In this document: piece by piece, positions 1 to 64,000 of the stretch
Position numbering within the stretch: the stretch's first letter is position 1
Layout of the letters: each line of letters opens with the position of its first letter
Assembly (NCBI RefSeq): GCF_053078305.1
Contig: NZ_CP166879.1
Strand: one strand, 5' to 3'
DNA: 64,000 nucleotides
The notes under the pieces: generated by a model
Database searches by the model: none
Seen by the model: the letters and a program-made list of their open reading frames with translations, nothing else
What the model was told of the DNA's origin: nothing
Made by a program: the position numbers and the translations under genes

Positions 1-65
1 GTCCATGCACGAACATGAGCGGGTGCACGGCCTTTTCGTCCCATGGGTTGTAATATCATCATGCA

Positions 66-581
66 TCACCCCCTGACTCGCTTTTCGGCAGCATAAAACT
101 CATCAGACAGAATTTCGGTCATTTTCCGTTTTGCGGAATCATCTTCGCACTGAAGGTAAATAACATTGTCAACGCAGAACCACTTAACGGGGCCAAACAG
201 TATTGCCGAGAAGTCAATGCCCAGCCAGAACAACAGCGCATCGGTTCTGGCATACGTGACGGGCGAATATTCACGCCACAGACTGTTCAGTTCATCAGAG
301 GCAACACGCAGGGTTTTAGGTATACGTGATGTGCGCGGCGTGCAGCTCCAGCCATTCGACGCAGTCGGTTTTCTCCATAAGTCGCGATGAAAAGGATATT
401 TGTCATCCATAAAGCGCAGCCCCTTAAAACAAAATCCACTGATACCGGATACAAATACCGGGCGGCACGCAACATTCAGCACAGCCTCAAGGCGTTTTGC
501 CTCATCTTTTACCGTCTGGCAGTCCTGCTGGTATTTTTGCCACGCAGCCAGCGCGGAAGGGTTTGAAGTTTTAAAGAACAT
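66..581 (-). CDS. hypothetical prophage early-region protein (171 aa)
   Basis: ORF in early operon downstream of gam; start overlaps upstream stop (TAATG); no family recognised. Confidence 0.5.
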   Translation of the reverse strand: MFFKTSNPSALAAWQKYQQDCQTVKDEAKRLEAVLNVACRPVFVSGISGFCFKGLRFMDDKYPFHRDLWRKPTASNGWSCTPRTSRIPKTLRVASDELNSLWREYSPVTYARTDALLFWLGIDFSAILFGPVKWFCVDNVIYLQCEDDSAKRKMTEILSDEFYAAEKRVRG

Positions 582-1114
582 TACGCCACCTCCGCAGAAA
601 TCGCGGCCGGTGCCGCTGTCCGGTCAACAATCAGGTAACGCAGAACGCGCGAGGTGATATTCCGGCCGCTTAAACCGCAGATAATGACGCCCAGGCGGAT
701 GTCGATATACGCCATCACAAACTGGGGCACGCCTTCTTTCATGGCCTGCTCATCAACTTCAGCCACCACATAAACGGTTTCACAGGTCAGAACGCCCTGA
801 GCAAATTCCCACGCCATCGACGGAATATCATGCCCCTCAATCCACGGCAGGGACTTTCTGAAGCTGCACCACTGAACATCATCAGCCGCACATTCCTGGC
901 TGCATTTGCGACGAACCGGCTGCACCGGGCGGGGACGCGGAATATCATAAAAACCGTTACATTCCGTCAGCACGCCTGCATCAACCGCATCACGCAGAAA
1001 ATAAACCATGGAGGATAGCGGCATATTCATTTTTTCTGCCAGAGAACGACTGGTCAGACGGCCAGAAAAACGCAGCCAGCTTTTAACCCCTTCAAGCACT
1101 TTTGCATCAATCAT
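581..1114 (-). CDS. hypothetical prophage early-region protein (177 aa)
   Basis: ORF co-directional with gam; no family recognised. Confidence 0.5.
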   Translation of the reverse strand: MIDAKVLEGVKSWLRFSGRLTSRSLAEKMNMPLSSMVYFLRDAVDAGVLTECNGFYDIPRPRPVQPVRRKCSQECAADDVQWCSFRKSLPWIEGHDIPSMAWEFAQGVLTCETVYVVAEVDEQAMKEGVPQFVMAYIDIRLGVIICGLSGRNITSRVLRYLIVDRTAAPAAISAEVA

Positions 1115-1259
1115 GATTTATTTCCCCACCACATTATTAATGACGATATAAACGTATTTCATATTTCTTAACCCTTATTTTCTGTTTTCAGGCGCAAGCA
1201 GTCCCCTGACGCAAGCGCCATAATTAAAACGATGTGATATTTAAAGATTTAATGCGGTG

Positions 1260-1790
1260 TTATTTATTCAGTCCGGCGTCCTGTTCAAAAGGCTCGACAT
1301 GAAAACTTTCAGCGCCTTTATTCACCTTAATACCAGCAATCCCTTTCACCGCATCCGGCTCCGCCAGGACAGCTTGCTTATTCACTTCCTCTTTCGTGCG
1401 GATGAAGCGCTCAAGCCCCATACGACGCAGCATTTCAATCACACCTTCCACATCACGACTGACGCTGCATGATGGATTTCCCAGCCGCCATGACACCGTT
1501 CCGGTGGTCAGATTGGCAGTTTTGGTTTCGCCGCCGTTCGTCAGCTCATTGCGGTTGGTTTTACACCAGTCATGAATCCCTTTAAAAAGCACTTTGATTT
1601 CTTTTTTAAGGTTTTCAATCTGCGGCGTATAACGGGCGGTGATTTCTGCCACTTCATCATTCATCGCCGTTTCCAGGCGCAGCGCCTCTCGCTGAATATC
1701 ACCCAGAGTGCGGATATCGCGGCTGACTTCTTCGCGGGTCTGTGGTGCGGCCTCGGCTGCGGCCTTTAATTTTGTAACACGTTTAACCAT
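1260..1790 (-). CDS. gam: Gam-like host-nuclease inhibitor / DNA-end binding protein
   Basis: Translation from internal Met (MVKRVTKLKAAAEA...) resembles phage Mu Gam along its length (LETAMND, ELTNGG, TANL, VSWR, FIRTK, PFEQ motifs). Confidence 0.8.
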   Translation of the reverse strand: MVKRVTKLKAAAEAAPQTREEVSRDIRTLGDIQREALRLETAMNDEVAEITARYTPQIENLKKEIKVLFKGIHDWCKTNRNELTNGGETKTANLTTGTVSWRLGNPSCSVSRDVEGVIEMLRRMGLERFIRTKEEVNKQAVLAEPDAVKGIAGIKVNKGAESFHVEPFEQDAGLNK

Positions 1791-1800
1791 TTTGTTTTCC

Positions 1801-2094
1801 TTATTGCAGTGCGCCTGATGCTTTATGCACACGGTGGCGTTTAATGATGGCATCCGCCCCAAAAGCCTGTACAGATGCCTGAAATTCCGCTGAGAGAAGC
1901 TGAATAATTGCAGGACTGTGATACTGGAGAATACTTGCATAAACGTCACAGAGTGACGTCGGGCTGTTCTCCGTATCACGTTCTGTTTTCACATCCACTC
2001 CAATCTTTTCATGCACTTCAACACAGTCATTGCCTGCCAGCTTTTCGTCATGCGAAACATGCTCAAATTCAAAAATAACGCGTACTTTGCTCAT
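1801..2094 (-). CDS. hypothetical small prophage protein, paralog 1
   Basis: Starts MSKVRVIFEFEHV; N-terminus paralogous to the adjacent upstream ORF; SD-like GGGG before the internal ATG. Confidence 0.5.
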   Translation of the reverse strand: MSKVRVIFEFEHVSHDEKLAGNDCVEVHEKIGVDVKTERDTENSPTSLCDVYASILQYHSPAIIQLLSAEFQASVQAFGADAIIKRHRVHKASGALQ

Positions 2095-2098
2095 GGAA

Positions 2099-2371
2099 TT
2101 ACCCCTGCTGATTAAATTCATTACCGTTAATAACCCCGGAAGCCATACCCCTGTCTTTCATGAATGCACTGGCTTTCATTGCCACAAGCTCTGCGAAGTT
2201 TCTGCTTTCTGCCAGCATAACCACCCCAAAAATCATGGCGGGTCCATTATCTTTCTTCTTTATTCCGGTTGAACGTATATCCAGACTTACCCCTCTGTGC
2301 GTGCTGCCATCAGAGTTTTTGCAGATAACATCTTCCTTGTATTCGAAAATAATGCGTACGACTTTACTCAT
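2099..2371 (-). CDS. hypothetical small prophage protein, paralog 2
   Basis: Starts MSKVVRIIFEYKEDV; AGAGGA SD-like sequence before the internal ATG; paralog of 1801-2094. Confidence 0.5.
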   Translation of the reverse strand: MSKVVRIIFEYKEDVICKNSDGSTHRGVSLDIRSTGIKKKDNGPAMIFGVVMLAESRNFAELVAMKASAFMKDRGMASGVINGNEFNQQG

Positions 2372-2445
2372 CCTCTGGCTCTCGTTTTGTTCGGATAACT
2401 GACCCGGCGTCTGACCTGATGACAGAGCCGAACCATGAAGCAACT

Positions 2446-2703
2446 TCATACTTCCCAGTAAACCGTGCATCCGCTTATGCGGGTGGCTTTCACACGGCGG
2501 CGCAGGCCGTTGGTCTTAACGGTGATTTCAATTTCCTCACCACTCCCCTGAACCTCGCCTACCGGCGGCGTGGTTTTCAGTGCAAAACGTTGCGGATAGC
2601 GCTTACTGCGTTCCAGTACCGCACCGGCAAGCTCGGTCAGGCGACGTGCGCTGTTCAGGGAGTCGAATAAATTCATTTTTTTACCGCTGGATTGCATATT
2701 CAT
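2446..2703 (-). CDS. hypothetical small prophage early protein (85 aa)
   Basis: ORF in early operon between the B-like and gam-like genes. Confidence 0.4.
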   Translation of the reverse strand: MNMQSSGKKMNLFDSLNSARRLTELAGAVLERSKRYPQRFALKTTPPVGEVQGSGEEIEITVKTNGLRRRVKATRISGCTVYWEV

Positions 2704-2715
2704 ATAACACCTCGT

Positions 2716-2943
2716 TTAACTGATTTGTTCAGCACCGATAAAACGGCAAATATTGCTGTAAGTTTCTGTCGCACCTTCGCGATCAAGTCCAACAGATATT
2801 GCCATTCGGGTGCGATCATTAAATTCAAAGAGTAAATCGCCACATTCTTCACTGTCAGACATGGAGACTGCTTTGACGTTATCGAAATTAACCAGGTAAA
2901 AGCGTCCGTAAATATCAGGAATATTAAATACCGCCATAATCAC
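2716..2943 (-). CDS. small early protein, possibly Kil-like (75 aa)
   Basis: Position immediately after the B-like gene and size match Mu kil; sequence identity not confirmed. Confidence 0.35.
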   Translation of the reverse strand: MIMAVFNIPDIYGRFYLVNFDNVKAVSMSDSEECGDLLFEFNDRTRMAISVGLDREGATETYSNICRFIGAEQIS

Positions 2944-3872
2944 ACCTGTGAAAGTAATTCAGGGTTGGTGTAAACCTCTTTAAAGGCCGCATTAATATGT
3001 TTTTCTGTCAGCGCCGCGCCTTCACCGCTGGCGGTGAGCCACGCCTGGTTAAGCGTATGTGTCAGAACGCGTAACGCCCCCGGCTTTTCAGCGATAGCCT
3101 GCATGACGGCCAGCTCGGCCTCACCACTGATCCCCCACGCCCTGGCAATGGCCAGCACATCCGCCTTTTTGGCCTTGCGAAGTTGTTTTGTACGGGCAAG
3201 ACGGCTGAACAGGCGCGATAAATCATCAAAGGCGCGGCGTCCACCTTTAAACAATCCGCGCGGGTTACCAATAAGTACCATCCCGATCCCCGTGGCGTCC
3301 TGAATTGCCCGGAGTTGTTCCAGACCGTCAATACCAAGATGATCTGCTTCGTCAACAATCACCAGTCCACGTGTTCCCGTCAGGCGACGGCGGATGGCGC
3401 GGGATAATGCCCCTTTGTTCGCGCGGGTGTAATCAATCCCCAGCGCATCGGCCAGCTCCAGCAAACACTCCGTGACGCTGGAGTGCGCGGGCGACAGGGT
3501 GATCATCCAGGTGTTCGGTTGCTCCTGACAGTAATTACGGGCCGTGGCCGTTTTACCCACACCCGGTACGCCCACAATGACGTTAATACAGCCCATCAGG
3601 CGAACCGCCTGAAACAGTGCGCGCAGCTCCTGGACTGTCTGCGTTTCAACAAACTGTGGCGGCTCGGGCAGTGCGCTTTGTTTATTCCAGTTCTCATACC
3701 AGGAACGCAGGGAAGCAGCCACAGCAGCGTTATCGCCTTTATATTTTCCCTTACGGAAAGCCGATAATGTGCCGTCGGAAATTCCCGCCTCTCTGGCGAT
3801 GGCATACTGCGTCAGTACGCCGCCATCAATAAGTTCATCAATGGTCTTGATTACATCGTTAATATCAGTCAT
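2940..3872 (-). CDS. MuB-like DNA transposition ATPase
   Basis: 310 aa, Walker A GVPGVGKT, N-terminal HTH-like segment, located after transposase as in Mu. Confidence 0.8.
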   Translation of the reverse strand: MTDINDVIKTIDELIDGGVLTQYAIAREAGISDGTLSAFRKGKYKGDNAAVAASLRSWYENWNKQSALPEPPQFVETQTVQELRALFQAVRLMGCINVIVGVPGVGKTATARNYCQEQPNTWMITLSPAHSSVTECLLELADALGIDYTRANKGALSRAIRRRLTGTRGLVIVDEADHLGIDGLEQLRAIQDATGIGMVLIGNPRGLFKGGRRAFDDLSRLFSRLARTKQLRKAKKADVLAIARAWGISGEAELAVMQAIAEKPGALRVLTHTLNQAWLTASGEGAALTEKHINAAFKEVYTNPELLSQV

Positions 3873-3943
3873 ATTATTAACCTCTCATTTGATACCTTGT
3901 TTAATCAAATAACCTGAGTCGCCGCTCGGGTTATTTTTTTATT

Positions 3944-6034
3944 TCAGGCCAGCGGGTCATTTTCTTTTAATTTCGCTTCCAGCAACTGCAATCCCCGCTG
4001 GAAATTACGCTCGTATTCTTCATCAGGTTCATCGTCAGCGACCGGTTGCTGAACGGTCACCGTATTACCCACAGGGCGGTATATGTTTTCCAGCCAGGGC
4101 TCCTGCGGCTTGTGCTCCAGCACGTTGACAACCTCATCCTCGGCATCACGGATTTTTTCCTCTGCGCGTTTACGCATGCCTTTAAGGCGTTGCTGCTGTT
4201 TGTAGTATTCCGCACTAACCGGGAAGGCTTCGCGTTTATTACCGTCCCATACCGCCTCGCAAATCACGCTGCCATCCAGGCGACGTACGGTAATTCGTTC
4301 GGCATCATGAATGTCATAGCTGATAAGCACCTTACGACCATGCTCGTCACGCAGCTCGGGCGCGTAGTAAATATTATTCAGCCAGCGTATTTCACAGCGT
4401 CTTACAGGGCGTTCCACCATCGGCCGGAACATATCCCGCAGCTCAACATCGGACAGCCATTCAATTTCCGTGTCCTCTTCCGCCAGGCGTTTTTTTCTGA
4501 ACTCCGCCGGGCTGTAATGCTTGCCGTTCGGCTTCACCGGTAATTCATCGTGCGGCCGGTTGTTGTACCACTCAACACCGTCACGAATGGCATCAATCAG
4601 TTCAGACCAGGACGGTAAATCACGCATCGCTGACTGCTGCCGGACGTTCAGCCGTTTGCCCTGTTGCAGGGCAGTAAATGCCGAGCGTAAATCGCGGTTG
4701 GTTTTGCGTAACGTCTCGCGATCTGCACCTTTCCCGAAATAGGTGCGGTATTTACGGGCTATGCGCATCGGTAATGTGCGGTTAAGCCGTTCGATAATGC
4801 CTCGTCCCTGCGGATTACCGGCAATCCCGGTCGGGTGATTAATCCCCAGTCGCGGCAGTATCCCCACAACCTCCTTATCCAGGATGTCGGCGGTTTCCCC
4901 GGAGCCGTTATCCGAGTAATACAGAAACGGTTTGCCGTGATGGCGAATGCCGTGCTGTATGGCACCGGCTACGGCGAAAACATTTTCAGCCAGGTCAAGG
5001 CTCCAGCCCACCACAAAGCGCGTGCCACCGTCGATAACAAAGGTCACTTCCGGTGCAAATGGCCGACCGTGAACCGGGTGTGCGCATTTCAGTTTCATGC
5101 CGTGACCGTCACCAATCCAGACATAATTCACCGGCATTTTTGACCAGTCGCGGCGCGTGAATCCCTCAAGCTGGCGGTATTCACTGCCGGTCACCCGGCC
5201 TTTTTGTTTCACCACTTCCGGCAGTTTCTTCATTGCGCGGCGAATGGTGTCATAAGACGGCATGATATCGAGCATATAAGGCTCATCAGCGTGCCGGTGC
5301 TGCCATTCAGCAACAAAATCCTCGTAAGCCTCGGTCATTGGTCGGCCGTTTGACTGGCGATACTGCGCCAGAAATTCGGGCAGCCAGTTAATATCTTCGG
5401 CTTTTATTTCCTGGCGCTTACCCGGTGCCAGTAAAAGCAGGCGTTCAGCGGCGTTCTGCGCCTTGTTAAAGGCCGCAATCCAGCGTTTCAGCGTGATTTC
5501 ACTTAACGCACGGCTGTTTCCCTTTTTGGCGTTCGCCGTCTCAACCATTGCCACAATGCGCTCGTCCAGCTGCGAACGTGCCAGGTTGTCAACGATAAAC
5601 CGGATAGCCTTCGCACAGCTGAAACCAGGTTGTTGCGCGACTTTCAGAACTTCGCTGACGATCGCGATTCGTGCATCAGCCACCTGGCGCTGGTTTTCAG
5701 TCAGGGCATTAAGGCGTTCGACCATCAGTTGTGGTGATCCGCGATATGCCTCCACCGCATCAACCACGGCAGGCGAGCGTCTGGCCTTTGTCACCACTGG
5801 AGCCGGTGATTCATCGACTTTTTGAGTCATCAGTTGCAGGGCGTAGCGTTCACGTAATGCCTGCTGCGTCACTTCAGGTAAACAGTCGATGCTGTATTCA
5901 GTTGCTTTAGAGCCTGAGCGACGACGGGAACAACAGCTTTTCCCTTGTACGTAACGTTGTAATGCCTGGCGAATACCTTTTGTTGTAGCAGGCATTCCGG
6001 GCGCGCCAATCAGTTCTTTTGCAATGACATACAT
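3944..6034 (-). CDS. MuA-like DDE transposase
   Basis: 696 aa ORF directly downstream of ner-like gene; size and position of Mu A. Confidence 0.8.
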   Translation of the reverse strand: MYVIAKELIGAPGMPATTKGIRQALQRYVQGKSCCSRRRSGSKATEYSIDCLPEVTQQALRERYALQLMTQKVDESPAPVVTKARRSPAVVDAVEAYRGSPQLMVERLNALTENQRQVADARIAIVSEVLKVAQQPGFSCAKAIRFIVDNLARSQLDERIVAMVETANAKKGNSRALSEITLKRWIAAFNKAQNAAERLLLLAPGKRQEIKAEDINWLPEFLAQYRQSNGRPMTEAYEDFVAEWQHRHADEPYMLDIMPSYDTIRRAMKKLPEVVKQKGRVTGSEYRQLEGFTRRDWSKMPVNYVWIGDGHGMKLKCAHPVHGRPFAPEVTFVIDGGTRFVVGWSLDLAENVFAVAGAIQHGIRHHGKPFLYYSDNGSGETADILDKEVVGILPRLGINHPTGIAGNPQGRGIIERLNRTLPMRIARKYRTYFGKGADRETLRKTNRDLRSAFTALQQGKRLNVRQQSAMRDLPSWSELIDAIRDGVEWYNNRPHDELPVKPNGKHYSPAEFRKKRLAEEDTEIEWLSDVELRDMFRPMVERPVRRCEIRWLNNIYYAPELRDEHGRKVLISYDIHDAERITVRRLDGSVICEAVWDGNKREAFPVSAEYYKQQQRLKGMRKRAEEKIRDAEDEVVNVLEHKPQEPWLENIYRPVGNTVTVQQPVADDEPDEEYERNFQRGLQLLEAKLKENDPLA

Positions 6035-6035
6035 A

Positions 6036-6284
6036 TCATGACGCCTTTCTCATATAGCTCTTAACCTGGTATCGACTGGGCCAGATTTCTTCAGGCGATA
6101 CCCCAAGAGCATCAGCAATTATTTGCTGATACGGTCGGCAAGGAGTACGTAATACGCTTTTCAGCGAATCCCTGCTGTAACCAGCCTTTAAAGATAAAGA
6201 GCGCAGTGATAAGCCAGCCATGTGTAAGCGCGCCTTGATGATTTCAGGCGGCCAATCGTGATCTGAAACTTCTCTTCTACTCAT
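6036..6284 (-). CDS. ner: Ner-like DNA-binding regulator
   Basis: 82 aa; C-terminal IIADALGVSPEEIWPSRYQ resembles Mu Ner. Confidence 0.75.
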   Translation of the reverse strand: MSRREVSDHDWPPEIIKARLHMAGLSLRSLSLKAGYSRDSLKSVLRTPCRPYQQIIADALGVSPEEIWPSRYQVKSYMRKAS

Positions 6285-6354
6285 ACTTCCTCTATTCTAA
6301 AAAGTTACCCGCGCGGATATTCGTGCGGATATCTGTACGGGTAAATAATGCATC

Positions 6355-6395
6355 ACTAAAAATACCAAATCAAGGTATTTTTGGTATTTTGGATA
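6355..6395. promoter_or_regulatory. operator/promoter region between divergent ner and c genes
   Basis: Inverted and direct repeats aaaatacc / ggtatttt (x2) in the divergent intergenic region. Confidence 0.4.
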
Positions 6396-6474
6396 ATTTT
6401 TGCTTTTATCCTTATTTTTCAATTGGATAAATAGAAAGAAACCTTTCCTTAGAAAAGCACCAAGAGGTATCTTT

Positions 6475-7005
6475 ATGTCGCAGGGAAAAGAACCTGTTAT
6501 TGAACGTATTGGAATGCTTACAAAGCGCTACCCTTCAAGAAGTGCAGCTGCCAGAGCGTGGGGAATCAATATCAACACATTAAACAGCTATTTCAAGGGA
6601 GGACAAACACAACCAGCCCCCAGAGAAAGTATCCTTATACGAATTTCTGAAAGTGAAGGAGTTAGTCTTGAGTGGCTTAAAGAGGGCAAGGGTGAATCAC
6701 CAAATGATGTTGGTATTTGTGGTAATTTTGGTTGTTCTGGTGATAAGGGAGATCAGCTTACACAGATGCTTTCATTCCTTACGAAAGACGAACGAGAACA
6801 GTTAACCAATCTCCTTGCTCGCAAAGGTGTAGAGACGGTTCTGACACTACTGGATAAAGAAAACCAGGATTTATTACAACTAGAAGGCAGGAAGCGCCTG
6901 GCTGCGTTGATGATTGTAGATATGCCAGACGATTGCGTCAGAGAGATTTTGGAAAAAACCGAGACAAGTAGGCAATCAAATCCGGTAGAATCTAAAGCGG
7001 GTTAG
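6475..7005 (+). CDS. prophage repressor (c-like)
   Basis: Divergent from ner, reads toward the prophage end; HTH-like N-terminus; AGAGG SD before the ATG at 6475. Confidence 0.65.
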   Translation: MSQGKEPVIERIGMLTKRYPSRSAAARAWGININTLNSYFKGGQTQPAPRESILIRISESEGVSLEWLKEGKGESPNDVGICGNFGCSGDKGDQLTQMLSFLTKDEREQLTNLLARKGVETVLTLLDKENQDLLQLEGRKRLAALMIVDMPDDCVREILEKTETSRQSNPVESKAG

Positions 7006-7272
7006 TTTGGCGAGGCTGGCCCGTATGTTAGTTGCCATATAGATTTAATGAAGTTTTAAACGCTTTAAAAAAGTTGAGATCGCAGTATCAAAAGTTTTGC
7101 CGATTTTAGAATAAACGATTAATTATTGCACAATCGGTATCAAATAGACTTTAAGCGCTCATCCAGACATCACCTGTTTTATTTCAGTATCTTACAGGTG
7201 ATTTCACCTCCTTTCACTAAAACCCTCGTTGGTATCAAATGATTCACCTGGTTACACCAGGCACAGAGTAAT

Positions 7273-7626
7273 GTGACCCAAATGATGCGCATGTTTAACT
7301 TTATGAAGAGTGTCGGCGCTACCCCCATCGTTAAAGCCATTGATGTTCCCGGTGAAAAACTGAACTCTCTGGAAGAACTGTTCCAAAAAACGATGGAAGA
7401 ATACGAGCAACGTTCTAGTACGTTGGCACAGTTAGCCGATGAAGCGAAAGAACTGAATGATGATTCAACCGTCAATTTCCTGCGCGATCTGGAAAAAGAA
7501 CAGCAGCATGATGGCCTGTTGCTGCAAACCATTCTTGATGAAGTGCGCAGTGCGAAACTTGCGGGTATGTGCCCAGTGCAGACCGACCAACATGTTCTGA
7601 ATGTCGTGTCGCATCAGCTGCATTGA
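7273..7626 (+). pseudogene. ftnB: ferritin-like protein FtnB, 5'-truncated by prophage insertion
   Basis: 117 aa ORF matches the C-terminal two thirds of FtnB; in-frame stop at 7240-7242 and no ferritin N-terminus upstream. Confidence 0.8.
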
Positions 7627-7669
7627 TCATACATCGGCGCTAATGCATTGCGCCGATGAAGTTTTTGAG

Positions 7670-7707
7670 AAACCGCTGCCTCATCTTTTTGAAGCAGCGG
7701 TTTTTTA
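7670..7707 (+). terminator. rho-independent terminator after ftnB
   Basis: Hairpin accgctgcctc...gaagcagcggt followed by T-run. Confidence 0.6.
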
Positions 7708-7956
7708 ATGGGATTCGCCTTGTGGGGTAAACTTGAGTTCAATCAGCGCGATGGCTTTTTGGATTGCCCGCATGGTGACCGGGTCTGCGGCGGCGGGATG
7801 GTTAGTAAAGTCGATATTCTTCAGCTGGCTGGACATTTTTTCGCGAACTTCAACGGGCGCGATTACATCGAGAACATCCAGAATTTGTTTGATAACCAAC
7901 TGGCAAGCAACCACATCAGAAACCAGTTCCTGATCGGCATTCAGCGGCTGGGACAT
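7705..7956 (-). CDS. yecJ: DUF2766 protein YecJ
   Basis: 83 aa ORF; synteny between ftnB and azuC. Confidence 0.85.
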
Positions 7957-8035
7957 CGTAATCTCCTGATAGCATTTTGAAAGCCGTTATAGTAGCGGCT
8001 TCACATCTTCAGCGATAGTCACATCCACCGTCACC

Positions 8036-8070
8036 AGGACACAAAAAAACCTGCCGGAGCAGGTTTTTTT
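8036..8070. terminator. bidirectional rho-independent terminator
   Basis: aaaaaaacctgccggagcaggttttttt hairpin flanked by A-run and T-run. Confidence 0.7.
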
Positions 8071-8071
8071 G

Positions 8072-8158
8072 TTATCGGAACATATTGCCTGGCGGTACGT
8101 CTTTGAACGTCTTGCAATAGTTATTGAACATACTTTTCAGGATTTTGCGCAGTTTCAT
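8072..8158 (-). CDS. azuC: small membrane protein AzuC (28 aa)
   Basis: Reverse-strand translation gives MKLRKILKSMFNNYCKTFKDVPPGNMFR. Confidence 0.85.
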   Translation of the reverse strand: MKLRKILKSMFNNYCKTFKDVPPGNMFR

Positions 8159-8419
8159 CGCGGCACTCCGACCATTTGTTATACAGGTGTTATTGTCTTT
8201 GCGCTTATAATATGACAACCATCACAAAAATCAATCTTTATGTGATGCAAATCACATAAATACCCCTTTAATGTTATAAAAATGATAATCAAAAAGCAGC
8301 CCCCCCTTTCTGACACCTACAGATGGCGAGAAATAGCGCCTGCCAGGCGTCTTTTCCGGCCATTGTCGCAGCGCTGTAACGCGTAAAATACTGCTTTCTT
8401 TTACTCTTCTGGCTGGACC

Positions 8420-8743
8420 ATGAGACTTCTGATTCTGACTCTTTCATTAATAACGCTGGTGGGGTGCACAGTTACTCGCCAGGCTCATGTGGGCGAAGTT
8501 GACGCGGCAACAGGTATTGTACGGTTGGTTTATGACCAGGCTTTTTTGCAGCATGCCCATACCGATCGTTATGTCAGTCGCGGGATCGCCGATCGCGCAT
8601 GCCAGCAGGAAGGCTATACCCACGCGATCCCCTTTGGTCAGCCAGTAGGCAACTGTAGCCTTTTTGCGGGTTCCTTATGTTTGAATACGGAATTCACTTT
8701 GTCATATCAGTGCCATCATTCCGCCTTCCCTGTCTTTCTCTAA
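8420..8743 (+). CDS. yecR: lipoprotein YecR
   Basis: 107 aa; lipobox LVGC signal. Confidence 0.85.
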   Translation: MRLLILTLSLITLVGCTVTRQAHVGEVDAATGIVRLVYDQAFLQHAHTDRYVSRGIADRACQQEGYTHAIPFGQPVGNCSLFAGSLCLNTEFTLSYQCHHSAFPVFL

Positions 8744-8913
8744 ATATTTTAATCAGCGAGGGGATCTTCGCTGATTAAAGAAATAGCGGTAATGCGTTTT
8801 ATTCCCATTCGTATTTTTAATAATTGAAGTTTATATTTTACCTTTTGCAAATAATAAAATAACAAATTATAGTGACGCCACAGCAACAAATATAACCTTT
8901 GTGGAGCACTATC

Positions 8914-9411
8914 ATGCTGAAACCAGAAATGATTGAAAAACTTAATGAGCAGATGAACCTGGAACTGTACTCTTCACTGCTTTATCAGCAAATGAGCGCC
9001 TGGTGCAGCTATCATACCTTCGAAGGTGCTGCCGCGTTCCTGCGCCGTCACGCCCAGGAAGAGATGACGCATATGCAGCGTCTGTTTGATTACCTGACTG
9101 ATACCGGCAATTTACCGCGTATTAATACCGTTGAATCTCCGTTTGCTGAATATTCCTCACTTGATGAATTATTCCAGGAAACCTATAAACACGAACAATT
9201 AATCACCCAGAAAATTAACGAACTGGCTCATGCTGCAATGACCAATCAGGACTACCCAACATTTAATTTCCTGCAATGGTATGTTTCTGAGCAGCATGAA
9301 GAAGAGAAACTGTTCAAATCGATTATTGATAAATTAAGCCTGGCAGGCAAAAGCGGCGAAGGTCTGTATTTTATCGACAAAGAACTCTCTACCCTCGACA
9401 CACAAAACTAA
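8914..9411 (+). CDS. ftnA: ferritin FtnA
   Basis: [17 protein letters not shown]... ferritin sequence; start at internal Met of the supplied ORF. Confidence 0.95.
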
Positions 9412-9418
9412 TGCTCTC

Positions 9419-9440
9419 CGGCGGCAGGTTTTCTGCCGCC
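9419..9440. terminator. bidirectional terminator between ftnA and yecH
   Basis: Hairpin ggcggcaggttttctgccgcc. Confidence 0.6.
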
Positions 9441-9448
9441 GTTTCAAA

Positions 9449-9688
9449 TCAGTGACGGCAAATCTTACTCTGATCGGTCGAAAAACCTTCTTCTGAAGGT
9501 ATAAATTTGCCTTTTGCTGCCAGAAACGCTACCAGCTCTCCCGCTGTCATCCCTTCTGCCGAGCAAGTGTGAAAACGTGCCTGTTCACCAAAACGCGCTT
9601 TAATCGCAGCTTCCAGACTGGCATGCGTATATTGCTCGCCTGATTCAATCATCATATTTAACACTTCATGACCGTGAATAGAGTCCAT
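9449..9688 (-). CDS. yecH: DUF2492 protein YecH
   Basis: 79 aa ORF; synteny. Confidence 0.85.
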   Translation of the reverse strand: MDSIHGHEVLNMMIESGEQYTHASLEAAIKARFGEQARFHTCSAEGMTAGELVAFLAAKGKFIPSEEGFSTDQSKICRH

Positions 9689-9769
9689 CGTTCCTCCTCA
9701 AAAAAAAGCCTAGCGTAGCGATTACCGCTTATGAAGACTTTGCGCCAGCGCAGGACTGAATGCTTTTAT

Positions 9770-9787
9770 TGTACATTTAAATTTACA
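9770..9787. promoter_or_regulatory. TyrR box upstream of tyrP
   Basis: TGTACATTTAAATTTACA fits TGTAAA-N6-TTTACA. Confidence 0.6.
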
Positions 9788-9878
9788 CCATATGTAACGT
9801 CGGTTTGACGAAGCAGCCGTTATGCCTTAACCTGCGCCGCAGATATCACTCATAAAGATCGTCAGGACAGAAGAAAGC

Positions 9879-11090
9879 GTGAAAAACAGAACCCTGGGAA
9901 GTGTTTTTATCGTGGCGGGAACCACAATTGGCGCAGGCATGCTGGCAATGCCGCTGGCTGCGGCCGGTGTTGGTTTTAGCGTTACTTTAATCTTGTTGAT
10001 TGGGCTTTGGGCGTTGATGTGCTACACGGCGCTATTACTACTGGAGGTGTACCAGCATGTTCCGGCAGATACCGGTCTGGGCACGCTGGCAAAACGCTAT
10101 CTGGGACGCTACGGTCAATGGCTGACGGGCTTCAGTATGATGTTCTTAATGTATGCTCTGACTGCGGCATACATCAGCGGTGCCGGTGAATTGTTGGCCT
10201 CCAGCATCAGCGACTGGACAGGTATTTCAATGTCGGCAACCGCTGGCGTGCTGTTGTTCACTTTTGTTGCCGGTGGCGTGGTTTGTGTCGGGACATCGCT
10301 GGTCGATTTATTTAACCGTTTTCTGTTCAGCGCCAAAATTATTTTTCTGGTGGTGATGCTGGTATTGCTGCTACCGCATATTCACAAAGTGAATCTTTTA
10401 ACCCTGCCGTTGCAACAGGGGCTGGCACTGTCTGCAATCCCGGTGATTTTTACGTCGTTTGGTTTTCACGGTAGCGTGCCGAGTATTGTCAGCTATATGG
10501 ATGGCAACATTCGTAAGCTACGCTGGGTGTTTATAACCGGTAGTGCGATCCCCCTGGTGGCATATATTTTCTGGCAGGTGGCGACGCTTGGCAGCATTGA
10601 TTCAACAACCTTTATGGGATTGCTGGCTAATCATGCCGGATTAAACGGGCTGTTACAGGCGTTACGCGAAATGGTGGCCTCTCCGCATGTTGAGCTGGCA
10701 GTGCATTTATTTGCTGATTTAGCCCTCGCCACGTCATTTCTCGGCGTTGCGTTAGGCTTATTTGATTATCTGGCTGATTTGTTTCAGCGTTCAAATACCG
10801 TTGGTGGAAGATTGCAAACGGGTGCAATTACCTTTCTGCCGCCGTTGGCGTTTGCACTGTTTTATCCACGAGGATTTGTGATGGCGCTGGGTTACGCCGG
10901 TGTGGCGCTGGCGGTACTGGCATTGATTATCCCTTCACTATTGACCTGGCAAAGCAGAAAGCACAATCCTCAGGCGGGTTACCGGGTCAAAGGTGGTCGT
11001 CCGGCGCTGGTGGTGGTGTTTCTCTGTGGTATTGCTGTGATTGGCGTGCAATTTTTGATTGCGGCAGGGTTGTTACCAGAAGTGGGGTGA
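9879..11090 (+). CDS. tyrP: tyrosine-specific transporter TyrP
   Basis: 403 aa multi-pass membrane protein; synteny. Confidence 0.95.
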
Positions 11091-11151
11091 TTAGATAGCC
11101 TCAAATTCCTTATTGGGTGCCAGAATTAACGCTGACACCCAATTTGACTTC

Positions 11152-11817
11152 TTAATGCAGGCAGCACTGCTTAAATTTCTTACCACTACCGCACGGGCAA
11201 GGATCGTTACGCCCCGGTTTCTCTTCTGCTTTGATCGGTTGCTGAACAGATTTTTCCTGCGGATGCGCCATCCAGTACGCATGTAGATCAAGCGCCGCCA
11301 GTCGAATGGCATCTACGCTCTCTTCAAACGCTTCTGGCGACATCTTCTCTACCCGCTCGAAGTTTTCCTCAGTACCGTGCAGCGCAATCGCCTCCAGCGC
11401 TGGTTTTAACGAATCGGGCAATGTTGACCAGTCAGAAAGTGCCACGCCCCGCATATAGCCAAAGCACCACTCCTCAACAATCGTCAGCTCGCTGCCATCA
11501 ACTTCTCGCAAGCCGAATAACGGCTCAAACTGCTCCGGGAATTCGTTCAGACGCTCTGCGGTATCGGCCATATGTTGAAAAGCCAGGTTCATAAAGCGCG
11601 TCATCTCTTTCTCTGACGCCCAGCGCGGCACATAGTCAGCCCCACCCCACACGGCAACCAGCCACTGTGCCGGTTCAATCTCTTGCGGAGAACTCAACAC
11701 CGCCGTCAATAAACCGTCCAGCTCCGCCACATCAAGGATGGCGTGGTCAGTGTTGTATTTGGTCAGAATATCGTCCAGCCATTCCAACTCACTTTCGTTT
11801 AACGGTCCCGTTTTCAT
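11152..11817 (-). CDS. yecA: SEC-C motif protein YecA
   Basis: 221 aa; C-terminal [13 protein letters not shown]. Confidence 0.9.
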
Positions 11818-12012
11818 ACGCTTTTCCTTGTGGATCTCAACTCGCCAGCACCTATCTTACATGCCGGTCCGTATCAGAGATACTTTTTGAGTGGCTTTGC
11901 CGGTGATTAAAAATCAAGGTGGGTGTAACGACAAGTTGCAGGCACAAAAAAACCACCCGAAGGTGGTTTCACGACACTGCTTATTGCTTTGATTTTATTC
12001 TTATCTTTCCCA

Positions 12013-12099
12013 TGGTACCCGGAGCGGGACTTGAACCCGCACAGCGCGAACGCCGAGGGATTTTAAATCCCTTGTGTCTACCGATTCCACCATCCGGGC
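12013..12099 (-). tRNA. leuZ: tRNA-Leu
   Basis: 87 nt; reverse complement matches tRNA-Leu with long variable arm and CCA end. Confidence 0.9.
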
Positions 12100-12111
12100 T
12101 CGGGAAGAAAG

Positions 12112-12185
12112 TGGAGGCGCGTTCCGGAGTCGAACCGGACTAGACGGATTTGCAATCCGCTACATAACCGCTTTGTTAACGCGCC
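12112..12185 (-). tRNA. cysT: tRNA-Cys
   Basis: 74 nt; reverse complement GGCGCGTTAACAAAGCGG...CTCCA. Confidence 0.9.
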
Positions 12186-12238
12186 AAATTCTTCAGGCCT
12201 TTCAGCCAGACATCCGCTGACGCCGATGTCTTTTAAAC

Positions 12239-12314
<76 letters not shown>

Positions 12315-12465
12315 ATTCATCAAGCAATCAGTTAATCACTTGATTTTATTATCGTCTGGCAATCAGTGCCGCCGTTCGATGCGTTGCATTCTACTTACCT
12401 GGCGCGATGAGTCAACGATATTTTTCACCACTTTTGATCGTTTGCTGAAAATTGCGCCGAAACGA

Positions 12466-13014
12466 TCACTGATCAAGCAAATCTGCACGCGCAGCGCTCA
12501 AATATTGCAACATTGACCACAGAGTCAGTACCGCAGCCACAAAGAAAAGTGCAATACCGGCGTACTCAACCCAAATGTTCGGACGCCACAGCAGCCATGC
12601 CAACGCCACCATCTGGGCAGTGGTTTTCACTTTCCCAATCCAGGAGACAGCCACGCTACTGCGTTTACCCAACTCCGCCATCCATTCGCGTAGCGCAGAA
12701 ATAATAATTTCACGGGCGATCATCGTTGCCGCCGGTAAGGTCACCCACCAGCTGTGGTAATGCTCGGTTACCAGCACCATGGCGATAGCCACGAGAACTT
12801 TATCTGCTACAGGGTCAAGGAAAGCACCAAACCGGGTACTCTGGTTCCAGCGGCGTGCCAGAAAACCATCGAACCAGTCAGTCACCGCCGCGACGCAGAA
12901 AATGAGCGCGGCGGCAAACGGCGACCAGGTGACAGGCAGATAAAAGACCAATACAAAGAATGGGATAAGGATGACACGGAACAGTGTAAGCAACGTAGGG
13001 ATATTAAATTGCAT
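12466..13014 (-). CDS. pgsA: CDP-diacylglycerol--glycerol-3-phosphate 3-phosphatidyltransferase
   Basis: 182 aa; CDP-alcohol phosphatidyltransferase motif; synteny with uvrC. Confidence 0.95.
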
Positions 13015-13070
13015 AATGACGGGTAACTATCTGTTGTCAGTAAGATTACCCCTATGTTGCTACAGAGACA

Positions 13071-14903
13071 TCAATGTTTCAACGACCAGAAGATCTTTTC
13101 TGCCAGACCTTGCGAAATACCCGGCACTTTTGCAATTTCCTCGACGCTGGCGTTACGTAAACCTTGCAAACCGCCCATATATTTCAACAACATTTGCCGA
13201 CGTTTTGGCCCGACGCCTTCAATGGTTTCCAGGGAACTGGTATTTTTGACCTTCGCCCGTTTTTTACGGTGCCCGCCAATCGCGTGATCGTGTGATTCAT
13301 CGCGAATATGCTGGATAACATGCAGCGCGGGAGAATCTGGCGGCAAACTGAATCCCTCACCTTCCGGCTCAAAGAACAGCGTTTCCAGCCCAGCCTTACG
13401 ATCTGCTCCTTTGGCAACGCCAAGTAGCAGCGGATGATTTTTATCCCATGAGACATCCAGTTCGGCGAAGACATTTTTCGCCTGCGCAAGCTGGCCTTTG
13501 CCGCCGTCGATAAGTATCACATCCGGGATCTTACTGTCGTCGATGGCTTTACCATAACGCCGACGCAGCACCTGATTCATCGCCGCATAATCATCGCCCG
13601 GCGTGATGCCAGTAATGTTATAGCGCCGATACTCCGCACGCAGCGGGCCGTTAGCATCAAACACCACACAGGAAGCGACGGTTTGTTCACCCATGGTATG
13701 GCTGATGTCAAAGCACTCCATCCGCTTCACTTCCGGCAATTTCAACACGCTGGCAAGTGCTGTAAGCCGCTGGTGAACGGTAGATTGCTGCGAAAGTTTG
13801 CTGGTTAAGGCCGTCGCCGCATTGGTGCGCGCGAGTTTCAGGTAACGCGCCCTATCGCCGCGAGGTTTGGTTTGAACATTAATCTTGCGTCCCGCCAGTT
13901 CTGAAAGGGAATCGGCGAGCAGCGTTTTATCGCTAAGATTAAAATCGAGCAGGATCTCACCCGGTAAGGTGCGCATCTGGCTGCCTTGTAAATAGAACTG
14001 TCCTACGAAGGTTTCCACCACCTCGCTCAGTTCCGTACCGCCAGGCACTTTCGGGAAATAGCTGCGGCTGCCAAGCACTTTGCCCTGACGAATGAACAAT
14101 ACGTGGACACAAGCCATGCCCGCATCGAACGCCACACCAATAACGTCAAGGTCGTCGCCGGTATTGGAAACAAACTGTTTTTCGGTGACGCGTCGCACCG
14201 CCTGAATTTGGTCGCGAATACGTGCCGCTTCTTCAAACTCCAGATTGTGACTGGCAGTTTCCATACGGCTAATCAGTTGCGTAAGCACCTGATCATCTTT
14301 GCCAGACAAAAACAGGCGCACATACTCGACCTGCTGAGCGTATTCTTCTTCACTAACCAGTCCTTCAACGCACGGTCCCAGACAGCGCCCTATCTGATAT
14401 TGCAGACATGGACGCGAGCGATTGCGATAAACACTATTTTCGCACTGGCGAATGGGGAAAATCTTTTGCAGTAGCGCCAGTGTTTCACGTACGGCATAGC
14501 CATTCGGGAACGGGCCGAAATATTCACCTTTGGCATGCTTCGCACCACGATGCATCGCCAGACGCGGGTGGGTATCGCCACTCAGGAAGATAAAAGGATA
14601 TGATTTATCATCGCGTAGCAAAACATTGTAACGCGGCTGATAGAGTTTGATGTAGTTGTGTTCCAGCAACAGCGCTTCGGTTTCTGTATGAGTAACCGTT
14701 ACATCAATTTGCTGGATCTGGGCGACCAGCGCTTCGGTTTTGCGCGAAGCGAGGTTGCTACGGAAATAGCTGGAAAGCCGTTTTTTCAGGTCTTTCGCTT
14801 TGCCGACATAGATAACCGTACCACCAGCATCGTACATGCGATAAACGCCAGGCTGGCTGGTTACGGTTTTTAAAAACGCTTTTGCGTCAAACTGATCACT
14901 CAC
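13071..14903 (-). CDS. uvrC: excinuclease ABC subunit C
   Basis: 610 aa; GIY-YIG N-terminus. Confidence 0.95.
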
Positions 14904-15556
14904 TGACTTGATAATGTCTCCGCATTACACAGACCATGGCGAATTGCCAGGTGAGTCAGCTCAACATCGCCATGAATGTTTAGTTTACTGAACATACGAT
15001 AGCGGTAGCTGTTCACCGTTTTCGGACTGAGATTGAGCTGTTCTGAGATCTCATTGACCTTCTGGCCCTTGGTGATCATCAGCATAATCTGCAATTCACG
15101 TTCAGACAAACTGGCAAATGGGCTTTCTGTTTTTTCTGGTTCGATCTGGCTTAACGCCATTTGTTGAGCGATGTCAGAAGCAATGTAACGCTGCCCTGAA
15201 TAGACAGAACGGATCGCACTCACGACTTCCTGCGGAGCCGCGCCTTTGCTGAGGTAGCCCGCAGCACCGGCCTGCATGACTTTCGCTGGTAAAGGGTTTT
15301 CTGTATGGACGGTAAGCATGATGATTTTTACATCAGCTGTGGAACGCGCGATTTTACGCGTCGCCTCAAGACCGCCAATGCCCGGCATACTCATGTCCAT
15401 TAGCACCACGTCAACGGCATTTGCCCGGCACCACTTAACGGCGTCTTCACCGCACGATGCCTCACCGACGACTTTTATACCCTTTATATCTTCCAGAATG
15501 CGTCGTATCCCTGCGCGCACCAGTTCGTGGTCATCAACAAGTAGAACGTTGATCAA
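14900..15556 (-). CDS. uvrY: response regulator UvrY
   Basis: 218 aa; receiver domain plus LuxR-type HTH. Confidence 0.95.
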
Positions 15557-16014
15557 AGGAATATCTCCAGAAATAGGGATAACGCTACTGATAGTTAGTC
15601 ATTCGTATATTAGCGGTTTTTATTGCAACTTTGAAACGTTAAAAATGGTGGGTATTCGATTTTTCTCTCGTTTTTGTCAATTCGATTGTCCACAGTTATG
15701 GTCACGCCCGTCACCAACGGCTTACCGGATCGTTTCACAGTAAGCCCTGCGACGAAATGTGACAAAAATTGACTTTATTCAGCAAAAATGAAAATCAGCC
15801 CGCTGAATATGTAACATTAATTAACCCGAACAATACGGGCAAAAAACATTCATGATAAAAATATTTATTGGTCATTATATTAACGTATTTTATAGCACTG
15901 CCGATATCACGCTCAAAAAACAACCACTGCTATTTTTAGCAAAGCTTATGGTATACTCCGCCGCCTTAACATTTTTCACCGCAAATTTTCATTGCAACAT
16001 GACGAGGAAAATAA

Positions 16015-16239
16015 ATGAGTACGCCTGATTTTTCTACTGCCGAGAATAATCAAGAACTGGCAAATGAAGTCTCCTGCCTGAAAGCGATGCTGACGCTGAT
16101 GCTACAGGCGATGGGACAAGCTGATGCGGGCCGCGTGATGTTAAAGATGGAAAAACAGCTTGCGCTGATCGAAGACGAAACCCAGGCTGCAGTATTTTCC
16201 AAAACGGTTAAGCAAATTAAACAAGCCTACCGTCAGTAA
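16015..16239 (+). CDS. yecF: DUF2594 protein YecF
   Basis: 74 aa ORF; synteny. Confidence 0.85.
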
Positions 16240-16306
16240 TATAAAACCGGCTGATAGCGTACCTTTCAGCCGGTTTTTGCATCTGGCACGCAGGACAGAA
16301 AAGAGA

Positions 16307-17029
16307 TCAAATTAAGCCAGTAGCGGCCGCGTAACAGGCAACCTGGGTCTTATTTGGTGCATTAATTTTTTTCTGCATGTTTTTCTGGTGGAAATTGACC
16401 GTATTCTCAGAGATTGACAAAATCATCGCTATCTCTGCTGATGTCTTCCCTTCCGCCGTCCACCTCAGAATTTCTTTTTCGCGCTTGCTGAAATTCATCT
16501 CTGGCGTCATCACTATTTCATCATTTAAACGCATCAGAGCCATCAGACTTTCGCGCACCAGTAACTGCATTTTTAATTGCAGTTCATCACTAAGAATGGG
16601 TATTTCGCGCGCGCTGCAACGGGAAAAGGACAAAAAGCCCAGCGCCCGGTTTGGCAGCATTAAATACTGAGTGACACCGCGGCGTAAACCATGTGCGCGC
16701 GCGGCTTCCCATAACGGCTGTGCTTCGCTGAATAAGTCATCATTCCACATTAAATGGCCCTGACTAAAGTTTTCAGGGTTCAGCACCGGATCAATTGCGA
16801 GAAAGTTTTTTGCCTGATAATAACTAACCCACGCCTCAGGGTAATTGGTGTAAAAAGCCACTTTAGGTCGCGTGAATGGTACCGGGTGGCGAACACATAA
16901 CGAATAGTAATCGTACTCCAGCAGCTGAGCCTGAAGCTCTATTTCATGGTAGACCTCTTCTGCGGCCTCCATCCTCTGAAAACGCAACAGCATCGTGCGA
17001 CGCCAGCTGAAAAAATCCGTATCCTGCAT
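16307..17029 (-). CDS. sdiA: LuxR-family quorum-sensing regulator SdiA
   Basis: Translation from MQDTDFFSWRR...; autoinducer-binding and LuxR HTH. Confidence 0.95.
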   Translation of the reverse strand: MQDTDFFSWRRTMLLRFQRMEAAEEVYHEIELQAQLLEYDYYSLCVRHPVPFTRPKVAFYTNYPEAWVSYYQAKNFLAIDPVLNPENFSQGHLMWNDDLFSEAQPLWEAARAHGLRRGVTQYLMLPNRALGFLSFSRCSAREIPILSDELQLKMQLLVRESLMALMRLNDEIVMTPEMNFSKREKEILRWTAEGKTSAEIAMILSISENTVNFHQKNMQKKINAPNKTQVACYAAATGLI

Positions 17030-17258
17030 AGTAAACCGCAACGCCCCTGAGAGTGAGTATCATTTATAATGATAATTCAAACTATCACATAAATAAGATT
17101 TATATATAATTTATATTATTCAGGCAATGAATTACTTTTGCAAGCCATCGCATTCTCTTATGTTATTAATGAGTTATGCTGATTTGTTAAGCAGTTTTAT
17201 CAGGCTTGAAATGGCGTCCCGCCCCGACAGGTGAATCGTCGGGGCTGATTTTTTCTTA

Positions 17259-18011
17259 TTATTGCAGCAGAAACTTCTCGAGGAACTGGCGGGTGCGAGG
17301 CTGCTCGGGATCGGCAAATAACGCTTTTGCGGCCCCCTGCTCGACTATCCGCCCCTGGTCCATAAAGATCGCCCGGTCCGCAACATCCCGGGCAAAGCTC
17401 ATTTCGTGCGTCACAATCACCATCGTGCGCTTTTCCTGCGCCAGCTGACGGATGGTGTTCAGGACTTCGCCCACCAGCTCTGGATCCAGCGCTGACGTTG
17501 GCTCGTCAAACAAAATCACCTCAGGACGCATTGCCAGCGCACGCGCAATCGCAACACGCTGCTGTTGACCGCCAGACAAACGACGTGGATAGCTGGTTTC
17601 TTTACCTGCCAGCCCAACTTTTGCCAGCAGCTCGCGAGCGCGCGCCGTAGCCTCTTCTTTTGGTTCGCCTTTGACGATCACCGGCCCTTCAATAATGTTT
17701 TCCAGCACCGTACGATGCGGAAACAAATTAAAGTTCTGGAAGACAAACCCGACGTGCTGACGCAACTGGCGAATCAGCGATTTTTGCTGACTTAATGAAC
17801 GTGCAGTATCAATAGTGATATCGCCAACGGTGATCGTTCCCGCTTCCGGTTGTTCCAGCAGATTTATGCTGCGTAGCAACGTGGTTTTGCCGGAACCACT
17901 CGGACCGATAATAGCCACCACTTCGCCAGGCTTTACCTCGAGGTCGATACCGTGCAGCACCGTCTGACCGTGAAATTTTTTCACCAGGTTCTTAACTTCA
18001 ATGGCACTCAT
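17259..18011 (-). CDS. tcyN: cystine ABC transporter ATP-binding protein
   Basis: 250 aa; Walker A GPSGSGKTT and LSGGQQQR signature. Confidence 0.9.
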   Translation of the reverse strand: MSAIEVKNLVKKFHGQTVLHGIDLEVKPGEVVAIIGPSGSGKTTLLRSINLLEQPEAGTITVGDITIDTARSLSQQKSLIRQLRQHVGFVFQNFNLFPHRTVLENIIEGPVIVKGEPKEEATARARELLAKVGLAGKETSYPRRLSGGQQQRVAIARALAMRPEVILFDEPTSALDPELVGEVLNTIRQLAQEKRTMVIVTHEMSFARDVADRAIFMDQGRIVEQGAAKALFADPEQPRTRQFLEKFLLQ

Positions 18012-18676
18012 TTTGGTTCTCTCTCCTGGCGATTAAGTTGATTCTCAAAATGGTTCTGCAACGTTGATAATACTGTCGCCATGATCCAGTAGATGAGCGA
18101 AGCCGCCAGGTACATGGTAAACACCTCCAGCGTGCGCGAGGTAATCAACTGCGCCTGACGGAACAGCTCCGGCACCTGGATTGTCGCGGCCAGCGACGTA
18201 TCTTTTACCAGGCTGATAAAGCTGTTCGACAGCGGCGGCAACGCCACCCGCGCCGCCTGTGGCAAAATCGCGCGACGCATGGTCTGCCACGGCGTCATAC
18301 CAATACTGGCAGCTGCTTCCCACTGACCTTTATCAATAGAAGAAATGGCGGCGCGCAGCGTTTCGGCAGCATAGGCGGCAGTGTTTAGCGACAAACCAAT
18401 CATTGCTGACGGAATGGGATCTAATTCGATACCAAACTGCGGCAGGCCATAATAGATCATAAACAGTTGTGCGATGAGCGGCGTACCACGAAAAATAGAG
18501 ATATAAAAACGCGCCAGCCAGCGCACGGGCCAGATTGGCGACAGGCGCATCAGCGCGAGAATAAACCCGAGCAGTAAGCCAAAAAACATGCCGCCGATAC
18601 TGAGTTGCAGCGTATACCCAGCCCCTTTCAGCAGGAACGGCAAGGAATCAATAACCAGTTGTATACTTTCTTGCAT
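18008..18676 (-). CDS. tcyL: cystine ABC transporter permease
   Basis: 222 aa membrane protein; overlaps tcyN start. Confidence 0.9.
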   Translation of the reverse strand: MQESIQLVIDSLPFLLKGAGYTLQLSIGGMFFGLLLGFILALMRLSPIWPVRWLARFYISIFRGTPLIAQLFMIYYGLPQFGIELDPIPSAMIGLSLNTAAYAAETLRAAISSIDKGQWEAAASIGMTPWQTMRRAILPQAARVALPPLSNSFISLVKDTSLAATIQVPELFRQAQLITSRTLEVFTMYLAASLIYWIMATVLSTLQNHFENQLNRQEREPK

Positions 18677-18690
18677 GAGCGTTCCCGGAG

Positions 18691-20582
<1,892 letters not shown>

Positions 20583-20669
20583 ATTCACCCCGAATGTTGT
20601 TATGTCTGTTTGCAGTGTAGAGCCATTGTTTGTAAACACAAAAACAACTCCGCTACATCTTATTCTTAT

Positions 20670-21221
20670 TTAATATATATCAGAAGCAGGCAGGCTGGAG
20701 GATTTCTGCACAAGTCCGGTACAGGTTTGGCGCTGATAGTGTTGATACTTCCGTAACGCGATGCGGTAATTGTTGGTGCTGGTGGTGGGCAGCCACGGGG
20801 CGAGGATTTCATCAAGGAAACCGTCCTGCAGCTGATCGAGGGAAATATTTTGCTCGTGTAGATGATTCCCCAAACGGCGCAGACGAACGACATATTCACG
20901 CACCGTACCTGGGCTCATTTCAGTTTGCTCAAAAAGAAATTGCTTAAAGCCGATAATATCGAAAAAATCACTCTGCGTTTTGCAATGTAAATCACCGCAA
21001 AATCGGCACAATGCCGCCCATGATTTTTGTTCCGTTTGCCAGCCATTTTCATCAAGCAGCGTGTCCAGGCGGGAAATCTCGATTTTATTCACTATTTTGC
21101 CGTCGCGAACTAAGGTAATGCGATCGAGTAATTTACGGCAATGCGCGCAATGGGTCTGGCTGTGCTTAAAGTCTTTAAGATAGCGGCTTAATGGCCGTCT
21201 TTTCAGGTGCTGCACCATCAT
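20670..21221 (-). CDS. fliZ: regulator FliZ
   Basis: Likely start MMVQHLKRRPL; downstream of fliA. Confidence 0.9.
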   Translation of the reverse strand: MMVQHLKRRPLSRYLKDFKHSQTHCAHCRKLLDRITLVRDGKIVNKIEISRLDTLLDENGWQTEQKSWAALCRFCGDLHCKTQSDFFDIIGFKQFLFEQTEMSPGTVREYVVRLRRLGNHLHEQNISLDQLQDGFLDEILAPWLPTTSTNNYRIALRKYQHYQRQTCTGLVQKSSSLPASDIY

Positions 21222-21266
21222 TAAGAACTCCTGGTAGTCAAAGTTAAAGTGCGGCATTTACTGACG

Positions 21267-21986
21267 TTATAACTTACCCAGTTTAGTGCGTAACCGTTTA
21301 ATAGCCTGGCTGTGTAACTGACTGACCCGCGATTCCCCGACCTCCAGCACTGCACCAATCTCTTTGAGATTCAGCTCTTCCTGGTAATAGAGGGTTAATA
21401 CCAGTTTTTCGCGCTCCGGCAACGTTTCGATAGCTTCCATCACTCGCTGGCGCAGATTACTGTCCAGCAGTTGTTGTAGCGGGTTTTCTCGCTGATGATC
21501 ATCAGTAACCAGTTCGATGCTATCGCCGTGCTCTTCGCGCCACTCATCGTAGGAGAAGAGCTGGCTGTTATTGGTGTCGAGCAACATTTGGCGATAATCG
21601 GCTATATCGATCCCTAAACGTTCCGCTACCTCAGTTTCCGTGGCGTTGCGGCCAAGTTCCTGCTCCAGTTGCCCTATTGCCTGTGCCACTTCACGCGCGT
21701 TGCGTCGCACGCTGCGCGGCACCCAGTCACGGCTGCGAAGTTCATCCAGCATAGCGCCACGGATACGCTGCACTGCGTAAGTTGTAAATGCCGTTCCTTG
21801 TAGGGCGTCATAGCGTTCGACGGCATTAAGTAACCCAATGCCGCCCGCCTGTAGCAGATCGTCAAGTTCCACGCTCGCGGGCAGCCGAACCTGCAGGCGC
21901 AATGCTTCGTGACGCACCAGCGGGACATAACGCTGCCACAGCGAGTGTTTATCCATTACACCTTCAGCGGTATAGAGTGAATTCAC
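21267..21986 (-). CDS. fliA: flagellar sigma factor sigma-28
   Basis: 239 aa; sigma-70 family regions 2-4. Confidence 0.95.
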   Translation of the reverse strand: MNSLYTAEGVMDKHSLWQRYVPLVRHEALRLQVRLPASVELDDLLQAGGIGLLNAVERYDALQGTAFTTYAVQRIRGAMLDELRSRDWVPRSVRRNAREVAQAIGQLEQELGRNATETEVAERLGIDIADYRQMLLDTNNSQLFSYDEWREEHGDSIELVTDDHQRENPLQQLLDSNLRQRVMEAIETLPEREKLVLTLYYQEELNLKEIGAVLEVGESRVSQLHSQAIKRLRTKLGKL

Positions 21987-22102
21987 GATAAACAGCCCTG
22001 CGTTATATGAGTTATCGGCATGATTATCCGTTTCTGCAGGGTTTTTAATCGGACGATTAGTGGGTGAAATGAGGGGTTATTTGGGGGTTACCGGTAAATT
22101 GC

Positions 22103-22132
22103 GGACAGAAAAAACCCCGCCGGTGGCGGGGA
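22103..22132 (-). terminator. rho-independent terminator downstream of fliC
   Basis: Hairpin ccccgccaccggcgggg followed by T-run on the minus strand. Confidence 0.7.
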
Positions 22133-22163
22133 AGCACGTTGCTGACAAATTGCGCTTTATGTT

Positions 22164-22262
<99 letters not shown>

Positions 22263-22305
22263 AATTTGGCGTTGCCGTCAGTCTCAGTTAATCAGGTTAC
22301 GACGA

Positions 22306-37490: not shown

Positions 37491-37934
37491 ATGACAGAAC
37501 ATGGCGCGCTGGCGACCCTGAAAGATCTGGCAGAAAAAGAGGTAGAGGATGCCGCGCGCCTGCTGGGTGAAATGCGTCGCGGATGTCAGCAGGCGGAAGA
37601 ACAGCTCAAAATGCTGATCGATTATCAGAATGAATATCGCAATAACCTCAACAGCGATATGAGTGCCGGGATGACCAGCAACCGCTGGATCAACTATCAG
37701 CAGTTTATCCAGACGCTGGAAAAAGCCATTACTCAGCATCGCCAGCAACTTAATCAGTGGACGCAGAAAGTTGACATTGCCCTGAACAGCTGGCGAGAAA
37801 AGAAACAACGTTTGCAGGCCTGGCAGACACTGCAGGAACGGCAATCCACGGCGGCACTGCTTGCAGAAAACCGCCTCGATCAGAAAAAGATGGATGAGTT
37901 CGCCCAGCGCGCCGCCATGAGGAAACCTGAATGA
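37491..37934 (+). CDS. fliJ: flagellar export chaperone
   Basis: 147 aa. Confidence 0.95.
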
Positions 37935-39058
37935 TTCGCATAGCGCCCTTGATTACCGCTGACGTTGATAACACCACATTGTCTGGCGGCAAAGCCAGCG
38001 ATGCTGCACAAGATTTTCTCGCGTTGTTGAGCGAAGCATTAACAGGCGAGGCAACAACCGACAAAGCGACTCCCCAGTTGCTGGTGGCAACAGATAAGCC
38101 CACGACAAAAGGCGATCCGCTGGTCAGCGATATTGTTTCCGACGCGCAACAAGCGGATTTACTGATCCCTGTGGATGAAACACCGCCTGTCATCAACGAC
38201 GAACAATCCACATCGACACCGTTAACCACCGCTCAGACGATAACGTTGGCTGCGGCGGCTGACAACAATACGGCAAAAGACGAAAAAGCGGATGATCTGA
38301 ATGAAGACGTCACCGCCAGCCTGAGTGCCCTTTTTGCGATGTTGCCGGGTTTTGACAATACGCCCAAAGTGACTGATGCACCGTCAACCGTGTTACCGAC
38401 AGAGAAACCAACGCTTTTCACAAAACTGACTTCTGCGCAACTCACAACAGCACAGCCTGATGACGCCCCCGGCACGCCAGCTCAGCCATTAACACCGCTG
38501 ATAGCAGAAGCCCAGAGTAAAGCGGAAGTCATCAGCACGCCTTCGTCGGTGACCGCTGCCGCCAGCCCGCTAATCACTCCACACCAGACACAGCCACTGC
38601 CCACCGCCGCCGCGCCTGTTTTGAGTGCACCGCTGGGTTCTCACGAATGGCAACAATCATTAAGCCAGCATATTTCGCTGTTTACCCGCCAGGGGCAACA
38701 AAGTGCAGAGTTGCGTCTGCACCCGCAGGATTTAGGTGAAGTGCAAATCTCCCTCAAAGTGGATGATAACCAGGCGCAAATCCAGATGGTTTCACCGCAT
38801 CAACACGTACGCGCCGCCCTGGAAGCAGCGCTGCCGGTACTGCGTACGCAGCTGGCCGAAAGTGGCATTCAGTTAGGGCAAAGCAACATCAGTGGCGAAA
38901 GCTTTAGTGGTCAGCAGCAGGCCGCATCCCAGCAACAGCAAAGTCAACGCACAGCAAACCATGAACCTCTGGCGGGGGAAGACGACGATACGCTTCCGGT
39001 TCCCGTCTCTTTACAAGGGCGTGTAACAGGCAACAGCGGCGTTGATATTTTCGCCTAA
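37931..39058 (+). CDS. fliK: flagellar hook-length control protein
   Basis: 375 aa; Pro/Thr/Ala-rich centre. Confidence 0.95.
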
Positions 39059-39162
39059 CGTCAGAGGTAGCACCGTAATCCGCGTCTTTTCCCCGCTTTG
39101 TTGCGCTCAAGACGCAGGATAATTAGCCGATAAGCAGTAGCGACACAGGAAGACCGCAACAC

Positions 39163-39627
39163 ATGACTGATTACGCGATAAGCAAGAAAAGCAAGCGATC
39201 GCTTTGGATCCCGATTCTGGTATTCATTACCCTCGCGGCCTGTGCCAGCGCAGGTTACAGCTACTGGCATTCGCATCAGGTTGCCGCTGACGACAAAGCG
39301 CAGCAACGCGTCGTGCCCTCACCGGTCTTCTATGCGCTGGATACCTTCACGGTCAATTTGGGCGATGCGGATCGCGTGCTTTATATCGGCATAACCCTGC
39401 GCCTGAAAGATGAAGCTACCCGCTCGCGGCTGAGTGAGTATTTGCCGGAAGTCCGTAGCCGTTTGCTGTTACTGTTTTCGCGTCAGGATGCTGCCGTACT
39501 GGCGACAGAAGAAGGCAAGAAAAACCTGATTGCCGAGATTAAAACCACACTTTCCACCCCGCTTGTTGCCGGGCAACCGAAACAGGATGTCACCGACGTG
39601 CTGTATACCGCTTTTATTCTGCGATAA
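39163..39627 (+). CDS. fliL: flagellar basal body-associated protein
   Basis: 154 aa; single TM helix. Confidence 0.95.
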
Positions 39628-39631
39628 CGAC

Positions 39632-40636
39632 ATGGGCGATAGTATTCTTTCTCAAGCTGAAATTGATGCGCTGTTGAATGGCGACAGCGAAGTCAAAGAC
39701 GAACCGACAGCCAGTGTTAGCGGCGAAAGTGACATTCGTCCGTACGATCCGAATACCCAACGACGGGTTGTGCGCGAACGTTTGCAGGCGCTGGAAATCA
39801 TTAATGAGCGCTTTGCCCGCCATTTTCGTATGGGGCTGTTCAACCTGCTGCGTCGTAGCCCGGATATAACCGTCGGGGCCATCCGCATTCAGCCGTACCA
39901 TGAATTTGCCCGCAACCTGCCGGTGCCGACCAACCTGAACCTTATCCATCTGAAACCGCTGCGCGGCACTGGGCTGGTGGTGTTCTCACCGAGTCTGGTG
40001 TTTATCGCCGTGGATAACCTGTTTGGCGGCGATGGACGCTTCCCGACCAAAGTGGAAGGTCGCGAGTTTACCCATACCGAACAGCGCGTCATCAACCGCA
40101 TGTTGAAACTGGCGCTTGAAGGCTATAGCGACGCATGGAAGGCGATTAATCCGCTGGAAGTTGAGTACGTGCGTTCGGAAATGCAGGTGAAATTTACCAA
40201 TATCACCACCTCGCCGAACGACATTGTGGTTAACACGCCGTTCCATGTGGAGATTGGCAACCTGACCGGCGAATTTAATATCTGCCTGCCATTCAGCATG
40301 ATCGAGCCGCTACGGGAATTGTTGGTTAACCCGCCGCTGGAAAACTCGCGTAATGAAGATCAGAACTGGCGCGATAACCTGGTGCGCCAGGTGCAGCATT
40401 CACAGCTGGAGCTGGTCGCCAACTTTGCCGATATTTCGCTACGCCTGTCGCAGATTTTAAAACTGAACCCCGGCGACGTCCTGCCGATAGAAAAACCCGA
40501 TCGCATCATCGCCCATGTTGACGGCGTCCCGGTGCTGACCAGTCAGTATGGCACCCTCAACGGTCAGTATGCGTTACGGATAGAACATTTGATTAACCCG
40601 ATTTTAAATTCTCTGAACGAGGAACAGCCCAAATGA
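39632..40636 (+). CDS. fliM: flagellar motor switch protein
   Basis: Starts MGDSILSQAEIDALL. Confidence 0.95.
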   Translation: MGDSILSQAEIDALLNGDSEVKDEPTASVSGESDIRPYDPNTQRRVVRERLQALEIINERFARHFRMGLFNLLRRSPDITVGAIRIQPYHEFARNLPVPTNLNLIHLKPLRGTGLVVFSPSLVFIAVDNLFGGDGRFPTKVEGREFTHTEQRVINRMLKLALEGYSDAWKAINPLEVEYVRSEMQVKFTNITTSPNDIVVNTPFHVEIGNLTGEFNICLPFSMIEPLRELLVNPPLENSRNEDQNWRDNLVRQVQHSQLELVANFADISLRLSQILKLNPGDVLPIEKPDRIIAHVDGVPVLTSQYGTLNGQYALRIEHLINPILNSLNEEQPK

Positions 40637-41046
40637 GTGACATGAATAATCCGGCCGATGACAACAACGGCGCAATGGACGATCTGTGGGCTGAAGCGTT
40701 GAGCGAACAAAAATCAACCAGCAGCAAAAGCGCTGCCGACGCGGTGTTCCAGCAATTTGGCGGTGGTGATGTCAGCGGAACGTTGCAGGATATCGACCTG
40801 ATAATGGATATTCCGGTCAAGCTGACCGTCGAGCTGGGCCGTACGCGGATGACCATCAAAGAGCTGTTGCGTCTGACGCAAGGGTCCGTCGTGGCGCTGG
40901 ACGGTCTGGCGGGCGAACCACTGGATATTCTGATCAACGGTTATTTAATCGCCCAGGGCGAAGTGGTGGTCGTTGCCGATAAATATGGCGTGCGGATCAC
41001 CGATATCATTACTCCGTCTGAGCGAATGCGCCGCCTGAGCCGTTAG
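40633..41046 (+). CDS. fliN: flagellar motor switch protein
   Basis: 137 aa. Confidence 0.95.
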   Translation: MSDMNNPADDNNGAMDDLWAEALSEQKSTSSKSAADAVFQQFGGGDVSGTLQDIDLIMDIPVKLTVELGRTRMTIKELLRLTQGSVVALDGLAGEPLDILINGYLIAQGEVVVVADKYGVRITDIITPSERMRRLSR

Positions 41047-41414
41047 TGATGAATAACCACGCTACTGTGCAATCTTCCGCGCCGGTTTCTGCTGCGCCAC
41101 TGCTGCAGGTGAGCGGCGCACTCATCGCCATTATTGCCCTGATCCTCGCTGCTGCCTGGCTGGTAAAACGGTTGGGATTTGCCCCTAAGCGCACAGGCGT
41201 TAACGGTCTGAAAATTAGCGCCAGTGCTTCACTGGGCGCGCGTGAACGGGTTGTGGTGGTCGATGTGGAAGATGCACGGCTGGTGCTCGGCGTTACCGCA
41301 GGTCAAATCAATCTGCTGCATAAACTTCCCCCTTCTGCACCAACGGAAGAGATACCGCAGACCGATTTTCAGTCGGTCATGAAAAATTTGCTTAAGCGTA
41401 GCGGGAGATCCTGA
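41046..41414 (+). CDS. fliO: flagellar biosynthesis protein
   Basis: 122 aa ORF, one TM helix; exact start uncertain. Confidence 0.85.
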
Positions 41415-42151
41415 TGCGTCGTTTATTGTCTGTCGCACCTGTCCTTCTCTGGCTGATTACGCCCCTCGCCTTCGCGCAACTGCCGGGTATCACCAGCCAG
41501 CCGCTGCCTGGCGGTGGACAAAGCTGGTCGCTCCCGGTGCAGACGCTGGTGTTCATCACCTCGTTGACGTTTATTCCGGCAATTTTACTGATGATGACCA
41601 GTTTCACCCGCATCATCATTGTTTTTGGTTTATTGCGTAACGCGCTGGGAACGCCCTCCGCGCCACCTAACCAGGTATTGCTGGGGCTGGCACTGTTTTT
41701 GACCTTTTTTATTATGTCGCCAGTGATCGACAAAATTTATGTCGATGCGTACCAGCCATTCAGCGAAGAGAAAATATCAATGCAGGAGGCGCTGGAAAAA
41801 GGGGCGCAGCCGCTGCGTGAGTTTATGCTGCGTCAGACCCGTGAGGCAGATTTAGGGTTGTTTGCCAGACTGGCGAATACCGGCCCGTTGCAGGGACCTG
41901 AAGCCGTGCCGATGCGCATTTTGCTCCCGGCCTACGTGACCAGCGAGTTGAAAACCGCATTTCAGATAGGCTTCACGATTTTCATCCCTTTTTTGATTAT
42001 CGACCTGGTGATTGCCAGCGTGTTGATGGCATTGGGGATGATGATGGTCCCCCCCGCCACCATTGCTCTGCCCTTTAAACTGATGCTGTTTGTACTGGTG
42101 GATGGTTGGCAATTGCTGGTCGGTTCGCTGGCGCAGAGCTTTTACAGCTAG
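41414..42151 (+). CDS. fliP: flagellar export apparatus protein
   Basis: 245 aa. Confidence 0.95.
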
Positions 42152-42160
42152 AGAGGCAAA

Positions 42161-42430
42161 ATGACACCTGAATCGGTCATGATGATGGGGACTGAAGCGA
42201 TGAAAGTCGCGCTGGCACTGGCTGCCCCGCTGTTGCTGGTGGCGCTGGTCACGGGCCTTATCATCAGTATTTTGCAGGCCGCCACGCAGATTAACGAAAT
42301 GACGCTGTCGTTTATTCCAAAAATCATCGCCGTATTTATTGCCATTATTATTGCCGGACCGTGGATGCTCAATCTGTTGCTGGATTACGTCCGCACCTTG
42401 TTCACTAACCTGCCGTATATCATCGGGTAG
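42161..42430 (+). CDS. fliQ: flagellar export apparatus protein
   Basis: 89 aa. Confidence 0.95.
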
Positions 42431-42437
42431 CCGTACT

Positions 42438-43223
42438 ATGTTGCAGGTGACAAGCGAACAATGGCTATCCTGGTTAAGCCTGTACTTCTGGCCGTTACTG
42501 CGCGTGCTGGCGCTGATCTCCACCGCGCCGATTCTGAGCGAACGCAGCGTACCGAAACGGGTAAAACTGGGTCTGGCAATGATGATCACGTTCGCCATTG
42601 CCCCATCATTACCTGCCAACAATGTTCCTGTTTTTTCGTTCTTTGCTCTGTGGCTGGCCGTGCAGCAGATCCTGATCGGCATTGCGCTTGGTTTCACCAT
42701 GCAATTTGCCTTTGCCGCTGTGCGAACCGCTGGCGAAATTATCGGTCTGCAAATGGGGCTGTCATTTGCGACATTTGTCGATCCGGCCAGCCATCTTAAT
42801 ATGCCCGTTTTAGCGCGTATCATGGATATGCTGGCGTTACTGCTGTTCCTGACATTTAACGGTCATTTATGGTTGATTTCACTGCTGGTCGATACCTTTC
42901 ACACCCTGCCGATTGGTGGCGAACCGTTGAACAGCAATGCGTTTCTGGCACTCACCAAAGCAGGGAGTTTGATTTTCCTTAACGGGCTGATGCTGGCGTT
43001 ACCTCTCATTACTCTGCTGCTGACCCTGAATCTGGCATTAGGTTTACTGAATCGTATGGCCCCGCAATTATCCATTTTTGTTATTGGATTTCCATTAACT
43101 CTGACTGTCGGCATCTCTTTAATGGCGGCATTAATGCCGTTAATTGCGCCTTTTTGCGAACATTTATTCAGTGAGATTTTTAATTTGCTGGCTGATATTA
43201 TTAGTGAATTGCCATTAATATAA
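42438..43223 (+). CDS. fliR: flagellar export apparatus protein
   Basis: Starts [13 protein letters not shown]. Confidence 0.9.
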
Positions 43224-43512
43224 TTCCGTAACGTTTATCATGTTATCCTAAGGATTATCCGAAAAATAATACCTGCGAACATCTTCCAGGATACTCCTGC
43301 GGCGAAATATTTGTTTTAAGCTCACTCACATATCGCAACATTTACTTTACTTTAAGACAATTCCAGGCAAATTATACAACACTTTACGGGATAGTAAGTC
43401 CGCCTGAAAAATCGCGAGAGTGGCGCATTAGGTGACCCATGTTGTTCCGTTTAGTCATGATGAAATATTCAGGTAAGGGGAATTATCGTTACGCATTGAG
43501 TGAGGGTATGCC

Positions 43513-44136
43513 ATGTCAACGATTATTATGGATTTATGTAGTTACACCCGACTAGGTTTAACCGGGTATCTGTTGAGTAGAGGGGTTAAAAAAAGAGAAA
43601 TCAACGACATTGAAACCGTTGATGACCTTGCCATAGCTTGTGATTCACAGCGCCCTTCAGTGGTGTTTATTAATGAGGACTGTTTCATCCATGATGCTTC
43701 TAACAGTCAGCGCATCAAGCACATCATTAATCAACATCCCAATACGTTATTTATCGTTTTTATGGCAATTGCCAATGTTCATTTTGATGAATATCTATTG
43801 GTCAGAAAAAATTTATTGATAAGTTCTAAATCGATTAAACCGGAATCTCTCGACGATATCCTTGGCGATATTCTGAAAAAAGAGACAACGATAACCTCGT
43901 TTTTAAATATGCCGACGTTATCATTGAGCCGAACCGAATCGAGTATGTTGCGAATGTGGATGGCAGGTCAGGGAACCATTCAAATCTCTGACCAAATGAA
44001 TATCAAAGCCAAGACCGTTTCATCGCATAAAGGTAATATTAAACGTAAGATCAAAACGCATAATAAACAGGTTATCTACCATGTCGTCCGACTGACGGAT
44101 AATGTGACTAATGGTATTTTTGTCAACATGCGCTAA
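43513..44136 (+). CDS. rcsA: capsule synthesis regulator RcsA
   Basis: 207 aa; LuxR-type C-terminal HTH; AT-rich upstream region. Confidence 0.95.
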
Positions 44137-44141
44137 CACAT

Positions 44142-44168
44142 TCTGACTGGTGGTTTCCCACCAGTCAG
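44142..44168. terminator. bidirectional terminator between rcsA and dsrB
   Basis: Hairpin ctgactggtggtttcccaccagtcag. Confidence 0.6.
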
Positions 44169-44179
44169 GCTGAATAAGA

Positions 44180-44458
<279 letters not shown>

Positions 44459-44530
44459 CTATACTTAAGAGATGCCAGGCGGACTTAACGACTGGCGGCA
44501 ACAACAGAGTAACGGTTGCGAGGAAAGATG

Positions 44531-44758
44531 ATGAAAACCGCAAAAGAGTACAGCGATACCGCAAAACGTGAGGTCAGCGTCGATGTCGATGCCCTGCTGG
44601 CGGCGATCAATGAAATTAGCGAAAGCGAAGTTCATCGCAGCCAGAATGATTCTGAACACGTTAGCGTCGATGGACGTGAATATCATACATGGCGTGAATT
44701 GGCGGATGCCTTCGAACTGGATATTCATGACTTCAGCGTCTCTGAAGTGAATCGTTGA
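44531..44758 (+). CDS. yodD: stress-induced protein YodD
   Basis: Starts MKTAKEYSDTAKRE. Confidence 0.85.
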   Translation: MKTAKEYSDTAKREVSVDVDALLAAINEISESEVHRSQNDSEHVSVDGREYHTWRELADAFELDIHDFSVSEVNR

Positions 44759-44770
44759 ATGCACAATAAA

Positions 44771-44858
44771 AAAATCCCGACCCTGAGGGGGTCGGGATGA
44801 AACTTGCTTAAGCAAGAAGCACTTAAAAAATTCGTTACACCAGGAAATCTGATGTGTT
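44771..44858 (-). ncRNA. dsrA: DsrA small regulatory RNA
   Basis: Reverse complement reads AACACATCAGATTTCCTGGTGTAACGAATTTTTTAAGTGCTTCTTGCTTAAGCAAGTTTCATCCCGACCCCCTCAGGGTCGGGATTT with terminator hairpin. Confidence 0.9.
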
Positions 44859-45038
44859 CATCACCTTATCCGCAATTTTTTTCGCTGACAAGAAAATATT
44901 CGCTATATGAATGATTAACGCTACTTATGAATAGAAATGTGACGCACGTCACCCCTTGGTGGCTCTGGCGTCAGCGGGATCGCTCCCGAAAAAAATCATC
45001 TTTGATAATTTGTGCTGTTTTGAGAATCATCCTGGTAA

Positions 45039-47578
<2,540 letters not shown>

Positions 47579-47639
47579 CCTGCTTTTTTATGATTCTGGC
47601 ATAACCTGGCGATAGCGTACCGCAAAACAGCGATAATTT

Positions 47640-47790
47640 TATAATGGTGGCATGATAAGACGCGACAGACATCGATAGTTTTGTTTTATAACGTAGGCAT
47701 GATAAGACGCGATAGCGTCGCATCAGGCAATTCAGTGCAGACACTGGCACACCCGACCGGATGCGACGTGAGCGCCACATCCGGCCTGGT
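47640..47790. repeat. REP-type extragenic repeats
   Basis: Two direct copies of ggcatgataagacgcga plus gcgtcgcatcaggc and ccggatgcgacg...catccggcc palindromes. Confidence 0.6.
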
Positions 47791-47805
47791 GTTAATGATT
47801 CCCTT

Positions 47806-47988
47806 TCAAACTTCTTCCACAGGACGACTCCCCTCCCCCGGAACAAGCTCGGTTTCATGAAAAGCTTCCCGCTTGACCCCGTAACCGTCATACCAACGAC
47901 ACTCAACCATACCGTTGGAGTATCCAGTGACAATCATCCGCGGGCCGCCCTCTTTAACCGTAACTTCCTCACTAACCATAAAGCTCAT
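47806..47988 (-). CDS. yodC: small protein YodC
   Basis: 60 aa ORF; synteny. Confidence 0.85.
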   Translation of the reverse strand: MSFMVSEEVTVKEGGPRMIVTGYSNGMVECRWYDGYGVKREAFHETELVPGEGSRPVEEV

Positions 47989-48066
47989 ACTCGCCTCCTT
48001 TTTTCGAGTGAAACTTGTTCACCTTAGTTGAAGATGGCGAATTTTGCATAATAGCCTGTGCGAGTA

Positions 48067-48984
48067 TTAATGTGCCTGACCGCGCATTTTCGCTACGGCT
48101 TTCACTCCCAGCACCACGATGCCGCCGATGATAAATCCAAGAATCAGATTTAAAACAGTCGGTAATATCATCGCCACCACTGCACTTTGCTGCCCGGCGA
48201 AATGTTCAATGGCGTGATGCAGCGGCGCAATACCATGTACCACAATCCCGCCGCCGACGAGGAACATCGCCAGCGTGCCGACAATCGATAACGCTTTCAT
48301 CAGCCAGGGCGCGATAATCAATAATCCTTTACCTAATGCCTGCATCAGCGCGCTGGATTTTTCCGCCAGCCAATACCCCAGGTCATCAATCTTAACGATA
48401 ACCCCTACCAGACCGTAGACGCCCACGGTCACTACCAGCGCGATGCCTGAAAGCACCAGCACCTGATTAAGCAACGGCGCTTCGGCCACAATCCCCAGCG
48501 TGATGGCGACGATTTCGGCAGACAATATAAAATCGGTACGAATCGCCCCTTTTATTTTGTCCTTTTCAAACTTCAGCGGATCCTGCGCCGCCAGCTTCTC
48601 CAGACGCTGCTGACTCTGCGCCGGATCTTCTTTATGTTTACGCGCCTCCAGCATATGCAGCACTTTCTCTACCCCTTCAAAGCAGAGAAACGCGCCACCA
48701 ATCATCAACAGAGGCGTAATCGCCCACGGGATAAACGCACTGATGATCAGCGCCAGTGGCACCAGAATCACTTTATTGATCAGCGATCCTTTCGCCACGC
48801 CCCAGACCACGGGAAGTTCCCGGTTTGCCCGCACGCCTGAAACTTGTTGCGCATTGAGCGATAAGTCATCCCCTAATACACCGGCGGTTTTCTTCGCCGC
48901 CAGTTTGCCCATCACGGAGATATCGTCCAGCAGTGTGGCGATATCATCGAGCAACGTCAGTAAACTACTCCCGGCCAAAAGCAT
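48067..48984 (-). CDS. yedI: DUF808 inner membrane protein YedI
   Basis: 305 aa membrane protein. Confidence 0.9.
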
Positions 48985-49157
48985 TCCCTCTCATTTTTAT
49001 TGTTGAAGGGTGTAAGTATGAAGCAAAAACGGCAGCTCTGATACTTGCTTCACAGGTCAACATTTTTTTTAACAATCAAGTGCAATTATATCTCTCGCCA
49101 GCAGAATGATTTTCACGTTTACTATGAACCACCTTTTTATTTCCACCGTGAGGGATT

Positions 49158-50078
49158 ATGCGTTTCCGCCAGTTATTACCGCTTTTTGGCGCGCTGTTTG
49201 CGTTGTATATCATTTGGGGCTCAACCTATTTTGTCATTCGGATTGGCGTGGAAAGCTGGCCTCCATTAATGATGGCGGGCGTTCGATTCCTGGCAGCCGG
49301 TATTTTATTGCTGGCATTTTTGCTACTGCGCGGACACAAGCTCCCCCCGCTACGTCCGCTGCTCAATGCCGCGCTGATTGGCCTGTTATTGCTGGCTGTC
49401 GGTAATGGCATGGTGACGGTTGCCGAACATCAAAATGTTCCTTCCGGCATCGCCGCCGTAGTGGTTGCAACCGTGCCCCTCTTTACCCTGTGCTTCAGCC
49501 GCCTGTTTGGCATTAAAACGCGCAAACTGGAATGGGTGGGTATTGCCATTGGGCTTGCCGGAATCATCATGCTCAATAGCGGTGGAAATTTAAGCGGCAA
49601 TCCGTGGGGCGCGATTCTGATTTTAATCGGCTCGATTAGCTGGGCGTTTGGCTCAGTTTATGGCTCGCGCATTACCTTACCTGTAGGGATGATGGCGGGT
49701 GCGATTGAGATGCTGGCGGCAGGCGTGGTGTTAATGATCGCGTCGATGATTGCGGGTGAAAAACTGACGGCGCTCCCTTCCCTTTCAGGCTTCCTTGCGG
49801 TCGGCTATCTGGCGCTGTTTGGTTCGATTATCGCCATTAACGCTTATATGTATTTAATCCGCAACGTCAGTCCGGCTCTCGCCACCAGCTACGCCTACGT
49901 TAACCCGGTGGTCGCGGTCTTGCTGGGTACGGGACTGGGTGGAGAAACACTGTCGAAGATTGAATGGCTGGCGCTCGGCGTAATTGTCTTCGCGGTGGTA
50001 CTGGTCACGTTGGGAAAATATCTCTTTCCGGCAAAACCCGTAGTTGCGCCAGTTATTCAGGACGCATCAAGCGAGTAA
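49158..50078 (+). CDS. yedA: EamA-family transporter YedA
   Basis: 306 aa, ten predicted TM helices. Confidence 0.9.
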   Translation: MRFRQLLPLFGALFALYIIWGSTYFVIRIGVESWPPLMMAGVRFLAAGILLLAFLLLRGHKLPPLRPLLNAALIGLLLLAVGNGMVTVAEHQNVPSGIAAVVVATVPLFTLCFSRLFGIKTRKLEWVGIAIGLAGIIMLNSGGNLSGNPWGAILILIGSISWAFGSVYGSRITLPVGMMAGAIEMLAAGVVLMIASMIAGEKLTALPSLSGFLAVGYLALFGSIIAINAYMYLIRNVSPALATSYAYVNPVVAVLLGTGLGGETLSKIEWLALGVIVFAVVLVTLGKYLFPAKPVVAPVIQDASSE

Positions 50079-50537
50079 ATGTATCCCCTGCGTGTCGATC
50101 TGCGCGCTGGCACCTTCGCCGCAGATCCACTCTTCCAGACGCTCGCTAAGCGCTTCATCCGTCAGCTTCTCGCGCCCACGTAACGCGCACTCCCAGACAA
50201 TCAATACGCGCCAGCCGAGTTCCTGCAAGCGACTGATATCGCGGCGATCGCGCTCAACATTTTTACCTATCTTCTCCAGCCAGAACTCGGTTCGAGTCGC
50301 AGGCACTTTAAACAGATAGCAGTGATGATGATGCCAGAAGCAGCCATGGGTAAATATCACGCAGCGATATTCATCAACGACAAAATCCGGGCGTCCGGGC
50401 AGACTGGAGTCCTGAACGCGAAACGCCAGGCCCTGCCCGGTTAACAGACTGGCGAGGCGCTTCTCAATCGCCGTATCACGCGTGGCAATCGCGCGCATAT
50501 TTTTGCTGCGAGTGGCCTTATCGTGAACGTCGGCCAT
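50067..50537 (-). CDS. vsr: very-short-patch repair endonuclease
   Basis: Starts [17 protein letters not shown]; overlaps dcm 3' end. Confidence 0.95.
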
Positions 50538-51936
50538 GTTGTGCCTCTTGCTGACGCAACGCCACCGCCTGTTTGATTTTTGGCTCAAGCAGTTTTGCCA
50601 CCGCGGCAAAGACCGGCACGACCACCGAGTTACCGAACTGGCGATAGGCCTGAGTGTCCGAAACCGGAATACGGAATTTCGCTTCTCCCGGCGCTTCAAA
50701 ACCCATTAAGCGCGCGCATTCCCGAGGCGTTAACCGACGTGGACGATGTTGCTGATTCAGCGGATCGTCAAAGTCTTTCTCACCCGTGGCCATATCCCAG
50801 CCGCGATCGATTAAAATTTCCGCGCCATCTTTGTAATAACGCGCAGACAGCGTACGGGTGACGCTTTGCGGATTGTTCGGATAAACCATTCCATAACCGA
50901 AGCCGTTACCGCGCGCCTGATGTTTTTTCGCATATCGATAGAGGTACTTCCACAGTACCGGCGTCAGGATATATTTCGCCTCGACCATCGGGTCCAGCAG
51001 CTGCGCCAGCGTCACTCGCTGTGCAGGGAAACATTCGCTGATATCACGCAGAGTAAAATCGGCTTTAAGATTCAGATCGCGACGAAAACCCACCAGCACG
51101 ATGCGTTCACGGTGCTGCGGCAGAAAATGTTTACCATCGATGATTTTCGGATCGTCCGGCCCGTTATCTTCTGCATCAGCCACGTCATAGCCCAGTTCGT
51201 CCAGCGTCTGCATGATGATGCGGAACGTTTTACCCTGGTCGTGGCTTTTCAGGTTTTTGACGTTTTCGAGCACAAACATCGCCGGACGACGCGCGTCGAT
51301 AATGCGCACCACATCAAAGAACAGCGTGCCCTGAGTATCGCAGGCAAAACCGTGCGCCCGCCCGAGCGAGTTCTTTTTCGATACGCCAGCCAGCGAAAAT
51401 GGCTGACAAGGGAAACCGGCCAGTAAAACATCGTGTTCAGGAATGTGTTGACGAATATGTTCCGCCGCCGCCTCATCACTCACGCCTTCTTTATGGCTGA
51501 GGGTGATGTCGCGGATATCTTCATTAAAATGATGCGTCGCCGGATCGCAATAATGGTTGGCTTTATAAGTGCGTACCGCATGTTTGTTCCATTCGCTGGT
51601 AAACACGCACTGTCCGCCAATCGATTCAAAACCGCGACGGATGCCGCCAATTCCGGCAAATAGATCGATAAAGCGAAACGCATAATGCGGATGATGTGCC
51701 GGTGGTTTGGGTAACAACGTTTGCAGATGGGCGAACTCTTTCTCACTTAAACGGTGCCATGCCGAGTCATTCGCCAGCGCACGTTTTAAAATTGCCGCGC
51801 TCCAGTGATTCTCACCCACACCATTAAGCTGCGCCACCAGCGTTTTAACATCATAAATTTGCAGCAGTTTCTCCAGCATTGCCTGTGCGGCATTCCCGGT
51901 GCTGTATGAATCGGTTACTGATATATTTTCCTGCAT
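50518..51936 (-). CDS. dcm: DNA-cytosine methyltransferase
   Basis: 472 aa; C5-MTase motifs FAGIGG and PCQ. Confidence 0.95.
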
Positions 51937-52002
51937 AGATTTAACCGGCCATCTGGGATGGTCGACAGGTTAACATAATTACTGCCGTTTAGGGCCACGC
52001 GC

Positions 52003-52698
52003 TCAGCCCGCAGGTGAAAACGCATCTATCACCTTGTGATCGACACCTTCATTCTCCCCCGCCAGTTCGGCACTGAGCTTCGCCATAAACTCGACTAAAA
52101 ATTGCGCGTTGTGCTGCGCCAGCTGCTTGCCTCTTATGGTTTGCATGGTTTGCGGTAGCTTCAGCAACTTAGTCTGGAAATGATCCAGCGCGTAACGTTT
52201 ATCATCAAGCGGGCGATACTGTGCGAACGGATCTTCGCCATCAAACAGCGCCACGCCCAATGCCCCTGAAACGGCAAACACGCGCGCCAGGCCAATCGCC
52301 CCCAGGGCTTCCAGCCGATCCGCATCCTGGACGATTTTAGCTTCCGTTGTTAAGGGGGCGATTTGCGCGCTGAAACTGTGAGCGGCAATGGCATGACAAA
52401 CGGCCTCGATTTTCTCCGCCGGAAATTGCTCGAACTCTTCACGGAGCAGGCGACGCGTCTCTTCTGCCGCCAGAATTGAAGAACGCTGCCGTTGCGGATG
52501 ATTTTTCGCCAGGCTCACAATATCGTGAAAATAACAGGCGGTTAAAATCACCAACATATCGACATCGTCATCTGCCGCCAGCTTCTGTGCCGTAGCCCAG
52601 ACGCGGCGAAAATGACACAAGTCATGGGCCGCGTCCTGGTGCTGATGATGGTTTTTCAACCAGTTTTCGAACTGTGCCTGCCAGTGTTGTAAGTCCAT
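52003..52698 (-). CDS. yedJ: HD-domain phosphohydrolase YedJ
   Basis: HD motif; likely start [10 protein letters not shown]. Confidence 0.85.
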
Positions 52699-52737
52699 AC
52701 GCGCTCCGTTGCCAAAGAGTCGCCACCTTAGCAATTT

Positions 52738-53121
52738 TTATTCATAGCGTCTGCTACGTGCGGGACGAGGTCGGGTGTACCAGGCAATGCTGCCTAACAA
52801 TGCCCCGACCAGAGCCATAAATAAAAATCCGACCAGTGCCCCTAACCACTTTCCCGCGGTAGAGCCTAAATCGCTTTCAAATCCCGACACGGGGGCATCG
52901 GGGATCCGGCTCATCACCCAGATGTAACGCGCCATTGCCCAGACGAAATAGCCACACCATGTATAGAAAGCCCACAATGCCAGTTTGCCGCCAGGGCTGC
53001 GAGAGAGTCTCTCTTCCATCTTTGTAGAACCGTATTCCATTTTGAGATAACCCGGAAAATTCAGACTTAGTACTATTATGTGATAAAAGTCACATTTTTC
53101 CACATTGGATGAGCCAGTCAA
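52738..53121 (-). CDS. yedR: inner membrane protein YedR
   Basis: 127 aa ORF with two TM helices; start uncertain. Confidence 0.8.
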   Translation of the reverse strand: MTGSSNVEKCDFYHIIVLSLNFPGYLKMEYGSTKMEERLSRSPGGKLALWAFYTWCGYFVWAMARYIWVMSRIPDAPVSGFESDLGSTAGKWLGALVGFLFMALVGALLGSIAWYTRPRPARSRRYE

Positions 53122-53267
53122 GACTCACTCATTTTTTGAACAAATAGATAAATTTTGCGCAACGGCAGTGAATACAGGAAAAATCGTTTTGAGCGATTTT
53201 ATTTATCTTTGATATCGGCTTTATTAATTCATTCAATCAATATATTAGCACTGATTACAATTATACC

Positions 53268-53358
53268 TTTTTATTATTCTGTGTCATGATGCTTCCGTTA
53301 TTAGCCTTTTATCGTCTTGTTTATATTTTTTGGGCCGGCATGATGCCGGCTTTTTTTT
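53268..53358 (+). ncRNA. rseX: putative small RNA (RseX-like position) ending at an intrinsic terminator
   Basis: Strong hairpin gggccggcatgatgccggc plus T8 at 53332-53358 in the AT-rich yedR-yedS spacer; 5' end not determined. Confidence 0.35.
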
Positions 53359-53669
53359 ATGCCTTCATTAATGTGCGCGTGATCACACCAGGTGTTTGGC
53401 GCAACAATCATTGATACCCCCTATCTTTCCGCTCAACTCATAACATATTGATATACATTTATAATTTTCATGAATATTTATATTTAGAATTCATAATTAT
53501 GAATTATATTAAATAGATTGGAAACATTTTGAAATCTTTTAAATACATTTGTTACATGTAATCCTTAAAATAAAATGAACTTCATAGAATAGTATCCAAA
53601 TGTGCTTTTTTTTGGATAACGGCACTTATTGATATATTCATGAAGATTATAATCACAAGGGAATACATA

Positions 53670-54857
53670 ATGAAAAGAAAAGTTCTGGCAATGCTGGTCC
53701 CGGCGTTATTAGTTGCTGGCGCAGCAAATGCGGCTGAAGTCTATAATAAAGATGGTAATAAACTGGATTTGTACGGAAAAGTAGCGGGCCTGCACTACTT
53801 CTCTGATGATGCTGGCAGCGATGGCGACATGTCATATGCCCGTATCGGTTTCAAAGGTGAAACTCAGATCGCTGACCAATTCACTGGTTATGGTCAGTGG
53901 GAATTTAACATTGGCGCAAACGGTCCTGAAAGCGACAAGGGTAATACCGCAACGCGTCTGGCATTTGCAGGTTTCGGCTTTGGTCAGAATGGTACTTTCG
54001 ACTATGGTCGTAACTACGGTGTCGTATATGACGTAGAAGCATGGACCGATATGCTGCCAGAATTTGGTGGCGATACCTATGCTGGCGCTGACAACTTCAT
54101 GAACGGTCGTGCTAATGGTGTTGCAACCTACCGTAACAATGGCTTCTTTGGTCAGGTCGATGGCCTGAACTTTGCTCTGCAATATCAGGGTAATAATGAA
54201 GATGATGGATTATTCGGTCAGGAAGGTTCTGGTAACGGTAATGGCCGTAAGTTAGCTAAAGAGAACGGCGACGGCTTCGGTATGTCCACTTCCTATGACT
54301 TCGACTTCGGTTTAAGTCTGGGTGCTGCATATTCTAACTCTGACCGTACCGACAATCAGGTTCACAAAGGTACTCATAACACTCGTTATGGAGATCGCTT
54401 CGATGCAACTGCTGGCGGTGAAACAGCAGAAGCATGGACCGTTGGTGCTAAATACGACGCTAATAACGTTTACTTAGCAGCTATGTATGCTGAAACCCGT
54501 AACATGACTGGTTACGGTGATGCTGATGCCATCGCTAACAAAACCCAAAACTTTGAAGTTGTTGCTCAGTATCAGTTCGACTTTGGTCTGCGCCCGTCCA
54601 TCGCTTACCTGCAATCTAAAGGTAAGGATTTAGGCGGTGTAAATAGTGATAACTTCGACAGCCAGGGTAATCATCACTACACCAACAAAGATCTGGTTAA
54701 ATATGTTGATATTGGTATGACCTACTACTTCAACAAAAACATGTCCACCTATGTTGATTACAAAATCAACCTGCTGGACAACGACGACGACTTCTACAAA
54801 GAAAACGGCATCGCTACCGATGATATCGTTGCTGTGGGCTTAGTCTACCAGTTCTAA
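53670..54857 (+). CDS. yedS: outer membrane porin, OmpC/OmpF family, uninterrupted reading frame
   Basis: Signal peptide [21 protein letters not shown] then [17 protein letters not shown]-terminal VGLVYQF; continuous frame across the full porin length. Confidence 0.85.
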
Positions 54858-54898
54858 TCAGCCAACGCGCCGCGGCGTGTTACTGTAAAACTGAACAC

Positions 54899-54935
54899 TA
54901 GCCTGAGTTCGTCCCTCATCGAACTCAGGCTTTTT
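54899..54935 (+). terminator. rho-independent terminator after yedS
   Basis: Hairpin agcctgagttcg...cgaactcaggct followed by T-run. Confidence 0.7.
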
Positions 54936-55448
54936 TATTGGCATTTCATCTCCATCTGCGGCACACGCAATTGCCGAAGCATATCGATACAGCACCTTAG
55001 CCTGCCCCTCCTGGCACAATAACATCAACCAGCTACTCTTCAAGCTAACACCCAAATGCATTTCTTTATGAATTAATCCGTAACAAACACGCTTCCCATA
55101 TAGAAATATTTGCAAAAATAGTGCATGAAATAAGCTTTTTCTCTACCAATCCGCGATATAAATATTCATCAGCACCACAATATTCCACAGCACTAAATCT
55201 CTCCCCGCCGCCCCGTACCTCTGATAATGGTCTAAAATCATTGAGGCCACTTGCGACGACGTTACTCAATAAGGAAAATTTGGCGTGAATAATATTCAAC
55301 ACCAGTGCAGCATCATCATTACATACTTACACCCGCCGACTACAGCTTTCGATATATTGACTCAATTTTCCAGCCTGGTTAAAAATAGCGACCAGCTCAG
55401 TCGCAAATATAGTGACTACCCTAACTAAGCAACAATAAGGAATACACT

Positions 55449-56300
55449 ATGACTGTTCAAACAAGTAAAAATCCGCAGGTCGATATTGCTGAAGATCATG
55501 CATTCTTCCCTTCAGAATATTCGCTTAGCCAATATACCAGTCCTGTCTCTGATCTTGATGGCGTGGACTATCCAAAACCTTATCGCGGTAAACATAAAAT
55601 TCTGGTGATCGCCGCGGACGAACGTTATTTGCCGACCGATAACGGAAAACTGTTCTCGACCGGTAACCATCCGATTGAAACGTTGCTGCCGTTGTATCAT
55701 CTCCATGCTGCAGGTTTCGAATTCGAAGTGGCGACCATTTCCGGTCTGATGACCAAGTTTGAATACTGGGCTATGCCGCACAAAGATGAAAAAGTAATGC
55801 CATTCTTTGAGCAGCATAAATCGTTGTTCCGCAATCCGAAGAAACTCGCGGATGTTGTCGCCAGCCTCAACGCTGATAGCGAATATGCAGCAATCTTTGT
55901 TCCTGGTGGTCATGGCGCACTTATTGGTTTACCTGAAAGCCAGGACGTAGCTGCCGCTTTACAGTGGGCAATCAAAAATGACCGTTTTGTTATCTCCCTT
56001 TGCCACGGCCCGGCGGCTTTTCTGGCGCTTCGCCACGGCGATAACCCACTGAATGGTTATTCCATTTGCGCATTCCCAGACGCCGCAGACAAACAAACGC
56101 CAGAGATTGGCTATATGCCGGGTCATCTCACCTGGTACTTCGGCGAAGAGCTGAAGAAAATGGGCATGAACATTATTAATGACGACATCACCGGGCGAGT
56201 ACATAAGGACCGTAAAGTTCTCACCGGCGACAGTCCTTTCGCAGCGAATGCGTTGGGTAAACTGGCGGCGCAGGAAATGCTGGCAGCTTACGCGGGTTAA
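55449..56300 (+). CDS. hchA: Hsp31 glyoxalase / protein deglycase
   Basis: 283 aa; DJ-1/PfpI fold. Confidence 0.95.
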   Translation: MTVQTSKNPQVDIAEDHAFFPSEYSLSQYTSPVSDLDGVDYPKPYRGKHKILVIAADERYLPTDNGKLFSTGNHPIETLLPLYHLHAAGFEFEVATISGLMTKFEYWAMPHKDEKVMPFFEQHKSLFRNPKKLADVVASLNADSEYAAIFVPGGHGALIGLPESQDVAAALQWAIKNDRFVISLCHGPAAFLALRHGDNPLNGYSICAFPDAADKQTPEIGYMPGHLTWYFGEELKKMGMNIINDDITGRVHKDRKVLTGDSPFAANALGKLAAQEMLAAYAG

Positions 56301-56407
56301 TCCCTGTTACGTTTGAATGTAAGCGCATAATCAATCGCAGCCGCGTTAGTATTCACGACGTGGCTGCGTTTTTTCACGGTTAATTTATGGCGTACTGAAG
56401 CCCTATG

Positions 56408-57766
56408 TTAATTTCTTTGCGGCAACGTAATCCGGAACACATTATGCTTATTGAGATAGTGATACGTAGCACTTCCCCCATGTAATTCGGCAATCGCTTT
56501 GACTAAAGAAAGGCCTAGTCCCTGACCTACGGAATGACGCGAATTATCTCCCCGCCAAAATCTACGGAAGAGTTTTTCAGGCTCATTAATTTTCGTTCCA
56601 GGGCTGGCGATATCAATATTAAGATAGCTGTTGGTATCAAGAAAACTGGTTATATGAATACGCGATTTTTCTGGCGAATATCGAATAGCGTTAACAATAA
56701 GATTCGATAACATTCGTTGCAGTAAAATTTTATCCGCAAAGATTTGCTGATTGCACTCGACCTTAAAGCAAATCTCTTTCTCGTCTGAAAGATATTCAAG
56801 ATAGTCCAACAAATTTTCGACTTCCTTATTGAGAGAAAGCGAGTCCAGTTTCACCAAAACATTGTTTTTATCTGCCCTGGCAAGAAACAGTATGTTCTCT
56901 GTTAACCGCGAAATATTTTCCAGTTCTTCAATGTTACCGGCAATTGTTTTTTGATATTCAGCGATACTTCTGGTTTGACTGAGCGTAACCTGATTCTGAC
57001 CCAGTAATGCATTAATTGGCGTTCTAAGTTCATGAGCGAGATCGTCAGCAAACTGACTTAGACGCTCAAAATCTTTGACTAAAGCATGATGCATTTTATT
57101 CAACGCCTGCCCAAGAGGTTTTAGTTCTCTCGGTAATGCGCTAACCTCAACAGGCTCCCGGCTATCGTTATAATTCAGCGCTTCCGTTACACCACTCAAC
57201 TTTTTGATCTCTCGTAACCCCGTTCGGATTAACAGCGGACTTAATACTGAGCACAGTATAATGGCGACAATGCAAATTATAATGCTATTGATTTTATACT
57301 GTTCAAGCATGTTATGTCTGGCTGAAGCCAATTTAGCCACAGTAACCGTTAATGATGGCGAAACTTCATCAATATTAATTCGTAAAGCATCTATCTCTGT
57401 ATCATTAATAATGCTTCTGTAAATGCCAGCTGCGCTGATTGTCTCACTAGCAGGTATGTTATTTAACATGCCATCACTGACATTTGTCCGGTTAACAATT
57501 TTATTGATGCTATCACCATGAATGATCAAGATATCCTGACTAACATCCATCATCCGGTTAAAGTACACAGGTAACGTATCTGGATTTACCCCATCAATTA
57601 ACAACTGCTTGATCTGTGCTGTCCGGTTAATGAGTGTTGTATCATCGCGCCATTTCAACTCACTTGCCAGGCCATTATAGAGAGTCCAGACAATTCCGGC
57701 GCCAGCAACAGACAGCAGCAATATAAAAAGCAAGGTTAAACGGACGGTTATAGATAATCTTTTCAT
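56408..57766 (-). CDS. hprS: sensor histidine kinase
   Basis: 452 aa; two TM helices, HAMP, H-box HELRTP, ATPase domain. Confidence 0.9.
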   Translation of the reverse strand: MKRLSITVRLTLLFILLLSVAGAGIVWTLYNGLASELKWRDDTTLINRTAQIKQLLIDGVNPDTLPVYFNRMMDVSQDILIIHGDSINKIVNRTNVSDGMLNNIPASETISAAGIYRSIINDTEIDALRINIDEVSPSLTVTVAKLASARHNMLEQYKINSIIICIVAIILCSVLSPLLIRTGLREIKKLSGVTEALNYNDSREPVEVSALPRELKPLGQALNKMHHALVKDFERLSQFADDLAHELRTPINALLGQNQVTLSQTRSIAEYQKTIAGNIEELENISRLTENILFLARADKNNVLVKLDSLSLNKEVENLLDYLEYLSDEKEICFKVECNQQIFADKILLQRMLSNLIVNAIRYSPEKSRIHITSFLDTNSYLNIDIASPGTKINEPEKLFRRFWRGDNSRHSVGQGLGLSLVKAIAELHGGSATYHYLNKHNVFRITLPQRN

Positions 57767-58437
57767 TATTTTTTTACCGCTACGAATGAATAGCCCATCC
57801 CCCGGATTGTAGCGATTAGCTTCTCAGGAAAAGGATCATCAACTTTTGCGCGGAGCCTGCGAATGGCAACATCCACCGTATTGGTATCACTATCAAAGTT
57901 GATTCCCCAAATTTCACTCGCAATAACCGTTCTGGGTATAATTTCGCCAGCTCTGGAGGCCAGTAGCCAAAGTAACTGAAACTCCTTGCGCGTCAGTGTA
58001 ATACTGATATTGTCCCTGCTCACACTTTGACTAACAGAGTCCATTCTTAAGCCGCTGATTTCTAATGTTGAATTCAAAGCGTGATGTTGCCTTAATTGTG
58101 CCCGAACCCTTGCCAGCAACTCAGAAAATGAAAAAGGTTTTACCAGATAATCATTTGCTCCACTGTCCAGCCCTCTGACTCTGTCATCGACAGAATCCCT
58201 TGCAGTAAGGCAAATAACAGGGGTTTGCTTTGCCGTTCTTAACGTTTGTAAGATCTGCCAGCCATCCATACCCGGAAGCATAATATCCAGAATGATCAAT
58301 GCATAATCATCCTTCAGCGCAAGATAAAGCCCATCTCTGCCATCAGAAACGGCATCAATGACATAACCCGCTTCGGAAAGCCCCTGCGTTACCCACTCCT
58401 GGGTCCTTTGATTATCTTCAATAAGTAAAATCTTCAT
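57766..58437 (-). CDS. hprR: OmpR-family response regulator
   Basis: Likely start MKILLIEDN; overlaps kinase gene. Confidence 0.9.
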   Translation of the reverse strand: MKILLIEDNQRTQEWVTQGLSEAGYVIDAVSDGRDGLYLALKDDYALIILDIMLPGMDGWQILQTLRTAKQTPVICLTARDSVDDRVRGLDSGANDYLVKPFSFSELLARVRAQLRQHHALNSTLEISGLRMDSVSQSVSRDNISITLTRKEFQLLWLLASRAGEIIPRTVIASEIWGINFDSDTNTVDVAIRRLRAKVDDPFPEKLIATIRGMGYSFVAVKK

Positions 58438-58569
58438 GAAAATAATATGCCATAAATCATATGTTATAGAAACAGCCTGGTTCATTACAAAATTGTAATG
58501 CTGCTGTAAGGTTACCCTGGACGCTTTTTCGCTATCCTCAAAACTCATTCACATGACAAGGATATAAAC

Positions 58570-58983
58570 ATGTTAAAGCGTTATTTAGTACTCTCGGTAG
58601 CAACGGCAGCATTTTCATTACCTTCTTTGGTTAATGCCGCACAACAAAACATTCTTAGCGTGCACATTTTGAACCAGCAAACAGGAAAACCCGCTGCTGA
58701 CGTGACAGTCACTCTTGAAAAGAAGGCGGATAACGGCTGGTTACAACTTAATACCGCCAAAACAGATAAGGATGGACGAATTAAGGCACTGTGGCCCGAG
58801 CAAACTGCAACTACGGGCGATTACCGTGTCGTATTTAAAACCGGGGACTATTTCAAGAAACAAAATCTTGAAAGTTTCTTCCCTGAGATCCCCGTTGAAT
58901 TTCATATTAATAAAGTGAACGAGCATTATCATGTGCCTTTATTACTTAGCCAATATGGGTATTCAACCTATCGTGGCAGTTAA
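58570..58983 (+). CDS. hiuH: 5-hydroxyisourate hydrolase (transthyretin-like)
   Basis: 137 aa with signal peptide; C-terminal YRGS. Confidence 0.9.
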
Positions 58984-59085
58984 TGCATAAATATGTAAAA
59001 GCAGATCTCTGCTACTGTTAGGGAGGACACTCCCTGACAGATTAACAGTAAACGGCTCTTGCTGGCTAACGACAAAAAAGTGTGA

Positions 59086-60096
<1,011 letters not shown>

Positions 60097-60732
60097 ATGC
60101 GTCTGACAGCAAAACAGGTGACATGGCTGAAAGTTTGCCTGCATCTTGCCGGATTGTTGCCGTTTCTCTGGCTGGTCTGGGCGATCAATCACGGTGGACT
60201 GGGTGCCGATCCGGTGAAAGATATTCAGCATTTTACCGGTCGCACTGCACTGAAATTTTTGCTGGCGACCTTGTTAATCACACCTCTGGCACGCTACGCA
60301 AAACAGCCGTTATTGATACGCACTCGCCGCCTGTTAGGCTTATGGTGCTTTGCCTGGGCGACACTGCATTTAACCAGTTACGCATTGCTGGAGCTGGGCG
60401 TGAATAATCTGGCGTTATTAGGCAAGGAGTTAATTACCCGGCCTTATTTAACGTTAGGAATTATCAGCTGGGTTATTTTGCTTGCTTTAGCGTTTACTTC
60501 AACCCAGGCGATGCAGCGAAAACTCGGCAAGCACTGGCAACAGTTGCATAATTTCGTCTATCTTGTCGCGATCCTGACCCCAATACATTATCTGTGGTCA
60601 GTGAAGATTATTTCACCGCAGCCGCTCATCTACGCTGGGCTGGCTGTACTGCTTTTAGCCTTACGGTATAAGAAGTTGCGTTCCCTTTTTAACCGGTTAC
60701 GCAAGCAGGTTCACAACAAATTATCTGTATAA
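60097..60732 (+). CDS. msrQ: methionine sulfoxide reductase heme-binding membrane subunit
   Basis: 211 aa membrane protein immediately after msrP. Confidence 0.95.
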
Positions 60733-60744
60733 CTTCATATTGCC

Positions 60745-60830
60745 GACAAAGTACGCGTTATCCCTGCCGGATGTGGCGCGAGCGCCCTATCCGGCCTACG
60801 CAGATCACATCAGGTTATGTTTCGTTTGTC
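60745..60830. repeat. REP element
   Basis: gccggatgtggcgcgagcgccctatccggcctacg palindromic unit. Confidence 0.6.
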
Positions 60831-60933
60831 ATCAACCTCAAATTATCAACATAATTCATTTTATTTCAATAAGATAGATAAGTACACCTGAGAAAACTAT
60901 GCTCTCATCTCCTAAGAGTTGTTGCATTTTGTC

Positions 60934-60954
60934 ATATGTTACAATATAACATTA
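60934..60954. promoter_or_regulatory. Zur box upstream of zinT
   Basis: Near-palindrome atgttacaatataacat in the AT-rich promoter region. Confidence 0.55.
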
Positions 60955-60967
60955 CACATCATATACA

Positions 60968-61639
60968 ATGACTCTGGAGGAAACTGTTTTGGCGATTCGT
61001 CTTCACAAACTGGCTGTTGCTTTAGGTGTCTTTATTGTTAGCGCTCCTGCCTTTTCGCATGGTCATCACTCACACGGCAAACCCTTAACAGAGGTCGAAC
61101 AAAAAGCTGCTAATGGTGTTTTTGATGATGCCAATGTACAAAACCGAACGCTCAGTGACTGGGATGGAGTCTGGCAATCCGTTTATCCTTTACTGCAAAG
61201 TGGCAAACTTGACCCCGTCTTTCAGAAGAAAGCGGATGCAGATAAAACTAAAACATTTGCTGAAATTAAAGATTATTATCACAAAGGTTATGCAACAGAT
61301 ATCGAGATGATTGGCATTGAGGACGGCATTGTTGAATTCCATAGAAATAATGAAACAACATCCTGTAAATATGATTACGATGGATACAAAATACTCACCT
61401 ATAAATCAGGCAAGAAAGGCGTTCGTTACTTATTCGAATGTAAAGATCCTGAAAGCAAAGCCCCTAAATATATACAATTTAGCGATCATATAATTGCACC
61501 ACGAAAATCATCTCATTTTCACATTTTTATGGGTAATGATTCACAGCAATCTTTATTAAATGAAATGGAAAACTGGCCAACGTATTATCCATATCAGTTG
61601 AGTAGCGAAGAAGTGGTCGAGGAAATGATGTCTCATTGA
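60968..61639 (+). CDS. zinT: periplasmic zinc/metal-binding protein
   Basis: Signal peptide then His-rich [12 protein letters not shown]; exact start codon uncertain. Confidence 0.9.
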
Positions 61640-61981
61640 GTATTCTCATGATAACGCCTCGATGCCGCTTTAGTAAGTCATCATAACTGCCACTGGTCCA
61701 TCCACAAACGCCACTGAACGCAAGCTAGCTACAGACACGCTCATCACTATGACGTGTCTGTATATTAATAAGCTAACCCGCATTGAGTTAACCAATAACG
61801 GATTCCATACATAATACGGCCAACAGAGAAAGATACCTGTGCTCACGCCATTGCTTATATTGGCTGGTTACAATGTGCACTATCAATTTTTTAAATAACA
61901 AATTCTTAAAACCACATCTGTATAAGGAATTTTTAAGGTTCGTGGGATAGCTTGACTGTGAAAATCACAGGAGCTACAAAA

Positions 61982-62512
61982 ATGAACCGATTCTCAAAAA
62001 CTCAAATTTATTTACATTGGATAACGCTGCTTTTCGTTGCAATAACCTATGCCGCGATGGAACTCCGTGGCTGGTTTCCTAAAGGTAGTAGTACTTATCT
62101 GCTAATGCGAGAAACACATTACAATGCGGGTATATTCGTTTGGGTGTTAATGTTTTCACGCCTGATTATAAAACACCGTTATAGTGATCCTTCTATTGTG
62201 CCACCGCCACCTGCCTGGCAAATGAAAGCGGCTTCGCTAATGCACATCATGCTTTATATAACCTTCCTTGCACTTCCTCTGCTGGGGATTGCTTTGATGG
62301 CTTACAGTGGAAAATCGTGGAGTTTCCTTGGTTTCAATGTGTCTCCCTTTGTTACCCCAAACAGCGAAATTAAAGCACTGATAAAAAATATTCACGAAAC
62401 CTGGGCAAATATAGGCTACTTTTTAATCGCAGCTCACGCTGGCGCAGCACTCTTTCATCACTACATTCAGAAAGATAATACTCTGTTACGAATGATGCCT
62501 CGCCGCAAATAA
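61982..62512 (+). CDS. yodB: cytochrome b561 family protein
   Basis: Starts MNRFSKTQIYLHWIT; four TM helices with conserved His. Confidence 0.9.
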   Translation: MNRFSKTQIYLHWITLLFVAITYAAMELRGWFPKGSSTYLLMRETHYNAGIFVWVLMFSRLIIKHRYSDPSIVPPPPAWQMKAASLMHIMLYITFLALPLLGIALMAYSGKSWSFLGFNVSPFVTPNSEIKALIKNIHETWANIGYFLIAAHAGAALFHHYIQKDNTLLRMMPRRK

Positions 62513-63070
62513 GTCGATCCCCTGACAAGGAAATGTGAACCATGGACATCAACGCGTCATAAATGTTTACGCAAGTGCACAATGCACCCTTTCCACTATC
62601 AACAAGGAGGAGCAGAAACTGTGTAAATCGTACAATGGTAAGACTTATCAAAAATACAGGTTAATTTTGGTATTTAAACCTTTTTTACTTGTTAGTATGA
62701 TACAAAGGCTTTCAAAAAAGCTGGGAAATTCAACAACTCTTGGAAATTATGGACTTTGTCCCGCGGCTTTAATCTGACGGCCGCGTTCCTTTTTTGACTC
62801 AATTATTGACCCCTTCTCTACGCAACTTCGGTTCCCACCACCAACTTTGCGGCAGTTTCATAGGATGAATGTCTAAAAGAATAATGGTGAGCGATAAGAA
62901 AACGACTGAATAACTGCACATTTTCGCTCGAAAGCTTCCTGTCAGATCCATAGCGAATCAAGTGCTGAATGTCACAGTATCGAACAGAAAACAGTGACGA
63001 TCTAACCCTTCAAGAATATTCTACGATTGTTCTGTTTAGGAAAAGCAAGGCGGGAAGTCGGGAGATAAGT

Positions 63071-63131
63071 CATTGATAAAGTGGCGGAGAGAGGGGGATT
63101 TGAACCCCCGGTAGAGTTGCCCCTACTCCGG
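63071..63131 (-). pseudogene. tRNA-Ser (serU-type) 3' fragment, 5'-truncated; probable integration-site core copy
   Basis: Reverse complement matches tRNA-Ser from the anticodon arm through T-arm, acceptor 3' strand and CCA; similarity stops after ...ttttcgagacc at 63131. Confidence 0.75.
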
Positions 63132-63352
63132 TTTTCGAGACCGATGATACCGAACCGTAAAATCAAAAGGTTATAAATTTTTCTTGGAATAAATGTCTTA
63201 AAAACATACACGCAAAATCAATAAATTACGCGAAATTTGAGAAGAATATTCCAAGCCTTCTTTGAGTTATTTTTAACCATCTTGCTGTTTTTCTTTCTGA
63301 TAAAATATTGCCTGATATCCCTTAACATTACTAATACTTGCGTAGTGAATGT

Positions 63353-63682
63353 ATGAACAATCCGAATCCATGCATGACGTGTGGTGCCTGTTGTGCATTT
63401 TTCCGCGTCTCTTTTTACTGGGCTGAAGCCGATGATGCTGGCGGTACTATTCCCGCCAGGCTCACTGAACAAATATCCCCTTTTCACCGATGCATGAGCG
63501 GTACCAATCAGAAAAACCCCCGATGTGTCGCTCTGGCGGGAACTCCGGGTAAAAACGCATATTGCTCTGTTTACAAAAACCGTCCGTCCACATGCCGGGA
63601 ATTCGCAATGTCCGGAGAAAATGGCATCGCGAATGATGCATGCAACCGCGCACGGGCAAAATACGGACTTCCGGAAATCTGA
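63353..63682 (+). CDS. YkgJ-family (UPF0153) cysteine-cluster protein
   Basis: [21 protein letters not shown]... with CxxCxxCC and later Cys motifs; lies beyond the tRNA fragment. Confidence 0.6.
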
Positions 63683-63810
63683 AAATTATCCATATCAACA
63701 GAGTGCTCCTGAAACAAGATCAGCATCACGTACAGAATTAACATTTCCGTGGCAGTATTCGTCCGGCATAGTGTATACCTTCACAATAATGACATAATCA
63801 ACGCAGTTCA

Positions 63811-63840
63811 TGGGGGAGGTGATGGTCCCCCATCTTTTTG
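63811..63840 (+). terminator. rho-independent terminator
   Basis: Hairpin gggggaggtgatggtccccc followed by tcttttt. Confidence 0.55.
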
Positions 63841-63845
63841 TCTGT

Positions 63846-64000
63846 TATTCCTGTGCCCAGCCAACCCTGTATGCCAGTATCTCATCCGCACTGGTCAGCT
63901 TTTCCAGCTCCTTCTTCATGGTGCGCTGCCGGACGTGGATTTCCATCCCTTTGGTGAACATCGCCTGCTCTGCCGCTTCACTCAGCGCTATAAGCTCTTC
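63846..64000 (-). CDS. hypothetical protein, C-terminal part only (5' end beyond window)
   Basis: Open frame to the window edge ending ...KLTSADEILAYRVGWAQE then stop at 63846-63848. Confidence 0.4.

Follow-up and report, generated by a model that had tools for sequence, protein, structure and literature searches.

Phages of the Sp18 type are a described group of Mu-like prophages in E. coli. Sp18 itself, from E. coli O157:H7 Sakai, is Mu-like, predicted to be intact and packaged, and such phages lie at strain-specific sites (PMC2669165, PMC7430833, PMC10132054); the insertion sites of Sp18-type phages differ between strains (PMC7430833, PMC10132054). Treatment with mitomycin C failed to induce Sp18 (PMC2669165). 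Further examples are Mu_JNE122137, which lies within the GenBank sequence LC727895, and a prophage of E. coli O157:H7 FRIK2533, where a complete 38.8-kb copy splits dcuC and carries Mor, lysis, head, tail, invertase, Com and Mom genes. Among transposable phages more widely, Mu duplicates 5 bp of its target and B3 duplicates 6 bp (PMC8705779).

An insertion of this kind was found at one end of a 64,000-nucleotide stretch of contig NZ_CP166879.1, referred to here as the window, which is 100% identical to assembly GCA_000736735.1. With a probability of roughly 0.93, positions 1-7256 are the left, early-gene arm of a Sp18-type Mu-like prophage that entered codon 45-46 of ftnB by DDE transposition, duplicated CCAG and split the gene. 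This reading is carried by gene content, gene order and homologies, by the exact terminus, both junctions and the 4-bp duplication, and by the scattered sites of relatives. The kind of prophage has been described already and is common in Shiga-toxin E. coli; the insertion site is new. A first-pass annotation of the same DNA had called the element a diverged relative of Mu. The divergence is real, with identities of 22% for A, 48% for B and 54% for Gam, but the element is not novel, being 95-97% identical to deposited Sp18-type copies.

The early region

The early arm is reversed in the window, with the repressor gene c on the plus strand and ner, A, B, kil-like, gam and the gp11- and gp12-like genes on the minus strand. 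Order and orientation agree with the c / ner-A-B-kil...gam-gp11-gp12 arrangement of Mu, a match far above chance. The first-pass annotation had picked out MuA-like, MuB-like, Gam-like, Ner-like and c-like genes in the order and orientation of the Mu early region; coordinates and strands were confirmed for all five ORFs, and the claim about their arrangement is borne out by the ORFs and by comparison with the Mu proteins.

The MuA-family DDE transposase (696 aa; 3944-6034, minus strand) belongs to phrog_310 (E 5.8e-213), and MuA itself falls into this same PHROG (E 8.6e-199). Pfam finds Mu-transpos_C (PF09299, E 3.5e-17) and HTH_Tnp_Mu_1 (PF02316, E 1.6e-5). A full-length alignment with MuA gives 22% identity and places D309 and D375 opposite MuA D269 and D336; the predicted catalytic residues are D309, D375 and E415. 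A PDB sequence search with the transposase returned retroviral integrases over the D...E segment, with D375...E415 aligned to the D...E of the integrase, and did not find MuA at E <= 0.01. This integrase match informs the catalytic residues and has no bearing on Mu-like membership. Searches of NCBIfam gave only sub-threshold matches to IS3/IS481 transposases and SfsB, and the exact 696-aa sequence is on record in two contigs only.

Directly downstream lies the gene for a MuB-like AAA+ transposition ATPase (310 aa; 2940-3872, minus strand), which is 48% identical to MuB (E 2e-96), belongs to phrog_296 (E 1e-109), matches PF09077 (Phage-MuB_C) and has the Walker A motif GVPGVGKT at residues 101-108. 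A lack of homology of the 696-aa and 310-aa proteins to MuA and MuB had been named in advance as evidence against a Mu-like element; both are homologous, the former through the PHROG shared with MuA and the latter through its direct similarity to MuB.

The remaining genes of the arm are all on the minus strand. A small early protein of 73 aa (2716-2937), an ORF with a gene call in the identical contig, is followed by a Kil-like protein of 85 aa (2446-2703) that matches PF26843 (Kil_protein) and, weakly, Mu Kil (E 1.4e-4). Two more small early proteins come next, one of about 90 aa (2099-2371; phrog_4107, E 1.8e-54, over residues 34-123 of a 123-aa ORF) and one of 97 aa (1801-2094; phrog_2230), which is called in the identical contig. 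The gene at 2099-2371 has no call in the public assembly. Gam, a host-nuclease inhibitor that protects DNA ends (176 aa; 1260-1790), is 54% identical to Mu Gam (E 2e-68; phrog_491, E 1e-66; PF07352). The gp11-like protein (177 aa; 581-1114) is 66% identical to Mu gp11 (E 5e-74; phrog_1949), and the gp12-like protein (171 aa; 66-581) is 51% identical to Mu gp12 (E 5e-62; phrog_2314; Pfam Phage_Mu_Gp12). Positions 1-62 hold the start of an early-region gene whose 183-aa product continues past the window start (gene call L011 15973-16524 in the 100% identical contig). Rfam and tRNA scans gave no match within the phage arm.

That the element extends upstream of the window, as had been proposed, was confirmed in contig 10 of GCA_000736735.1, which is identical to the window and runs past its start into GemA, Mor, lysozyme/lysis, DUF2730 and head genes.

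Repressor, Ner and the control region

The lysogeny repressor (176 aa; 6475-7005, plus strand) has an HTH-type N-terminal part and belongs to phrog_3037 (E 1e-62). Its C-terminal residues 91-174 match phrog_7148, the Mu c family (E 2e-10), and there is no Pfam match to the protein at E <= 0.001. Whereas the N-termini of Mu c and MuA are homologous (E 3e-13), the N-terminus of this repressor is unrelated to that of its own transposase (E 19). The repressor may have lost the DNA-binding domain common to Mu c and MuA, in which case the two proteins would perhaps not compete for a single operator/enhancer as they do in Mu. The Ner-like protein, an early repressor (82 aa; 6036-6284, minus strand), is 43% identical to Mu Ner (E 8.5e-13), belongs to phrog_769 and is SfsB/Nlp-like.

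Between ner and c lies an AT-rich stretch (6285-6474; GC 0.39-0.41) that probably serves as a divergent regulatory region. Its inverted and direct repeats (I1, I6, I7, D1 and D8) are candidate operators, look-alike repeats stand at 6710-6736, and the stretch has one promoter-like site directed toward ner (6422->6393), a match that is not above chance. The promoter and terminator scan, which covered 6200-7300, stayed at the level expected from shuffled sequence, so the promoters are treated here as predicted ones.

By homology with Mu, the regulatory logic would run as follows. In a lysogen, the repressor would bind operators in 6285-6474 and keep the early promoter for ner-A-B-kil...gam off. 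On loss of repression, the transposase would bind the repeats at both phage ends and nick the 3' ends, and the MuB-like ATPase would pick targets at which the transposase joins the ends with a 4-bp stagger. The outcome would be replicative transposition, with Gam guarding the DNA ends. The ftnB copy may itself be active, judging by the same homology.

Ends of the phage and the insertion in ftnB

The left terminus lies at 7253-7256 and reads 5'-TGTA ACCAGGTGAATCA... on the minus strand. Phage similarity stops at 7256/7257 and host similarity begins at 7257; the identical left terminus was found in 8 other copies. The right end reads ...GCGCTATA, that is, TA, in all 9 copies examined, and the first 26-30 nt at both termini are identical among the Sp18-type copies examined. 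The termini are TG...TA, not the 5'-TG...CA-3' that the first-pass annotation anticipated.

Three copies of the motif TTTGATACY lie in the attL region (7084-7239, minus strand), one each at 7231-7239, 7136-7144 and 7084-7092, and are presumed to be the transposase-binding sites L1-L3. Counted from the terminus, they span nt 18-26, 113-121 and 165-173. In the 64 kb, three of four matches to the motif fall within 7084-7239, all on the same strand, with 0.97 expected. Near the right end the motif stands 18, 40 and 75 nt from the terminus, such that each terminus has three copies within 173 nt, inverted between the ends, which accounts for six of the eight occurrences in the 38.8-kb copy. Repeats bound by the transposase had been expected near 7150-7260; putative end repeats are indeed present, but their span is 7084-7239.

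Downstream of the phage, 7257-7626 (plus strand) is a 3' fragment of the disrupted ftnB (nt 135-504 of 504), with 1 mismatch in 370 nt relative to the intact ftnB of strain ET350. Host sequence had been placed as resuming at about 7258; it does resume after the phage, at exactly base 7257 (ftnB nt 135). An intact ftnB N-terminus adjoining 7273-7626, which would have spoken against an insertion, is absent; none is contiguous with 7257 because the preceding stretch is phage DNA. The strain is an ftnB null mutant because a mobile prophage sits in the gene, and what reads as a 117-aa 'ferritin' ORF at 7273-7626 is only a piece of it. A look-up of this 117-aa fragment turned up genomes in which ftnB is frameshifted into ORFs of 49-51 aa and 117 aa, with no phage there, and these say nothing about the insertion.

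The search for the other end of the element, suggested by the first-pass annotation, led to the reciprocal junction. In contig 4 of GCA_000736735.1, ftnB nt 1-138 is joined to the phage right end, beside mom, and the contig also carries invertase, tail fibre and baseplate genes. On the host side, araF adjoins the 5' part of ftnB and yecJ the 3' part. This junction indicates simple transposition into ftnB, and the placement of the element inside that gene stands, with junctions at nt 1-138 and nt 135-504. The sequence CCAG (ftnB nt 135-138) is present twice, at 7257-7260 (plus strand) and at the end of the ftnB 5' fragment directly before the phage right terminus (L013 10135-10138). Both junctions in one gene together with a perfect 4-bp duplication are the signature of a single simple insertion.

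The duplication is therefore 4 bp rather than the 5 bp first proposed, and it is 4 bp in 7/7 independent simple insertions; moving either boundary by one base does not yield a 5-bp duplication. The ftnB-phage fusion ORF predicted from a 4-bp duplication (82 aa) has an exact match on record. For a 5-bp duplication, a 47-aa fusion ORF was predicted, and it is without any record. A 4-bp duplication was already annotated by the GenBank depositor in LC727895, and searches of the literature in the library covered found no stated 4-bp duplication for Sp18-type phages. In short, a common family of Mu-like phages in E. coli breaks two rules that are often used for delimiting transposable prophages, the TG...CA ends and a duplication of 5 or 6 bp, and automated boundary finders built on these rules will misplace Sp18-type ends.

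Alternative explanations

Several observations count against the main reading: the 22% identity to MuA, the absence of MuA from the PDB search, the lack of a Pfam match for the repressor and the shuffled-level frequency of promoter-like sites. The Mu hallmarks of a 5-bp duplication and a CA right terminus are also unmet, the window holds only about 7.3 kb of phage, and the two draft contig ends leave about 15 kb in the middle of the prophage uncovered, so that a complete and active ftnB copy is a presumption.

The alternative that survives best, although it is unlikely, is that ftnB carries a defective or rearranged remnant, which has both ends but lacks internal parts or has junctions that stem from Mu-mediated rearrangement, rather than a complete inducible prophage. 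The window holds the early arm only, and GCA_000736735.1 is a draft whose contigs end within the phage on both sides. Moreover, at least one relative, that of strain 2313, lies between unrelated flanks, with hyaE on one side and torS on the other, and Sp18-type phages therefore do leave rearrangements. On the other hand, none of the early ORFs is truncated and all are collinear with those of the complete FRIK2533 copy, both junctions fall in ftnB with the perfect duplication, and breaks within the phage are expected if the genome has a second similar copy.

It is very improbable that ftnB is a preferred or site-specific target and the insertion a lineage marker instead of a near-random event. 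No support for this was found, and the likeness of CCAG to other short targets is trivial. Among 5,426 complete E. coli genomes, about 115-230 carry Sp18-type phages (278 places, spread over 230 genomes and different genes), but the ftnB-phage junction is in 0/5,426. The sites of relatives include dcuC, fbpC, a GntP-family permease gene, ypdA, rihA, a slipin gene, Stx phages and others, and their 4-bp duplications are unrelated in sequence (CTGG, AGAG, ATTA, CACG, AATT, AAAG and CGAC). The description of the insertion as a strain-specific event of a near-randomly placed phage is upheld by these counts, and the ftnB insertion can serve as a strain marker.

An assembly artefact, in which a chimeric contig created the phage/ftnB junction, could be read into the draft source and the contig ends within the phage but has a negligible probability, given that the junctions were assembled independently on two contigs and fit to the base, that the identical 4-bp overlap pattern occurs in six other genomes and that the identical transposase, with the same neighbour genes, is present on a second contig of more than 1 Mb.

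Comparison with known transposable phages

The insertion of a Sp18-type prophage into ftnB can be set against several known systems. Transposases closer than MuA are those of Pseudomonas phage VW-6B (48%), Klebsiella phage Kp4852-3 (41%) and the D3112/DMS3 group (about 30% for the D3112 group), and Yersinia phages vB_YpM_5/6 share 81.5% DNA identity over part of the A gene. All of these phages have other hosts, and the remaining arm is without a near-identical DNA match in them.

The nearest DNA relatives are Sp18-type. The inserts in LC727895 and LC727881, annotated as 'Mu-like phage', are 96.5% and 95.2% identical over 98-99% of 1-7256, and the FRIK2533 copy has 92-97% nucleotide identity to the window arm. 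The segment 1145-2440 is more diverged from the Sp18 type (92-96%), and about 1123-1186 is without a match. Sp18-type phages share with the ftnB prophage the termini, end repeats, gene order, gene lengths and the 4-bp duplication.

The likeness to Mu and D108 is one of architecture: c / ner-A-B-kil...gam-gp11-gp12, a MuA-family DDE transposase that combines Mu-transpos_C with an N-terminal DNA-binding domain of the Mu type, a MuB-type ATPase and, in relatives, Mor, GemA, an invertible tail-fibre segment, Com and Mom. The left ends each have three repeats of similar spacing, with cores at 21, 126 and 166 nt in Mu and motifs at 18, 113 and 165 nt here. In contrast, A is 22% identical to that of Mu and c is without significant BLAST similarity. 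At the DNA level there is no megablast match to Mu and only patches of 66-69% identity, so the element is not Muvirus mu. The duplication is 4 bp here versus 5 bp in Mu, and the right terminus is TA here versus CA. Tentatively, and at somewhat less than even odds, the 4-bp stagger, the asymmetric TG...TA ends and a repressor without the DNA-binding domain shared with MuA may mark the Sp18 type as a mechanistically distinct branch of the transposable phages.

Insertion in ftnB

The left (early) arm of a Mu-like transposable prophage of the Sp18 type occupies 1-7256, in reversed orientation. Phage similarity ends at 7256/7257 and host similarity starts at 7257; set against the ftnB of strain ET350 (intact, 504 nt), host sequence restarts at nt 135 of the gene, with one mismatch in 370 nt. 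The first-pass annotation placed the return of host sequence at about 7258; ftnB does lie beyond the phage arm, with host sequence returning exactly at 7257 and the phage terminus at 7256, reading 5'-TGTAACCAGGTGAATCATTTGATACC on the minus strand. With the gene picked up again only at nt 135, the 117-aa ORF at 7273-7626 is a fragment, FtnB residues 51-167. Several assemblies of unrelated origin, and also metagenome contigs, have a frameshifted ftnB without phage, as a 49-51-aa ORF and the same 117-aa ORF. A lone 117-aa "ferritin" ORF is therefore not in itself a sign of this insertion; some of the frameshifted cases may be sequencing errors.

Among the complete E. coli genomes of the collection, none spans the phage/ftnB junction; the best coverage is 83%, from 7257. 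By exact-sequence look-up, the transposase sequence occurs in two contigs only, one of which is JPQG01000010.1 of GCA_000736735.1. Window positions 1-16034 are 100% identical to this contig, and on the far side of window position 1 the contig carries additional early genes, GemA, Mor, lysozyme and later genes. The other end of the element was sought via the predicted product of the ftnB 5' fragment fused to the phage right end. The 47-aa fusion product predicted by a 5-bp duplication is absent from the record. The 82-aa product predicted by a 4-bp duplication is found exactly once, at the end of JPQG01000004.1 in the same assembly, between araF-araG-araH and a stretch with mom, invertase and tail genes. 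The right junction in that contig reads ...TTCCTTCGCGCCCAG up to the boundary and TATAGCGCGGCGATTTTTTTGATACC... beyond it. One junction holds ftnB nt 1-138 and the other nt 135-504, and given this overlap the gene was split by a simple insertion that duplicated 4 bp, CCAG (7257-7260 in the window; L013 10135-10138, from JPQG01000004.1). This copy of the prophage, of which the two contigs cover all but the central ~15 kb, is likely complete, and its consequence for the host is the disruption of ftnB.

The remaining window is ordinary E. coli chromosome, with the leuZ-cysT-glyW tRNAs (tRNA-Leu(taa)/Cys/Gly cluster, 12013-12314) and the small RNAs DsrA (44772-44858) and RseX (53268-53357).

Early genes and divergence from Mu

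All five ORFs named in the first-pass annotation are present, with unchanged coordinates, in a six-frame ORF list. By PHROG profiles they are a transcriptional repressor (6475-7005, plus strand; phrog_3037, E 1e-62) and, on the minus strand, a Ner-type repressor (6036-6284; phrog_769, E 3e-26), a 696-aa transposase (3944-6034; phrog_310, E 5.8e-213), the 310-aa DNA transposition protein B (2940-3872; phrog_296, E 1e-109) and a Mu Gam-like end-protection protein (1260-1790, inside a longer GTG-started ORF; phrog_491, E 1e-66). The longest repressor ORF starts from TTG at 6400, and an AAGAGG Shine-Dalgarno sequence stands 7 nt ahead of the ATG at 6475. The transposase family phrog_310 also takes in MuA itself (E 8.6e-199), and the 696-aa protein matches the Pfam families Mu-transpos_C (E 3.5e-17) and HTH_Tnp_Mu_1, a Mu DNA-binding domain (E 1.6e-5). 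Precomputed Pfam matches for the identical public contig also include Phage-MuB_C, Kil_protein, Phage_Mu_Gam, Gp11_C and Phage_Mu_Gp12. At 2099-2371, on the minus strand, lies an ORF of ~90 aa (phrog_4107, E 1.8e-54) where the public assembly has no gene call. It begins MSKVVRIIFEY, much like the adjoining 97-aa protein, which begins MSKVRVIFEF, and the likeness suggests that the two are paralogues.

Direct BLASTP against the proteins of Mu (NC_000929) gives identities of 66% for gp11, 54% for Gam, 51% for gp12, 48% for B (E 2e-96), 43% for Ner and 22% for A over its full length (E 2e-10), and no significant similarity between c and Mu c (E 0.55). The DNA can be aligned with Mu only in patches of 66-69%. 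The earlier description of the proteins as clearly diverged from Mu itself is correct. In alignments, D309 (WIGD) and D375 (YSDNG) of the transposase pair with D269 and D336 of MuA, and the D375...E415 segment pairs with the D...E of retroviral integrases; from these pairings, the catalytic triad is predicted to be intact.

Repressor and ner-c region

In Mu, the repressor and the transposase bind the same operator/enhancer via homologous domains, and c and MuA share an N-terminal domain (42% over 52 residues, E 3e-13). In the Sp18-type phage, by contrast, the repressor (6475-7005) is not similar to the N-terminus of the transposase (5585-6034; E 19), and its likeness to Mu c is C-terminal only: residues 91-174 match phrog_7148, the family defined by Mu c (E 2e-10), and the N-terminal half gives only weak HTH/XRE-type matches. 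As judged from its sequence, the repressor differs in type from that of Mu, and with no resemblance between repressor and transposase N-terminus, Mu's shared operator/enhancer recognition has probably not been carried over unchanged.

The ner-c intergenic region is AT-rich and 190 bp long. It contains an imperfect 19-nt inverted repeat (6305-6344), tandem CGYGCGGATATY repeats (6310-6333), an inverted repeat AAAATACCAAA/TTTGGTATTTT (6359-6390) and overlapping direct repeats GGTATTTTTGGT. A promoter-like site at 6422->6393 points towards ner, the number of such matches being no higher than the shuffled expectation. Inside c, a 27-nt stretch at 6710-6736 holds two overlapping GGTAWTTKTGGT repeats and is 78% identical to the ner-c repeats at 6374-6407; the stretch may be an additional operator, or the likeness may be fortuitous.

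Relatives in E. coli

The element belongs to the Sp18 type known from the literature. Megablast against phage records gave two near-full-length matches (96.5% and 95.2% identity, 98-99% of 1-7256), both within Stx-converting phages, LC727895 and LC727881, where they are annotated as "region of the inserted Bacteriophage Mu-like phage". The 957 bp adjoining the terminus were found at 278 places in 230 of 5,426 complete E. coli genomes, with at least 80% covered in 115 of those genomes, and the phage right end is present in 231. About half of the phage-bearing genomes match 6300-7256 at its two edges alone (27-34% coverage, two pieces), a pattern that points to at least two alleles, or immunity types, of the repressor/operator block among Sp18-type phages. 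A complete copy of about 38.76 kb splits dcuC in the O157:H7 strain FRIK2533 and encodes the whole Mu-like programme, with GemA, Mor, lysis, head and contractile tail genes, invertase and tail-fibre genes, Com and Mom.

Sp18, from O157 Sakai, was considered intact; it is not circularised, its packaging is efficient and mitomycin C does not induce it (PMC2669165). Sp18-type phages occupy strain-specific sites (PMC7430833), and in the STEC clonal complex CC119 they are dispersed over chromosomes and within other prophages (PMC10132054). The reading of the arm as a strain-specific Mu-family insertion in ftnB is upheld, and the element is a member of a common, already described E. coli Mu-like prophage family at a strain-specific site.

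Phage ends and target duplication

In the 64-kb window the motif TTTGATACY is found four times (0.97 expected). The minus strand holds three of these copies, at 7231-7239, 7136-7144 and 7084-7092, which places them 18-26, 113-121 and 165-173 nt in from the terminus. The right end carries the motif in inverted orientation at 18, 40 and 75 nt. In the FRIK2533 copy, six of the eight occurrences of TTTGATAC fall within the two end clusters. The left-end spacing (18, 113, 165) is like that of the Mu L1-L3 site cores (21, 126, 166), and we infer that these motifs are candidate transposase-binding sites. The sole TTTGATACC of the window outside the phage end lies at 3888-3896 (plus strand), in the A-B intergenic spacer, and the FRIK2533 copy has one equivalently placed. 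A 12-nt inverted repeat, GACATCACCTGT/ACAGGTGATTTC, lies at 7166-7205, in the spacer that separates the first end motif from the second, and may serve as a host-factor or accessory site; related CAGGTGA words recur at the terminus.

Both junctions of eight further copies were extracted and oriented on the phage. The left terminus TGTAACCAGGTGAATCATTTGATACC is present in seven of them; in the ypdA copy (CP038282) the search pattern did not match the left junction. The right terminus ...ATCGCCGCGCTATA is present in all eight. Exactly 4 bp are duplicated in six further simple insertions, into a Stx1 phage, dcuC, fbpC, a GntP-family permease gene, rihA and a slipin gene (duplications AGAG, ATTA, CACG, AATT, AAAG and CGAC). 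From the flanking bases of the window's copy and of LC727895, a one-base shift of either boundary yields no 5-bp repeat. The copy in strain 2313 (NZ_AP027159.1, 1253560 and about 1292326) has hyaE on one side, torS on the other and no duplication; these unlike flanks suggest a phage-associated deletion or rearrangement of the intervening DNA. A 4-bp duplication is already given in the depositors' annotation of LC727895 and is therefore not previously unseen; a literature search found no paper discussing it in Sp18-type phages.

The first-pass annotation anticipated a 5-bp target duplication and a 5'-TG...CA-3' terminus. The duplication is instead 4 bp in 7/7 independent simple insertions, CCAG here, and the ends are TG...TA. 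Target duplications are 5 bp for Mu and 6 bp for B3, and every Mu- or B3-like phage described by then shared TG-CA ends (PMC8705779). Sp18-type phages differ from both Mu and B3 in the length of the target duplication and in the right terminus, TA.

Follow-up and report, generated by a model that had tools for sequence, protein, structure and literature searches.

Two overlapping early genes in a Mu-like prophage

The stretch of DNA analysed here, 64,000 nucleotides of contig NZ_CP166879.1 (assembly GCF_053078305.1) and called the window below, begins with the left arm of a Mu-like prophage (1–7256), and the remainder is E. coli chromosome. The early genes are closely packed along one strand in the order transposase A, B, five small ORFs, gam, gp11, gp12 and a SANT/Myb-like gene (Table 1); gp11 and gp12 belong to the accessory genes in the 'semi-essential' early region of this Mu-like prophage. 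The five ORFs between B and gam (window 1801–2943, minus strand; 222–294 nt in JE86-ST02) are listed as 'hypothetical' in RefSeq, and their sizes are unlike those of Mu kil and gp6–gp9. In sister prophages, gam is annotated as 'host-nuclease inhibitor Gam family protein', and gp12 is followed by the SANT/Myb-like gene, several small ORFs, GemA, Mor and lysozyme. The gene directly after gp12 codes for 183 amino acids in these prophages, is annotated as a SANT/Myb-like DNA-binding or an 'AsnC family' protein and is present at full length in locus L003. A protein cluster built at 90% identity holds both gp12 and this neighbour. Since BLASTP finds no similarity between the two, the common cluster is an artefact, and the names SANT/Myb and AsnC are not transferable to gp12.

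Table 1. Features of the prophage early region in the window.
Feature	Position	Strand	Remarks
Next early gene, first 20 codons in window	1..62	minus	ATG at 62..60, 3 nt after gp12 stop
gp12 orthologue	66..581	minus	171 aa, ATG start (ORF table)
TAATG stop/start overlap of gp11 and gp12	579..583	minus	read from sequence
GGAGG, putative Shine-Dalgarno sequence of gp12	589..593	minus	within gp11 codons ...A-E-V-A; read from sequence
gp11 orthologue	581..1114	minus	177 aa, ATG start (ORF table)
Gp11_C domain of gp11, aa 90–167	614..847	minus	PF25754
Linker of gp11, aa 58–86	857..943	minus	variable, probably disordered; pLDDT <50 at residues 51–86
N-terminal domain of gp11, aa 1–57	944..1114	minus	predicted three-helix winged-helix-like fold
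Non-coding element TCACATCGTTTTAATTATGGCGC..GCGTCAGGGGACTGC..GCGCCTGAA	1187..1237	minus	~50 nt, just past gam stop
gam	1260..1790	minus	Mu Gam-like end protection; PHROG 491, E 1e-66
B	2940..3872	minus	upstream of gam
Transposase A	3944..6034	minus	upstream of gam

The left end of the prophage at 7256/7257 (TGTAACCAGGTGAATC... on the minus strand) abuts a truncated plus-strand ORF (7273..7626), which we take to be the C-terminal part of ftnB. An ftnB gene is annotated in this neighbourhood, and the prophage seems to interrupt it in this strain. Closely similar prophages adjoin a truncated ABC-transporter ATP-binding gene beside araF in UTAK-15 and a truncated citrate lyase alpha-subunit gene in JE86-ST02. 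Such differing insertion sites are in keeping with random transposition of the Mu type. In 186 complete E. coli genomes there is a place that covers at least 80% of the first 8 kb, which comprise the prophage early region and flanking host DNA, and Mu-like phages inserted in Stx phages match the window prophage at 92–95%. The host part of the window contains three tRNA genes and the DsrA and rseX sRNAs (12016–12314, 44772–44858, 53268–53357), which are ordinary features of the E. coli chromosome.

Comparison with phage genomes by tblastn revealed the identity of both ORFs. The product of ORF 581..1114 aligns with Mu 6424–6951 over 100% of its length at 65.5% identity and also matches D108, SfMu and Yersinia Mu-like phages, and that of ORF 66..581 aligns with Mu 6954–7460 over 99% of its length at 51.5% identity. 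These Mu regions correspond to Mup11 (gp11), which according to the Mu record 'combines what was previously E10, E11 and E12', and Mup12 (gp12), 'previously called E13'. Both are recorded as hypothetical proteins, lie directly after gam (Mup10) and overlap by 1 base at 6954. Full-length similarity and the position after gam and before gp12 place the first ORF in the gp11 orthologue group; the second shares full-length similarity and position with gp12 and carries the family-invariant residues W69, G121, E156 and I157. By these measures, ORFs 581..1114 and 66..581 are orthologous to phage Mu gp11 and gp12, respectively, and gene order and 1-nt overlap agree with those of Mu. Reciprocal searches brought neither ORF nearer to a different Mu gene.

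The families themselves are catalogued. The gp11 orthologue matches PHROG 1949 (E 1.2e-99) and the gp12 orthologue PHROG 2314 (E 1.3e-81), both at full length and both listed there without function. An earlier note on this DNA had suggested a profile HMM search, which assigns gp11 residues 90–167 to Pfam PF25754 (Gp11_C; E 3.5e-39, model positions 1–78 of 78). PF26885 (Phage_Mu_Gp12) is precomputed for all 46 database homologues of gp12, including clusters 88–91% identical to the window protein. The exact gp11 sequence is deposited at NCBI as WP_044192704.1, 'hypothetical protein [Escherichia coli]', and the exact gp12 protein carries the same description and occurs on at least 1000 contigs. 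The earlier note held that neither protein resembles any Mu early protein it could name, which was mistaken as to identity; its description of the pair as unassigned is correct as to function. Mu gp11 and gp12 and the exact NCBI entries are all hypothetical proteins. A literature search found no paper on Mu gp11, gp12, Mup11/12, PF25754, PF26885 or their PHROG ids, and the semi-essential region of Mu has been called 'largely uncharacterized' (PMC3820752; PMC8705779). As both families are catalogued and the exact sequences deposited, the pair is already known; it belongs to a common E. coli Mu-like prophage and is as such an ordinary finding.

Gene junctions and protein architecture

The arrangement described in the earlier note, with both ORFs on the minus strand together with gam and overlapping as TAATG, can be seen directly in the sequence. 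On the minus strand the junction reads ...GCG GAG GTG GCG TAA TG..., with the gp11 stop codon TAA at 583..581, the gp12 start codon ATG at 581..579 and base 581 common to both. The GGAGG motif (593..589) lies 7 nt before the gp12 ATG, where it forms part of the final gp11 codons. TAATG or TGATG stands at the junction in all 54 Mu-like loci with both genes, and a GGAGG-type motif precedes it in each of them; the form GGAGG(T/G)GG...T(A/G)ATG is present in Mu, L003 and L009. The conserved '...EVA' at the end of gp11 is what the predicted gp12 ribosome-binding site encodes. A scan of 1–2400 for promoters and terminators remained at chance level, without a terminator between gam and gp11. Because the junction is kept in 54 of 54 loci and no signal above chance separates gam from gp11, co-transcription and translational coupling of gp11 and gp12 are well supported at the sequence level.

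Pairwise Nei-Gojobori comparison with close relatives gave dN/dS values of 0.10–0.34 for gp11 and 0.07–0.25 for gp12, which indicates purifying selection on both genes. Full-length protein homologues are found in Mu, D108, SfMu and Yersinia Mu-like phages and in hundreds of database clusters, and the protein similarity persists beyond the megablast range of DNA similarity. Homologues, dN/dS values and the conserved junction together identify gp11 and gp12 as real genes and not chance ORFs.

The non-coding element between gam and gp11 is conserved in the window, in Mu, in a sister E. coli prophage and in the very divergent L009. It was detected in 66 fetched loci in addition to the window, among them more than 60 Mu-like loci of IMG/VR, in 30 sequence variants and with one copy per locus examined, and the sequence diverges directly after it. 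Folding predicts a hairpin closed by GGCGC/GCGCC, without U tract and with a z score of −1.86. No clear compensatory changes were seen in this hairpin among the variants, and Rfam returned no match for the element and none in 1–1900. The element may serve as a site for protein binding or RNA processing, or may mark a mosaic boundary. An extra gene of ~540 nt is located between the element and gp11 in several sister prophages (L169 4118–4660), and in L093–L104 and others the element lies ~630–650 nt upstream of gp11. This extra gene stands where the window has a spacer of only 145 nt; the gam-gp11 junction is an insertion point for accessory genes.

The architecture of gp11 was deduced from an alignment of 30 homologues (57–72% identical), which also formed the basis of an AlphaFold2 model. 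The N-terminal segment is almost invariant, residues 34–57 above all, the linker (~62–82) varies in length and sequence, and the C-terminal domain is again conserved. In the model, helices are predicted at residues 4–17, 22–29 and 33–45 with pLDDT values of 60–75, the stretch 51–86 is disordered, and residues 87–168 form a small beta-rich domain with pLDDT values of mostly 84–92 and one 10-residue block at 70. Winged-helix structures dominated the fold-search matches for this model, whose N-terminal confidence is moderate. The winged helix that the earlier note had proposed for the gp11 N-terminus is thereby moderately supported as a three-helix, winged-helix-like model; it has no counterpart at the sequence level, where Pfam, NCBIfam and profile searches assigned gp11 to no HTH family. 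The most divergent members of Gp11_C share the invariant residues W91, E93, G94, P98, C111, E112, E119, D138, R140, C146, R159, Y160 and D164, which are rich in acidic residues and cysteines. The N-terminal domain is replaced or degenerate in two lineages. A profile search found Gp11_C only in Escherichia, Salmonella, Serratia and Klebsiella, and within the range of these searches gp11 is confined to Enterobacterales Mu-like phages.

The AlphaFold2 model of gp12 is very confident (pLDDT 95.3, pTM 0.85) and predicts a compact alpha/beta protein, for which a fold search returned no solved structural relative. A HMMER search of 1.84 billion cluster representatives yielded only 78 relatives, most of them 23–34% identical and full length. 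Besides the invariant residues named above, an alignment of 69 sequences displays the motif EILGSE[FY]xxA, in which EILSDEF replaces EILGSE[FY] in the Mu clade. With a pI of 8.9 in the window and a family median of 7.8, the protein is near neutral to basic, and a role as DNA mimic was rejected because of this charge. Paralogy of gp11 and gp12 was rejected as well, as profile-profile comparison revealed no relationship, and so was paralogy of either with the downstream SANT/Myb-like protein. Single-sequence and profile searches of NCBIfam, PADLOC and PDB gave nothing usable on the function of gp11 or gp12; PADLOC contained no defence-protein family matching either at E ≤ 1, and a Pfam search with the gp12 alignment produced noise only. 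A match to an engrailed homeodomain fusion (E 0.044) had no passing stretch and was taken as noise.

Distribution of gp11 and gp12

To follow gp12 outside Mu-like phages, IMG/VR was searched with the non-Mu gp12 clade as query, which returned 80 loci. A gp11 homologue within 4 kb of gp12 was found in none of them. In 49 of these 80 viral loci a CI-like repressor gene (PHROG 4) lies upstream of gp12 on the same strand at a distance of 170–3260 nt, with variable small ORFs in between. An RdgC-like gene directly upstream of gp12 (8 of 80) and a YqaJ/Exo-like nuclease gene ~3 kb downstream (6 of 80) are less frequent neighbours. Transposable phages of Klebsiella and Pseudomonas also carry gp12 without gp11, in the early region between the transposition genes and GemA. 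The lytic Klebsiella Lastavirus and 83-kb Vibrio phages likewise have gp12 and no gp11.

The reverse case is found among Mu-like phages. Counting only Mu-like loci with sufficient downstream sequence (n=74), 20 have kept gp11 and are devoid of gp12 (IMG/VR; L131–L159). GemA directly follows gp11 in one of these loci (L136). In another (L158), gp11 ends in a tail that resembles the C-terminus of Mu gp12 (..VNNGKQ), a deletion signature that points to loss of gp12 in frame. In the divergent Mu-like locus L009, gp12 is only 39% identical and gp11 has a different N-terminus, and the two genes have remained adjacent; because of this retained adjacency the arrangement is considered old within the Mu lineage. 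Each of the two genes also occurs without the other. On this distribution, gp11 and gp12 are not an obligate pair, and neither gene needs the other.

The surroundings of gp12 were inspected in one lambdoid prophage, L004, in which gp12 has cI on one side and, on the other, a series of genes of which integrase is the last. Here, cI is followed by a strong intrinsic terminator with a 12-bp stem and then by a third copy of the cI-cro operator repeat (L004 4037–4142). A stretch of 37 nt after the terminator with the operator repeat AATTGCGTA(T/A)T..GCA is 73% identical to the oR/pRM region. By its sequence this stretch is a clear oL/pL copy upstream of gp12. Because terminator and operator copy separate cI from gp12, gp12 of L004 is predicted to be repressor-controlled; its placement makes it the first gene of appreciable size in an early-left operon under repressor control, which would not be co-transcribed with cI. 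A crude test agrees with this reading: words of at least 11 nt shared between the region upstream of cI and the cI-gp12 gap were present in 20 of 42 loci versus 10 of 39 controls.

Several descriptive points may be new. These are the separability of gp11 and gp12, the double use of the gp11 tail as gp12 ribosome-binding site, the occurrence of gp12 as an early gene that is widespread and codes for a confidently predicted fold without solved relative, and the conserved non-coding element marking the gam/gp11 boundary.

Possible roles and related systems

The explanation we favor, and consider probable, is that the orthologues of Mu gp11 and gp12 are independent accessory early proteins, of which gp11 binds nucleic acid and gp12 acts on the host. 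Both proteins would be produced from the long early transcript in the early phase of lytic growth. Ribosomes that terminate on gp11 would reinitiate at gp12 by means of the TAATG overlap and the embedded GGAGG, so that synthesis of the two is linked, and the products would be independent proteins encoded side by side and not an apparatus that requires both. The most likely function of gp11 is binding of nucleic acid by the highly conserved predicted winged helix, and Gp11_C may serve for oligomerisation or as an effector domain. For gp12, the most likely target of binding is a host component conserved across Proteobacteria, and this binding would favor lytic development, be it by host takeover, by counter-defence or through DNA-end metabolism. 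A conserved host component as target is proposed because gp12 is present in transposable, lambdoid and virulent phages, always early. The host-directed role also fits the neighbours of this early-operon gene, which are Gam in Mu-like phages and RdgC-like or Exo-like genes in a minority of non-Mu loci. A bolder version takes gp12 as founder of a family of early effectors that are new in structure, act on the host and are common to transposable, lambdoid and virulent phages of Proteobacteria; they would neutralise a conserved host defence or DNA-end-processing factor, and gp11 would be a winged-helix partner or regulator specific to the Mu lineage and acquired beside gp12. This version is offered tentatively and is clearly less probable than the general one.

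Gam, Ral, Abc2 and Ocr are models for early inhibition of a host defence or nuclease, and gp12, alone or with gp11, might act in counter-defence by blocking an anti-phage system or a nuclease of the host early in infection. This is a more specific version of the favored explanation and not its contradiction, and we regard it as possible though doubtful. It is in line with the occurrence of gp12 in early operons of three phage lifestyles, with its vicinity to the nuclease inhibitor Gam, with its patchy presence and replacement at a fixed locus, which are typical of accessory arms-race genes, and with a small, stand-alone protein of orphan predicted fold. However, gp12 has no homology to any characterised anti-defence protein, is neither acidic nor DNA-mimic-like by its pI values, and is under purifying and not diversifying selection among close relatives according to its dN/dS. 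A role in Mu replication has also to be considered. The classical Mu 'arm' function (amplified replication of Mu) reportedly maps between gam and lig/gem; gp11 and gp12 sit in this interval of the Mu gene order, which is a lead only, and a DNA-binding winged helix in gp11, if the model is correct, would suit an accessory of the transpososome or of replication that raises the rate of replicative transposition. Yet gp12 is also encoded by lambdoid and lytic phages that do not transpose and, therefore, its role cannot be transposition-specific; moreover, gp12 is missing in 20 of 74 Mu-like phages, and Gam itself or other semi-essential genes could explain arm. That gp11 and/or gp12 represent arm thus appears unlikely to us.

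The coupling of the two genes might also reflect an obligate two-component system, such as regulator and effector, toxin and antitoxin or chaperone and client. Overlap and embedded SD sequence are kept in every one of the 54 loci with both genes, and adjacency survives in L009 even at 39% identity of gp12, but start/stop overlaps are the rule across this operon, and the next gene follows gp12 after 3 nt. The model is disfavored by the distribution: gp11 is found at 0 of 80 non-Mu gp12 loci, other transposable phages possess gp12 without gp11, and 20 of 74 Mu-like loci contain gp11 without gp12, one of them with GemA directly after gp11. As gp11 and gp12 are in addition unrelated by profile-profile comparison and PADLOC gives no match, we hold such a system to be very improbable. 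Slightly less credible still is a prophage-expressed exclusion or defence gene of the Rex or Sie type, co-transcribed with the repressor in lambdoid prophages. In lambda, rexAB-type genes sit downstream of the repressor gene on the same strand, and in 49 of 80 loci gp12 has this same-strand position relative to a CI-like repressor, sometimes at a distance of only 170–460 nt. Low-level early transcription reported in Mu lysogens (PMC3820752) also counts for this model. It is disfavored because L004 has a terminator after cI and an operator copy before gp12 and because gp12 is present in virulent phages as well; furthermore, gp12 belongs to a repressed early lytic operon in Mu-like phages, and PADLOC gives no match.

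Mu has served as a model phage for over 60 years, and much of its semi-essential early region is without assigned function. Gp12 is a tractable target in this region, as it has a very confident predicted structure, moves independently of gp11 and resides in early operons of three phage lifestyles. Should gp12 indeed serve in host takeover or counter-defence, this would fill in a piece of the Mu map and add a new fold to this class of proteins.

Among known systems, the accessory genes of lambdoid pL operons (ral, kil, gam, abc) offer a parallel to gp12. Homologues of gp12 stand at the corresponding early site under repressor control, and their distribution is patchy and modular in the same way. 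The likeness is a functional analogy only, as none of these genes resembles gp12 in sequence or fold. The winged helices of DtxR/MntR/IdeR, MarR, SelB and eS25 are possible structural counterparts of the gp11 N-terminus, which does not belong to these families at the sequence level and is modelled with moderate confidence; the metal-binding and dimerisation domains of such regulators are unrelated to Gp11_C.

The closest counterparts are the Mu proteins themselves. Mu gp11 (NP_050615.1), the founder of PF25754, is of essentially the same size as gp11 of the window, is encoded at the same place right after gam, with the same 1-nt overlap with gp12 and GGAGG upstream, and has the same three-part architecture. 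About one third of the residues differ, mainly in the linker and the C-terminal tail. At residues 22 and 23 the window protein has S22-R23, whereas 90% of the homologues have C-G, and the spacer between gam and gp11 measures 145 nt in the window versus 98 nt in Mu. The gp12 proteins of the window and of Mu (NP_050616.1, founder of PF26885) are 171 and 176 amino acids long, respectively, and their genes are followed by the SANT/Myb-like gene in the window and by gp13 in Mu. Position and overlap are the same in both, and both proteins carry the clade-specific EILSDEF in place of the family consensus EILGSE[FY].

Follow-up and report, generated by a model that had tools for sequence, protein, structure and literature searches.

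Two adjacent small early-operon genes of an Sp18-like Mu-type prophage: a relative of phage D108 gp7 and its probable tandem paralog

The first 7.1 kb of the stretch of DNA analysed here (64,000 nucleotides, contig NZ_CP166879.1; hereafter, the window) belong to an Sp18-like prophage of the Mu type and form its left, early end, which reads along the minus strand. The early genes are arranged in the order repressor, ner, MuA, MuB, a 75-aa ORF, Kil, A, B and Gam, where A and B designate the two small genes that are the subject of this study. The features of the region are as follows.

6400-7005, plus strand: repressor, at the early end of the prophage
6036-6284, minus strand: ner, at the head of the early operon (ORF; PGAP annotation of locus L001, which is 98.8% identical)
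3944-6034, minus strand: MuA transposase (ORF; PGAP annotation of L001, 98.8% identical)
2940-3872, minus strand: MuB (ORF; PGAP annotation of L001, 98.8% identical)
2716-2943, minus strand: ORF of 75 aa, phrog_3375
2446-2703, minus strand: Kil-like gene, phrog_2679 ('Kil protein for bacterial septation inhibition', E 6e-41), with homologs in Pfam PF26843
2368-2449, minus strand: remnant of a gene, X, from which ~197 bp are deleted, leaving its first ~13 codons fused to the final 15 and the stop codon
2372-2449, minus strand: in-frame upstream extension of A, 26 codons, in translation MKLLHGSALSSGQTPGQLSEQNESQR
2099-2371, minus strand: gene A, ORF of 90 aa with N-terminus MSKVVRIIFEYKEDV..., phrog_4107
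1801-2094, minus strand: gene B, ORF of 97 aa with N-terminus MSKVRVIFEFEHV..., phrog_2230
1260-1790, minus strand: gam, encoding a Mu Gam-like host-nuclease inhibitor (phrog_491, E 1e-66), directly downstream of B

An earlier note on this DNA had reported two adjacent minus-strand ORFs with near-identical N-termini and had placed them in the early region of a Mu-like prophage. The coordinates and the quoted N-termini proved exact, and the placement is borne out by the gene order from repressor to Gam, by the PHROG matches and by the PGAP annotation. PGAP's gene calls for A (273 nt) and B (294 nt) in related E. coli genomes agree with these ORFs in start and length, both being named 'hypothetical protein', and the gam gene of relatives carries the name 'host-nuclease inhibitor Gam family protein'. 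Since no promoter-like or terminator-like site was found on the minus strand in or between A and B, both are internal genes of the early operon; from the ner end of the operon to gam, the only terminator-like site on this strand lies inside MuB (3250-3226). The part of the prophage that carries A and B (window positions 1700-2800) has prophage matches in 231 of 5426 complete E. coli genomes (~4%), many of which are O157 and other Shiga-toxin-producing strains.

In most relatives an intact gene X (88-93 aa), matching phrog_1518 'host nuclease inhibitor' at E 8.5e-43, is found between Kil and A. The ~197-bp deletion that removed most of it is shared by the window with about 14 loci out of a comparison of 49 E. 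coli-type loci. X codons 1-13 are thereby fused to the X tail in another reading frame, and the X start codon comes to be in frame with A. This creates a possible X'-A fusion ORF of 116 aa (2099-2449, minus strand), the ATG of which overlaps the stop codon of Kil (ATGA). The extension is open in all of the ~14 X-deleted loci, including diverged ones that carry substitutions, and products of 116 aa have been called by other pipelines (P0002, P0023). The ATG of A itself is abutted by a GAGG without any spacer, and in phages with an intact X it overlaps the X stop codon, so that A in the window may, to judge from this arrangement, be made as an X'-A fusion.

The similarity between A and B is supported by alignment. 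BLASTP aligned the two proteins over ~50 residues (1-50) with E=0.001, and the score of their local alignment was reached by only one of 2000 shuffles. When searched with a broadened B-family HMM, A was the top non-self match among ~800 decoy ORFs (six-frame window segments), with 19.8 bits and E 3e-5, as against 4.8 bits or less for unrelated ORFs; the stop-to-stop segment containing A itself scored 18.1 bits and P0033, the most divergent A protein, 15.5 bits. In the other direction, the best non-self match of an A HMM was a Salmonella B homolog (E 0.003). The shared N-terminal stretch contains three codons that differ synonymously (AGT/AGC, GTC/GTA, TTC/TTT), and the sequences 5′ of the two ATG codons are unrelated. 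Because synonymous sites differ, the match appears to be held at the protein level instead of reflecting a recent DNA copy, and for the same reason recent gene conversion was rejected as the cause of the shared N-terminus; in combination with the unrelated upstream sequences, these differences point to a constraint on the peptide and not on an RNA signal. It could be argued that A and B are unrelated and that the common N-terminus is a coincidence or is imposed by the translation initiation region of the mRNA, given that both genes begin with ATGAG(T/C)AAAGT and occupy tightly packed, translationally coupled positions. We consider this highly improbable and already largely refuted: the same amino acids are kept where synonymous positions differ, chance is rejected by the shuffle and decoy tests, and the VIFEF strand motif in question is the best-conserved part of the entire B family at an overall identity of 28%, D108 gp7 included.

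The earlier note could not assign either gene to a family, which no longer holds. A matches the phrog_4107 profile from end to end (E 6.5e-55, residues 1-90 on positions 1-90 of 90), and B matches phrog_2230 (E 2.4e-37, residues 3-97 on positions 1-88 of 89). To phrog_2230 also belongs gp7 of phage D108 (YP_003335755.1), with E 4.5e-40; other matches to this profile are the Salmonella protein P0068 (E 8.5e-24) and P0162 (E 4e-11). An HMM of Salmonella sequences only gave 59 bits for B and 41 bits for D108 gp7 (E 6e-12), and 7.9 bits for A (E 0.18 in ~800 sequences). From the common PHROG and the score of D108 gp7 against the Salmonella-only HMM, B can be assigned to the family of D108 gp7. It is probably the local ortholog of D108 gp7, in a family of proteins of ~90 aa that would consist of a long N-terminal beta-hairpin and two helices after it.

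The breadth of this family emerged only with deep profiles. Word-seeded searches for relatives of A and B returned close E. coli relatives only. An exhaustive hmmsearch of 1.84 billion representative proteins with a profile concatenated from A and B yielded 17 proteins in all, adding four proteins of 97-98 aa that matched the B half with E 1e-6 to 1e-4. Extended by these four, the B profile reached more than 60 Salmonella enterica clusters at ~28% identity, a second E. coli allele class at ~55% identity, and P0162, a distant metagenomic member of 87 aa, from which tblastn led to D108 gp7. A scan of IMG/VR recovered E. coli-type loci only. Members of the B family are known in E. coli and Salmonella Mu-like prophages, always within the Mu-type early operon. 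In the sampled prophages (Salmonella, metagenomic and E. coli), the gene follows kil, or comes straight after a 74-aa ORF that follows MuB, and it is located directly upstream of gam or of a DUF3164 gene. The latter is the gene next after the B homolog in Mu-like phages from Salmonella and metagenomes (L004 6303-6941, L006 5275-5913), where it occupies the place that gam has in the E. coli phages.

B and D108 gp7 are ~24% identical, have similar lengths and share the N-terminal V-I-F-x-F strand and an 'AP.II' helix motif, and each gene has its place between kil and gam within the early operon. There are nevertheless differences in arrangement. In D108, gp7 stands between gp6 and gp8, and gp8 and gp9 follow before gam, whereas B here abuts gam; a gp8-like gene is located upstream of kil in the present lineage, where it is present at all. 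Moreover, D108 has a single copy of gp7 and the lineage studied here has two, A and B, A being a weak relative of the family according to hhalign and the B-family HMM. Mu gp7 (E6, phrog_10252), a protein of 87 aa with the N-terminus MAKVIIEI and a similar hydrophobic pattern, occupies the same slot of the early operon, matches phrog_2230 weakly (E 0.009) and is among the top weak matches of the A HMM. However, its homology to the A and B families is not demonstrable, with hhalign probabilities of 0.1-1.4%, and tblastn gave no cross-match between Mu gp7 and A or B, Mu gp7 finding Mu, SfMu and Yersinia phages only. ORF7 has been reported as one of the few early proteins with less than 50% identity between Mu/SfMu and D108 (PMC4406740).

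The distribution of A is narrower than that of B. The gene was found only in the E. coli lineage, where it is always directly upstream of B if B is present, and the search with the concatenated A+B profile among 1.84 billion representative proteins detected no distant relatives of A. In no locus examined was A followed by a gene other than B, with the single exception of L013, which has no B and in which an IS66 element follows A.

The earlier note had proposed that the two genes are tandem paralogs, and this is most likely so, considering hhalign, the HMM rankings in both directions and the gene order in L054 and in the Salmonella phages. Overall, it is probable that A and B are accessory genes of the early operon, of which B belongs to the D108 gp7 family and A is its diverged tandem paralog. 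What is still recognisable between A and B is the N-terminal strand (KV.VIFEF) and the order of the secondary-structure elements. The extent of the similarity needs to be weighed here, as A could also be a chimera: copying or recombination would have placed just the first 30-100 nt of B at the 5′ end of an unrelated small gene, and the two would share the strand and not the fold. In pairwise and shallow-profile tests, significant similarity indeed reaches no further than the N-terminal 12-34 residues. Once the first 12 residues are removed, the A-B score is matched by 200 of 2000 shuffles and is not significant, and a profile-profile comparison of the shallow families gave 83.5% probability and E 8e-6 over residues 1-34. 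The C-terminal halves of A and B lack detectable similarity, the remote-homology clustering of PHROGs keeps the two in separate families, and hmmscan of A against phrog_2230 gave no match even at E 10. The low score of A with the Salmonella-only HMM (7.9 bits) likewise speaks against the paralogy. In addition, locus L054 demonstrates that both 5′ ends can occupy the same junction. On the other hand, the alignment lengthens as the profiles deepen. Intermediate alignments gave hhalign probabilities of 37-78%, and against the deeper B-family profile A reached 89.8% (E 1.8e-6) over 64 columns, which span the hairpin of the B model and extend into the first helix. A and B also match in length and in predicted element order (strand, strand, helix); the elements predicted for A (E7-10, E31-34, H54-73) coincide with those of B under hhalign, although the A model has a pLDDT of only 44. 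After the Salmonella B homolog, the A HMM ranked mostly other gp7-slot proteins highest among non-self matches (from Salmonella, E. coli, a Yersinia phage and Mu), and no donor family for the C-terminal part of A exists among the 1.84 billion representatives. A chimeric origin thus seems distinctly unlikely.

The comparison of gene orders lends the paralogy independent support. Salmonella phages have the order Kil-X-B, the X stop codon overlapping the ATG of B, and no A. The order (X-)A-B is found in 48 of the 49 E. coli-type loci, where it is A that adjoins X. The only E. coli-type locus without A is L054 (IMGVR_UViG_2654587996_000001, 2902-3294), in which an X remnant or tail runs straight on, in frame, into a class-2 B allele. 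L054 either represents the arrangement that preceded duplication, or lost its A when the two genes recombined at their similar 5′ ends. The gene order fits a tandem duplication of one gene length followed by fast divergence, and a loss of A is equally possible. Following the tandem-paralog reading, a tandem copy of B would have been placed between X and B within the E. coli lineage and would have become A, diverging strongly and changing its charge, A having a pI of 9.3 and B one of 5.8.

Selection on the two genes was assessed by pairwise Nei-Gojobori estimates across ten loci. The dN/dS ratio is 0.25-0.33 for A and 0.27-0.39 for deep pairs of B; very close B alleles (fewer than 10 changes) have ratios near 1, which are not informative. 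For comparison, the 75-aa ORF has ~0.26-0.31 (0.15 in one pair), and gam has 0.07-0.10 against the window and 0-0.03 between other loci. A and B are under purifying selection, more relaxed than that on gam, and it follows that both are real coding genes. The earlier note had likened the pair to host-takeover or anti-defence loci under selection; in the sense of diversifying selection, this is not borne out by ratios of 0.25-0.39 at the whole-gene level. Variation at the locus takes another form. B falls into two deep allele classes with ~55% amino-acid identity, dN of 0.3 and dS of ~0.9-1.2, and these classes reassort independently of A and gam genes that are nearly identical (L010-L015 as compared with window positions 1801-2094). 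For instance, L011 and L014 have identical A proteins, with one synonymous difference between the genes, and identical Gam, and carry B genes of different classes. The independent exchange of B implies recombination breakpoints at the gene boundaries. This cassette-like exchange of B, together with the difference between the gp7 proteins of Mu and D108, marks the gp7 slot as a variable accessory position and is no evidence of positive selection.

Structure prediction was informative for B. A confident AlphaFold model from a 77-sequence alignment (pLDDT 84.9, pTM 0.70) has a long beta-hairpin (4-21/24-39), two helices (48-58 and 60-77) and a disordered tail, whereas the AF2 model of A, made from a shallow alignment, is unreliable (pLDDT 44). 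A fold search with the B model retrieved its own family only from AFDB50, and nothing at E 0.001 or better from BFVD.

Searches directed at function returned no leads. Neither A nor B has a match in Pfam or NCBIfam, a PDB sequence search with three profiles gave nothing significant for either, and PADLOC assigned neither to a defence family at E 1 or better. In these sequence searches and the fold searches with B, no characterised anti-defence or anti-restriction inhibitor (Ocr, ArdA, Acr, Acb and similar) was matched, and neither protein has the strong net negative charge of a DNA mimic; a literature survey on the accessions, Sp18, the semi-essential early region and anti-defence yielded no functional data on these proteins. 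A is basic and B mildly acidic, and neither is hydrophobic or strongly acidic; on the latter account, a reading of A or B as DNA mimics was rejected. A type II toxin-antitoxin pair was rejected as well, as A and B are homologous and match no toxin or antitoxin family in Pfam or NCBIfam, and as B occurs alone in Salmonella, in D108 and in L054.

A and B would be small, soluble, cytoplasmic proteins, made from the early lytic operon of the Sp18-like Mu-type prophage and encoded in a non-essential accessory stretch between kil and gam. Small accessory host-interaction proteins are encoded near the transposition genes of other transposable phages, as in the case of Tip of D3112 and Aqs1 of DMS3, and vary between related transposable Pseudomonas phages. 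For A and B the analogy is one of genomic position only, given that no link in sequence or fold to Tip or Aqs1 was found (BFVD, and AFDB50 with the B model). The role in host takeover or anti-defence that had been suggested for the two genes is plausible, and the databases and papers searched neither favour it nor contradict it. Their position and variability would best suit a non-essential early protein that binds a host macromolecule, the hairpin of the B model probably mediating dimerisation, possibly into an A/B heterodimer. It is conceivable, if somewhat short of an even chance, that A and B bind a protein or nucleic acid of the host at the start of lytic growth, in takeover or counter-defence.

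A serious alternative is that the two proteins are directed at the phage itself, serving its transposition, replication or immunity control in the manner of the genetically defined arm and cim, and not at host targets. The genes are part of the same operon and come directly after MuA, MuB and Kil, B-family genes keep a fixed position across the Mu-like phages of E. coli and Salmonella, and both A and B are under purifying selection. The semi-essential early region of Mu is reported to carry arm, cim, sot and gem, with functions in replication, immunity and regulation that have not all been assigned to ORFs (PMC4553209). Nevertheless, we regard a phage-directed role as unlikely, because the same slot in Mu holds a protein without demonstrable homology, one locus (L054) manages without A, and neither Pfam nor NCBIfam reveals a DNA-binding or known regulatory motif. 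Furthermore, alleles of B that are only 55% identical are swapped beside near-identical flanks, which would be unexpected for a partner of the highly conserved transposition machinery.

A bolder variant of the host-directed reading, which seems to us quite improbable as a whole, is that the gp7 slot of Mu-like phages of enterobacteria is a hypervariable cassette of inhibitors aimed at a polymorphic host target, for example a defence system or a nuclease dealt with alongside Gam and X. The duplication in the E. coli lineage would then have widened the target range, a basic A and an acidic B would work as a heterodimer or on different variants of the target, and the B classes would be kept by balancing selection.

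The present analysis links two families of 'hypothetical protein', found in ~4% of complete E. coli genomes, to D108 gp7 and to each other, and places the gp7 slot among the most variable positions of a Mu-type early operon that is conserved elsewhere. The locus itself is an ordinary accessory one within the early region; its immediate value is modest, and it has no bearing on any long-standing open question. Should A and B turn out to act in host takeover or counter-defence, D108 gp7 would offer a tractable laboratory model for the whole family.

Several further rearrangements were noted in and around the locus. In L013 (NZ_AP045822.1, 1-1744), the IS66-family element that follows A is ISEc22, which stands in place of B and gam; the C-terminus of A is truncated and altered by it, so that the variant protein has 98 aa and ends in ...SKRRLSTVWQILKFLRE. 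A Mu gp8-like gene (137-139 aa) is inserted between the 75-aa ORF and Kil in L001 (6962-7381), L009 (4290-4709) and L004 (5095-5508) and is absent from the window, a further instance of mosaicism in the early accessory region. Lastly, positions 1-7100 of the window are 95-96% identical, over the whole 7.1 kb, to a Mu-like element in LC727895.1 and LC727881.1, where it is annotated as an insertion ('Bacteriophage Mu-like phage') within Stx1a- and Stx2c-converting prophages. The location of the element inside Stx-converting prophages indicates that the Mu-like phage transposes into other prophages.

Follow-up and report, generated by a model that had tools for sequence, protein, structure and literature searches.

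Which gene corresponds to kil in a Mu-like prophage that carries two small open reading frames (ORFs) directly downstream of its B gene? Mu Kil is gp5, alias cim, and the semi-essential early region of Mu, to which kil belongs, is dispensable for phage growth. In the Mu genome (AF083977), kil (74 aa) comes right after B and is followed by E5, E6, E7, E8 and gam. A preliminary description of the DNA considered here relied on this order: the first of the two small ORFs was proposed to be possibly Kil-like because it occupies the slot of Mu kil and has nearly the same length (75 versus 74 aa), and the second, of 85 aa, was left unassigned. We find that a Kil-like gene is indeed present among the small early genes behind B, but that the wrong ORF had been singled out: on sequence comparison, it is the 85-aa ORF that is the homologue of Mu Kil.

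The window, that is, the whole 64,000-nt stretch of contig NZ_CP166879.1 (assembly GCF_053078305.1) that was analyzed, opens with part of a Mu-like transposable prophage, namely its left (early) arm, which extends on the minus strand from position 1 to approximately 7256 and is inserted in E. coli ftnB (Table 1). The gene order of Mu is kept for ner, A, B, gam and the gp11-like and gp12-like genes, and the B and Gam proteins are 48% and 54% identical, respectively, to those of Mu. Host DNA, within ftnB, starts at position 7257, and the window from this point on was matched in 5415 of 5426 complete E. coli genomes. Read on the minus strand, the prophage end near 7256 is 5'-TGTAACCAGGTGAATC..., and what remains of ftnB after the interruption by the prophage is an ORF (7273-7626) comprising its C-terminal ~117 codons. 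Among complete E. coli genomes, about 4% harbor this early region. Within the GenBank phage collection, it was seen only as a Mu-like element inside two Stx-converting prophages (LC727895.1, 6149-14251, and LC727881.1, 67689-75588), and the collection contained no isolated phage with this gene arrangement. The 90-aa and 97-aa proteins encoded ahead of gam have the N-terminus MSKV(V)R(I)IFE in common and may be paralogues; and because Mu gp7/E6 also matches phrog_2230, albeit weakly (E = 0.009), the 97-aa protein may be the counterpart of E6.

Table 1. Features of the prophage early arm, with coordinates in the window
Feature	Coordinates	Strand	Remarks
c-like repressor	6400-7005	+	
ner	6036-6284	-	
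Transposase A	3944-6034	-	
B, MuB-like AAA+ target-DNA activator	2940-3872	-	Pfam Phage-MuB_C (E = 2.5e-25); AAA_22
75-aa ORF (from GTG 2943)	2716-2943	-	73-aa gene: 2716-2937
85-aa ORF, kil homologue (from ATG)	2446-2703	-	phrog_2679, PF26843
Small ORF, 90 aa	2099-2371	-	
Small ORF, 97 aa	1801-2094	-	phrog_2230
gam, Mu Gam-like host-nuclease inhibitor	1260-1790	-	Pfam Phage_Mu_Gam (E = 2.1e-39)
gp11-like gene	581-1114	-	
gp12-like gene	66-581	-	

Both small ORFs lie on the minus strand, directly downstream of the MuB homologue, at the positions that had been given for them, and both have the properties of genuine genes. A Shine-Dalgarno sequence (AGGTG, 2943..2947, minus strand) is situated within the last codons of B, 5 nt before an ATG at 2937, and the B stop codon (TGA, 2942-2940) precedes this ATG by 2 nt, a spacing that recurs in all 48 of the related loci that we compared. 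Because this ribosome-binding site, the length annotated in relatives (73 aa, by RefSeq and by other gene callers, with the same geometry in the RefSeq relatives) and the alignment to the family phrog_3375, which starts at residue 3 of the ORF, all point to the same codon, the first small gene most likely begins at ATG 2937 and encodes 73 rather than 75 aa. Its translation is likely to be coupled to that of B, given that the B stop codon lies only 2 nt before its start. The second gene has a Shine-Dalgarno sequence of its own (GAGGTG, 2708..2713, minus strand), 4 nt ahead of ATG 2703. In its 85-aa product, the conserved core begins at M10 (ATG 2676), the codon from which some relatives are annotated.

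The 48 related loci, which derive from E. coli, Salmonella and other hosts, contain orthologues of both genes in 46 to 48 cases, in unchanged order. Purifying selection acts on both: pairwise dN/dS is 0.20-0.39 for the 73-aa gene and, for the 85-aa gene, 0-0.13 among close relatives and 0.32 relative to L004, the most distant locus. Within the public assembly collection, an identical 85-aa protein is recorded in 193 blocks. On the opposite strand, the kil homologue is overlapped by an 83-aa ORF (2419-2670), and two other loci (L002 and L003) likewise retain open frames in antisense. Since selection acts on the minus-strand frames, we treated this plus-strand ORF and another at 2692-2835 as non-coding.

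The assignment of the 85-aa ORF to the Kil family draws on several kinds of comparison. Against the PHROGs, it matches phrog_2679 (E = 6.2e-41) and, at a lower level, phrog_2743 (E = 5e-4), and Mu Kil (AAF01084) yields the reciprocal picture, matching phrog_2743 at E = 1e-42 and phrog_2679 at E = 9e-5. Scans of both small ORFs with Pfam, NCBIfam and PADLOC returned no match, the Pfam copy used being one without PF26843 (Kil_protein); precomputed Pfam matches, however, record PF26843 for the identical 85-aa protein (unmarked, meaning an E-value of at most 1e-5) and for 30 of the 40 clusters of its homologues, and the homologues of Mu Kil carry the same family. BLASTP aligned the ORF with Mu Kil at 32.5% identity over the C-terminal 40 aa, a profile of the 85-aa family recovered Mu Kil at E = 9e-8, and hhalign paired the two families with 85% probability (E = 6.4e-6, 44 columns). 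When both families are aligned jointly, they are colinear over their full length, with eight invariant columns: G27, R39 and, forming a C-terminal motif shared with Mu Kil, P47, I60, G66, R69, C79 and W83. The proteins are also alike in being small and basic (pI 10.2 for the 85-aa protein and 10.16 for Mu Kil) and in the location of their genes, which lie in the early operon downstream of B and upstream of gam; the 85-aa gene, here the second after B, has this placement in 46 of 48 relatives as well.

The two proteins nevertheless differ in several respects. Overall identity is about 25% (22-27% over the full length), with strong similarity confined to the C-terminal 44 residues, so that the function of the 85-aa protein may have diverged from that of Mu Kil; they fall in separate PHROGs, phrog_2679 and phrog_2743; and the window protein has a 9-residue N-terminal extension. 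Structure prediction for the 85-aa protein gave a model too poor (pLDDT 56.6) to lend fold support to the Kil identity or to serve in fold searches, and a PDB sequence search with the Kil-like profile returned nothing. Gene arrangement differs as well: kil is second after B in the window but first in Mu, and the E7 gene, which follows kil in Mu, has an E7-like equivalent that precedes kil in related loci.

The alternative assignment, which makes the ORF immediately behind B the counterpart of Kil and gives the 85-aa ORF some other identity, takes its appeal from position and length, both of which come close to those of Mu kil. The comparison with Mu Kil and its homologues that had been proposed for this ORF failed to reveal homology: there was no BLASTP match, hhalign gave a probability of 0.4% between the two families, no Kil PHROG was hit, and PF26843 appeared in none of the 60 clusters of its homologues. 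Its product is acidic (pI 4.3), in contrast to the basic Mu Kil, and belongs to a different PHROG, whereas its 85-aa neighbor agrees with Kil in every sequence comparison made. We thus regard this assignment as extremely improbable. The positional argument fails because, in this lineage, B and kil are separated by an additional gene: in prophages with a Kil of the phrog_2743 type, kil adjoins B and the 73-aa gene is missing, which identifies the latter as a lineage-specific insertion.

What, then, is the 73-aa protein? Its sole family match is phrog_3375, which bears no function label and which aligns over its entire length (profile positions 1-73 of 73, ORF residues 3-75, E = 3.3e-41). An exhaustive profile search of 1.84 billion representative sequences produced 15 matches, all of them either short proteins from Mu-like contexts or repeat-protein noise, and a PDB sequence search with the profile gave only noise (E of at least 0.21). 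A possible relationship to Mu gp8/E7 was dismissed, as it consisted of a single 14-residue BLAST match and the protein did not align to the E7 family; the true E7 homologue is a 139-aa ORF present in some relatives. The AlphaFold model is confident (pLDDT 84.5, pTM 0.73) and predicts five strands and a C-terminal helix, arranged as a PH-like beta-sandwich capped by the helix. The resemblance to PH domains is generic, and the protein is smaller than the canonical ones: the Pfam PH and bPH models did not match it, a Foldseek search of the model against the PDB gave no significant E-value, with PH-like and LytTR domains scoring alike, and a search of BFVD returned only unnamed or uncharacterized viral proteins (best E = 5.7e-4). 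UniRef lists one homologue under the name "PH domain-containing". The invariant residues (IPDIYG, NFD, GDL and G-DR) are placed by the model in loops at the ends of strands, as would fit a binding surface. DNA binding is unlikely given the pI of 4.3, and the protein is most likely a protein-binding accessory factor that contributes to host take-over or modulates an early protein of the phage. It is dispensable, since Mu lacks the gene and one locus (L049) has an internally deleted copy beside an intact kil. Both small genes thus belong to families that are already catalogued, and apart from the Kil comparison the locus consists of ordinary phage early-region content.

In most of the 48 loci, the kil-like gene directly follows the 73-aa gene; in 11, the 139-aa Mu E7-like gene is inserted ahead of kil; and the kil-like gene is missing only from two deleted elements (L033 and L046). 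With the E7-like gene upstream of kil in these 11 loci and downstream in Mu, the order of the semi-essential region is shuffled relative to Mu. The E7-like and kil region occupies 2898-3534 in L002, 3567-4199 in L008 and 4235-4867 in L013, and L008 and L013 each have a single 210-aa ORF in which the E7-like frame is joined to the Kil-like one. Sequence divergence is unevenly distributed: among 32 loci (L006-L049) in which B differs by at most 2.6%, Kil differs by up to 10.8% and the 73-aa protein by up to 26.7%, so that the 73-aa gene diverges roughly ten times faster than B. This disparity suggests that the slot of the 73-aa gene is subject to recombination or rapid evolution. At least two allele types of the gene are present, with ...KAVSMSDSEEC... 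and ...KVISLAENKEC..., respectively.

The disparity also bears on what the 73-aa protein might act upon. That it modulates transposition through MuB or MuA, affecting, for instance, target choice or immunity instead of the host, is quite unlikely: its acidity argues against contact with DNA, Mu transposes efficiently without it, and it does not co-vary with B (Mantel-type r = -0.03), although the distance test as such was uninformative for B and Kil alike. A functional pair with Kil, in which the acidic 73-aa protein binds, tempers or targets its basic neighbor as chaperone, antidote or specificity subunit, would account for the presence of both genes, arranged as B, 73-aa gene, kil, in all but two of the 48 loci, for their opposite net charges (-6.5 for the 73-aa protein and +6.5 for Kil), and for the exclusive association of the 73-aa gene with Kil of the phrog_2679 type, never with the Mu type. 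Common descent explains the co-occurrence equally well, however, and the distances between 73-aa and Kil proteins are only weakly correlated among close loci (Mantel-type r = 0.25). Moreover, Mu Kil needs no partner of this kind, the E7-like gene separates the two genes in 11 loci, and L049 retains kil beside its defective 73-aa gene; the same three observations weaken an antidote role in particular. We therefore consider a pair unlikely, and the same holds for its extension, in which the 73-aa protein would be an early effector, hitherto overlooked in this enterobacterial prophage lineage, that partners Kil or redirects it to another host target, making B, the 73-aa protein and Kil a host-shutdown module that is absent from Mu; the constant slot of the 73-aa gene, and its fast divergence in spite of purifying selection, are compatible with this extension.

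How the Kil homologue might act on the cell is a separate matter, in which its name is misleading. Lambda Kil (47 aa) and Rac KilR (73 aa) inhibit FtsZ ring assembly, which results in filaments. They have in common with Mu Kil the name, a small size, early lytic expression and the PHROGs description: the label "Kil protein for bacterial septation inhibition" spans three unrelated families, those of Mu Kil (phrog_2743/2679/6381), lambda Kil (phrog_3924/2461/2055) and Rac KilR (phrog_294). Neither window ORF falls in the lambda or Rac families, and BLASTP and HMM comparisons of lambda Kil and Rac KilR with the window ORFs did not rise above noise. Mu kil has been characterized as a function that kills cells and resides in the semi-essential early region, a region that lowers the survival of infected cells and whose deletion restores it (PMC3325207). 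The kil genes of Mu, lambda and Rac have been described as unrelated (PMC3961180), and the same article, citing Waggoner et al. (1989), states that expression of Mu kil turns E. coli cells spherical, which was read as an inhibition of elongation. The septation label of Mu-type Kil is unsupported by this published phenotype and is borrowed from unrelated proteins. A block of septation that the 85-aa protein would exert through FtsZ, with filamentation as the expected outcome, is what the PHROGs description of phrog_2679 and phrog_2743 would imply, but given the separate families and the spherical rather than filamentous cells produced by Mu kil, we judge this mode of action to be rather improbable.

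The account that we consider probable is that of a Mu-like early arm in which the 85-aa ORF is the kil of this lineage and the 73-aa gene encodes an accessory protein other than Kil. Upon loss of repression, a single early transcript would start from a promoter beside the repressor gene and run through ner, A, B and the two small genes on to gam. Between B and gam, a promoter and terminator scan, whose counts were at chance level, detected no minus-strand terminator-like site, which fits a single early transcript as in Mu; an Rfam scan of window positions 1-7400 detected no RNA families. By its homology to Mu Kil, distant as it is, the 85-aa protein would be predicted to harm the host if produced without phage replication, and to disturb the upkeep of rod shape, yielding rounded cells, rather than septation. 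The 73-aa protein, probably translated in coupling with B, would serve as an acidic single-domain accessory factor that binds a protein partner.

These results correct an error of annotation by position: in this common lineage of Mu-like prophages of E. coli and Salmonella, kil is the second gene after B. Filamentation, which had been suggested as a read-out, is misdirected for a Kil of the Mu type, because the septation label is borrowed and the reported effect of Mu kil is a spherical cell shape. The residues that are invariant between the two Kil subfamilies (G27, R39, P47, I60, G66, R69, C79 and W83) could guide mutagenesis directed at the target of Mu Kil.

Follow-up and report, generated by a model that had tools for sequence, protein, structure and literature searches.

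The short inverted and direct repeats between ner and the divergent repressor gene c of a Sp18-type Mu-like prophage are most probably the primary immunity operator of this prophage, the site at which its repressor, c, binds. The evidence is comparative. The repeats combine into one palindrome whose dyad falls on the -35 hexamer of the predicted early promoter, and across related loci the arms of this palindrome change with the DNA-binding class of c and not with the early proteins Ner and MuA. In addition, a matching cluster of repeats is embedded in the coding region of c itself, where it may act as a second, distal operator.

The Prophage and Its Early Region

Positions 2940-7256 of the window (the whole stretch of 64,000 nucleotides that was analysed) make up the left end, with the early genes, of a Mu-like prophage of Sp18 type that sits in ftnB. 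The left end of the prophage is at 7256 (...ATGATTCACCTGGTTACA, ...GGTTACA). Because the host DNA past this position, in 7256-7626, is the 3′ part of ftnB, comprising two-thirds of the gene, ftnB has been disrupted by the prophage. Just within the prophage end (7195-7250), GATTTCACCT / GATTCACCT motifs are repeated near 7200-7209 and 7241-7249; judged by their letters, they look like terminal MuA binding sites (attL L1/L2). The early operon lies on the minus strand in the order ner (first gene), MuA and MuB. The product of ner (6036-6284) is an HTH protein of Ner type of 82 aa (Pfam PF13693 HTH_35, 2.5e-19; PHROG 769), with a weak NCBIfam match to SfsB/Nlp. MuA (3944-6034) combines the Pfam domain Mu-transpos_C with the Mu N-terminal DNA-binding domain (PF02316, 6.9e-6), and MuB (2940-3872) is recognised by Phage-MuB_C. 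The repressor gene, c (6475-7005, plus strand; 176 aa; PHROG 3037, 1e-62), is divergent from ner, and the gap between the two genes measures 190 bp (6285-6474). The original prediction had placed a lysis/lysogeny switch in this very gap, and both its location and the names given to the flanking genes, ner (HTH_35, PHROG 769) and a repressor (PHROG 3037), are correct.

The prophage DNA is 99% identical to an "inserted Mu-like phage" annotated within two records of Stx-converting phages, and the control region is about 98% identical to that of prophage Sp18 of E. coli O157:H7 Sakai. Sp18 has been described as intact and of Mu-like type, and as refractory to induction by mitomycin C (PMC2669165). 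Prophages of this type are common in Shiga-toxin-producing E. coli; genes serve as targets of their transposition (ftnB in this case), and so, too, do Stx phages. The 190-bp control region is matched in 194 of 5,426 complete E. coli genomes; grouped by intergenic identity, 107 records fall at 95% or above, 74 at 80-90% and 6 at 60-80%. The relatives compared here include Pseudomonas phage VW-6B, the Yersinia phages Tongde and vB_YpM_5, divergent E. coli prophages and viral contigs, together with 10 further loci from other Enterobacterales genomes that were found by scanning a genome collection; two of these 10 lack the anchor motif, a conserved motif in the HTH of c. In total the comparison covers about 25 loci, which are related to one another, and the first analysis was carried out on 20. 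A search of the literature for operator, binding, footprint or transcription-start data on Sp18-type phages returned none.

The Predicted Early Promoter and the Repeats

A leftward promoter of the sigma-70 type with a TANNNT -10 element occurs at the homologous position in 20/20 loci, with a spacer of 17 nt (18 in one), and it was recovered in 7 of the 8 out-of-sample loci that have the anchor. In the window its -35 hexamer is TTGATT (6368-6373) and its -10 hexamer CATTAT (6345-6350), both on the minus strand and separated by 17 nt. Elsewhere the -35 reads TTGAAT, TTGACA, TTGACT, TTTACA or TTTACG; since the hexamer remains -35-like despite differing in sequence among lineages, it appears to be a functional promoter element. 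This predicted promoter is the early promoter, Pe, of ner-A-B, and the position of the -10 element predicts a start near 6338. Pe scores 8/12 against the consensus, and therefore went unreported by the generic promoter scan.

The opposing promoter, Pc, is represented by a low-confidence plus-strand candidate with -35 TTGGAT (6389-6394), an 18-nt spacer and -10 TATTTT (6413-6418). At a lenient threshold, about half of the loci contain a plus-strand -35/-10 pair whose -10 is at +35 to +56 from the Pe -35; across the loci, no plus-strand promoter was located at a fixed homologous position, and inspection by eye of the palindrome next to ner revealed nothing convincing as a face-to-face Pc. There is also a candidate for a second leftward promoter, TTGAAA-18-AATTAT at 6422..6393, with a -35-like TTGAWW in many loci and an unconserved -10. 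A TCAAT(N2-3)G(A/T)TA block (6417-6422 in the window; TTGAWW in the minus reading) is conserved some 45-55 bp rightward of the Pe -35, at homologous positions in L018, L019, L020, L001, L025, L026, L036 and L037. This block could be the -35 of the second leftward promoter or part of Pc.

The repeats on which the original prediction was built are all in place: AAAATACC at 6359-6366 and GGTATTTT at 6374-6381 and again at 6383-6390 on the plus strand, the former being the minus-strand copy of the latter. In the 64-kb window the 8-mer GGTATTTT occurs 7 times against 2.7 expected, and three of these occurrences fall inside 32 bp. Relatives whose DNA is only about 70% identical still have the block in the same position, as do some 25 loci in total, and this conservation rules out chance as the origin of the repeats. 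Inverted symmetry can be read as a perfect 11-nt repeat, AAAATACCAAA/TTTGGTATTTT, at 6359-6369 / 6380-6390, or as a 12-nt repeat of 92% identity at 6355-6366 / 6374-6385. When the loci are aligned on the -35 hexamer, both registers become parts of one palindrome of 37-40 bp, ATCACTAAAAATACC-AAATCAA-GGTATTTTTGGTATT in the window, with its dyad at 6370. The left arm, ATCACTAAAAATACC (6352-6366; minus-strand reading GGTATTTTTAGTGAT), contains AAAATACC, fills the Pe spacer and is one mismatch away from the family consensus arm GGTATTTTTGGTGAT. The right arm, GGTATTTTT GGTATTTTG (6374-6391, plus strand), consists of the two direct copies of GGTATTTT and lies immediately upstream of the Pe -35; the part of it that belongs to the palindrome proper, GGTATTTTTGGTATT, extends over 6374-6388. 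Perfect 15-nt arms, ATCACGAAAAATACC / GGTATTTTTCGTGAT, are found in L024 and L042 (the centre in L024 being 7 nt), and near-perfect ones in L025, L028 and L002.

Each arm comprises two sub-sites, an inner GGTAT and an outer GGTGAT or GGTAT, 9-10 bp apart. The inverted plus direct arrangement that had been described is therefore that of a palindrome with two sub-sites per arm, which also explains why two alternative inverted-repeat registers can be drawn. The inner pair, ATACC-N7-GGTAT, forms a 17-bp palindrome of lambdoid size. Because the whole palindrome is centred on the conserved -35 of Pe, a protein bound to it would occlude the early promoter.

The Palindrome Adjoining ner

Between the Pe -10 and the ribosome-binding site of ner, a separate palindrome, TTACCCGCGCGGATATTCGTGCGGATATCTGTACGGGTAA (6305-6344), with four TTAYCCG-like half-sites, spans approximately -6 to +34 of Pe. 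Across 14 diverse loci, 87.5% of cells are paired and 5/16 pairs show compensatory change. The palindrome is identical in the window and in L018, which share Ner and not c. By its location at the Pe start it is probably the Ner site, a candidate Ner operator that would correspond to the Ner sites of Mu and D108. The alternative is a 5′ hairpin in the early RNA: folded as RNA, the element has a dG of -16.3 kcal/mol (z = -3.0) and is followed by CUUUUU. The pair counts fit the DNA and the RNA reading alike; G-U pairs occur only on the strand of the early transcript.

The Repressor

In an AlphaFold2 model built from an alignment of 18 sequences, c has an N-terminal HTH domain (residues 8-70; pLDDT about 88), a disordered linker (71-90; pLDDT 42) and a helical C-terminal domain (91-167), which is presumed to drive oligomerisation. 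The HTH domain shows the five helices of the Cro/CI fold (8-16, 22-29, 33-39, 51-61 and 65-70). Foldseek comparisons of this domain match P22 c2, 434 Cro/repressor, SinR, 186 CI and ImmR, with target-normalised TM-scores of 0.66-0.75 (P22 c2, 434 Cro, SinR, ImmR) at E-values of only 0.1-0.5. By its modelled fold, c is a Cro/CI-type HTH protein. Sequence searches of Pfam, NCBIfam and the PDB assign c to no significant family; at this level, the matches are a weak alignment to 4ich (an XRE-type regulator) and the PHROG repressor families, so that PHROGs and the fold comparison are the informative sources. The Mu-repressor domain of Pfam (PF02316) is absent from c, and BLASTP detects no similarity between c and the N-terminus of MuA (E = 19).

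The start of c has shifted in the lineage of the window. Most relatives begin c about 25 nt earlier, with M-x-K-E-x-x-G-S-F encoded from AAAAGAAC-N6-GTTCTTTT; in the window lineage this ancestral start codon is lost (TTA at 6449-6451). What was ancestral N-terminal coding sequence is now a relic in the 5′ UTR, AAAAGCACC-AAGA-GGTATCTTT (6453-6474, plus strand), within which lies the present Shine-Dalgarno sequence, AAGAGG (6462-6467). Repeat D2 pairs AGGTATTTTT with AGGTATCTTT. At the c 5′ end (6449-6494 in the window, 1468-1530 in L024, and in others) there are three AAA(G)GAAC(C) copies plus the complementary GTTCTTTT. These copies correspond to the Shine-Dalgarno sequence, codons 2-4 and the GKEP codons; the DNA is kept and the residues vary (NGT NNT TTT). 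From this pattern, the repeat may be an autoregulatory site for repressors of the GTTCT class. An RNA hairpin at the same place (AAAAGAAC-N6-GTTCTTTT) was considered and rejected: the consensus fold reaches only -1.96 kcal/mol and covariation is absent, while the repeat sequence itself is conserved.

At the other end of the gene, a terminator-like hairpin (6997-7024; 12 pairs, 5 of them G-C) overlaps the c stop codon and is followed by a weak T-run (ATGTTAGTTG); it may be where transcription of c ends. A tail of K-(K/A/V)-(A/V)-G or similar closes many c proteins, after a variable segment (alignment A4). The Mu repressor has a protease-sensitive C-terminal tail. By analogy, the tails of c recall that of the Mu repressor and may be related to the induction of these prophages, which are insensitive to mitomycin C.

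Co-variation and the Probable Binding Protein

The arms of the palindrome follow the HTH of c. Repressors with the motif SRSAAARAWG..N[IV]NTL accompany GGT[AG]TTTTTGGTGAT-type arms, and those with SR[SN]EAA[RK]AWG (often with QTLQ) accompany GTTCT-type arms. A natural swap between two E. coli prophages, that of the window and L018, separates the candidate proteins. Their Ner proteins are 100% identical and their MuA proteins 99% identical over the first 316 aa (the first 240 aa and the N-terminal DNA-binding domain being identical), whereas the c proteins share only 43% identity. Their DNA shows no difference from ner up to and including the Pe -10; beyond it the repeats diverge: ATCACTAAAAATACC / GGTATTTTTGGTATT in the window correspond to AGAACAAACAAAAGAACC / ...GTTCTTTTTATTCTT in L018, with GGTATTTT replaced by GTTCTTTT. 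Because the arms change with c only, the repeats belong to an immunity module with c and not with Ner or MuA. The L018 class retains GGTATTTT at its inner right sub-site, as in the window; the class boundary therefore lies inside the operator, and the specificities may overlap. A recombination boundary is visible at the Pe -10 (6345 in the window, 1261 in L018), and a shared core, AAATCAAGGTATTTT, sits midway in the variable operator. In E. coli, a minimum of three immunity types share a ner-A backbone that is otherwise nearly identical, and these types predict which prophages can superinfect which lysogens.

As in an immunity operator, the repeats (6352-6391) lie inside the gap that divides c from ner, the first early gene, overlap the core of the early promoter (dyad on the predicted Pe -35, left arm in the spacer) and co-vary with the specificity of the repressor. 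The switch operator that had been proposed is thus supported by comparative evidence, namely the position of the dyad and the way in which the arms track the HTH class of c. In the proposed mechanism, c oligomers would bind the four sub-sites of the palindrome; occupation of the left arm, within the Pe spacer, and of the right arm, adjacent to the -35 on its upstream side, would exclude RNA polymerase and keep the prophage silent, the repressed promoter being the one that drives ner, the transposase gene A and gene B. The 9-bp spacing of the direct sub-sites differs from the symmetric geometry of classic Cro/CI dimers.

Other ways of reading the repeats fare less well. They might be promoter architecture only, phased T-tracts serving as a UP element or bent DNA for Pe, Pc or both, or else sites of host nucleoid proteins like IHF, with no phage repressor involved. 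Indeed, the region is AT-rich, the right arm is at the position of a UP element and the core AATCAAGGTATTT matches the IHF consensus, WATCAANNNNTTR, at 12/13 positions. In Mu, an IHF site is located between O1 and O2 (PMC3820752). However, the function of a UP element or T-tract predicts neither palindromic symmetry nor class-specific changes of GGTAT/GGTGAT to GTTCT that follow the HTH of c, and it predicts no matching cluster 340 bp away, which leaves this explanation unlikely. The IHF site as such was discarded: in other classes (ATTCAA, CGTAAA and TGTCAA cores) the match is lost and the -35 reading is kept.

It is more doubtful that the repeats serve as the internal activation sequence, the transposition enhancer, with the N-terminal domain of MuA as its binding protein. 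MuA here keeps the Mu-type N-terminal DNA-binding domain (PF02316, 6.9e-6), and the region is about 890 bp from the left end of the prophage (7256), close to the position that the Mu enhancer occupies relative to its own left end. In Mu, the operators O1-O2 double as the transposition enhancer (PMC3820752). Yet the MuA N-terminal domains of the window and L018 match while their repeats differ and follow c, and c lacks any similarity to the N-terminus of MuA, so that the Mu logic of a site shared by repressor and transposase is inapplicable. The parts that are common to all immunity types, 6305-6344 or the AAATCAAGGTATTTT core, are likelier places for an enhancer; for the same reason, the palindrome at 6305-6344 could hold the MuA enhancer.

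The proposal that Ner, itself Cro-like, and not c binds the repeats has very little in its favour beyond their position in the ner-c gap and precedent. In Mu and D108, Ner is known to bind repeats between the early promoter and ner (for D108, a reference cited in PMC10434027). The swap speaks against it: Ner is 100% identical in the window and L018 though the repeats differ, and the constant element is the palindrome at 6305-6344. Finally, it is hardly credible that the palindrome is an RNA hairpin or intrinsic terminator of the plus strand (6355-6385), as a generic scan reporting a 12-pair stem and 7-nt loop followed by ATTTTGG might suggest, given that the stem contains only 3 G-C pairs, the loop is the conserved -35 hexamer, the arms hold to a repressor-class consensus rather than showing free compensatory variation, and no upstream plus-strand promoter was found to transcribe through it.

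Comparison With Other Phage Switches

With c taken as the probable ligand of the repeats, the region can be set beside known systems. In Mu and D108, the operators O1-O2-O3 lie between c and ner and overlap Pe and Pc (PMC3820752, citing Krause & Higgins 1986 and van Rijn et al. 1988). Like Mu and D108, the Sp18-type locus has its control region some 0.9 kb in from the left end, with a leftmost repressor gene on one side and ner-A-B on the other; several predicted repressor sub-sites overlap the early promoter, and a separate candidate Ner site adjoins ner. In contrast to the Mu repressor, whose winged-helix domain is a homologue of the N-terminus of MuA (PF02316), c is of the Cro/CI type and unrelated to MuA. 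Unlike in Mu, a single palindrome is centred on the Pe -35 and the IHF-like match is unconserved. Two features of a Mu-type operator/enhancer, a PF02316 repressor and a conserved IHF site, are thus missing at this locus, and a DNA search returned only Sp18-type relatives, with no similarity to Mu. Because a repressor with a lambda-type fold is unrelated to the transposase, the coupling of operator and enhancer seen in Mu cannot hold in the same form.

The resemblance to lambda, P22 and 434 extends to the DNA-binding fold, the 17-bp inner palindrome and the location of the site between divergent lytic and repressor genes. As in the lambdoid phages, heteroimmune variants arise by the joint swap of repressor and operator. 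The lambdoids, however, have three tandem 17-bp operators, whereas here one composite palindrome carries extra direct sub-sites at 9-10 bp; their repressors have a C-terminal domain of the LexA/S24 peptidase type, whereas that of c is all-helical in the model. Mitomycin C reportedly fails to induce Sp18 (PMC2669165), again unlike the lambdoids, and the anti-repressor role is here taken by Ner. Among the Pseudomonas transposable phages of the B3 type, overlapping promoters pE and pC2 lie between repc and ner (PMC9936078). As in B3, c and ner are divergent, the opposing promoters (here predicted) are packed into the gap and ner is the first early gene; the repressors of B3 and D3112 were not retrieved as relatives of c in the phage collection, and these phages are not known to have an operator sequence in common with it. 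The Sp18-type switch, previously unmapped, has an operator of a known kind, and the candidate operator embedded at a distance is its unusual extra.

A Distal Operator-Like Cluster Within c

A second cluster of operator-like repeats lies about 340 bp from the primary operator, within c and beyond the stretch covered by the original prediction. It consists of ATCACC (6696-6701) and, on the plus strand, the 9-bp tandem GGTATTTGT GGTAATTTT GGTTGTTCT GGTGAT (6712-6744), and it codes for linker residues 74-90. In the 64 kb, the right-arm 19-mer is nearly matched at only one further place, 6712-6730, against an expectation of 0.03. With up to 3 mismatches, the consensus arm GGTATTTTTGGTGAT has 8 matches in place of the 1.97 expected, and 6 of them are in the clusters 6352-6397 and 6712-6744. 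In 15/18 loci, the best match within c to the arm of the same locus is at +328 to +372 from the Pe -35. When the distal regions are compared with the arms of all classes, they match those of their own class at 12-15 of 15 positions and those of other classes at 8-12. Shuffling locus by locus gives p = 0.00-0.18 for the loci that have the cluster, in a whole-gene codon shuffle that leaves the A-rich composition of the linker uncontrolled. In the later genome set, the distal site is at the predicted position in 3/7 loci; since one of them, L042, is nearly identical to L024, the independent cases are just L044 and L051. The site is undetected or absent in three operator classes (L001/L045, L046/L047 and L021/L040/L050).

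The codons of the cluster fall on the disordered, length-variable linker. The motif is read as (S/T/I)-P-K in L024, L028, L023 and L025, as N-T-K in another frame in L002 (Yersinia phage Tongde), and in the window from the opposite strand, which yields the peptide GICGNFGCSGD with Gly at every third residue. Since both the reading frame and the orientation of the motif vary among the loci, the DNA rather than the peptide appears to be under selection. From these sequence patterns, the chances are about even that c carries an auxiliary operator in its linker codons, co-evolving with the primary one and serving for looping or as an autoregulatory roadblock. In the first case, the cluster would pair with the primary operator through a DNA loop, and in the second it would obstruct transcription, giving stronger repression or autoregulation. 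If this is true, the peptide sequence of the linker is dictated by a regulatory DNA site, and the disordered segment offers a clear case of such dictation.

Operators that loop from a distance include lac O2 in lacZ (+401), the flanking sites of 186 CI about 300 bp from pR, lambda OL-OR and TP901-1 OD. Like lac O2 (for lac looping, see PMC4027209) and the 186 flanking sites, the cluster would be a second cognate one, a few hundred bp off and inside a coding region; unlike them, the candidate distal site occupies the linker codons of the repressor itself and co-varies with the primary operator. The strand of the cluster is flipped in the window lineage with respect to all other loci (6696-6744 in the window, 2135-2182 in L002). 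The inverted sub-sites ATCACC ... GGTGAT bracket the cluster in both, which suggests a small, frame-preserving inversion between them.

Follow-up and report, generated by a model that had tools for sequence, protein, structure and literature searches.

The window analysed here is a stretch of 64,000 nucleotides from contig NZ_CP166879.1 (assembly GCF_053078305.1), in which the left end of a transposable prophage directly adjoins the 3' part of ftnB, a chromosomal gene for a non-haem ferritin-like protein. The features at and around the join are listed below, with positions and strands relative to the window; L037 denotes a locus on contig JPQG01000004 of the draft assembly GCA_000736735.1.

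1-7256, minus strand: 7.2 kb from the left (repressor/early) end of an Sp18-type Mu-like transposable prophage that runs in reverse orientation to the window, recognised from sequence matches and gene content
2940-3872, minus strand: MuB-like AAA+ DNA transposition protein, 310 aa (PHROG 296 'DNA transposition protein', E 1e-109; Phage-MuB_C, PF09077, on an identical product)
3944-6034, minus strand: MuA-like transposase, 696 aa (Pfam Mu-transpos_C, PF09299, E 1.4e-17, and HTH_Tnp_Mu_1, PF02316; PHROG 310, E 6e-213)
6036-6284, minus strand: Ner-like early regulator, 82 aa (Pfam HTH_35, E 2.5e-19; PHROG 769)
6475-7005, plus strand: phage repressor-family gene, 176 aa, directed toward the phage tip and the ftnB piece (PHROG 3037 'transcriptional repressor', E 1e-62)
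6997-7024, plus strand: terminator-like 12-bp stem-loop that overlaps the stop codon of the repressor gene but has a poor U tract (terminator scan; fold dG -18.4 kcal/mol)
7006-7256, plus strand: phage left end (attL-type), its terminal ...CCTGGTTACA reaching 7256 (repeats; relatives in 115 genomes)
7247-7261, no strand: inverted repeat CCTGGT-TAC-ACCAGG across the junction
7257-7260, no strand: CCAG, the 4-bp target-site duplication as found on the right-hand side; its partner, at L037 10135-10138, immediately precedes the right tip TATAGCG
7273-7626, plus strand: 117-aa ORF whose GTG start is Val51 of FtnB; a mechanical ORF call, not a demonstrated gene (anti-SD pairing -2.5 kcal/mol)
7705-7956, minus strand: yecJ (DUF2766), the usual downstream neighbour of ftnB (Pfam DUF2766, E 3e-56; order as in O157:H7 TR01)

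The window holds 7.2 kb of a phage of about 39 kb, the remainder of which lies beyond the window start. Its early genes encode Gp12, Gp11, Gam, Kil, MuB, MuA, Ner and the repressor; a MuB-like ATPase adjoins a MuA-type transposase with the Mu C-terminal domain, and the left end combines an outward-facing repressor gene with a divergent ner-A-B-kil-gam series. The repressor-family gene, annotated as the same CDS by RefSeq in relatives, reads toward the ftnB piece, as the original prediction had it, and occupies the same position as c in Mu. Window 1-7256 is 96.5% identical to the 'region of the inserted Bacteriophage Mu-like phage' in LC727895.1 and 95-96% identical to Mu-like-phage regions annotated inside two Stx phages. 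An identical phage end occurs at many unrelated chromosomal sites (115 genomes), and at ftnB a short target duplication (CCAG, 4 bp) is present at both prophage ends. Relatives that are complete measure 38.8-39.6 kb, with Mu-type genes for early, lysis, head, tail and invertase functions and for the com/mom region, and every one of them cuts a host gene into two pseudogene halves. Sp18-like phages are known to be transposable, with strain-specific insertion sites (PMC7430833, PMC10132054).

The ftnB sequence occupies window 7257-7626 on the plus strand and corresponds to nt 135-504 of the 504-nt gene, that is, the third base of codon 45, codons 46-167 and the stop. It is 100% identical to the intact ftnB of many E. 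coli. Against the intact allele of O157:H7 TR01 (L001 1367-1870) the window aligns to L001 1501-1870, starting at the third base of codon 45. When window 7100-7700 was compared with 5,426 complete RefSeq E. coli genomes, 5,418 matched, but nowhere before query base 158, the equivalent of window 7257; none of the 5,426 spans the junction between ftnB and the Mu-like phage. From the other side, 115 genomes match window 6290-7256 through to the final base, and the host gene that comes next differs from case to case (among them a glycosyltransferase gene, ycjT, an SDR oxidoreductase gene and mhpD). Because the sequence shared with these genomes stops at exactly 7256 and gives way to a variety of host genes, we place the phage tip at that base. 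The comparison with an intact ftnB allele, suggested earlier as a means of locating the breakpoint, thus sets it to the base, between 7256 and 7257, with host identity beginning at the latter; with a slash marking the join, the sequence reads ...GGTTACA/CCAGGCAC....

Within the window, the original description of a promoterless 3' piece of ftnB abutting a prophage is borne out. The ORF at 7273-7626 does encode only a C-terminal ferritin-like piece, of 117 aa from a GTG start, matching Pfam Ferritin over profile positions 45-140 of 142 only, and the upstream translation shows the frame closed by TGA at 7240-7242. The further statement that nothing ferritin-like precedes 7273 is right for the phage end to the left, but ftnB identity itself begins at 7257, 16 nt upstream of the GTG. 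A match between the FtnB N-terminus and the sequence upstream of 7273 had been named as the observation that would speak against truncation; one is present in a trivial sense, namely the five residues QAQSN (codons 46-50).

To the right of the ftnB piece, yecJ (7705-7956), yecR, ftnA (8899-9411), yecH and tyrP follow in normal E. coli order. The remaining window is ordinary E. coli chromosome, with three tRNA genes, DsrA and RseX at Rfam gathering scores (12016-12314, 44772-44858, 53268-53357).

The phage left end contains three same-orientation GTATCAAA motifs, at 7085-7092, 7137-7144 and 7232-7239, at distances from the tip of about 171, 120 and 25 nt; the motif is also found in the phage right end, at equal offset from its tip. 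The ends of Mu carry sites in an L1-L3 layout and, by analogy, the GTATCAAA repeats, spaced like Mu L1-L3, are candidate transposase-binding sites. Among the six relatives with both flanks readable, the family termini are 5'-TGTAACC...GCGCTATA-3'.

Sp18-type prophages are flanked by a 4-bp target duplication in all eight insertions of our sample: CCAG, GATA, AATT, TCTT, TGGA, TATG, GATA and TAAA. The sample consists of the ftnB insertion (window 7250-7260; L037 10135-10145) together with L006, L017, L018, L019, L031/L036, L033/L035 and L039/L040; the six relatives with both flanks readable account for GATA, AATT, TCTT, TGGA, TATG and GATA. In strain 90-3040, comparison with the uninterrupted ycaI/comEC allele shows that AATT alone was duplicated. 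A duplication of 5 bp, assumed by analogy with Mu, is ruled out by this allele and by the further relatives. We found no statement on 4-bp duplications by Mu-like phages in the literature searched; if not already described, the difference between 4 and 5 bp is of modest interest to transposition specialists. The hexamer GATATC opens three of the nine right-hand flanks that were read (L006 41122-41127; L031; L032), in a glycosyltransferase gene, in tnpA of IS609 and in hofC, a recurrence that hints at a target-sequence preference of the Sp18-type transposase.

Sp18 of E. coli O157:H7 Sakai offers the nearest comparison. Its left end is 99.35% identical over 1232 nt, its termini (TGTAACCAGG...GCGCTATA) are the same, its target duplication is likewise 4 bp long (TAAA), and it too cuts a host gene, sorM, into two annotated pseudogene halves, whereas the target here is ftnB. 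The Sp18 family is mosaic, and the middle and right parts of the ftnB-inserted phage were seen only in part. Sakai NC_002695.2 annotates Sp18 at 5040971-5079729; the termini and the 4-bp duplication (L039, L040) give 5040970-5079724.

Like Mu, the phage is a transposable prophage that inserts at random sites and encodes a MuA/MuB pair; also shared are the left-end order repressor, ner, A, B, kil, gam with the repressor directed toward the left tip, a set of three repeated left-end motifs resembling the spacing of Mu L1-L3, and a left tip that begins 5'-TGTA. It differs from Mu in that the duplication is 4 bp in each of the eight insertions rather than 5 bp, and in that the Sp18-type right tip (...GCGCTATA-3') ends in TA rather than in the CA-3' of Mu. 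In addition, the phage repressor has no Pfam match, and only the N- and C-terminal parts of the transposase give matches to Mu Pfam domains. Of the traits of Mu proper, a 5-bp duplication and 5'-TG...CA-3' termini, only the TG of the left tip is present. Because the 5-bp duplication and the CA-3' right tip are lacking, the phage is Mu-like, but not Mu proper.

The far junction was predicted by combining a 4-bp duplication with the commoner right-end sequence, which gives an 82-aa fusion ORF (FtnB residues 1-46 followed by 36 phage-end residues). This fusion is on record exactly once, on contig JPQG01000004 of GCA_000736735.1, with the araF side to one flank and the phage mom gene to the other. 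Other candidate fusions, built with a 5-bp duplication or with the class-1 right end of strain 89-3156, are not on record, and neither is a second class-2 variant; a match exists for the 4-bp, class-2 prediction only. GCA_000736735.1 is a draft in which the prophage is broken across contigs, and its contig JPQG01000010 is 100% identical to window 1-10034. At the far junction (L037) the DNA reads ...GCGCCCAG/TATAGCGCGG... or, over a longer stretch, ...CACTTTCCTTCGCGCCCAG/TATAGCGCGGCG..., the phage right end being joined to ftnB nt 1-138 with the native promoter region and 5' UTR attached. When one CCAG is dropped, L037 10001-10138 and window 7261-7626 together reproduce all 504 nt of the TR01 ftnB allele without a single difference, and the 900 nt leading up to the far junction (upstream region plus ftnB 5' half) contain a single mismatch to TR01.

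The ftnB 5' half, which lies outside the window (L037 10001-10249), opens an 82-aa ORF whose final 36 codons are phage right-end sequence and which points antisense into mom. The left junction is found again in IMG/VR record UViG 2617271340_000022, which may be the same strain and is not counted as independent. Neither the far junction nor the ftnB start turned up in scans of viral contigs, and scans of genome contigs for the far and near junctions gave no match either. Because the far junction was read from a draft assembly identical over 10 kb, we infer, rather than observe, that the ftnB 5' half lies at the far prophage end of the window's own genome. The earlier wording, that ftnB had been 'reduced to a fragment', implied loss and does not survive this comparison: the gene is only split, with its 5' half at the other prophage end, a CCAG duplication and halves that rebuild the intact allele.

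We conclude with high confidence that chromosomal ftnB was interrupted at codon 45/46 by transposition of an Sp18-type Mu-like phage about 39 kb long. Transposase-mediated strand transfer with a 4-bp stagger would have produced the insertion. By its sequence the event is a simple insertion, with CCAG duplicated and with neither deletion nor decay, and evidently a recent one, because both ftnB halves are free of further mutations. A functional FtnB would require an uninterrupted 167-codon ORF with helices A-E, of which the window holds codons 46-167 only, and an attached native promoter, 5' UTR and SD, all of which are on the other half (L037); ftnB would accordingly be expected to be a null allele. 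The 5' half should still be transcribable and could yield the 82-aa product of 46 FtnB residues and 36 phage-end residues, while the 3' half, lacking its own promoter, 5' UTR and ribosome-binding site, would at most be carried in untranslated read-through RNA from the repressor gene. Insertional inactivation by a Mu-like prophage is textbook behaviour for this class of phage and already known; the event is ordinary, and only its site, ftnB, is particular to the lineage.

Other events could be proposed for the same join. The window by itself shows only the 3' part of ftnB, and transposable phages can make adjacent deletions; the 5' part and the promoter might then have been removed, by a Mu-mediated adjacent deletion or some other rearrangement, to leave a true 3' remnant. 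This we regard as most improbable. In the assembly that matches at 100%, the 5' half sits at the phage right end together with its upstream DNA, CCAG flanks the phage, and the halves rebuild ftnB exactly; a deletion would allow neither of the last two. For GCA_000736735.1 a deletion is already contradicted. A different objection is that the junction is an assembly chimera of a prophage contig and the ftnB locus: Mu-like prophages are repeated and often break assemblies, and the draft assembly does break inside the prophage. However, the join falls exactly at the conserved phage tip, the same junction is present in both the IMG/VR record and the draft contig (though possibly from one strain), and the reciprocal junction exists with the 4-bp duplication typical of the family, so that a chimera deserves almost no credence.

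Insertion into ftnB bears also on whether the 3' piece is expressed. The original prediction allowed that read-through could yield a truncated product. In a more specific form of this reading, transcription from the repressor promoter would cross the phage end and give a truncated FtnB (residues 51-167 or 54-167) with some activity. The repressor gene is co-oriented with the fragment, and the stem-loop after its stop codon is without a good U tract, which makes some RNA plausible; judged from these elements, read-through RNA from the repressor gene into the ftnB piece is conceivable. Several features, however, speak against a protein product. The 12-bp stem-loop lies across the repressor stop codon, poor though its U tract is. 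The 267 untranslated nt ahead of the fragment contain stops in all three frames and become C-rich and G-poor toward the tip, and untranslated RNA of C>G-rich composition is what Rho polarity usually acts on. For GTG 7273, ATG 7282 and ATG 7285, the candidate starts, anti-SD pairing amounts to -2.4 to -2.5 kcal/mol, a background level reached by about half of the window's ATG/GTG triplets, compared with -6.2 for native ftnB. No outward sigma-70-like promoter was found on the plus strand from 6200 up to a site at 7966. In its normal context ftnB, which codes for an iron-storage protein, is repressed by CsrA and translated by way of a 127-nt 5' UTR and SD that are the CsrA targets (PMC6686035), and these are on the other half of the gene.

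The protein itself would also be compromised. An AlphaFold single-sequence model of FtnB (pLDDT 69) places helices at residues 4-33, 37-63, 83-110, 114-147 and 156-165, in agreement with an alignment to FtnA structures that spans residues 5-148, and the break falls in predicted helix B (residues 37-63). A protein beginning at residue 51 would be missing helix A together with roughly half of helix B and, on this model, would probably fail to fold or assemble. The chance that the 3' piece gives a stable or functional product is at best slim, and read-through expression of a truncated FtnB with some activity seems to us very unlikely. Very unlikely, too, is a fuller scenario in which a constitutive repressor transcript would place a truncated FtnB (51/54-167) under phage control and so disturb ferritin assembly or iron handling, while the CsrA-regulated promoter drives the 82-aa fusion and antisense transcription into mom. 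A literature search on outward transcription from the repressor end of Mu returned nothing relevant.

The original prediction drew attention to a hairpin-capable inverted repeat at the junction. The repeat exists, at 7247-7261 rather than 7246-7260, but carries no significance: it is one of 32 perfect repeats with a 6-bp stem and 3-nt loop in the window, where shuffled sequences give about 14 (154 are found with loops of 3-8 nt). The hairpin was created by the insertion, because its left arm is phage DNA and its right arm combines the final base of the phage with host CCAGG. None forms in four other insertions with the same repressor-type left end, which rules out the idea that the hairpin reflects a target preference for sequence complementary to the phage tip. 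The 6-bp stem is followed by CACAGAGTAATG, with no U tract; the terminator scan did not pick it up, and it has the character of neither an intrinsic terminator nor a regulatory hairpin. It is a coincidence of juxtaposition, no better than chance.

The insertion implies that the strain is an ftnB null mutant, and its iron-storage phenotypes could differ from those of reference strains. The junction of ftnB and the Mu-like phage, absent from the complete E. coli genomes compared above, can serve as a lineage marker. Annotators should mark the two ftnB pieces as belonging to a single interrupted gene, each being one half of it, and not as a remnant; beyond annotation the split carries little weight.

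Hundreds of public assembly blocks contain truncated ftnB products. When the fragment ORFs of 117 aa and 114 aa were looked up as exact sequences, only unrelated ftnB disruptions came back, none of them the phage insertion; other disrupted alleles give the same 114- or 117-aa C-terminal ORF calls. Most of the disruptions that were read are 1-nt indels at nt 136-138, inside a CCCAGG run (L007, L008, L021, L026, L028, L029). This run is a Dcm-type CCWGG site and is exactly where the phage inserted. The indels are probably sequencing errors, because the assemblies concerned have many other split genes. Genuine insertions in ftnB elsewhere are an IS1 in L025 and an element of about 5.3 kb in L027.

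Follow-up and report, generated by a model that had tools for sequence, protein, structure and literature searches.

The window, a stretch of 64,000 nt (64 kb) of the Escherichia coli chromosome, carries a cluster of REP sequences between two genes encoded in tandem on its minus strand, yodC and dgcQ. The gene yodC (47806-47988, minus strand) encodes 60 amino acids and ends at a TGA stop codon at 47808-47806, and dgcQ (45869-47563, minus strand) begins with a GTG start codon at 47563. The REP cluster is located 80-230 nt upstream of dgcQ, which is read on the same strand as yodC. We used positions 47540-47810 as a megablast query against a set of 5,426 complete E. coli genomes, and 5,363 of these contained a match, at one site each, between annotated dgcQ and yodC. 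The names of the two genes, which an earlier note had assigned from the bare sequence, agree with RefSeq records of identical sequence, where both are annotated, one on each side of the cluster.

We first describe the direct repeat. The 17-mer GGCATGATAAGACGCGA has two exact sites on the plus strand of the whole 64-kb window, 47649-47665 (copy 1) and 47696-47712 (copy 2), and no further site in the window at up to three mismatches. With a chance expectation of 0.19 and two or more matches in none of 100 shuffled sequences, the two copies that the earlier note pointed out are real. Their spacing, given there as about 49, is 47 nt from start to start, with a gap of 30 nt between the copies. Extended to 32 nt, the two repeat copies (47637-47668 and 47684-47715) are 88% identical. 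Extended copy 2, TTTTATAACGTAGGCATGATAAGACGCGATAG (47684-47715, plus strand), consists of the outer flank and 5′ arm of a complete Z2 REP. The local alignment of the two copies had a score of 25, which was equalled in none of 2,000 shuffles. Tandem Repeats Finder gave no report for 47400-48000 even at a score of 30, as an identity of ~86% combined with a 5-nt indel lies below its threshold. The period is 47 rather than 42 nt because a GTTTT is duplicated in tandem at 47678-47687 (GTTTT GTTTT, plus strand); the common long allele of this locus has a single GTTTT.

The complete Z2-type REP, GTAGGCATGATAAGACGCGATAGCGTCGCATCAGGC, occupies 47693-47728 on the plus strand. Its layout is GTAG-GCATGATAAGACGC-GATA-GCGTCGCATCAGGC, with GTAG at 47693-47696, two 14-nt arms and a 4-nt loop, and 33 of its 36 positions agree with a Z2 consensus derived from the naRNA4 model of Rfam with the CTAC tail added. 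The assignment is further based on alignment to naRNA4 and on the hairpin predicted by RNA folding. The 5′ arm is copy 2 of the direct repeat, and the 3′ arm is gcgtcgcatcaggc (47715-47728). The earlier note had counted two palindromes here, and both are present; however, gcgtcgcatcaggc, which it regarded as a separate flanking palindrome, is the 3′ arm of copy 2's own hairpin. The other one, ccggatgcgacg...catccggcc, forms a hairpin of its own from arms at 47749-47768 and 47773-47792. Read on the minus strand, in the sense of yodC, the Z2 element appears as an iREP ending in CTAC. Within its stem, GATAAGAC is paired with GTCGCATC, the canonical AA/GC two-base mismatch stays unpaired, and a locus-specific GCATG in place of the consensus GCCTG adds a non-canonical mismatch. 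The element thus combines an imperfect palindrome of ~35 nt following GTAG, the AA/GC mismatch and a close match to the consensus, as expected of a REP. GTAG and the stem mismatch are conserved REP features needed for TnpAREP binding (Ton-Hoang et al., PMC3333891).

This REP is distinct from the shorter Z1 element at 22234-22268 of the window. No match was obtained with a rigid REP consensus whose loop was set to 5 nt, since the loop of the REP at this locus is 4 nt long, and looser half-site patterns were successful. In megablast searches the REPs of this cluster matched only their own locus, being diverged copies with no second genomic match. For canonical REPs of the orthologous allele in strain E69, the matches listed numbered 31 (median) in each E. 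coli genome.

On the yodC side of the Z2 REP, and inverse to it, is a degenerate Y-type REP (47756-47790, minus strand), with a hairpin core at 47757-47784 and an extended stem formed by 47749-47768 and 47773-47792. It shares 26 of ~35 positions with the canonical Y REPs found at 22164-22197 and 60766-60799 of the same window, and the Y hairpin of naRNA4 aligns with it. On the minus strand the sequence is CCAG GCCGGATGTGGCG CTCA CGTCGCATCCGG, with CCAG in the position of GTAG; the AA/GC mismatch has given way to G-C and U-G pairs, which makes the hairpin nearly perfect. GTAG and AAGG are retained in the orthologous Y elements of E69 unit 2 and E. whittamii unit 2. Having lost both GTAG and the mismatch, the element at 47756-47790 is a degenerate Y REP. 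The Y consensus hairpin comprises 12 pairs, and across alleles and species we observed compensatory changes at three of them. Between the two REPs lies an S-like head-to-head linker of 27 nt (47729-47755). It is 13 nt longer than that of REP325 and includes a small hairpin of 5 bp at 47733-47746.

The Y hairpin of the window is also a chimera of allele types. The arm on the dgcQ side, CCCGACCGG, is of the long-allele type seen in MBT-5, and the arm on the yodC side, CCGGCCTGG, is of the short-allele type seen in strain 455. The stem of the window contains one mismatch and one G-U pair; the stems of MBT-5, strain 455 and the Escherichia lineage L005 are perfect and differ from one another. This pattern suggests a recombination breakpoint inside the hairpin, together with compensatory evolution or stem conversion templated by the palindrome.

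Copy 1 of the direct repeat belongs to a relic of a second Z2 REP (unit B; 47637-47683, plus strand), of which the tail arm and the outer flank TTTTATAATG are left. The tail arm, GGTG GCATGATAAGACGCGAC (47645-47666), has GTAG mutated to GGTG and holds copy 1, and its partner arm is absent in every allele examined. This half-REP cannot form a hairpin and is probably inert. Unit B is the only REP remnant that K-12 possesses between yodC and dgcQ. The two copies of the direct repeat have the same orientation, are both Z2 tail arms, and are both flanked by ~10 nt of non-REP sequence, TTTTATAAYG. The GCATG variant is likewise common to both copies and to all Escherichia outgroups at this locus. The shared flank and the shared GCATG indicate that the copies are local paralogues and not separate insertions.

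We examined how the locus varies within the species. The short, K-12-type allele was present in 4,132 of the 5,426 complete E. coli genomes (~76%) and the long allele in ~1,148-1,214 (~22%). Nearly all long alleles have a 42-nt period and correspond to MBT-5, without the extra 5 nt; 1118 genomes match the window at about 90%, a value that reflects the 5-nt gap. The subtype of the window, with the additional GTTTT, was found in 26 of the 5,426 genomes (at a level of at least 99%). Compared with the window, 59 nt are missing from the short allele, namely the complete Z2 REP and unit A, and a further 13 nt are missing from the apex of its Y hairpin, which leaves a hairpin of 14 bp. Its linker differs from that of the window at 5 of 27 positions, far above the divergence of the flanking genes (1.5-2%). 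The junction of the short allele is predicted, with one substitution, both by derivation from the long allele and by derivation from a single-unit form. An element that ~22% of E. coli genomes have in intact form is represented by a mere remnant in the K-12 reference.

Several further differences between strains were seen around the locus. In strain 455, the first 724 nt of dgcQ are 93.5% identical to the window; the corresponding value for K-12 and MBT-5 is 98.5%. Over the same stretch the non-coli isolate Escherichia sp. MOD1-EC7003 is 95.2% identical to the window and hence about as distant as strain 455, which suggests a divergent or introgressed dgcQ allele in the latter. In strain AST205 (NZ_AP043614.1; positions 861-1661 of the locus L004), an IS1A copy lies ~60 nt upstream of dgcQ and is directly followed by a truncated hchA; as IS1A abuts the truncated gene, the interval from yodC to yedS has apparently been deleted by IS1. 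Elsewhere in the window, at 30714-30736, the yedL gene of K-12 (~630 bp, K-12 2010540-2011168) is absent. In K-12 this segment is flanked by imperfect direct repeats of ~20 nt, cataagaaatctctatt and cacaagaaacctctatt, of which the window keeps one.

We then compared the same locus in other species. One genome per species was taken, the locus was fetched with YodC as anchor, and the intergenic regions were compared and aligned with MAFFT. No REP was found between yodC and dgcQ in the Citrobacter and Salmonella genomes compared. A single Y-S-Z2 unit is present in E. albertii and in three other Escherichia lineages (L005, L006 and L008). Two tandem (Y-S-Z2-spacer) units are present in E. whittamii and in strain E69, with the apex of the second Z2 trimmed in each case.

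To relate the window to these arrays, we compared diagnostic segments consisting of tail plus spacer, which are about 27 nt long and carry 2-5 differences. The segments grouped by position and not by genome. Copy A, the copy beside the intact Z2 REP, was scored on the common long allele MBT-5, that is, the copy A sequence of the window minus the extra 5 nt; in this form its identity to unit 1 was 93% for E. whittamii and 89% for E69. With its 5-nt insertion, the window's own copy A was 81% identical to unit 1 of each. Copy B, the relic, was 96% identical to unit 2 of E. whittamii, 89% to unit 2 of E69 and 93% to L005. Copies A and B were 81% identical to each other, and L006 looks like a hybrid of the two. 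The junction of the long allele, GATGTCTG, is that of spacer 1 in the two-unit arrays, and single-unit species have GATGTTTG at this point. Because each copy is nearer to its positional counterpart (93-96%) than to its paralogue (81%), the direct repeat is most likely the relic of a two-unit array that has lost ~90 nt. The diagnostic segments are short, and we therefore infer this two-unit history rather than consider it demonstrated.

Such a history would have proceeded in three steps. A whole BIME-2 unit of ~120-130 nt would have been duplicated in tandem in an ancestor. Subsequently, ~90 nt comprising Y2, linker 2 and the head arm of the second Z2 would have been lost, giving the common long allele with its 42-nt period. 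Finally, a slippage duplication of GTTTT would have produced the 47-nt period of the window. Within E. coli, none of the 5,426 genomes covered at least 80% of the E69 allele in megablast, and a blastn search of complete E. coli genomes for the junction between spacer and Y2 of a two-unit array gave no match. As no two-unit allele was found in E. coli, we infer the two-unit ancestor from other Escherichia lineages only.

The same absence of an intact two-unit allele from all 5,426 genomes speaks for a simpler origin, in which 42 nt of a single-unit BIME (the Z2 loop, tail arm and 3′ flank) were duplicated in tandem in one step within E. coli, with GTTTT added later. This scenario needs one event rather than two and is the simpler one if the outgroups are ignored; moreover, a single in-register insertion of 42-47 contiguous nt separates the long allele from the single-unit outgroups in the MAFFT alignment. 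However, the copies resemble their positional counterparts in E. whittamii and E69 (93-96%) more closely than they resemble each other (81%), and the junction GATGTCTG fits spacer 1 of the two-unit arrays, not the GATGTTTG of single-unit species. We consider a one-step duplication rather unlikely, and decay of a two-unit array appears to fit the outgroup sequences better. Insertion of two adjacent REPs in independent, RAYT/TnpAREP-mediated events would be in keeping with the view, given in PMC3333891, that REPs are mobilized by TnpAREP and that their positions differ between strains. Yet separate insertions would not account for the TTTTATAAYG flank and the locus-specific GCATG common to both copies, nor for their direct orientation, their regular period and a partner arm for copy 1 that is seen in no allele examined, and we regard this origin as very improbable.

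A reading of another kind would take the direct repeats as protein-binding sites, iteron-like or operators, serving the dgcQ promoter, with their likeness to REPs a coincidence. The repeats do lie upstream of dgcQ, on the promoter side, and a weak third copy can be proposed: positions 47586-47624 show weak similarity to the repeat unit (TTTTAT...GGCAT...GCGATAGCGT..CGCA), and the alignment of this stretch with copy 2 was equalled in only 4 of 2,000 shuffles in a post-hoc test. On the other hand, the repeated sequence is the REP arm itself, copy 2 is missing from 76% of E. coli genomes, and Citrobacter and Salmonella have no repeat copy at all. The third copy overlaps TATGCCAGRAT, which is conserved in these REP-less genera and is better explained as dgcQ core promoter or 5′ leader. 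A binding-site function is, in our judgement, hardly credible. We also considered 47586-47624 as a third, older REP relic and rejected this candidate, the stretch being conserved in the REP-less Citrobacter and Salmonella; it overlaps the element TGCCAGAAT and is probably not derived from a REP. The element TGCCAGAAT (minus strand, 47601-47593) is also present in Citrobacter and Salmonella, lies downstream of all REP material and is plausible as a putative extended -10 of dgcQ. If it is the -10 element, the indels described above leave the core promoter untouched.

Returning to the decayed BIME as the preferred explanation, we analyzed what its transcripts may form. In the minus-strand RNA 3′ of yodC, the Y, linker and Z2 hairpins are predicted to fold with an MFE of -60.6 kcal/mol (z -3.3), and none of 200 shuffled sequences gave a fold as stable. 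A simple terminator scan identified no intrinsic terminator at the window locus, and a simple promoter scan identified no minus-strand promoter between the REPs and dgcQ. In Citrobacter and Salmonella (L011-L016, about 1385-1420), an intrinsic terminator with a T-run, AAAACGCCCGG...CCGGGCGTTTT, follows directly after yodC; in Escherichia the Y REP occupies the position of this terminator and is not accompanied by a T-run terminator.

Among Y/Z2 BIME-2 elements that lie between tandem genes, REP325 has been studied best. REPs between tandem gene pairs are described as favouring upstream expression genome-wide (REP325 preprint, bioRxiv 10.64898/2026.03.23.713779). The RepRanger paper and that preprint name neither yodC nor dgcQ. 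By analogy with REP325, the cluster likely acts as a stabilizer of the yodC 3′ end and as a partial terminator. Transcripts reading through yodC would fold into the Y and Z2 hairpins, which would shield the yodC mRNA from 3′ exonucleases and would partly terminate transcription ahead of dgcQ, damping read-through. Where a REP lies no more than 15 nt from a stop codon, a rule of translational repression applies, for which this locus is borderline: the extended Y hairpin stem begins 13 nt from the yodC stop and the REP core ~20 nt from it.

If the hairpins act in this manner, the long/short dimorphism might constitute a natural regulatory switch, with the two alleles differing in yodC stability and in read-through into dgcQ. 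We consider this idea doubtful, with the odds well against it. Were it correct, DgcQ-dependent regulation of c-di-GMP and cellulose would be set differently in about one-fifth of E. coli lineages, with coding sequence and promoter unchanged and the alleles differing by a Y plus Z2 hairpin pair versus a single trimmed hairpin. If REPs serve as local terminator or stabilizer dials, as recently proposed, this dimorphic locus, with a diguanylate cyclase gene downstream of it, would offer a convenient natural test pair. For the most part, the importance of the locus is one of annotation, as REP/BIME sequences are the commonest repeats of E. coli and the cluster, though partly decayed, is typical of them. 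It also provides a worked case of BIME-2 evolution, in which a two-unit duplication, internal and apex deletions, and compensatory changes preserving the stem can be followed.

The RefSeq feature table of MG1655 contains no REP or repeat_region feature over a stretch of 49 kb. With REP features missing throughout this stretch, the unannotated state of the REP between yodC and dgcQ in K-12 is uninformative. Comparison with known families bore out the REP/BIME identity proposed in the earlier note: the Z2 REP agrees with its consensus at 33 of 36 positions, the Y REP agrees with the two canonical Y REPs of the window at 26 of ~35, and naRNA4 is aligned over the whole model. The direct-repeat arrangement, which the note had found conspicuous, is likewise real, yet its cause appears ordinary, namely the tail half and 3′ flank of a second Z2 REP from a decayed tandem BIME-2.

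Among the known systems, the closest is BIME-2, as exemplified by REP325 between yjdM and yjdN, which has the same head-to-head inverse Y and Z2 REPs across a linker. Like BIME-2, the cluster is extragenic and lies between two tandem genes on the same strand (PMC3333891; PMC4550694), and its copy number varies between lineages, from one unit to two units and decayed forms. Differences in BIME-2 copy number between E. coli strains have already been documented (PMC3333891). The REPs of the cluster are inverted and align to the REP325 unit model over its full length. BIME-2 elements, however, occur as multiple tandem copies; here, a single complete unit is accompanied by the tail half of a second Z2. 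Compared with REP325, the 27-nt linker of the cluster contains a 13-nt insertion, its Y lacks GTAG and the stem mismatch, and its Z2 has an extra mismatch. DNA gyrase is reported to bind and cleave within the BIME-2 linker, a result that is attributed to Espeli and Boccard in 1997.

The 77-nt Y-linker-Z2 unit of REP325 is naRNA4 (PMC4550694). The Rfam model of this RNA (RF02564) matched the minus strand of the window at 47786-47696 over model positions 1-77, with 42.5 bits and an E-value of 1.4e-6 (~1e-6). This score is below the gathering score of 59.5, and by the Rfam cut-off the locus is a structural relative of naRNA4 and not a member of the family.

BIME-1, or RIP/RIB (Y - L - Z1 plus an IHF site), also consists of an inverted REP pair in an intergenic 3′ region. 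In contrast to BIME-1, the second REP here is of the long Z2 type, the REPs stand head to head, and the linker is not of the L type. The IHF consensus WATCAANNNNTTR had no match in 47560-47810. Lacking an IHF consensus and having a Z element other than the short Z1, the cluster is BIME-2-like, and the BIME-1 reading was ruled out. The window does contain a canonical BIME-1 at 22164-22270, in which a Y REP and a Z1 REP are joined by an L-type linker carrying the near-IHF site aaattcaataaattg; synteny with K-12 (about 2,001,970) places it in the fliC 3′ UTR / fliX sRNA region. The canonical Y-type REP at 60766-60799 is a single element and, by synteny, lies between msrQ and zinT.

REPIN elements mobilized by RAYT (TnpAREP) share with the cluster the pairing of two inverted REP hairpins, which here form a REPIN-like doublet. 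TnpAREP in vitro needs GTAG and the stem mismatch; the Z2 REP of the window keeps both, and the Y REP has lost both. Unlike the REPIN/RAYT system, the element described here has been inherited vertically among Escherichia species at a single locus, where deletions are eroding it. Taken together, and with its history and function included, the cluster can with good confidence be read as one BIME-2-like unit, made up of a Y REP, a 27-nt linker and an inverted Z2 REP, beside the decayed remnant of a second unit. As nothing in it departs from known biology, both elements are, judged by their sequence, ordinary E. coli REP/BIME DNA of an already known kind.

Follow-up and report, generated by a model that had tools for sequence, protein, structure and literature searches.

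RseX is a small RNA described by Douchin et al. 2006. According to the literature, it is held off in Escherichia coli K-12 by H-NS and StpA and, when made, lowers ompA, ompC, fimB, ihfB and fepA, with the loop of its terminator mattering for the repression of fepA (PMC11979758). The 91-nt RNA has been detected only in hns mutants, and "RseX and surrounding areas" are de-repressed in K-12 without H-NS (PMC8313858). Earlier literature cited in PMC8313858 reports a sigma-70 promoter backed by 5' RACE. The published map places rseX between drpB, for which an ATG-22 start has been described, and yedS (PMC7648144). The K-12 copy of yedS (b1964-b1966) is a pseudogene carrying the RefSeq flag "frameshifted; internal stop."

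A described porin gene with similar features is Salmonella ompS1 (STY2203/t0883), which is bound by OmpR and dependent on it (PMC3586657) and is silenced by H-NS with LeuO acting as the antagonist (PMC4264507). The equivalence of yedS and ompS1 rests on one paper in which yedS is labelled ompS1 (PMC2731931) and on database names, with some E. coli records naming the yedS product "outer membrane protein S1."

The window analyzed here, a 64,000-nucleotide stretch of an E. coli chromosome, contains the gene order dcm-yedJ-drpB(yedR)-rseX-yedS-hchA-hprS. The neighbors of yedS are those of K-12 (dcm, yedJ and drpB upstream, hchA and hprS downstream), with drpB as the divergent left neighbor bounding the intergenic region and the porin gene placed between drpB(yedR)/rseX and hchA and sharing the strand of rseX. 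These are two separate, already-described E. coli genes in an ordinary locus, and nothing in it is new; the two genes, where they lie and the pseudogene status of yedS in K-12 have all been documented before. The arrangement is very probably that of a separate small RNA gene, rseX, followed by a full-length yedS with its own AT-rich control region. The features of the locus are as follows.

52738-53019, minus strand: drpB (yedR), cell-division protein gene; an ORF equal to the RefSeq drpB coding sequence of K-12 and of the best-matching genome
53256-53261, plus strand: TACAAT, putative -10 of the rseX promoter, 7 nt upstream of 53268; sequence reading
53268-53358, plus strand: rseX, 91-nt Hfq-binding small RNA gene; Rfam RF01401 and K-12 identity
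53332-53360, plus strand: rseX intrinsic terminator, stem-loop GGGCCGGCA-UGA-UGCCGGCUU (53332-53352) and then a U-run; terminator scan and fold
53498-53669, plus strand: conserved yedS regulatory region and 5' UTR, about 20% GC; alignment A2
53521-53560, plus strand: four OmpR-box-like half sites phased at about 10 bp, GAAACATTTT GAAATCTTTT AAATACATTT GTTACATGTA; putative OmpR binding region
53586-53591, plus strand: TAGAAT, -10-like hexamer in an invariant block; alignment A2
53657-53663, plus strand: AAGGGAA, Shine-Dalgarno-like sequence of yedS; sequence reading, conserved in alignment A2
53670-54857, plus strand: yedS coding sequence; ORF, translation, Pfam Porin_1 and NCBIfam porin OmpC subfamily
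54200-54875, plus strand: allele-specific (mosaic) 3' part of yedS with the variable surface loops L4-L8; drop in K-12 identity restricted to this segment
54900-54937, plus strand: yedS intrinsic terminator with a 12-bp stem, a loop of 8 and a T-run; terminator scan

The rseX gene and its terminator

The Rfam rseX model (RF01401) aligns over its full length (positions 1-94 of 94) with 53268-53357 and scores 97.7 bits compared with a gathering score of 50 (E = 1.4e-13), which is not a chance match. Aligned with K-12 rseX the gene has 0 of 91 mismatches, and its position, strand and terminator are also the same, leaving no difference detectable at the sequence level. It is found at the same place in 13 of 13 sampled E. 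coli loci, and it is also present in other Escherichia species and, above threshold, in one Citrobacter. The rseX-yedS pair is linked in Escherichia and in at least one Citrobacter, and both genes lie in DNA that H-NS represses in K-12 (PMC8313858). Two small ORFs in the spacer (53155-53289 and 53286-53414) were rejected as spurious, one of them overlapping rseX and neither being supported, and a match to the RyhB family at 53300-53358 (23.1 bits compared with 55, E = 0.32) reflects terminator resemblance only.

The terminator stem-loop at 53332-53352 is formed by nine pairs, six of them G-C, closed by a loop of 3 and followed by TTTTTTTT. This hairpin dominates the predicted fold of the RseX RNA (centroid -14.6 kcal/mol). 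The terminator scan returned 5 sites compared with 1.9 expected, so that a terminator-like site taken alone is weak evidence. The gene would be transcribed from its own weak sigma-70 promoter, and it ends at this hairpin. Its -35 is weak, and because of this the scan for consensus promoters did not report the rseX promoter.

The initial annotation had described about 500 bp of AT-rich DNA before the porin gene, containing a strong intrinsic terminator at 53332-53358 that it associated with RseX. This description is borne out, with 53122-53669 (548 bp) having 29.4% GC compared with 49.2% for the whole window, the stem-loop being found by both the scan and the fold, and the small RNA being identified as RseX by its Rfam score, its identity to K-12 over 91 nt and the published map. 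The placement of the terminator inside a leader of yedS does not hold; the hairpin closes an independent small RNA gene on the same strand, about 310 bp before the start codon of yedS.

Pairing of small RNAs with the yedS start was calculated using ViennaRNA duplexfold against dinucleotide shuffles. In the restricted versions of the calculation, the duplex energy of RseX gives z = +0.63 for yedS and z = -0.79 for its known target ompC, so the method has no power here. The values for MicF and the yedS start (z = +0.35 to +0.42) and for the versions with longer sequences of RseX and MicF (z = +0.20 and +0.29) come from this same procedure, powerless on the known RseX-ompC pair.

Intact yedS and the K-12 pseudogene

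The yedS coding sequence is intact at 53670-54857 on the plus strand, with 395 codons followed by TAA and with no internal stop and no frameshift. The ORF list gives an enclosing plus-strand frame at 53640-54857 (405 amino acids), but alignment A2 shows no conservation of its ATG (53640) in Citrobacter or Superficieibacter; the real start is the ATG at 53670, which AAGGGAA precedes.

Alignment with the K-12 locus shows 97-100% DNA identity in the flanking DNA, in rseX, in the control region and in the initial ~530 bp of yedS, with the segment 54200-54875 having an identity of only 71-94% and three in-frame indels. The two lesions of the K-12 gene are placed by the alignment. The first is a TAG at window position 54153-54155, where the window copy keeps CAG, and the second is a 1-nt deletion at window position 54332 that the window copy does not have. 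The two copies thus share slot, neighbors and signal peptide and differ in that the window copy is without both lesions. The continuous frame from the signal peptide to VGLVYQF, its naming as yedS and the interruption of the gene in K-12 had all been stated in the earlier reading of this DNA and agree with the 395 codons without a stop, with the K-12 neighbors and the high identity outside the 3' half, and with the RefSeq flag, the aligned TAG and the 1-nt deletion; careful realignment to K-12 reveals neither a stop nor a frameshift in the window copy.

Of 13 complete E. coli genomes sampled, 10 have an intact yedS, and the identical YedS protein is present on 241 public contigs. The 61-mer bearing the K-12 stop has an exact match in just 357 of 5426 genomes, and among the matches listed these are K-12-type or laboratory strains. 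The intact gene is the usual state, with most other E. coli retaining yedS and K-12 being the exception and a poor model for the yedS locus.

Independent losses have occurred by the stop and frameshift in K-12, by a frameshift in an O157:H7 strain and by an IS3 insertion in strain 700481. Such repeated loss, along with the AT-richness of the region and its silencing in K-12, would be in keeping with the gene being open here and yet, in this strain too, a relic that is decaying or permanently cryptic and contributes nothing to the cell. This is quite improbable, as comparison with seven other intact alleles gives dN/dS values of 0.07-0.28, all well below 1, which at the level of coding sequence shows purifying selection on yedS. 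The signal peptide is intact, as are the L3 motif and the C-terminal signal; the same protein recurs on the contigs counted above, and at least 10 genera keep a porin in the dcm-yedJ(-drpB) slot. A clinical isolate reportedly expresses a functional YedS that admits carbapenems (Warner et al. 2013, AAC 57:1935). The intact ORF may still be silent or poorly translated in the present strain.

YedS as a porin of the OmpC family

YedS belongs to the general bacterial porin family of OmpC/OmpF/PhoE type by the Pfam Porin_1 profile (PF00267), which covers residues 27-395 with profile positions 1-337 of 337 at 471.8 bits compared with a cut-off of 23.7 (E = 2e-141). The signal peptide was judged as a Sec type ending in Ala-x-Ala and followed by a mature AE(V/I)YNKDGNK, and this is what codons 1-21 (53670-53732) and the residues after them encode; the N terminus aligns residue for residue with the OmpC precursor and is invariant among yedS alleles. 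The constriction-loop motif LPEFGGDTY (PEFGGD) of L3 is placed at residues 129-137, and the chain ends in AVGLVYQF with the C-terminal aromatic residue of the BAM signal present. YedS aligns over its full length with solved 16-stranded porins, in support of a 16-stranded fold, and it is, on this sequence evidence, an alternative 16-stranded general porin of the OmpC family.

The automatic annotation (PGAP) names the syntenic gene "ompC: porin OmpC," and YedS passes the cut-off of the NCBIfam "porin OmpC" model with 540.9 bits compared with 484, and fails the OmpF and PhoE equivalog models. The OmpC model is a subfamily model and not an equivalog. YedS has only 63% protein identity to genuine OmpC, which is encoded at a different locus between rcsD/micF and apbE, and the genomes hold separate matches elsewhere (a median of 3 places per genome). 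Identity with ompC is refuted by position and divergence, with virtually no chance of being correct. YedS and OmpC have a near-identical signal peptide and N terminus and belong to the same fold family; YedS differs in its longer L4, L5 and L7 loops, its length of 395 amino acids compared with 368, and its locus. The automatic name can mislead calls of porin loss and carbapenem resistance made from genomes.

The closest solved structure is Klebsiella pneumoniae OmpK37 (PDB code 6V78), aligned over the whole mature protein at 487.9 bits (E = 2.6e-145). OmpK37 was considered as the orthologue and rejected, as the porin in the dcm-yedJ-drpB slot of K. pneumoniae (locus L035) is only 70% identical to OmpK37. 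The slot porin has 69% identity to the window YedS, and OmpK37 is a paralogue of YedS and not its positional equivalent.

The alleles of yedS fall into many classes ranging from 352 to 404 amino acids with identity down to 59%. An AlphaFold model computed from 12 alleles has about 16 strands, and its low confidence (mean pLDDT 55.9) limits its use to telling strands from loops; by this model 156 of 160 gap cells among the alleles fall outside the predicted strands. The variation is concentrated in the predicted loops L2, L4, L5 and L7, and L3 is conserved. If the gene is expressed, Sec would export YedS and BAM, recognizing the C-terminal Phe signal, would insert it; the protein would form trimers whose pores pass small hydrophilic solutes, carbapenems included. 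Strains with an intact yedS would in this way own a spare general porin that could affect the entry of antibiotics, and the strain-variable outer loops would alter what phages, colicins and antibodies see, with YedS acting as a variable surface antigen or receptor.

The AT-rich region upstream of yedS

The spacer between rseX and yedS extends over 311 bp with 28% GC and no gene between, and it becomes more AT-rich toward the porin gene with 20.4% GC over 53440-53669. In alignment A2 the ~170 bp proximal to yedS are conserved across Escherichia, Citrobacter and Superficieibacter, and the part just past the rseX terminator, 53360-53497, shows little conservation. The block AATGAACT..T.GAATAGTATC, which contains the TAGAAT hexamer, is invariant in 10 sequences from the 3 genera. 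Promoter-like hexamers are expected by chance in DNA this rich in AT, with 8 found compared with 5.6 expected. Taken with the hexamer at 53586-53591, a yedS transcription start is predicted near 53598, giving a 5' UTR of ~70 nt, and the probable yedS promoter lies downstream of the rseX terminator.

Upstream of the hexamer a tandem half-site architecture is present and conserved in the three genera. The 11-mer ACATTTTGAAA (53524-53534) is the core of TTTACATTTTGAAACATCTA upstream of ompC in one of the compared loci (L094), a sequence that is the C1 OmpR box. In yedS, 25 nt separate the last OmpR-like box from the -10, compared with 27 nt between C3 and GAGAAT in ompC; in the core of C1 and the spacing from box to -10 the yedS upstream region resembles the C1-C3 boxes. 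The two upstream regions are otherwise unrelated, yedS having no micF partner and having rseX upstream on the same strand and not divergent. Within the half sites, 53550-53557 (TGTTACAT) fits the TGTWACAW motif known from OmpR ChIP (PMC3586657), a motif found in the window 8 times compared with 7.9 expected and hence at chance frequency. An OmpR-type promoter for yedS is suggested by the conservation of this region and by its likeness to the ompC boxes.

A different use of the spacer would be as part of a long yedS leader transcribed from upstream of 53268, with the hairpin as an attenuator and RseX as the terminated by-product. The location of the two genes on one strand, separated by 311 bp that hold no other gene, their staying paired in Escherichia and at least one Citrobacter, and the de-repression of the DNA around both without H-NS (PMC8313858) would all fit such a leader. 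The terminator is nevertheless a strong one with a 9-bp G+C-rich stem and 8 U, the sequence directly following it is the poorly conserved part, and the promoter-like and OmpR-like elements stand in the conserved block, nearer to yedS. Many genera also keep the slot porin with no detectable rseX, which argues that the porin has its own promoter. Attenuation is very improbable on this evidence, and the AT-rich spacer is read as the control region of yedS and not as a transcribed leader.

The composition of this control region, 20-29% GC compared with 49%, fits that of H-NS-silenced genes. Most likely, an H-NS-bound silencing tract would lie upstream of an OmpR-type yedS promoter, made up of the OmpR-like boxes at 53521-53560 and the -10 at 53586-53591, in the quiescent-porin pattern described for ompS1. 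YedS and OmpS1 are alike in being OmpC-family porins with a long AT-rich upstream region and TGTWACAW upstream, and they differ in that yedS has one such motif and ompS1 has two reported; the kinship is by name and by these features. Among the 80 loci returned by the genome scan there is no syntenic Salmonella locus, the sole Salmonella locus (L071, 65% identity) being without dcm, yedJ or drpB as neighbors.

A further proposal, which is unlikely, joins rseX and yedS in one co-silenced module for exchanging porins. The linkage of the pair and the H-NS-repressed DNA around both would fit it, and in the powerless duplex calculation above RseX pairs with the start region of yedS no better than expected at random. 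Lifting of H-NS would allow RseX to lower OmpC and OmpA while the OmpR-type promoter yields YedS, giving a one-step exchange. If so, the function of RseX would be obscure in K-12 because its partner yedS is dead there, and it would be visible only in strains with an intact yedS.

The yedS reading frame and its state among E. coli genomes

The gene order dcm-yedJ-drpB-porin-hchA-hprS read from the window ORFs is the E. coli arrangement, and a 2-kb query from the locus has a match in 5425 of 5426 complete E. coli genomes, with the RefSeq names 'drpB' and 'porin OmpC' or 'porin' lying beneath it.

Features of the yedS locus
50518-51936, minus strand: dcm (ORF list)
between dcm and drpB: yedJ (gene order)
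52738-53019, minus strand: drpB/yedR (ORF list)
between drpB/yedR and the porin ORF: intergenic region of 650 bp
53332-53352, plus strand: stem of the rseX terminator, 9 pairs, then 8 T (terminator scan, fold)
53521-53560: four half sites with ~10-bp phasing, GAAACATTTT GAAATCTTTT AAATACATTT GTTACATGTA (conserved block)
after the half sites: invariant AATGAACT..T.GAATAGTATC with the -10-like TAGAAT at 53586-53591 (conserved block)
53670-54857, plus strand: yedS porin ORF (ORF list, translation)
55449-56300, plus strand: hchA (ORF list)
56408-57766, minus strand: hprS (ORF list)

The yedS gene has its true start at the ATG at 53670 (MKRKVLAML...), with AAGGGAA ahead of it at 53657-53663. An in-frame ATG at 53640 gives a 405-aa ORF and is not conserved in the alignment with Citrobacter or Superficieibacter. 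From 53670 the frame runs unbroken, as initially annotated, yielding a 395-aa product with the C terminus AVGLVYQF. A three-way alignment over 51500-56500 shows 97-100% identity with K-12 except at 54200-54875, where it drops to 71-94% with three in-frame indels. The K-12 MG1655 counterpart carries the RefSeq flag 'frameshifted; internal stop', corresponding to a TAG where window 54153-54155 reads CAG (...GFFG*VDGL...) and a 1-nt deletion opposite window 54332, past which the K-12 frame runs on in a different phase to ...VGLVYQF. Neither lesion is present in the aligned window yedS, and the initial annotation, which gave the K-12 gene as interrupted and this one as uninterrupted, was therefore correct on both counts.

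Thirteen complete genomes were taken across the similarity ranking and the yedS state read in each. The gene is intact in 10 (352-404 aa) and broken differently in the other three, namely K-12, an O157:H7 strain (frameshift) and strain 700481 (IS3 insertion). In the best-matching genome, that of a pig isolate (99.8% identity), the gene is intact and 1188 nt long. The exact window protein is present on 241 public contigs, and its 90%-identity cluster has 1201 members. The TAG-bearing K-12 61-mer is exact in 357/5426 genomes, those listed being K-12-type or laboratory strains (ER1709, MC4100), and the window's own 61-mer in 339/5426. Intact yedS is the norm among E. coli and K-12 the exception.

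In the O157:H7 strain F7508 (L003 40-320) drpB and yedS are both annotated as frameshifted pseudogenes, which could be real or stem from sequencing errors in homopolymer runs. Two overlapping small ORFs of 85 and 78 aa occupy the minus strand from 54858 to 55302, between hchA and the terminator of yedS; a 'hypothetical protein' is annotated at the equivalent place and strand in some of the E. coli genomes (L008, L013) and not in K-12.

Porin family, allelic variation and the chromosomal slot

YedS aligns with the whole of Pfam Porin_1 (2e-141) and scores above the NCBIfam 'porin OmpC' subfamily cut-off (540.9 vs 484) and below the NCBIfam OmpF and PhoE equivalog cut-offs. Its identity to the genuine OmpC, whose gene lies between rcsD/micF and apbE, is 63%. 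Amino acid identity among yedS alleles falls to 59% with residues 1-23 invariant, and dN/dS of the window allele against seven other intact alleles is 0.07-0.28. In a low-confidence AlphaFold model (pLDDT 55.9) used for strand and loop assignment, mean identity is 78% for strand and 60% for non-strand residues, 156/160 gap cells fall outside strands and the most variable segments are L2, L4, L5 and L7 (24-51% identity). L3, the constriction loop carrying PEFGGD, is conserved at 82%. Such variation has the appearance of a working, surface-exposed porin with outer loops diversifying and recombining.

The locus is hyper-allelic, with intact alleles of 352-404 aa in a single chromosomal slot (window against L004-L012), and the upstream DNA, rseX and the signal peptide (residues 1-23) remain 97-100% identical among alleles. 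Relative to K-12 the window gene is a mosaic with a break near 54200. The 90% cluster representative comes from Escherichia albertii.

A synteny scan of one genome per species places a close porin relative directly after dcm-yedJ(-drpB) in the listed loci of Escherichia, Citrobacter, Superficieibacter, Klebsiella and Kluyvera, and also of Enterobacter, Lelliottia, Buttiauxella, Intestinirhabdus and others; among these, hchA lies downstream only in Escherichia. By blastn rseX is present in four further Escherichia lineages outside E. coli, and its covariance model did not find it in the syntenic loci of eight other genera (Klebsiella, Kluyvera, Superficieibacter and others). The slot is thus old, and rseX was added to it later. 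Two Citrobacter loci carry diverged rseX-like sequences at 3115-3207, at 56.5 bits (L019, above threshold) and 43.9 bits (L024, below), ~300 bp upstream of the syntenic porin, so the rseX-porin pairing predates the genus Escherichia.

The nearest solved structure is Klebsiella OmpK37. The slot porin of Klebsiella pneumoniae ATCC 13883 (dcm-yedJ-drpB slot, L035 3501-4643) shares 69% identity with YedS and no more than 70% with OmpK37. OmpK37 is therefore a paralogue, and the slot porin is a separate porin besides OmpK35, OmpK36 and OmpK37, perhaps the OmpR-dependent gene termed 'ompC (commonly known as ompS1)' (PMC10783089).

rseX and the AT-rich DNA upstream of yedS

The Rfam rseX model (gathering score 50) matches 53268-53357 (plus strand) with a score of 97.7 bits and E = 1.4e-13, and the window gene equals that of K-12 over all 91 nt, bearing out the suspected RseX gene. 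It is found in 13/13 E. coli loci independent of yedS allele or state. The hairpin initially placed in a yedS leader is real, but it is the terminator of rseX and thus belongs to an independent sRNA gene. The 91-nt RseX RNA maps to the interval between drpB and yedS and reduces OmpA and OmpC (PMC7648144), and its terminator loop is required for fepA repression (PMC11979758). Wild-type K-12 shows no detectable RseX; the RNA comes up in hns mutants and more strongly when stpA is mutated too, and 'surrounding areas' are likewise de-repressed (PMC8313858). A near-consensus sigma-70 promoter-like site on the minus strand (53260-53287; ATGACA, 16 nt, TATAAT; 11/12 matches), directed at drpB, overlaps the rseX 5' end and -10 and suggests overlapping divergent promoters, although DNA this AT-rich is expected to yield matches of this kind.

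The AT-richness noted before the porin holds, with 29% GC at 53122-53669, 28% for the 311 bp from the rseX terminator to the yedS ATG and 20% for the last 230 bp, compared with 49% for the whole window. Aligned across Escherichia, Citrobacter and Superficieibacter, conservation is low just 3' of rseX and forms a strong block from ~53498 to the ATG. The 11-mer ACATTTTGAAA upstream of yedS is the core of OmpR box C1, TTTACATTTTGAAACATCTA, which is present upstream of ompC in an ompC locus. The last box and the -10 are 25 nt apart upstream of yedS, close to the 27 nt in ompC. From the conserved block with its half sites, the C1 core and the ompC-like -10 spacing we infer a putative OmpR-type yedS promoter starting near 53598, which would be under H-NS silencing. 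At 53550-53557, TGTTACAT agrees with TGTWACAW, a motif from OmpR ChIP described upstream of ompS1 in Salmonella (PMC3586657) and not enriched in the window (8 observed vs 7.9 by chance). The predicted arrangement matches the published pattern of ompS1, in which LeuO relieves silencing by H-NS/StpA (PMC4264507). One study equates yedS with ompS1 (PMC2731931); no Salmonella locus syntenic with yedS is among those listed in the one-genome-per-species scan.

Function and small RNA pairing

Everything about an intact yedS next to rseX is already known. Warner et al. 2013 (AAC 57:1935), the primary paper, reportedly found YedS to be functional in a clinical isolate without OmpC and OmpF, with MarA regulating it via MicF. 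The yedS-yedR intergenic region has served as a host-informative marker in a study that names yedS, by citation, as a mediator of carbapenem entry (PMC11267920). A joint role of rseX and yedS as a co-silenced module for porin exchange is the one mildly novel reading, though an improbable one, and would be testable only in strains keeping yedS intact, as here.

Predicted pairing of MicF or RseX with the yedS start region is no better than with shuffled sequences; RseX does no better with its known target ompC, so the comparison speaks neither for nor against pairing. The 5' part of MicF pairs poorly with yedS in a control where, against the ompC start (L094 1015-1070), it beats 98.8% of shuffled MicF sequences (dG -14.1, z = -2.77), probably reflecting start-region sequence common to ompF and ompC.

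Follow-up and report, generated by a model that had tools for sequence, protein, structure and literature searches.

The yodB–serU gap of Escherichia coli as a mosaic of a yodB flank, a probable small RNA gene and a Rho-stopped tRNA trailer beside a prophage

Results

A non-coding gap of three segments lies between yodB and serU

In the window (the whole 64,000-nucleotide stretch of DNA analyzed here), yodB occupies positions 61982–62512 on the plus strand, and directly after its stop codon begins a gap of 570 bp (62513–63082), which ends at the 3' end of a minus-strand fragment of the tRNA gene serU (63083). In K-12 MG1655 the yodB–serU gap measures 569 bp and contains no annotated feature (subtracting 1980386 from an NC_000913.3 coordinate gives the window coordinate), in agreement with the spacing expected in a preliminary description of the interval 62513–63070. 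That description also took the interval for a non-coding spacer, and this reading is borne out. ARAGORN called no intact tRNA in the gap region, and the six open reading frames of at least 25 codons found there (80, 50, 47, 36, 35 and 33 aa) matched nothing in Pfam or NCBIfam at E≤1, i.e., no protein gene was detected by homology. Nor are the frames kept across alleles: elsewhere among the alleles, those of 50 and 47 aa are interrupted by stop codons or altered at many amino acids, and the 80-aa frame begins within a segment that is absent from many strains. The small-ORF supplement of Stringer 2021 has no entry at the gap coordinates, and the literature, searched with the two gene names and with strings of the sequence, yielded no mention of the yodB–serU locus in main texts.

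The same description regarded the interval as probably conserved host DNA and proposed a comparison across E. coli genomes. Within the species the claim stands: the interval was found in 5421 of 5426 complete E. coli genomes, mostly at 95% identity or more, with no annotated feature beneath it among the matches listed. Beyond the species it does not stand. When serU loci of other genera were located via MtfA homologues, homology to K-12 was seen to end 0–20 bp past the serU 3' end in Salmonella, Citrobacter amalonaticus and a close Escherichia-like relative (whose MtfA is 91% identical), and the genes neighboring serU differed as well. Likewise, nothing resembling the gap follows yodB in Citrobacter, Hafnia, Salmonella and Pragia, and no tRNA is present there.

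Aligning the alleles resolved the gap into a mosaic of three segments, A (62513–62634), B (62635–62803) and C (62804–63082). Segments B and C together are covered to at least 80% in 5342 of the 5426 genomes, and neither was found at an equivalent place outside E. coli in the yodB and serU loci compared. Segment A, for which no strand is assigned, occurs in the yodB-positive haplotype only: ~44% of the genomes match the query only from base 123 onward, and these are the genomes that lack yodB. In SJC33 and EAEC 042, two such strains, the match to the window breaks off at the stop codon of zinT (61639) and is taken up again at 62635, and in yodB-less strains 220 unrelated bp stand in place of the 995 bp between these points. 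It follows from this break that segment A belongs to the yodB cassette, as its 3' flank.

The cassette as a whole (61640–62634) is a presence/absence polymorphism, in which the 995-bp block comprises the yodB upstream region, yodB itself and the 122 bp that follow. The yodB form is present in ~56% of the complete genomes, and the yodB-less form is that of B2 and D strains, among others; one junction coincides exactly with the stop codon of zinT and the other lies at exactly 62635. Some 100 bp downstream of zinT, both haplotypes carry a hairpin of the form AGACACG...CGTGTCT (61730–61770 in the window; 1365–1410 of L014) despite their unrelated surroundings, and in the yodB-less form it is followed by a T-run. 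This hairpin is probably the zinT terminator.

Segment B has the layout of a small RNA gene

Segment B (62635–62803, plus strand), which we read as a small RNA gene module, is present in nearly all E. coli and has a homologue in the late region of lambdoid prophages. A promoter scan marked a promoter-like element at 62673–62701, consisting of a −35 hexamer TTTAAA (62673–62678), a 17-nt spacer and a −10 hexamer TATGAT (62696–62701). Among the 35 distinct variants of the B family, TTTAAA is kept in 34, and a TANNAT hexamer stands exactly 17 nt downstream in every one. From folding, a published 3' end and a 5' end placed by the promoter, we predict a small RNA of ~89 nt (62707–62795, plus strand), made up of a 5' hairpin (62707–62722), a single-stranded middle of ~28 nt (62723–62750), a small GGAC-UUU-GUCC hairpin (62751–62761), a GC-rich terminator hairpin (62762–62785) and a U-run encoded by six T (62790–62795), the last of which is the mapped 3' end. 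The RNA would thus have a Rho-independent terminator with a U-tail forming its 3' end. A 5' hairpin, a single-stranded middle, a small hairpin and an intrinsic terminator with a U-tail make up the typical architecture of an Hfq-binding, base-pairing RNA. None of the Rfam 15 covariance models matched 62513–63000 at E≤1.

Strains devoid of yodB also keep the B transcription unit. In our proposal, a sigma-70-type promoter (TTTAAA-17-TATGAT) would drive the ~89-nt RNA, making segment B a self-contained small RNA gene; we infer the start site of the RNA, its independence from yodB and any target assigned to it. Elsewhere in the window, at 41796–41878 on the minus strand, the covariance model built for this RNA gave a weak match (16 bits, E 0.041), which is most likely a generic terminator with a GC hairpin and a T-run.

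The expression data that bear on the gap all come from K-12, rather than from the strain of the window. In RIL-seq, the second position in a chimera is typical of small RNAs. Term-seq in K-12 recorded an "orphan" plus-strand 3' end at 2043181, equivalent to 62795, in the sheets for two growth conditions out of three (Adams et al. 2021, PMC7815308, Supplementary file 1); judging by position in the file, these two sheets would be LB OD 2.0 and M63, and not LB OD 0.4. In addition, Bar et al. 2021 (PMC8175672, Table S1), in which the Hfq RIL-seq experiments of Melamed et al. 2016 were re-analyzed, lists an entry at the level of the intergenic region, "yodB.serU.IGR", in two data sets, with low counts of 39 and 33 chimeric fragments, a U-tract of 6 and the RNA always second in the chimera. 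Published RIL-seq thereby places an RNA from the yodB–serU intergenic region among those associated with Hfq, with small RNA scores of 0.010 and 0.046, i.e., below the authors' cut-off of 0.1 (PMC8175672). The feature values of its single exponential-phase partner equal those of the ompF CDS row, suggesting that this partner is ompF; predicted duplexes between the small RNA and ompF were no better than those of shuffled sequences. The Cappable-seq and SMRT-Cappable-seq supplements contain no entry for the yodB–serU locus.

These data could also be accommodated if B were only a long 3' UTR and terminator, belonging to yodB (or to zinT in yodB-less strains), with inert hexamers. The promoter-like element is not significant on its own, and the scan found no more sites than expected by chance; the low RIL-seq classifier scores point the same way. 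Moreover, no other Term-seq 3' end lies between the yodB stop codon and 62795, which in yodB-positive strains could partly mark the end of a 283-nt yodB 3' UTR. Against this stand the constant second position of the RNA in the RIL-seq chimeras, the survival of the B unit in strains without yodB, and the hairpin and T-run that zinT has of its own ~100 bp downstream in the yodB-less haplotype. The prophage relatives of B, described below, weigh on the same question.

Relatives of segment B occupy a fixed place in lambdoid prophages

Over its whole length, B aligns with DNA of phage vB_EcoS-683R6, of the SerU-LTIIb prophage and of chromosomal prophages, the B-like prophage element being present in chromosomal prophages of 238 of the 5426 genomes and in 79 IMG/VR prophage contigs. 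Its surroundings are uniform: to the left of the phage copy, within 1.5 kb and on the opposite strand, lies a holin gene (64 of 64), and to the right, again on the opposite strand, lie phage tRNA genes (67 of 70). Standing beside an oppositely oriented holin gene, these copies cannot be the 3' UTR of a yodB-like gene, and they keep the hexamers and their spacing without any co-oriented gene upstream. Together with a covarying hairpin that sits exactly at the predicted start of the RNA, this makes the 3' UTR reading unlikely, and we proceed with B as a small RNA gene.

Covariation is seen in paired parts of the RNA. In the 5' hairpin, the paired arms read GCUUU/AAAGC, CCCC/GGGG, CUCC/GGAG or CUCUC/GAGAG, i.e., substitutions on one side are compensated on the other; the pair at the foot of the terminator loop is compensated as well (C-G versus U-A), and the unpaired middle varies between lineages. 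In a 21-sequence alignment, 95.8% of the cells were paired, versus 39–54% when the partners were slid, and compensatory changes on both sides were found in 5 of 17 pairs, giving a covariation score of 0.240 that none of 500 shuffles reached. A covariance model built from the phage copies only matched the chromosomal copy at 62722–62794 with 53.3 bits (E 2.6e-11), and found no match in the loci of other species or in YYZ-2008, ev099 and mEp332. At the level of aligned sequences, these comparisons establish that the predicted RNA is homologous to a prophage family and that its structure is conserved, with changes on one side of a pair compensated on the other.

Several prophage-encoded RNAs invite comparison. 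Like DicF, PasA/PasC/PasD, STnc100 and AsxR/AgvB, the B RNA has a length of ~80–90 nt, a promoter-like element, a U-tailed intrinsic terminator and recovery with Hfq, and like PasA, PasC and PasD its phage copies lie in the late region adjoining the holin–lysozyme genes. It matches no Rfam family, neither STnc100, AsxR, AgvB, Esr41 nor any other; unlike the known prophage small RNAs, it is oriented opposite to the late genes, and its chromosomal copy belongs to the core genome and is not confined to pathogens. It also differs from PasA in sharing no sequence similarity with the locus in phage YYZ-2008, the PasA reference named in a preprint; identity with PasA/PasC, which in Stx phages are encoded between the esterase and holin genes, was rejected on this blastn comparison (word size 7).

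Searching the phage B copies with Rfam gave no family match to the RNA itself, and the only hits nearby were tRNAs and weak STnc100-like and STnc370-like matches. The STnc100-like matches (minus strand, L034 2732–2928 and L037 1791–1988) have E-values of 0.14–0.2 and score under the gathering threshold; they lie between the phage tRNAs and the holin gene, convergent with the phage B copies, and the STnc100 family is related to PasD.

As for the origin of the chromosomal copy, B most likely derives from a decayed lambdoid prophage. The prophage would have brought it into the chromosome, where it would have become fixed before E. coli diversified, a direction of transfer that we infer. In prophages, the RNA would lie antisense to the stretch of late transcript that joins the phage tRNAs to holin, and may set the timing of lysis or the processing of that transcript. 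The 3' half of the chromosomal RNA is nearly identical to the phage copies, making pairing in trans with phage late transcripts possible; the chromosomal RNA could then pair with the transcripts of such phages, whether resident or just entering the cell, and brake lysis. That B is a domesticated phage regulator, acting either as such a host-encoded brake on lysis or through a new seed against host mRNAs, e.g., ompF, is a speculative and decidedly improbable proposition.

The serU trailer ends at a Rho-dependent stop

Segment C (62804–63082, minus strand) comprises the 3' trailer of serU, with the Rho termination region known from K-12, and the bacterial arm of attL. The published Rho termination region lies at 2043225 on the minus strand, equivalent to 62839 (Adams et al. 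2021, PMC7815308, Supplementary file 2), the coordinate being approximate since it was derived from 800-nt windows. With a Rho score of 38.97 (p 2e-241), it is among the strongest in the published table (PMC7815308). DirectRNA-seq counted 7705 reads upstream and 24 downstream of this position without bicyclomycin, and 9053 upstream and 1099 downstream with the drug (PMC7815308); in K-12, then, transcription of the serU trailer ends by bicyclomycin-sensitive termination. The nearest other minus-strand 3' end, and the only one nearby, is that of the mature tRNA at 2043468 (PMC7815308).

No intrinsic terminator, i.e., a hairpin followed by a T-run, was found on the minus strand of the gap; the trailer has a weaker predicted fold than its shuffled versions (z +1.56), and its first 50 nt contain 17 C versus 4 G. 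This C-rich stretch may well serve as the Rho loading site. In its C-rich, G-poor composition, the lack of a hairpin with a T-run and a read-through that is bicyclomycin-sensitive, the serU trailer resembles other Rho-dependent tRNA terminators. RNA polymerase reading past serU would be stopped by Rho before reaching B, and, given the B 3' end at 62795 (plus strand) and the Rho site at 62839 (minus strand), two convergent stops stand ~44 bp apart within the gap. The preliminary description had allowed for a tRNA terminator or a small RNA in this interval, and evidence for each has come to hand: for the former, the Rho-dependent termination region published for K-12, and for the latter, the Term-seq 3' end, the recovery with Hfq in RIL-seq and the structured homologues in phages.

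It might be asked whether the gap is simply neutral filler, conserved because E. coli is young, with 3' ends and RIL-seq reads that amount to noise. The expression signals are indeed modest, and variation in B and C falls within the range of neutral E. coli divergence: among 7 alleles, 6 of 140 sites vary in the B core versus 22 of 285 in C, so that B is only modestly lower. Noise, however, would hardly place a 3' end exactly at a terminator or yield a Rho signal among the strongest published, and neutral drift fits poorly with a promoter that is kept and with compensatory base-pair changes across a diverse phage family. We give this explanation scarcely any credence, and retain the reading of B as a small RNA gene and of C as a Rho-stopped trailer.

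The gap forms the bacterial side of a prophage attachment site

Beyond segment C, the window agrees with K-12 serU at every position as far as 63142, and the two sequences part from 63143 on. The 3' 60 nt of serU, a tRNA-Ser(CGA) gene, thus remain as the att identity segment (63083–63142, minus strand, as delimited by comparison with K-12), over which Rfam gives a partial tRNA-like match. The DNA that follows (63143–63262, no strand assigned) is 93–98% identical to the arms of serU prophages, namely to the DNA that adjoins the serU fragment in the SJC33 and SerU-LTIIb prophages, as well as in a fossil copy carried by ev099 and mEp332, and we consider it the phage-side arm. After it come a YkgJ-family gene and a DUF4376 gene, i.e., the tail-fibre end of a prophage. 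With host identity reaching to 63142 and an arm common to serU prophages beyond it, the interval, the serU fragment and the phage arm together form attL, and we read segment C, the 60-nt tRNA fragment and the arm as the attL of a lambdoid prophage in serU, a reading that is graded below as part of that of the whole gap. The preliminary description had expected an attachment site here; the interval does constitute the bacterial arm of attL, but the crossover identity segment (63083–63142) lies just outside it.

In these respects the locus follows the habits of phages that integrate at tRNA 3' ends: 60 nt of the serU 3' end are duplicated, starting from the anticodon-loop region, beyond the displaced fragment the host DNA continues as it was, and the prophage adjoins with its tail-fibre end. 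The Stx1d prophage at serU–yodB is a known case of serU integration (PMC9729726). The SerU-LTIIb prophage is another with its attB in serU, and by comparison nothing at the window site is unusual.

An inverted-repeat search of the phage arm found the motif CTTGGAAT as an inverted pair (63183–63190, plus strand, and 63248–63255, minus strand). The same motif occurs twice, in direct orientation, between the intact serU and int in SJC33 (L025 8189–8260). As candidates judged by sequence, the CTTGGAAT copies may be integrase arm-type sites.

The window ends at 64000, ~860 bp into the resident element, so that the intact serU and the int end fall outside it. Up to this point the element contains the YkgJ-family cysteine-cluster gene (63338–63682) and the end of the DUF4376 gene on the minus strand. 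Across 63143–64000, no match above 96% identity was present in the 5426 complete genomes, and only 5 genomes gave a coverage of at least 80%; the resident element is a rare variant of a prophage end. Occupation of the site is itself common: 19 of 58 sampled full-coverage genomes have no annotated tRNA-Ser adjoining the spacer, which, for this 58-row sample, suggests that serU is occupied in roughly one third of genomes. In strain A21 (L031 1148–1848), the identity to serU covers only ~12 nt of the tRNA 3' end and is followed by a tyrosine recombinase gene; this is a different element, using the same site with a much shorter overlap.

Lambda-like phages carry a copy of the serU junction

Segment C, the tRNA fragment and the arm also occur together, at 96.5–97% identity, in phages ev099, PhiR70_1 and mEp332, and in some "plasmids" of 35–64 kb. 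Within a larger block, in the order IS remnant, AraC gene, C, core and arm, they were found away from mtfA and in unrelated prophage contexts in 549 of the 5426 genomes.

Such copies raise the question of whether C is of phage origin, namely the P arm of an ancient serU phage that still serves as attP in phages of the ev099 type. The high identity of C and the tRNA fragment in free phages would suit this origin, as would the absence of a counterpart in other genera and a 23-nt imperfect repeat on both sides of the core. Yet the integrase gene of ev099 is that of lambda and is directly followed by the lambda attP core, so this phage integrates elsewhere and not via C. Furthermore, in the SJC33 prophage, one of the serU prophages that share the other arm, int lies only 27 bp from the intact serU with no copy of C, so C is not its int-side arm; the block also sits in prophage contexts that are unrelated to one another. 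The 23-nt repeat itself, tried as a pair of integrase arm sites, was rejected, since it has only two copies and their count is not above chance. A phage origin of C is, in our judgment, highly improbable, and C is read here as host DNA, the trailer of serU.

The most plausible reading of the phage-borne block is that of a fossil, non-functional attL from a serU lysogen: C, the tRNA fragment and the phage arm would have been captured later, from such a lysogen, by lambda-like phages. As in specialized transduction of the lambda gal type, 279 bp of host DNA run on without a break into the tRNA fragment and the phage arm, just as in attL; unlike in that case, the junction is now an inert passenger of the b region, and its carriers use the lambda int and attP. 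In the phage genomes, the fossil (279 bp of host trailer, 60 nt of tRNA and the phage arm) lies in the b region beside an IS remnant and an AraC-family gene, as seen in ev099 (L017 1368–3959), mEp332 (L016), L026 and L027.

Discussion

Taken together, these results lead us to read the yodB–serU gap as E. coli-specific non-coding DNA that combines the arm of an attL, a small RNA gene in segment B and a Rho-stopped serU trailer in segment C, a reading to which we assign a probability of about 0.7. The mosaic make-up of the gap, the prophage relatives of the small RNA and the capture of the trailer by lambda-like phages are additions to the preliminary description.

K-12 is the best-annotated bacterium. 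On this reading, the gap would nonetheless hold, in K-12 itself, an expressed and structurally conserved small RNA gene that is nameless in RefSeq and belongs to no Rfam family, and serU gains a documented Rho-dependent stop. The DNA beside a tRNA attachment site moreover circulates in lambda-like phages as a fossil junction, which can mislead the prediction of att sites and prophage boundaries, ~10% of genomes carrying a second copy of the trailer. With relatives of the B RNA standing at one fixed position in lambdoid prophages, the reading, if true, would give E. coli a core-genome small RNA of phage descent, and lambdoid phages a new family of late-region RNAs.
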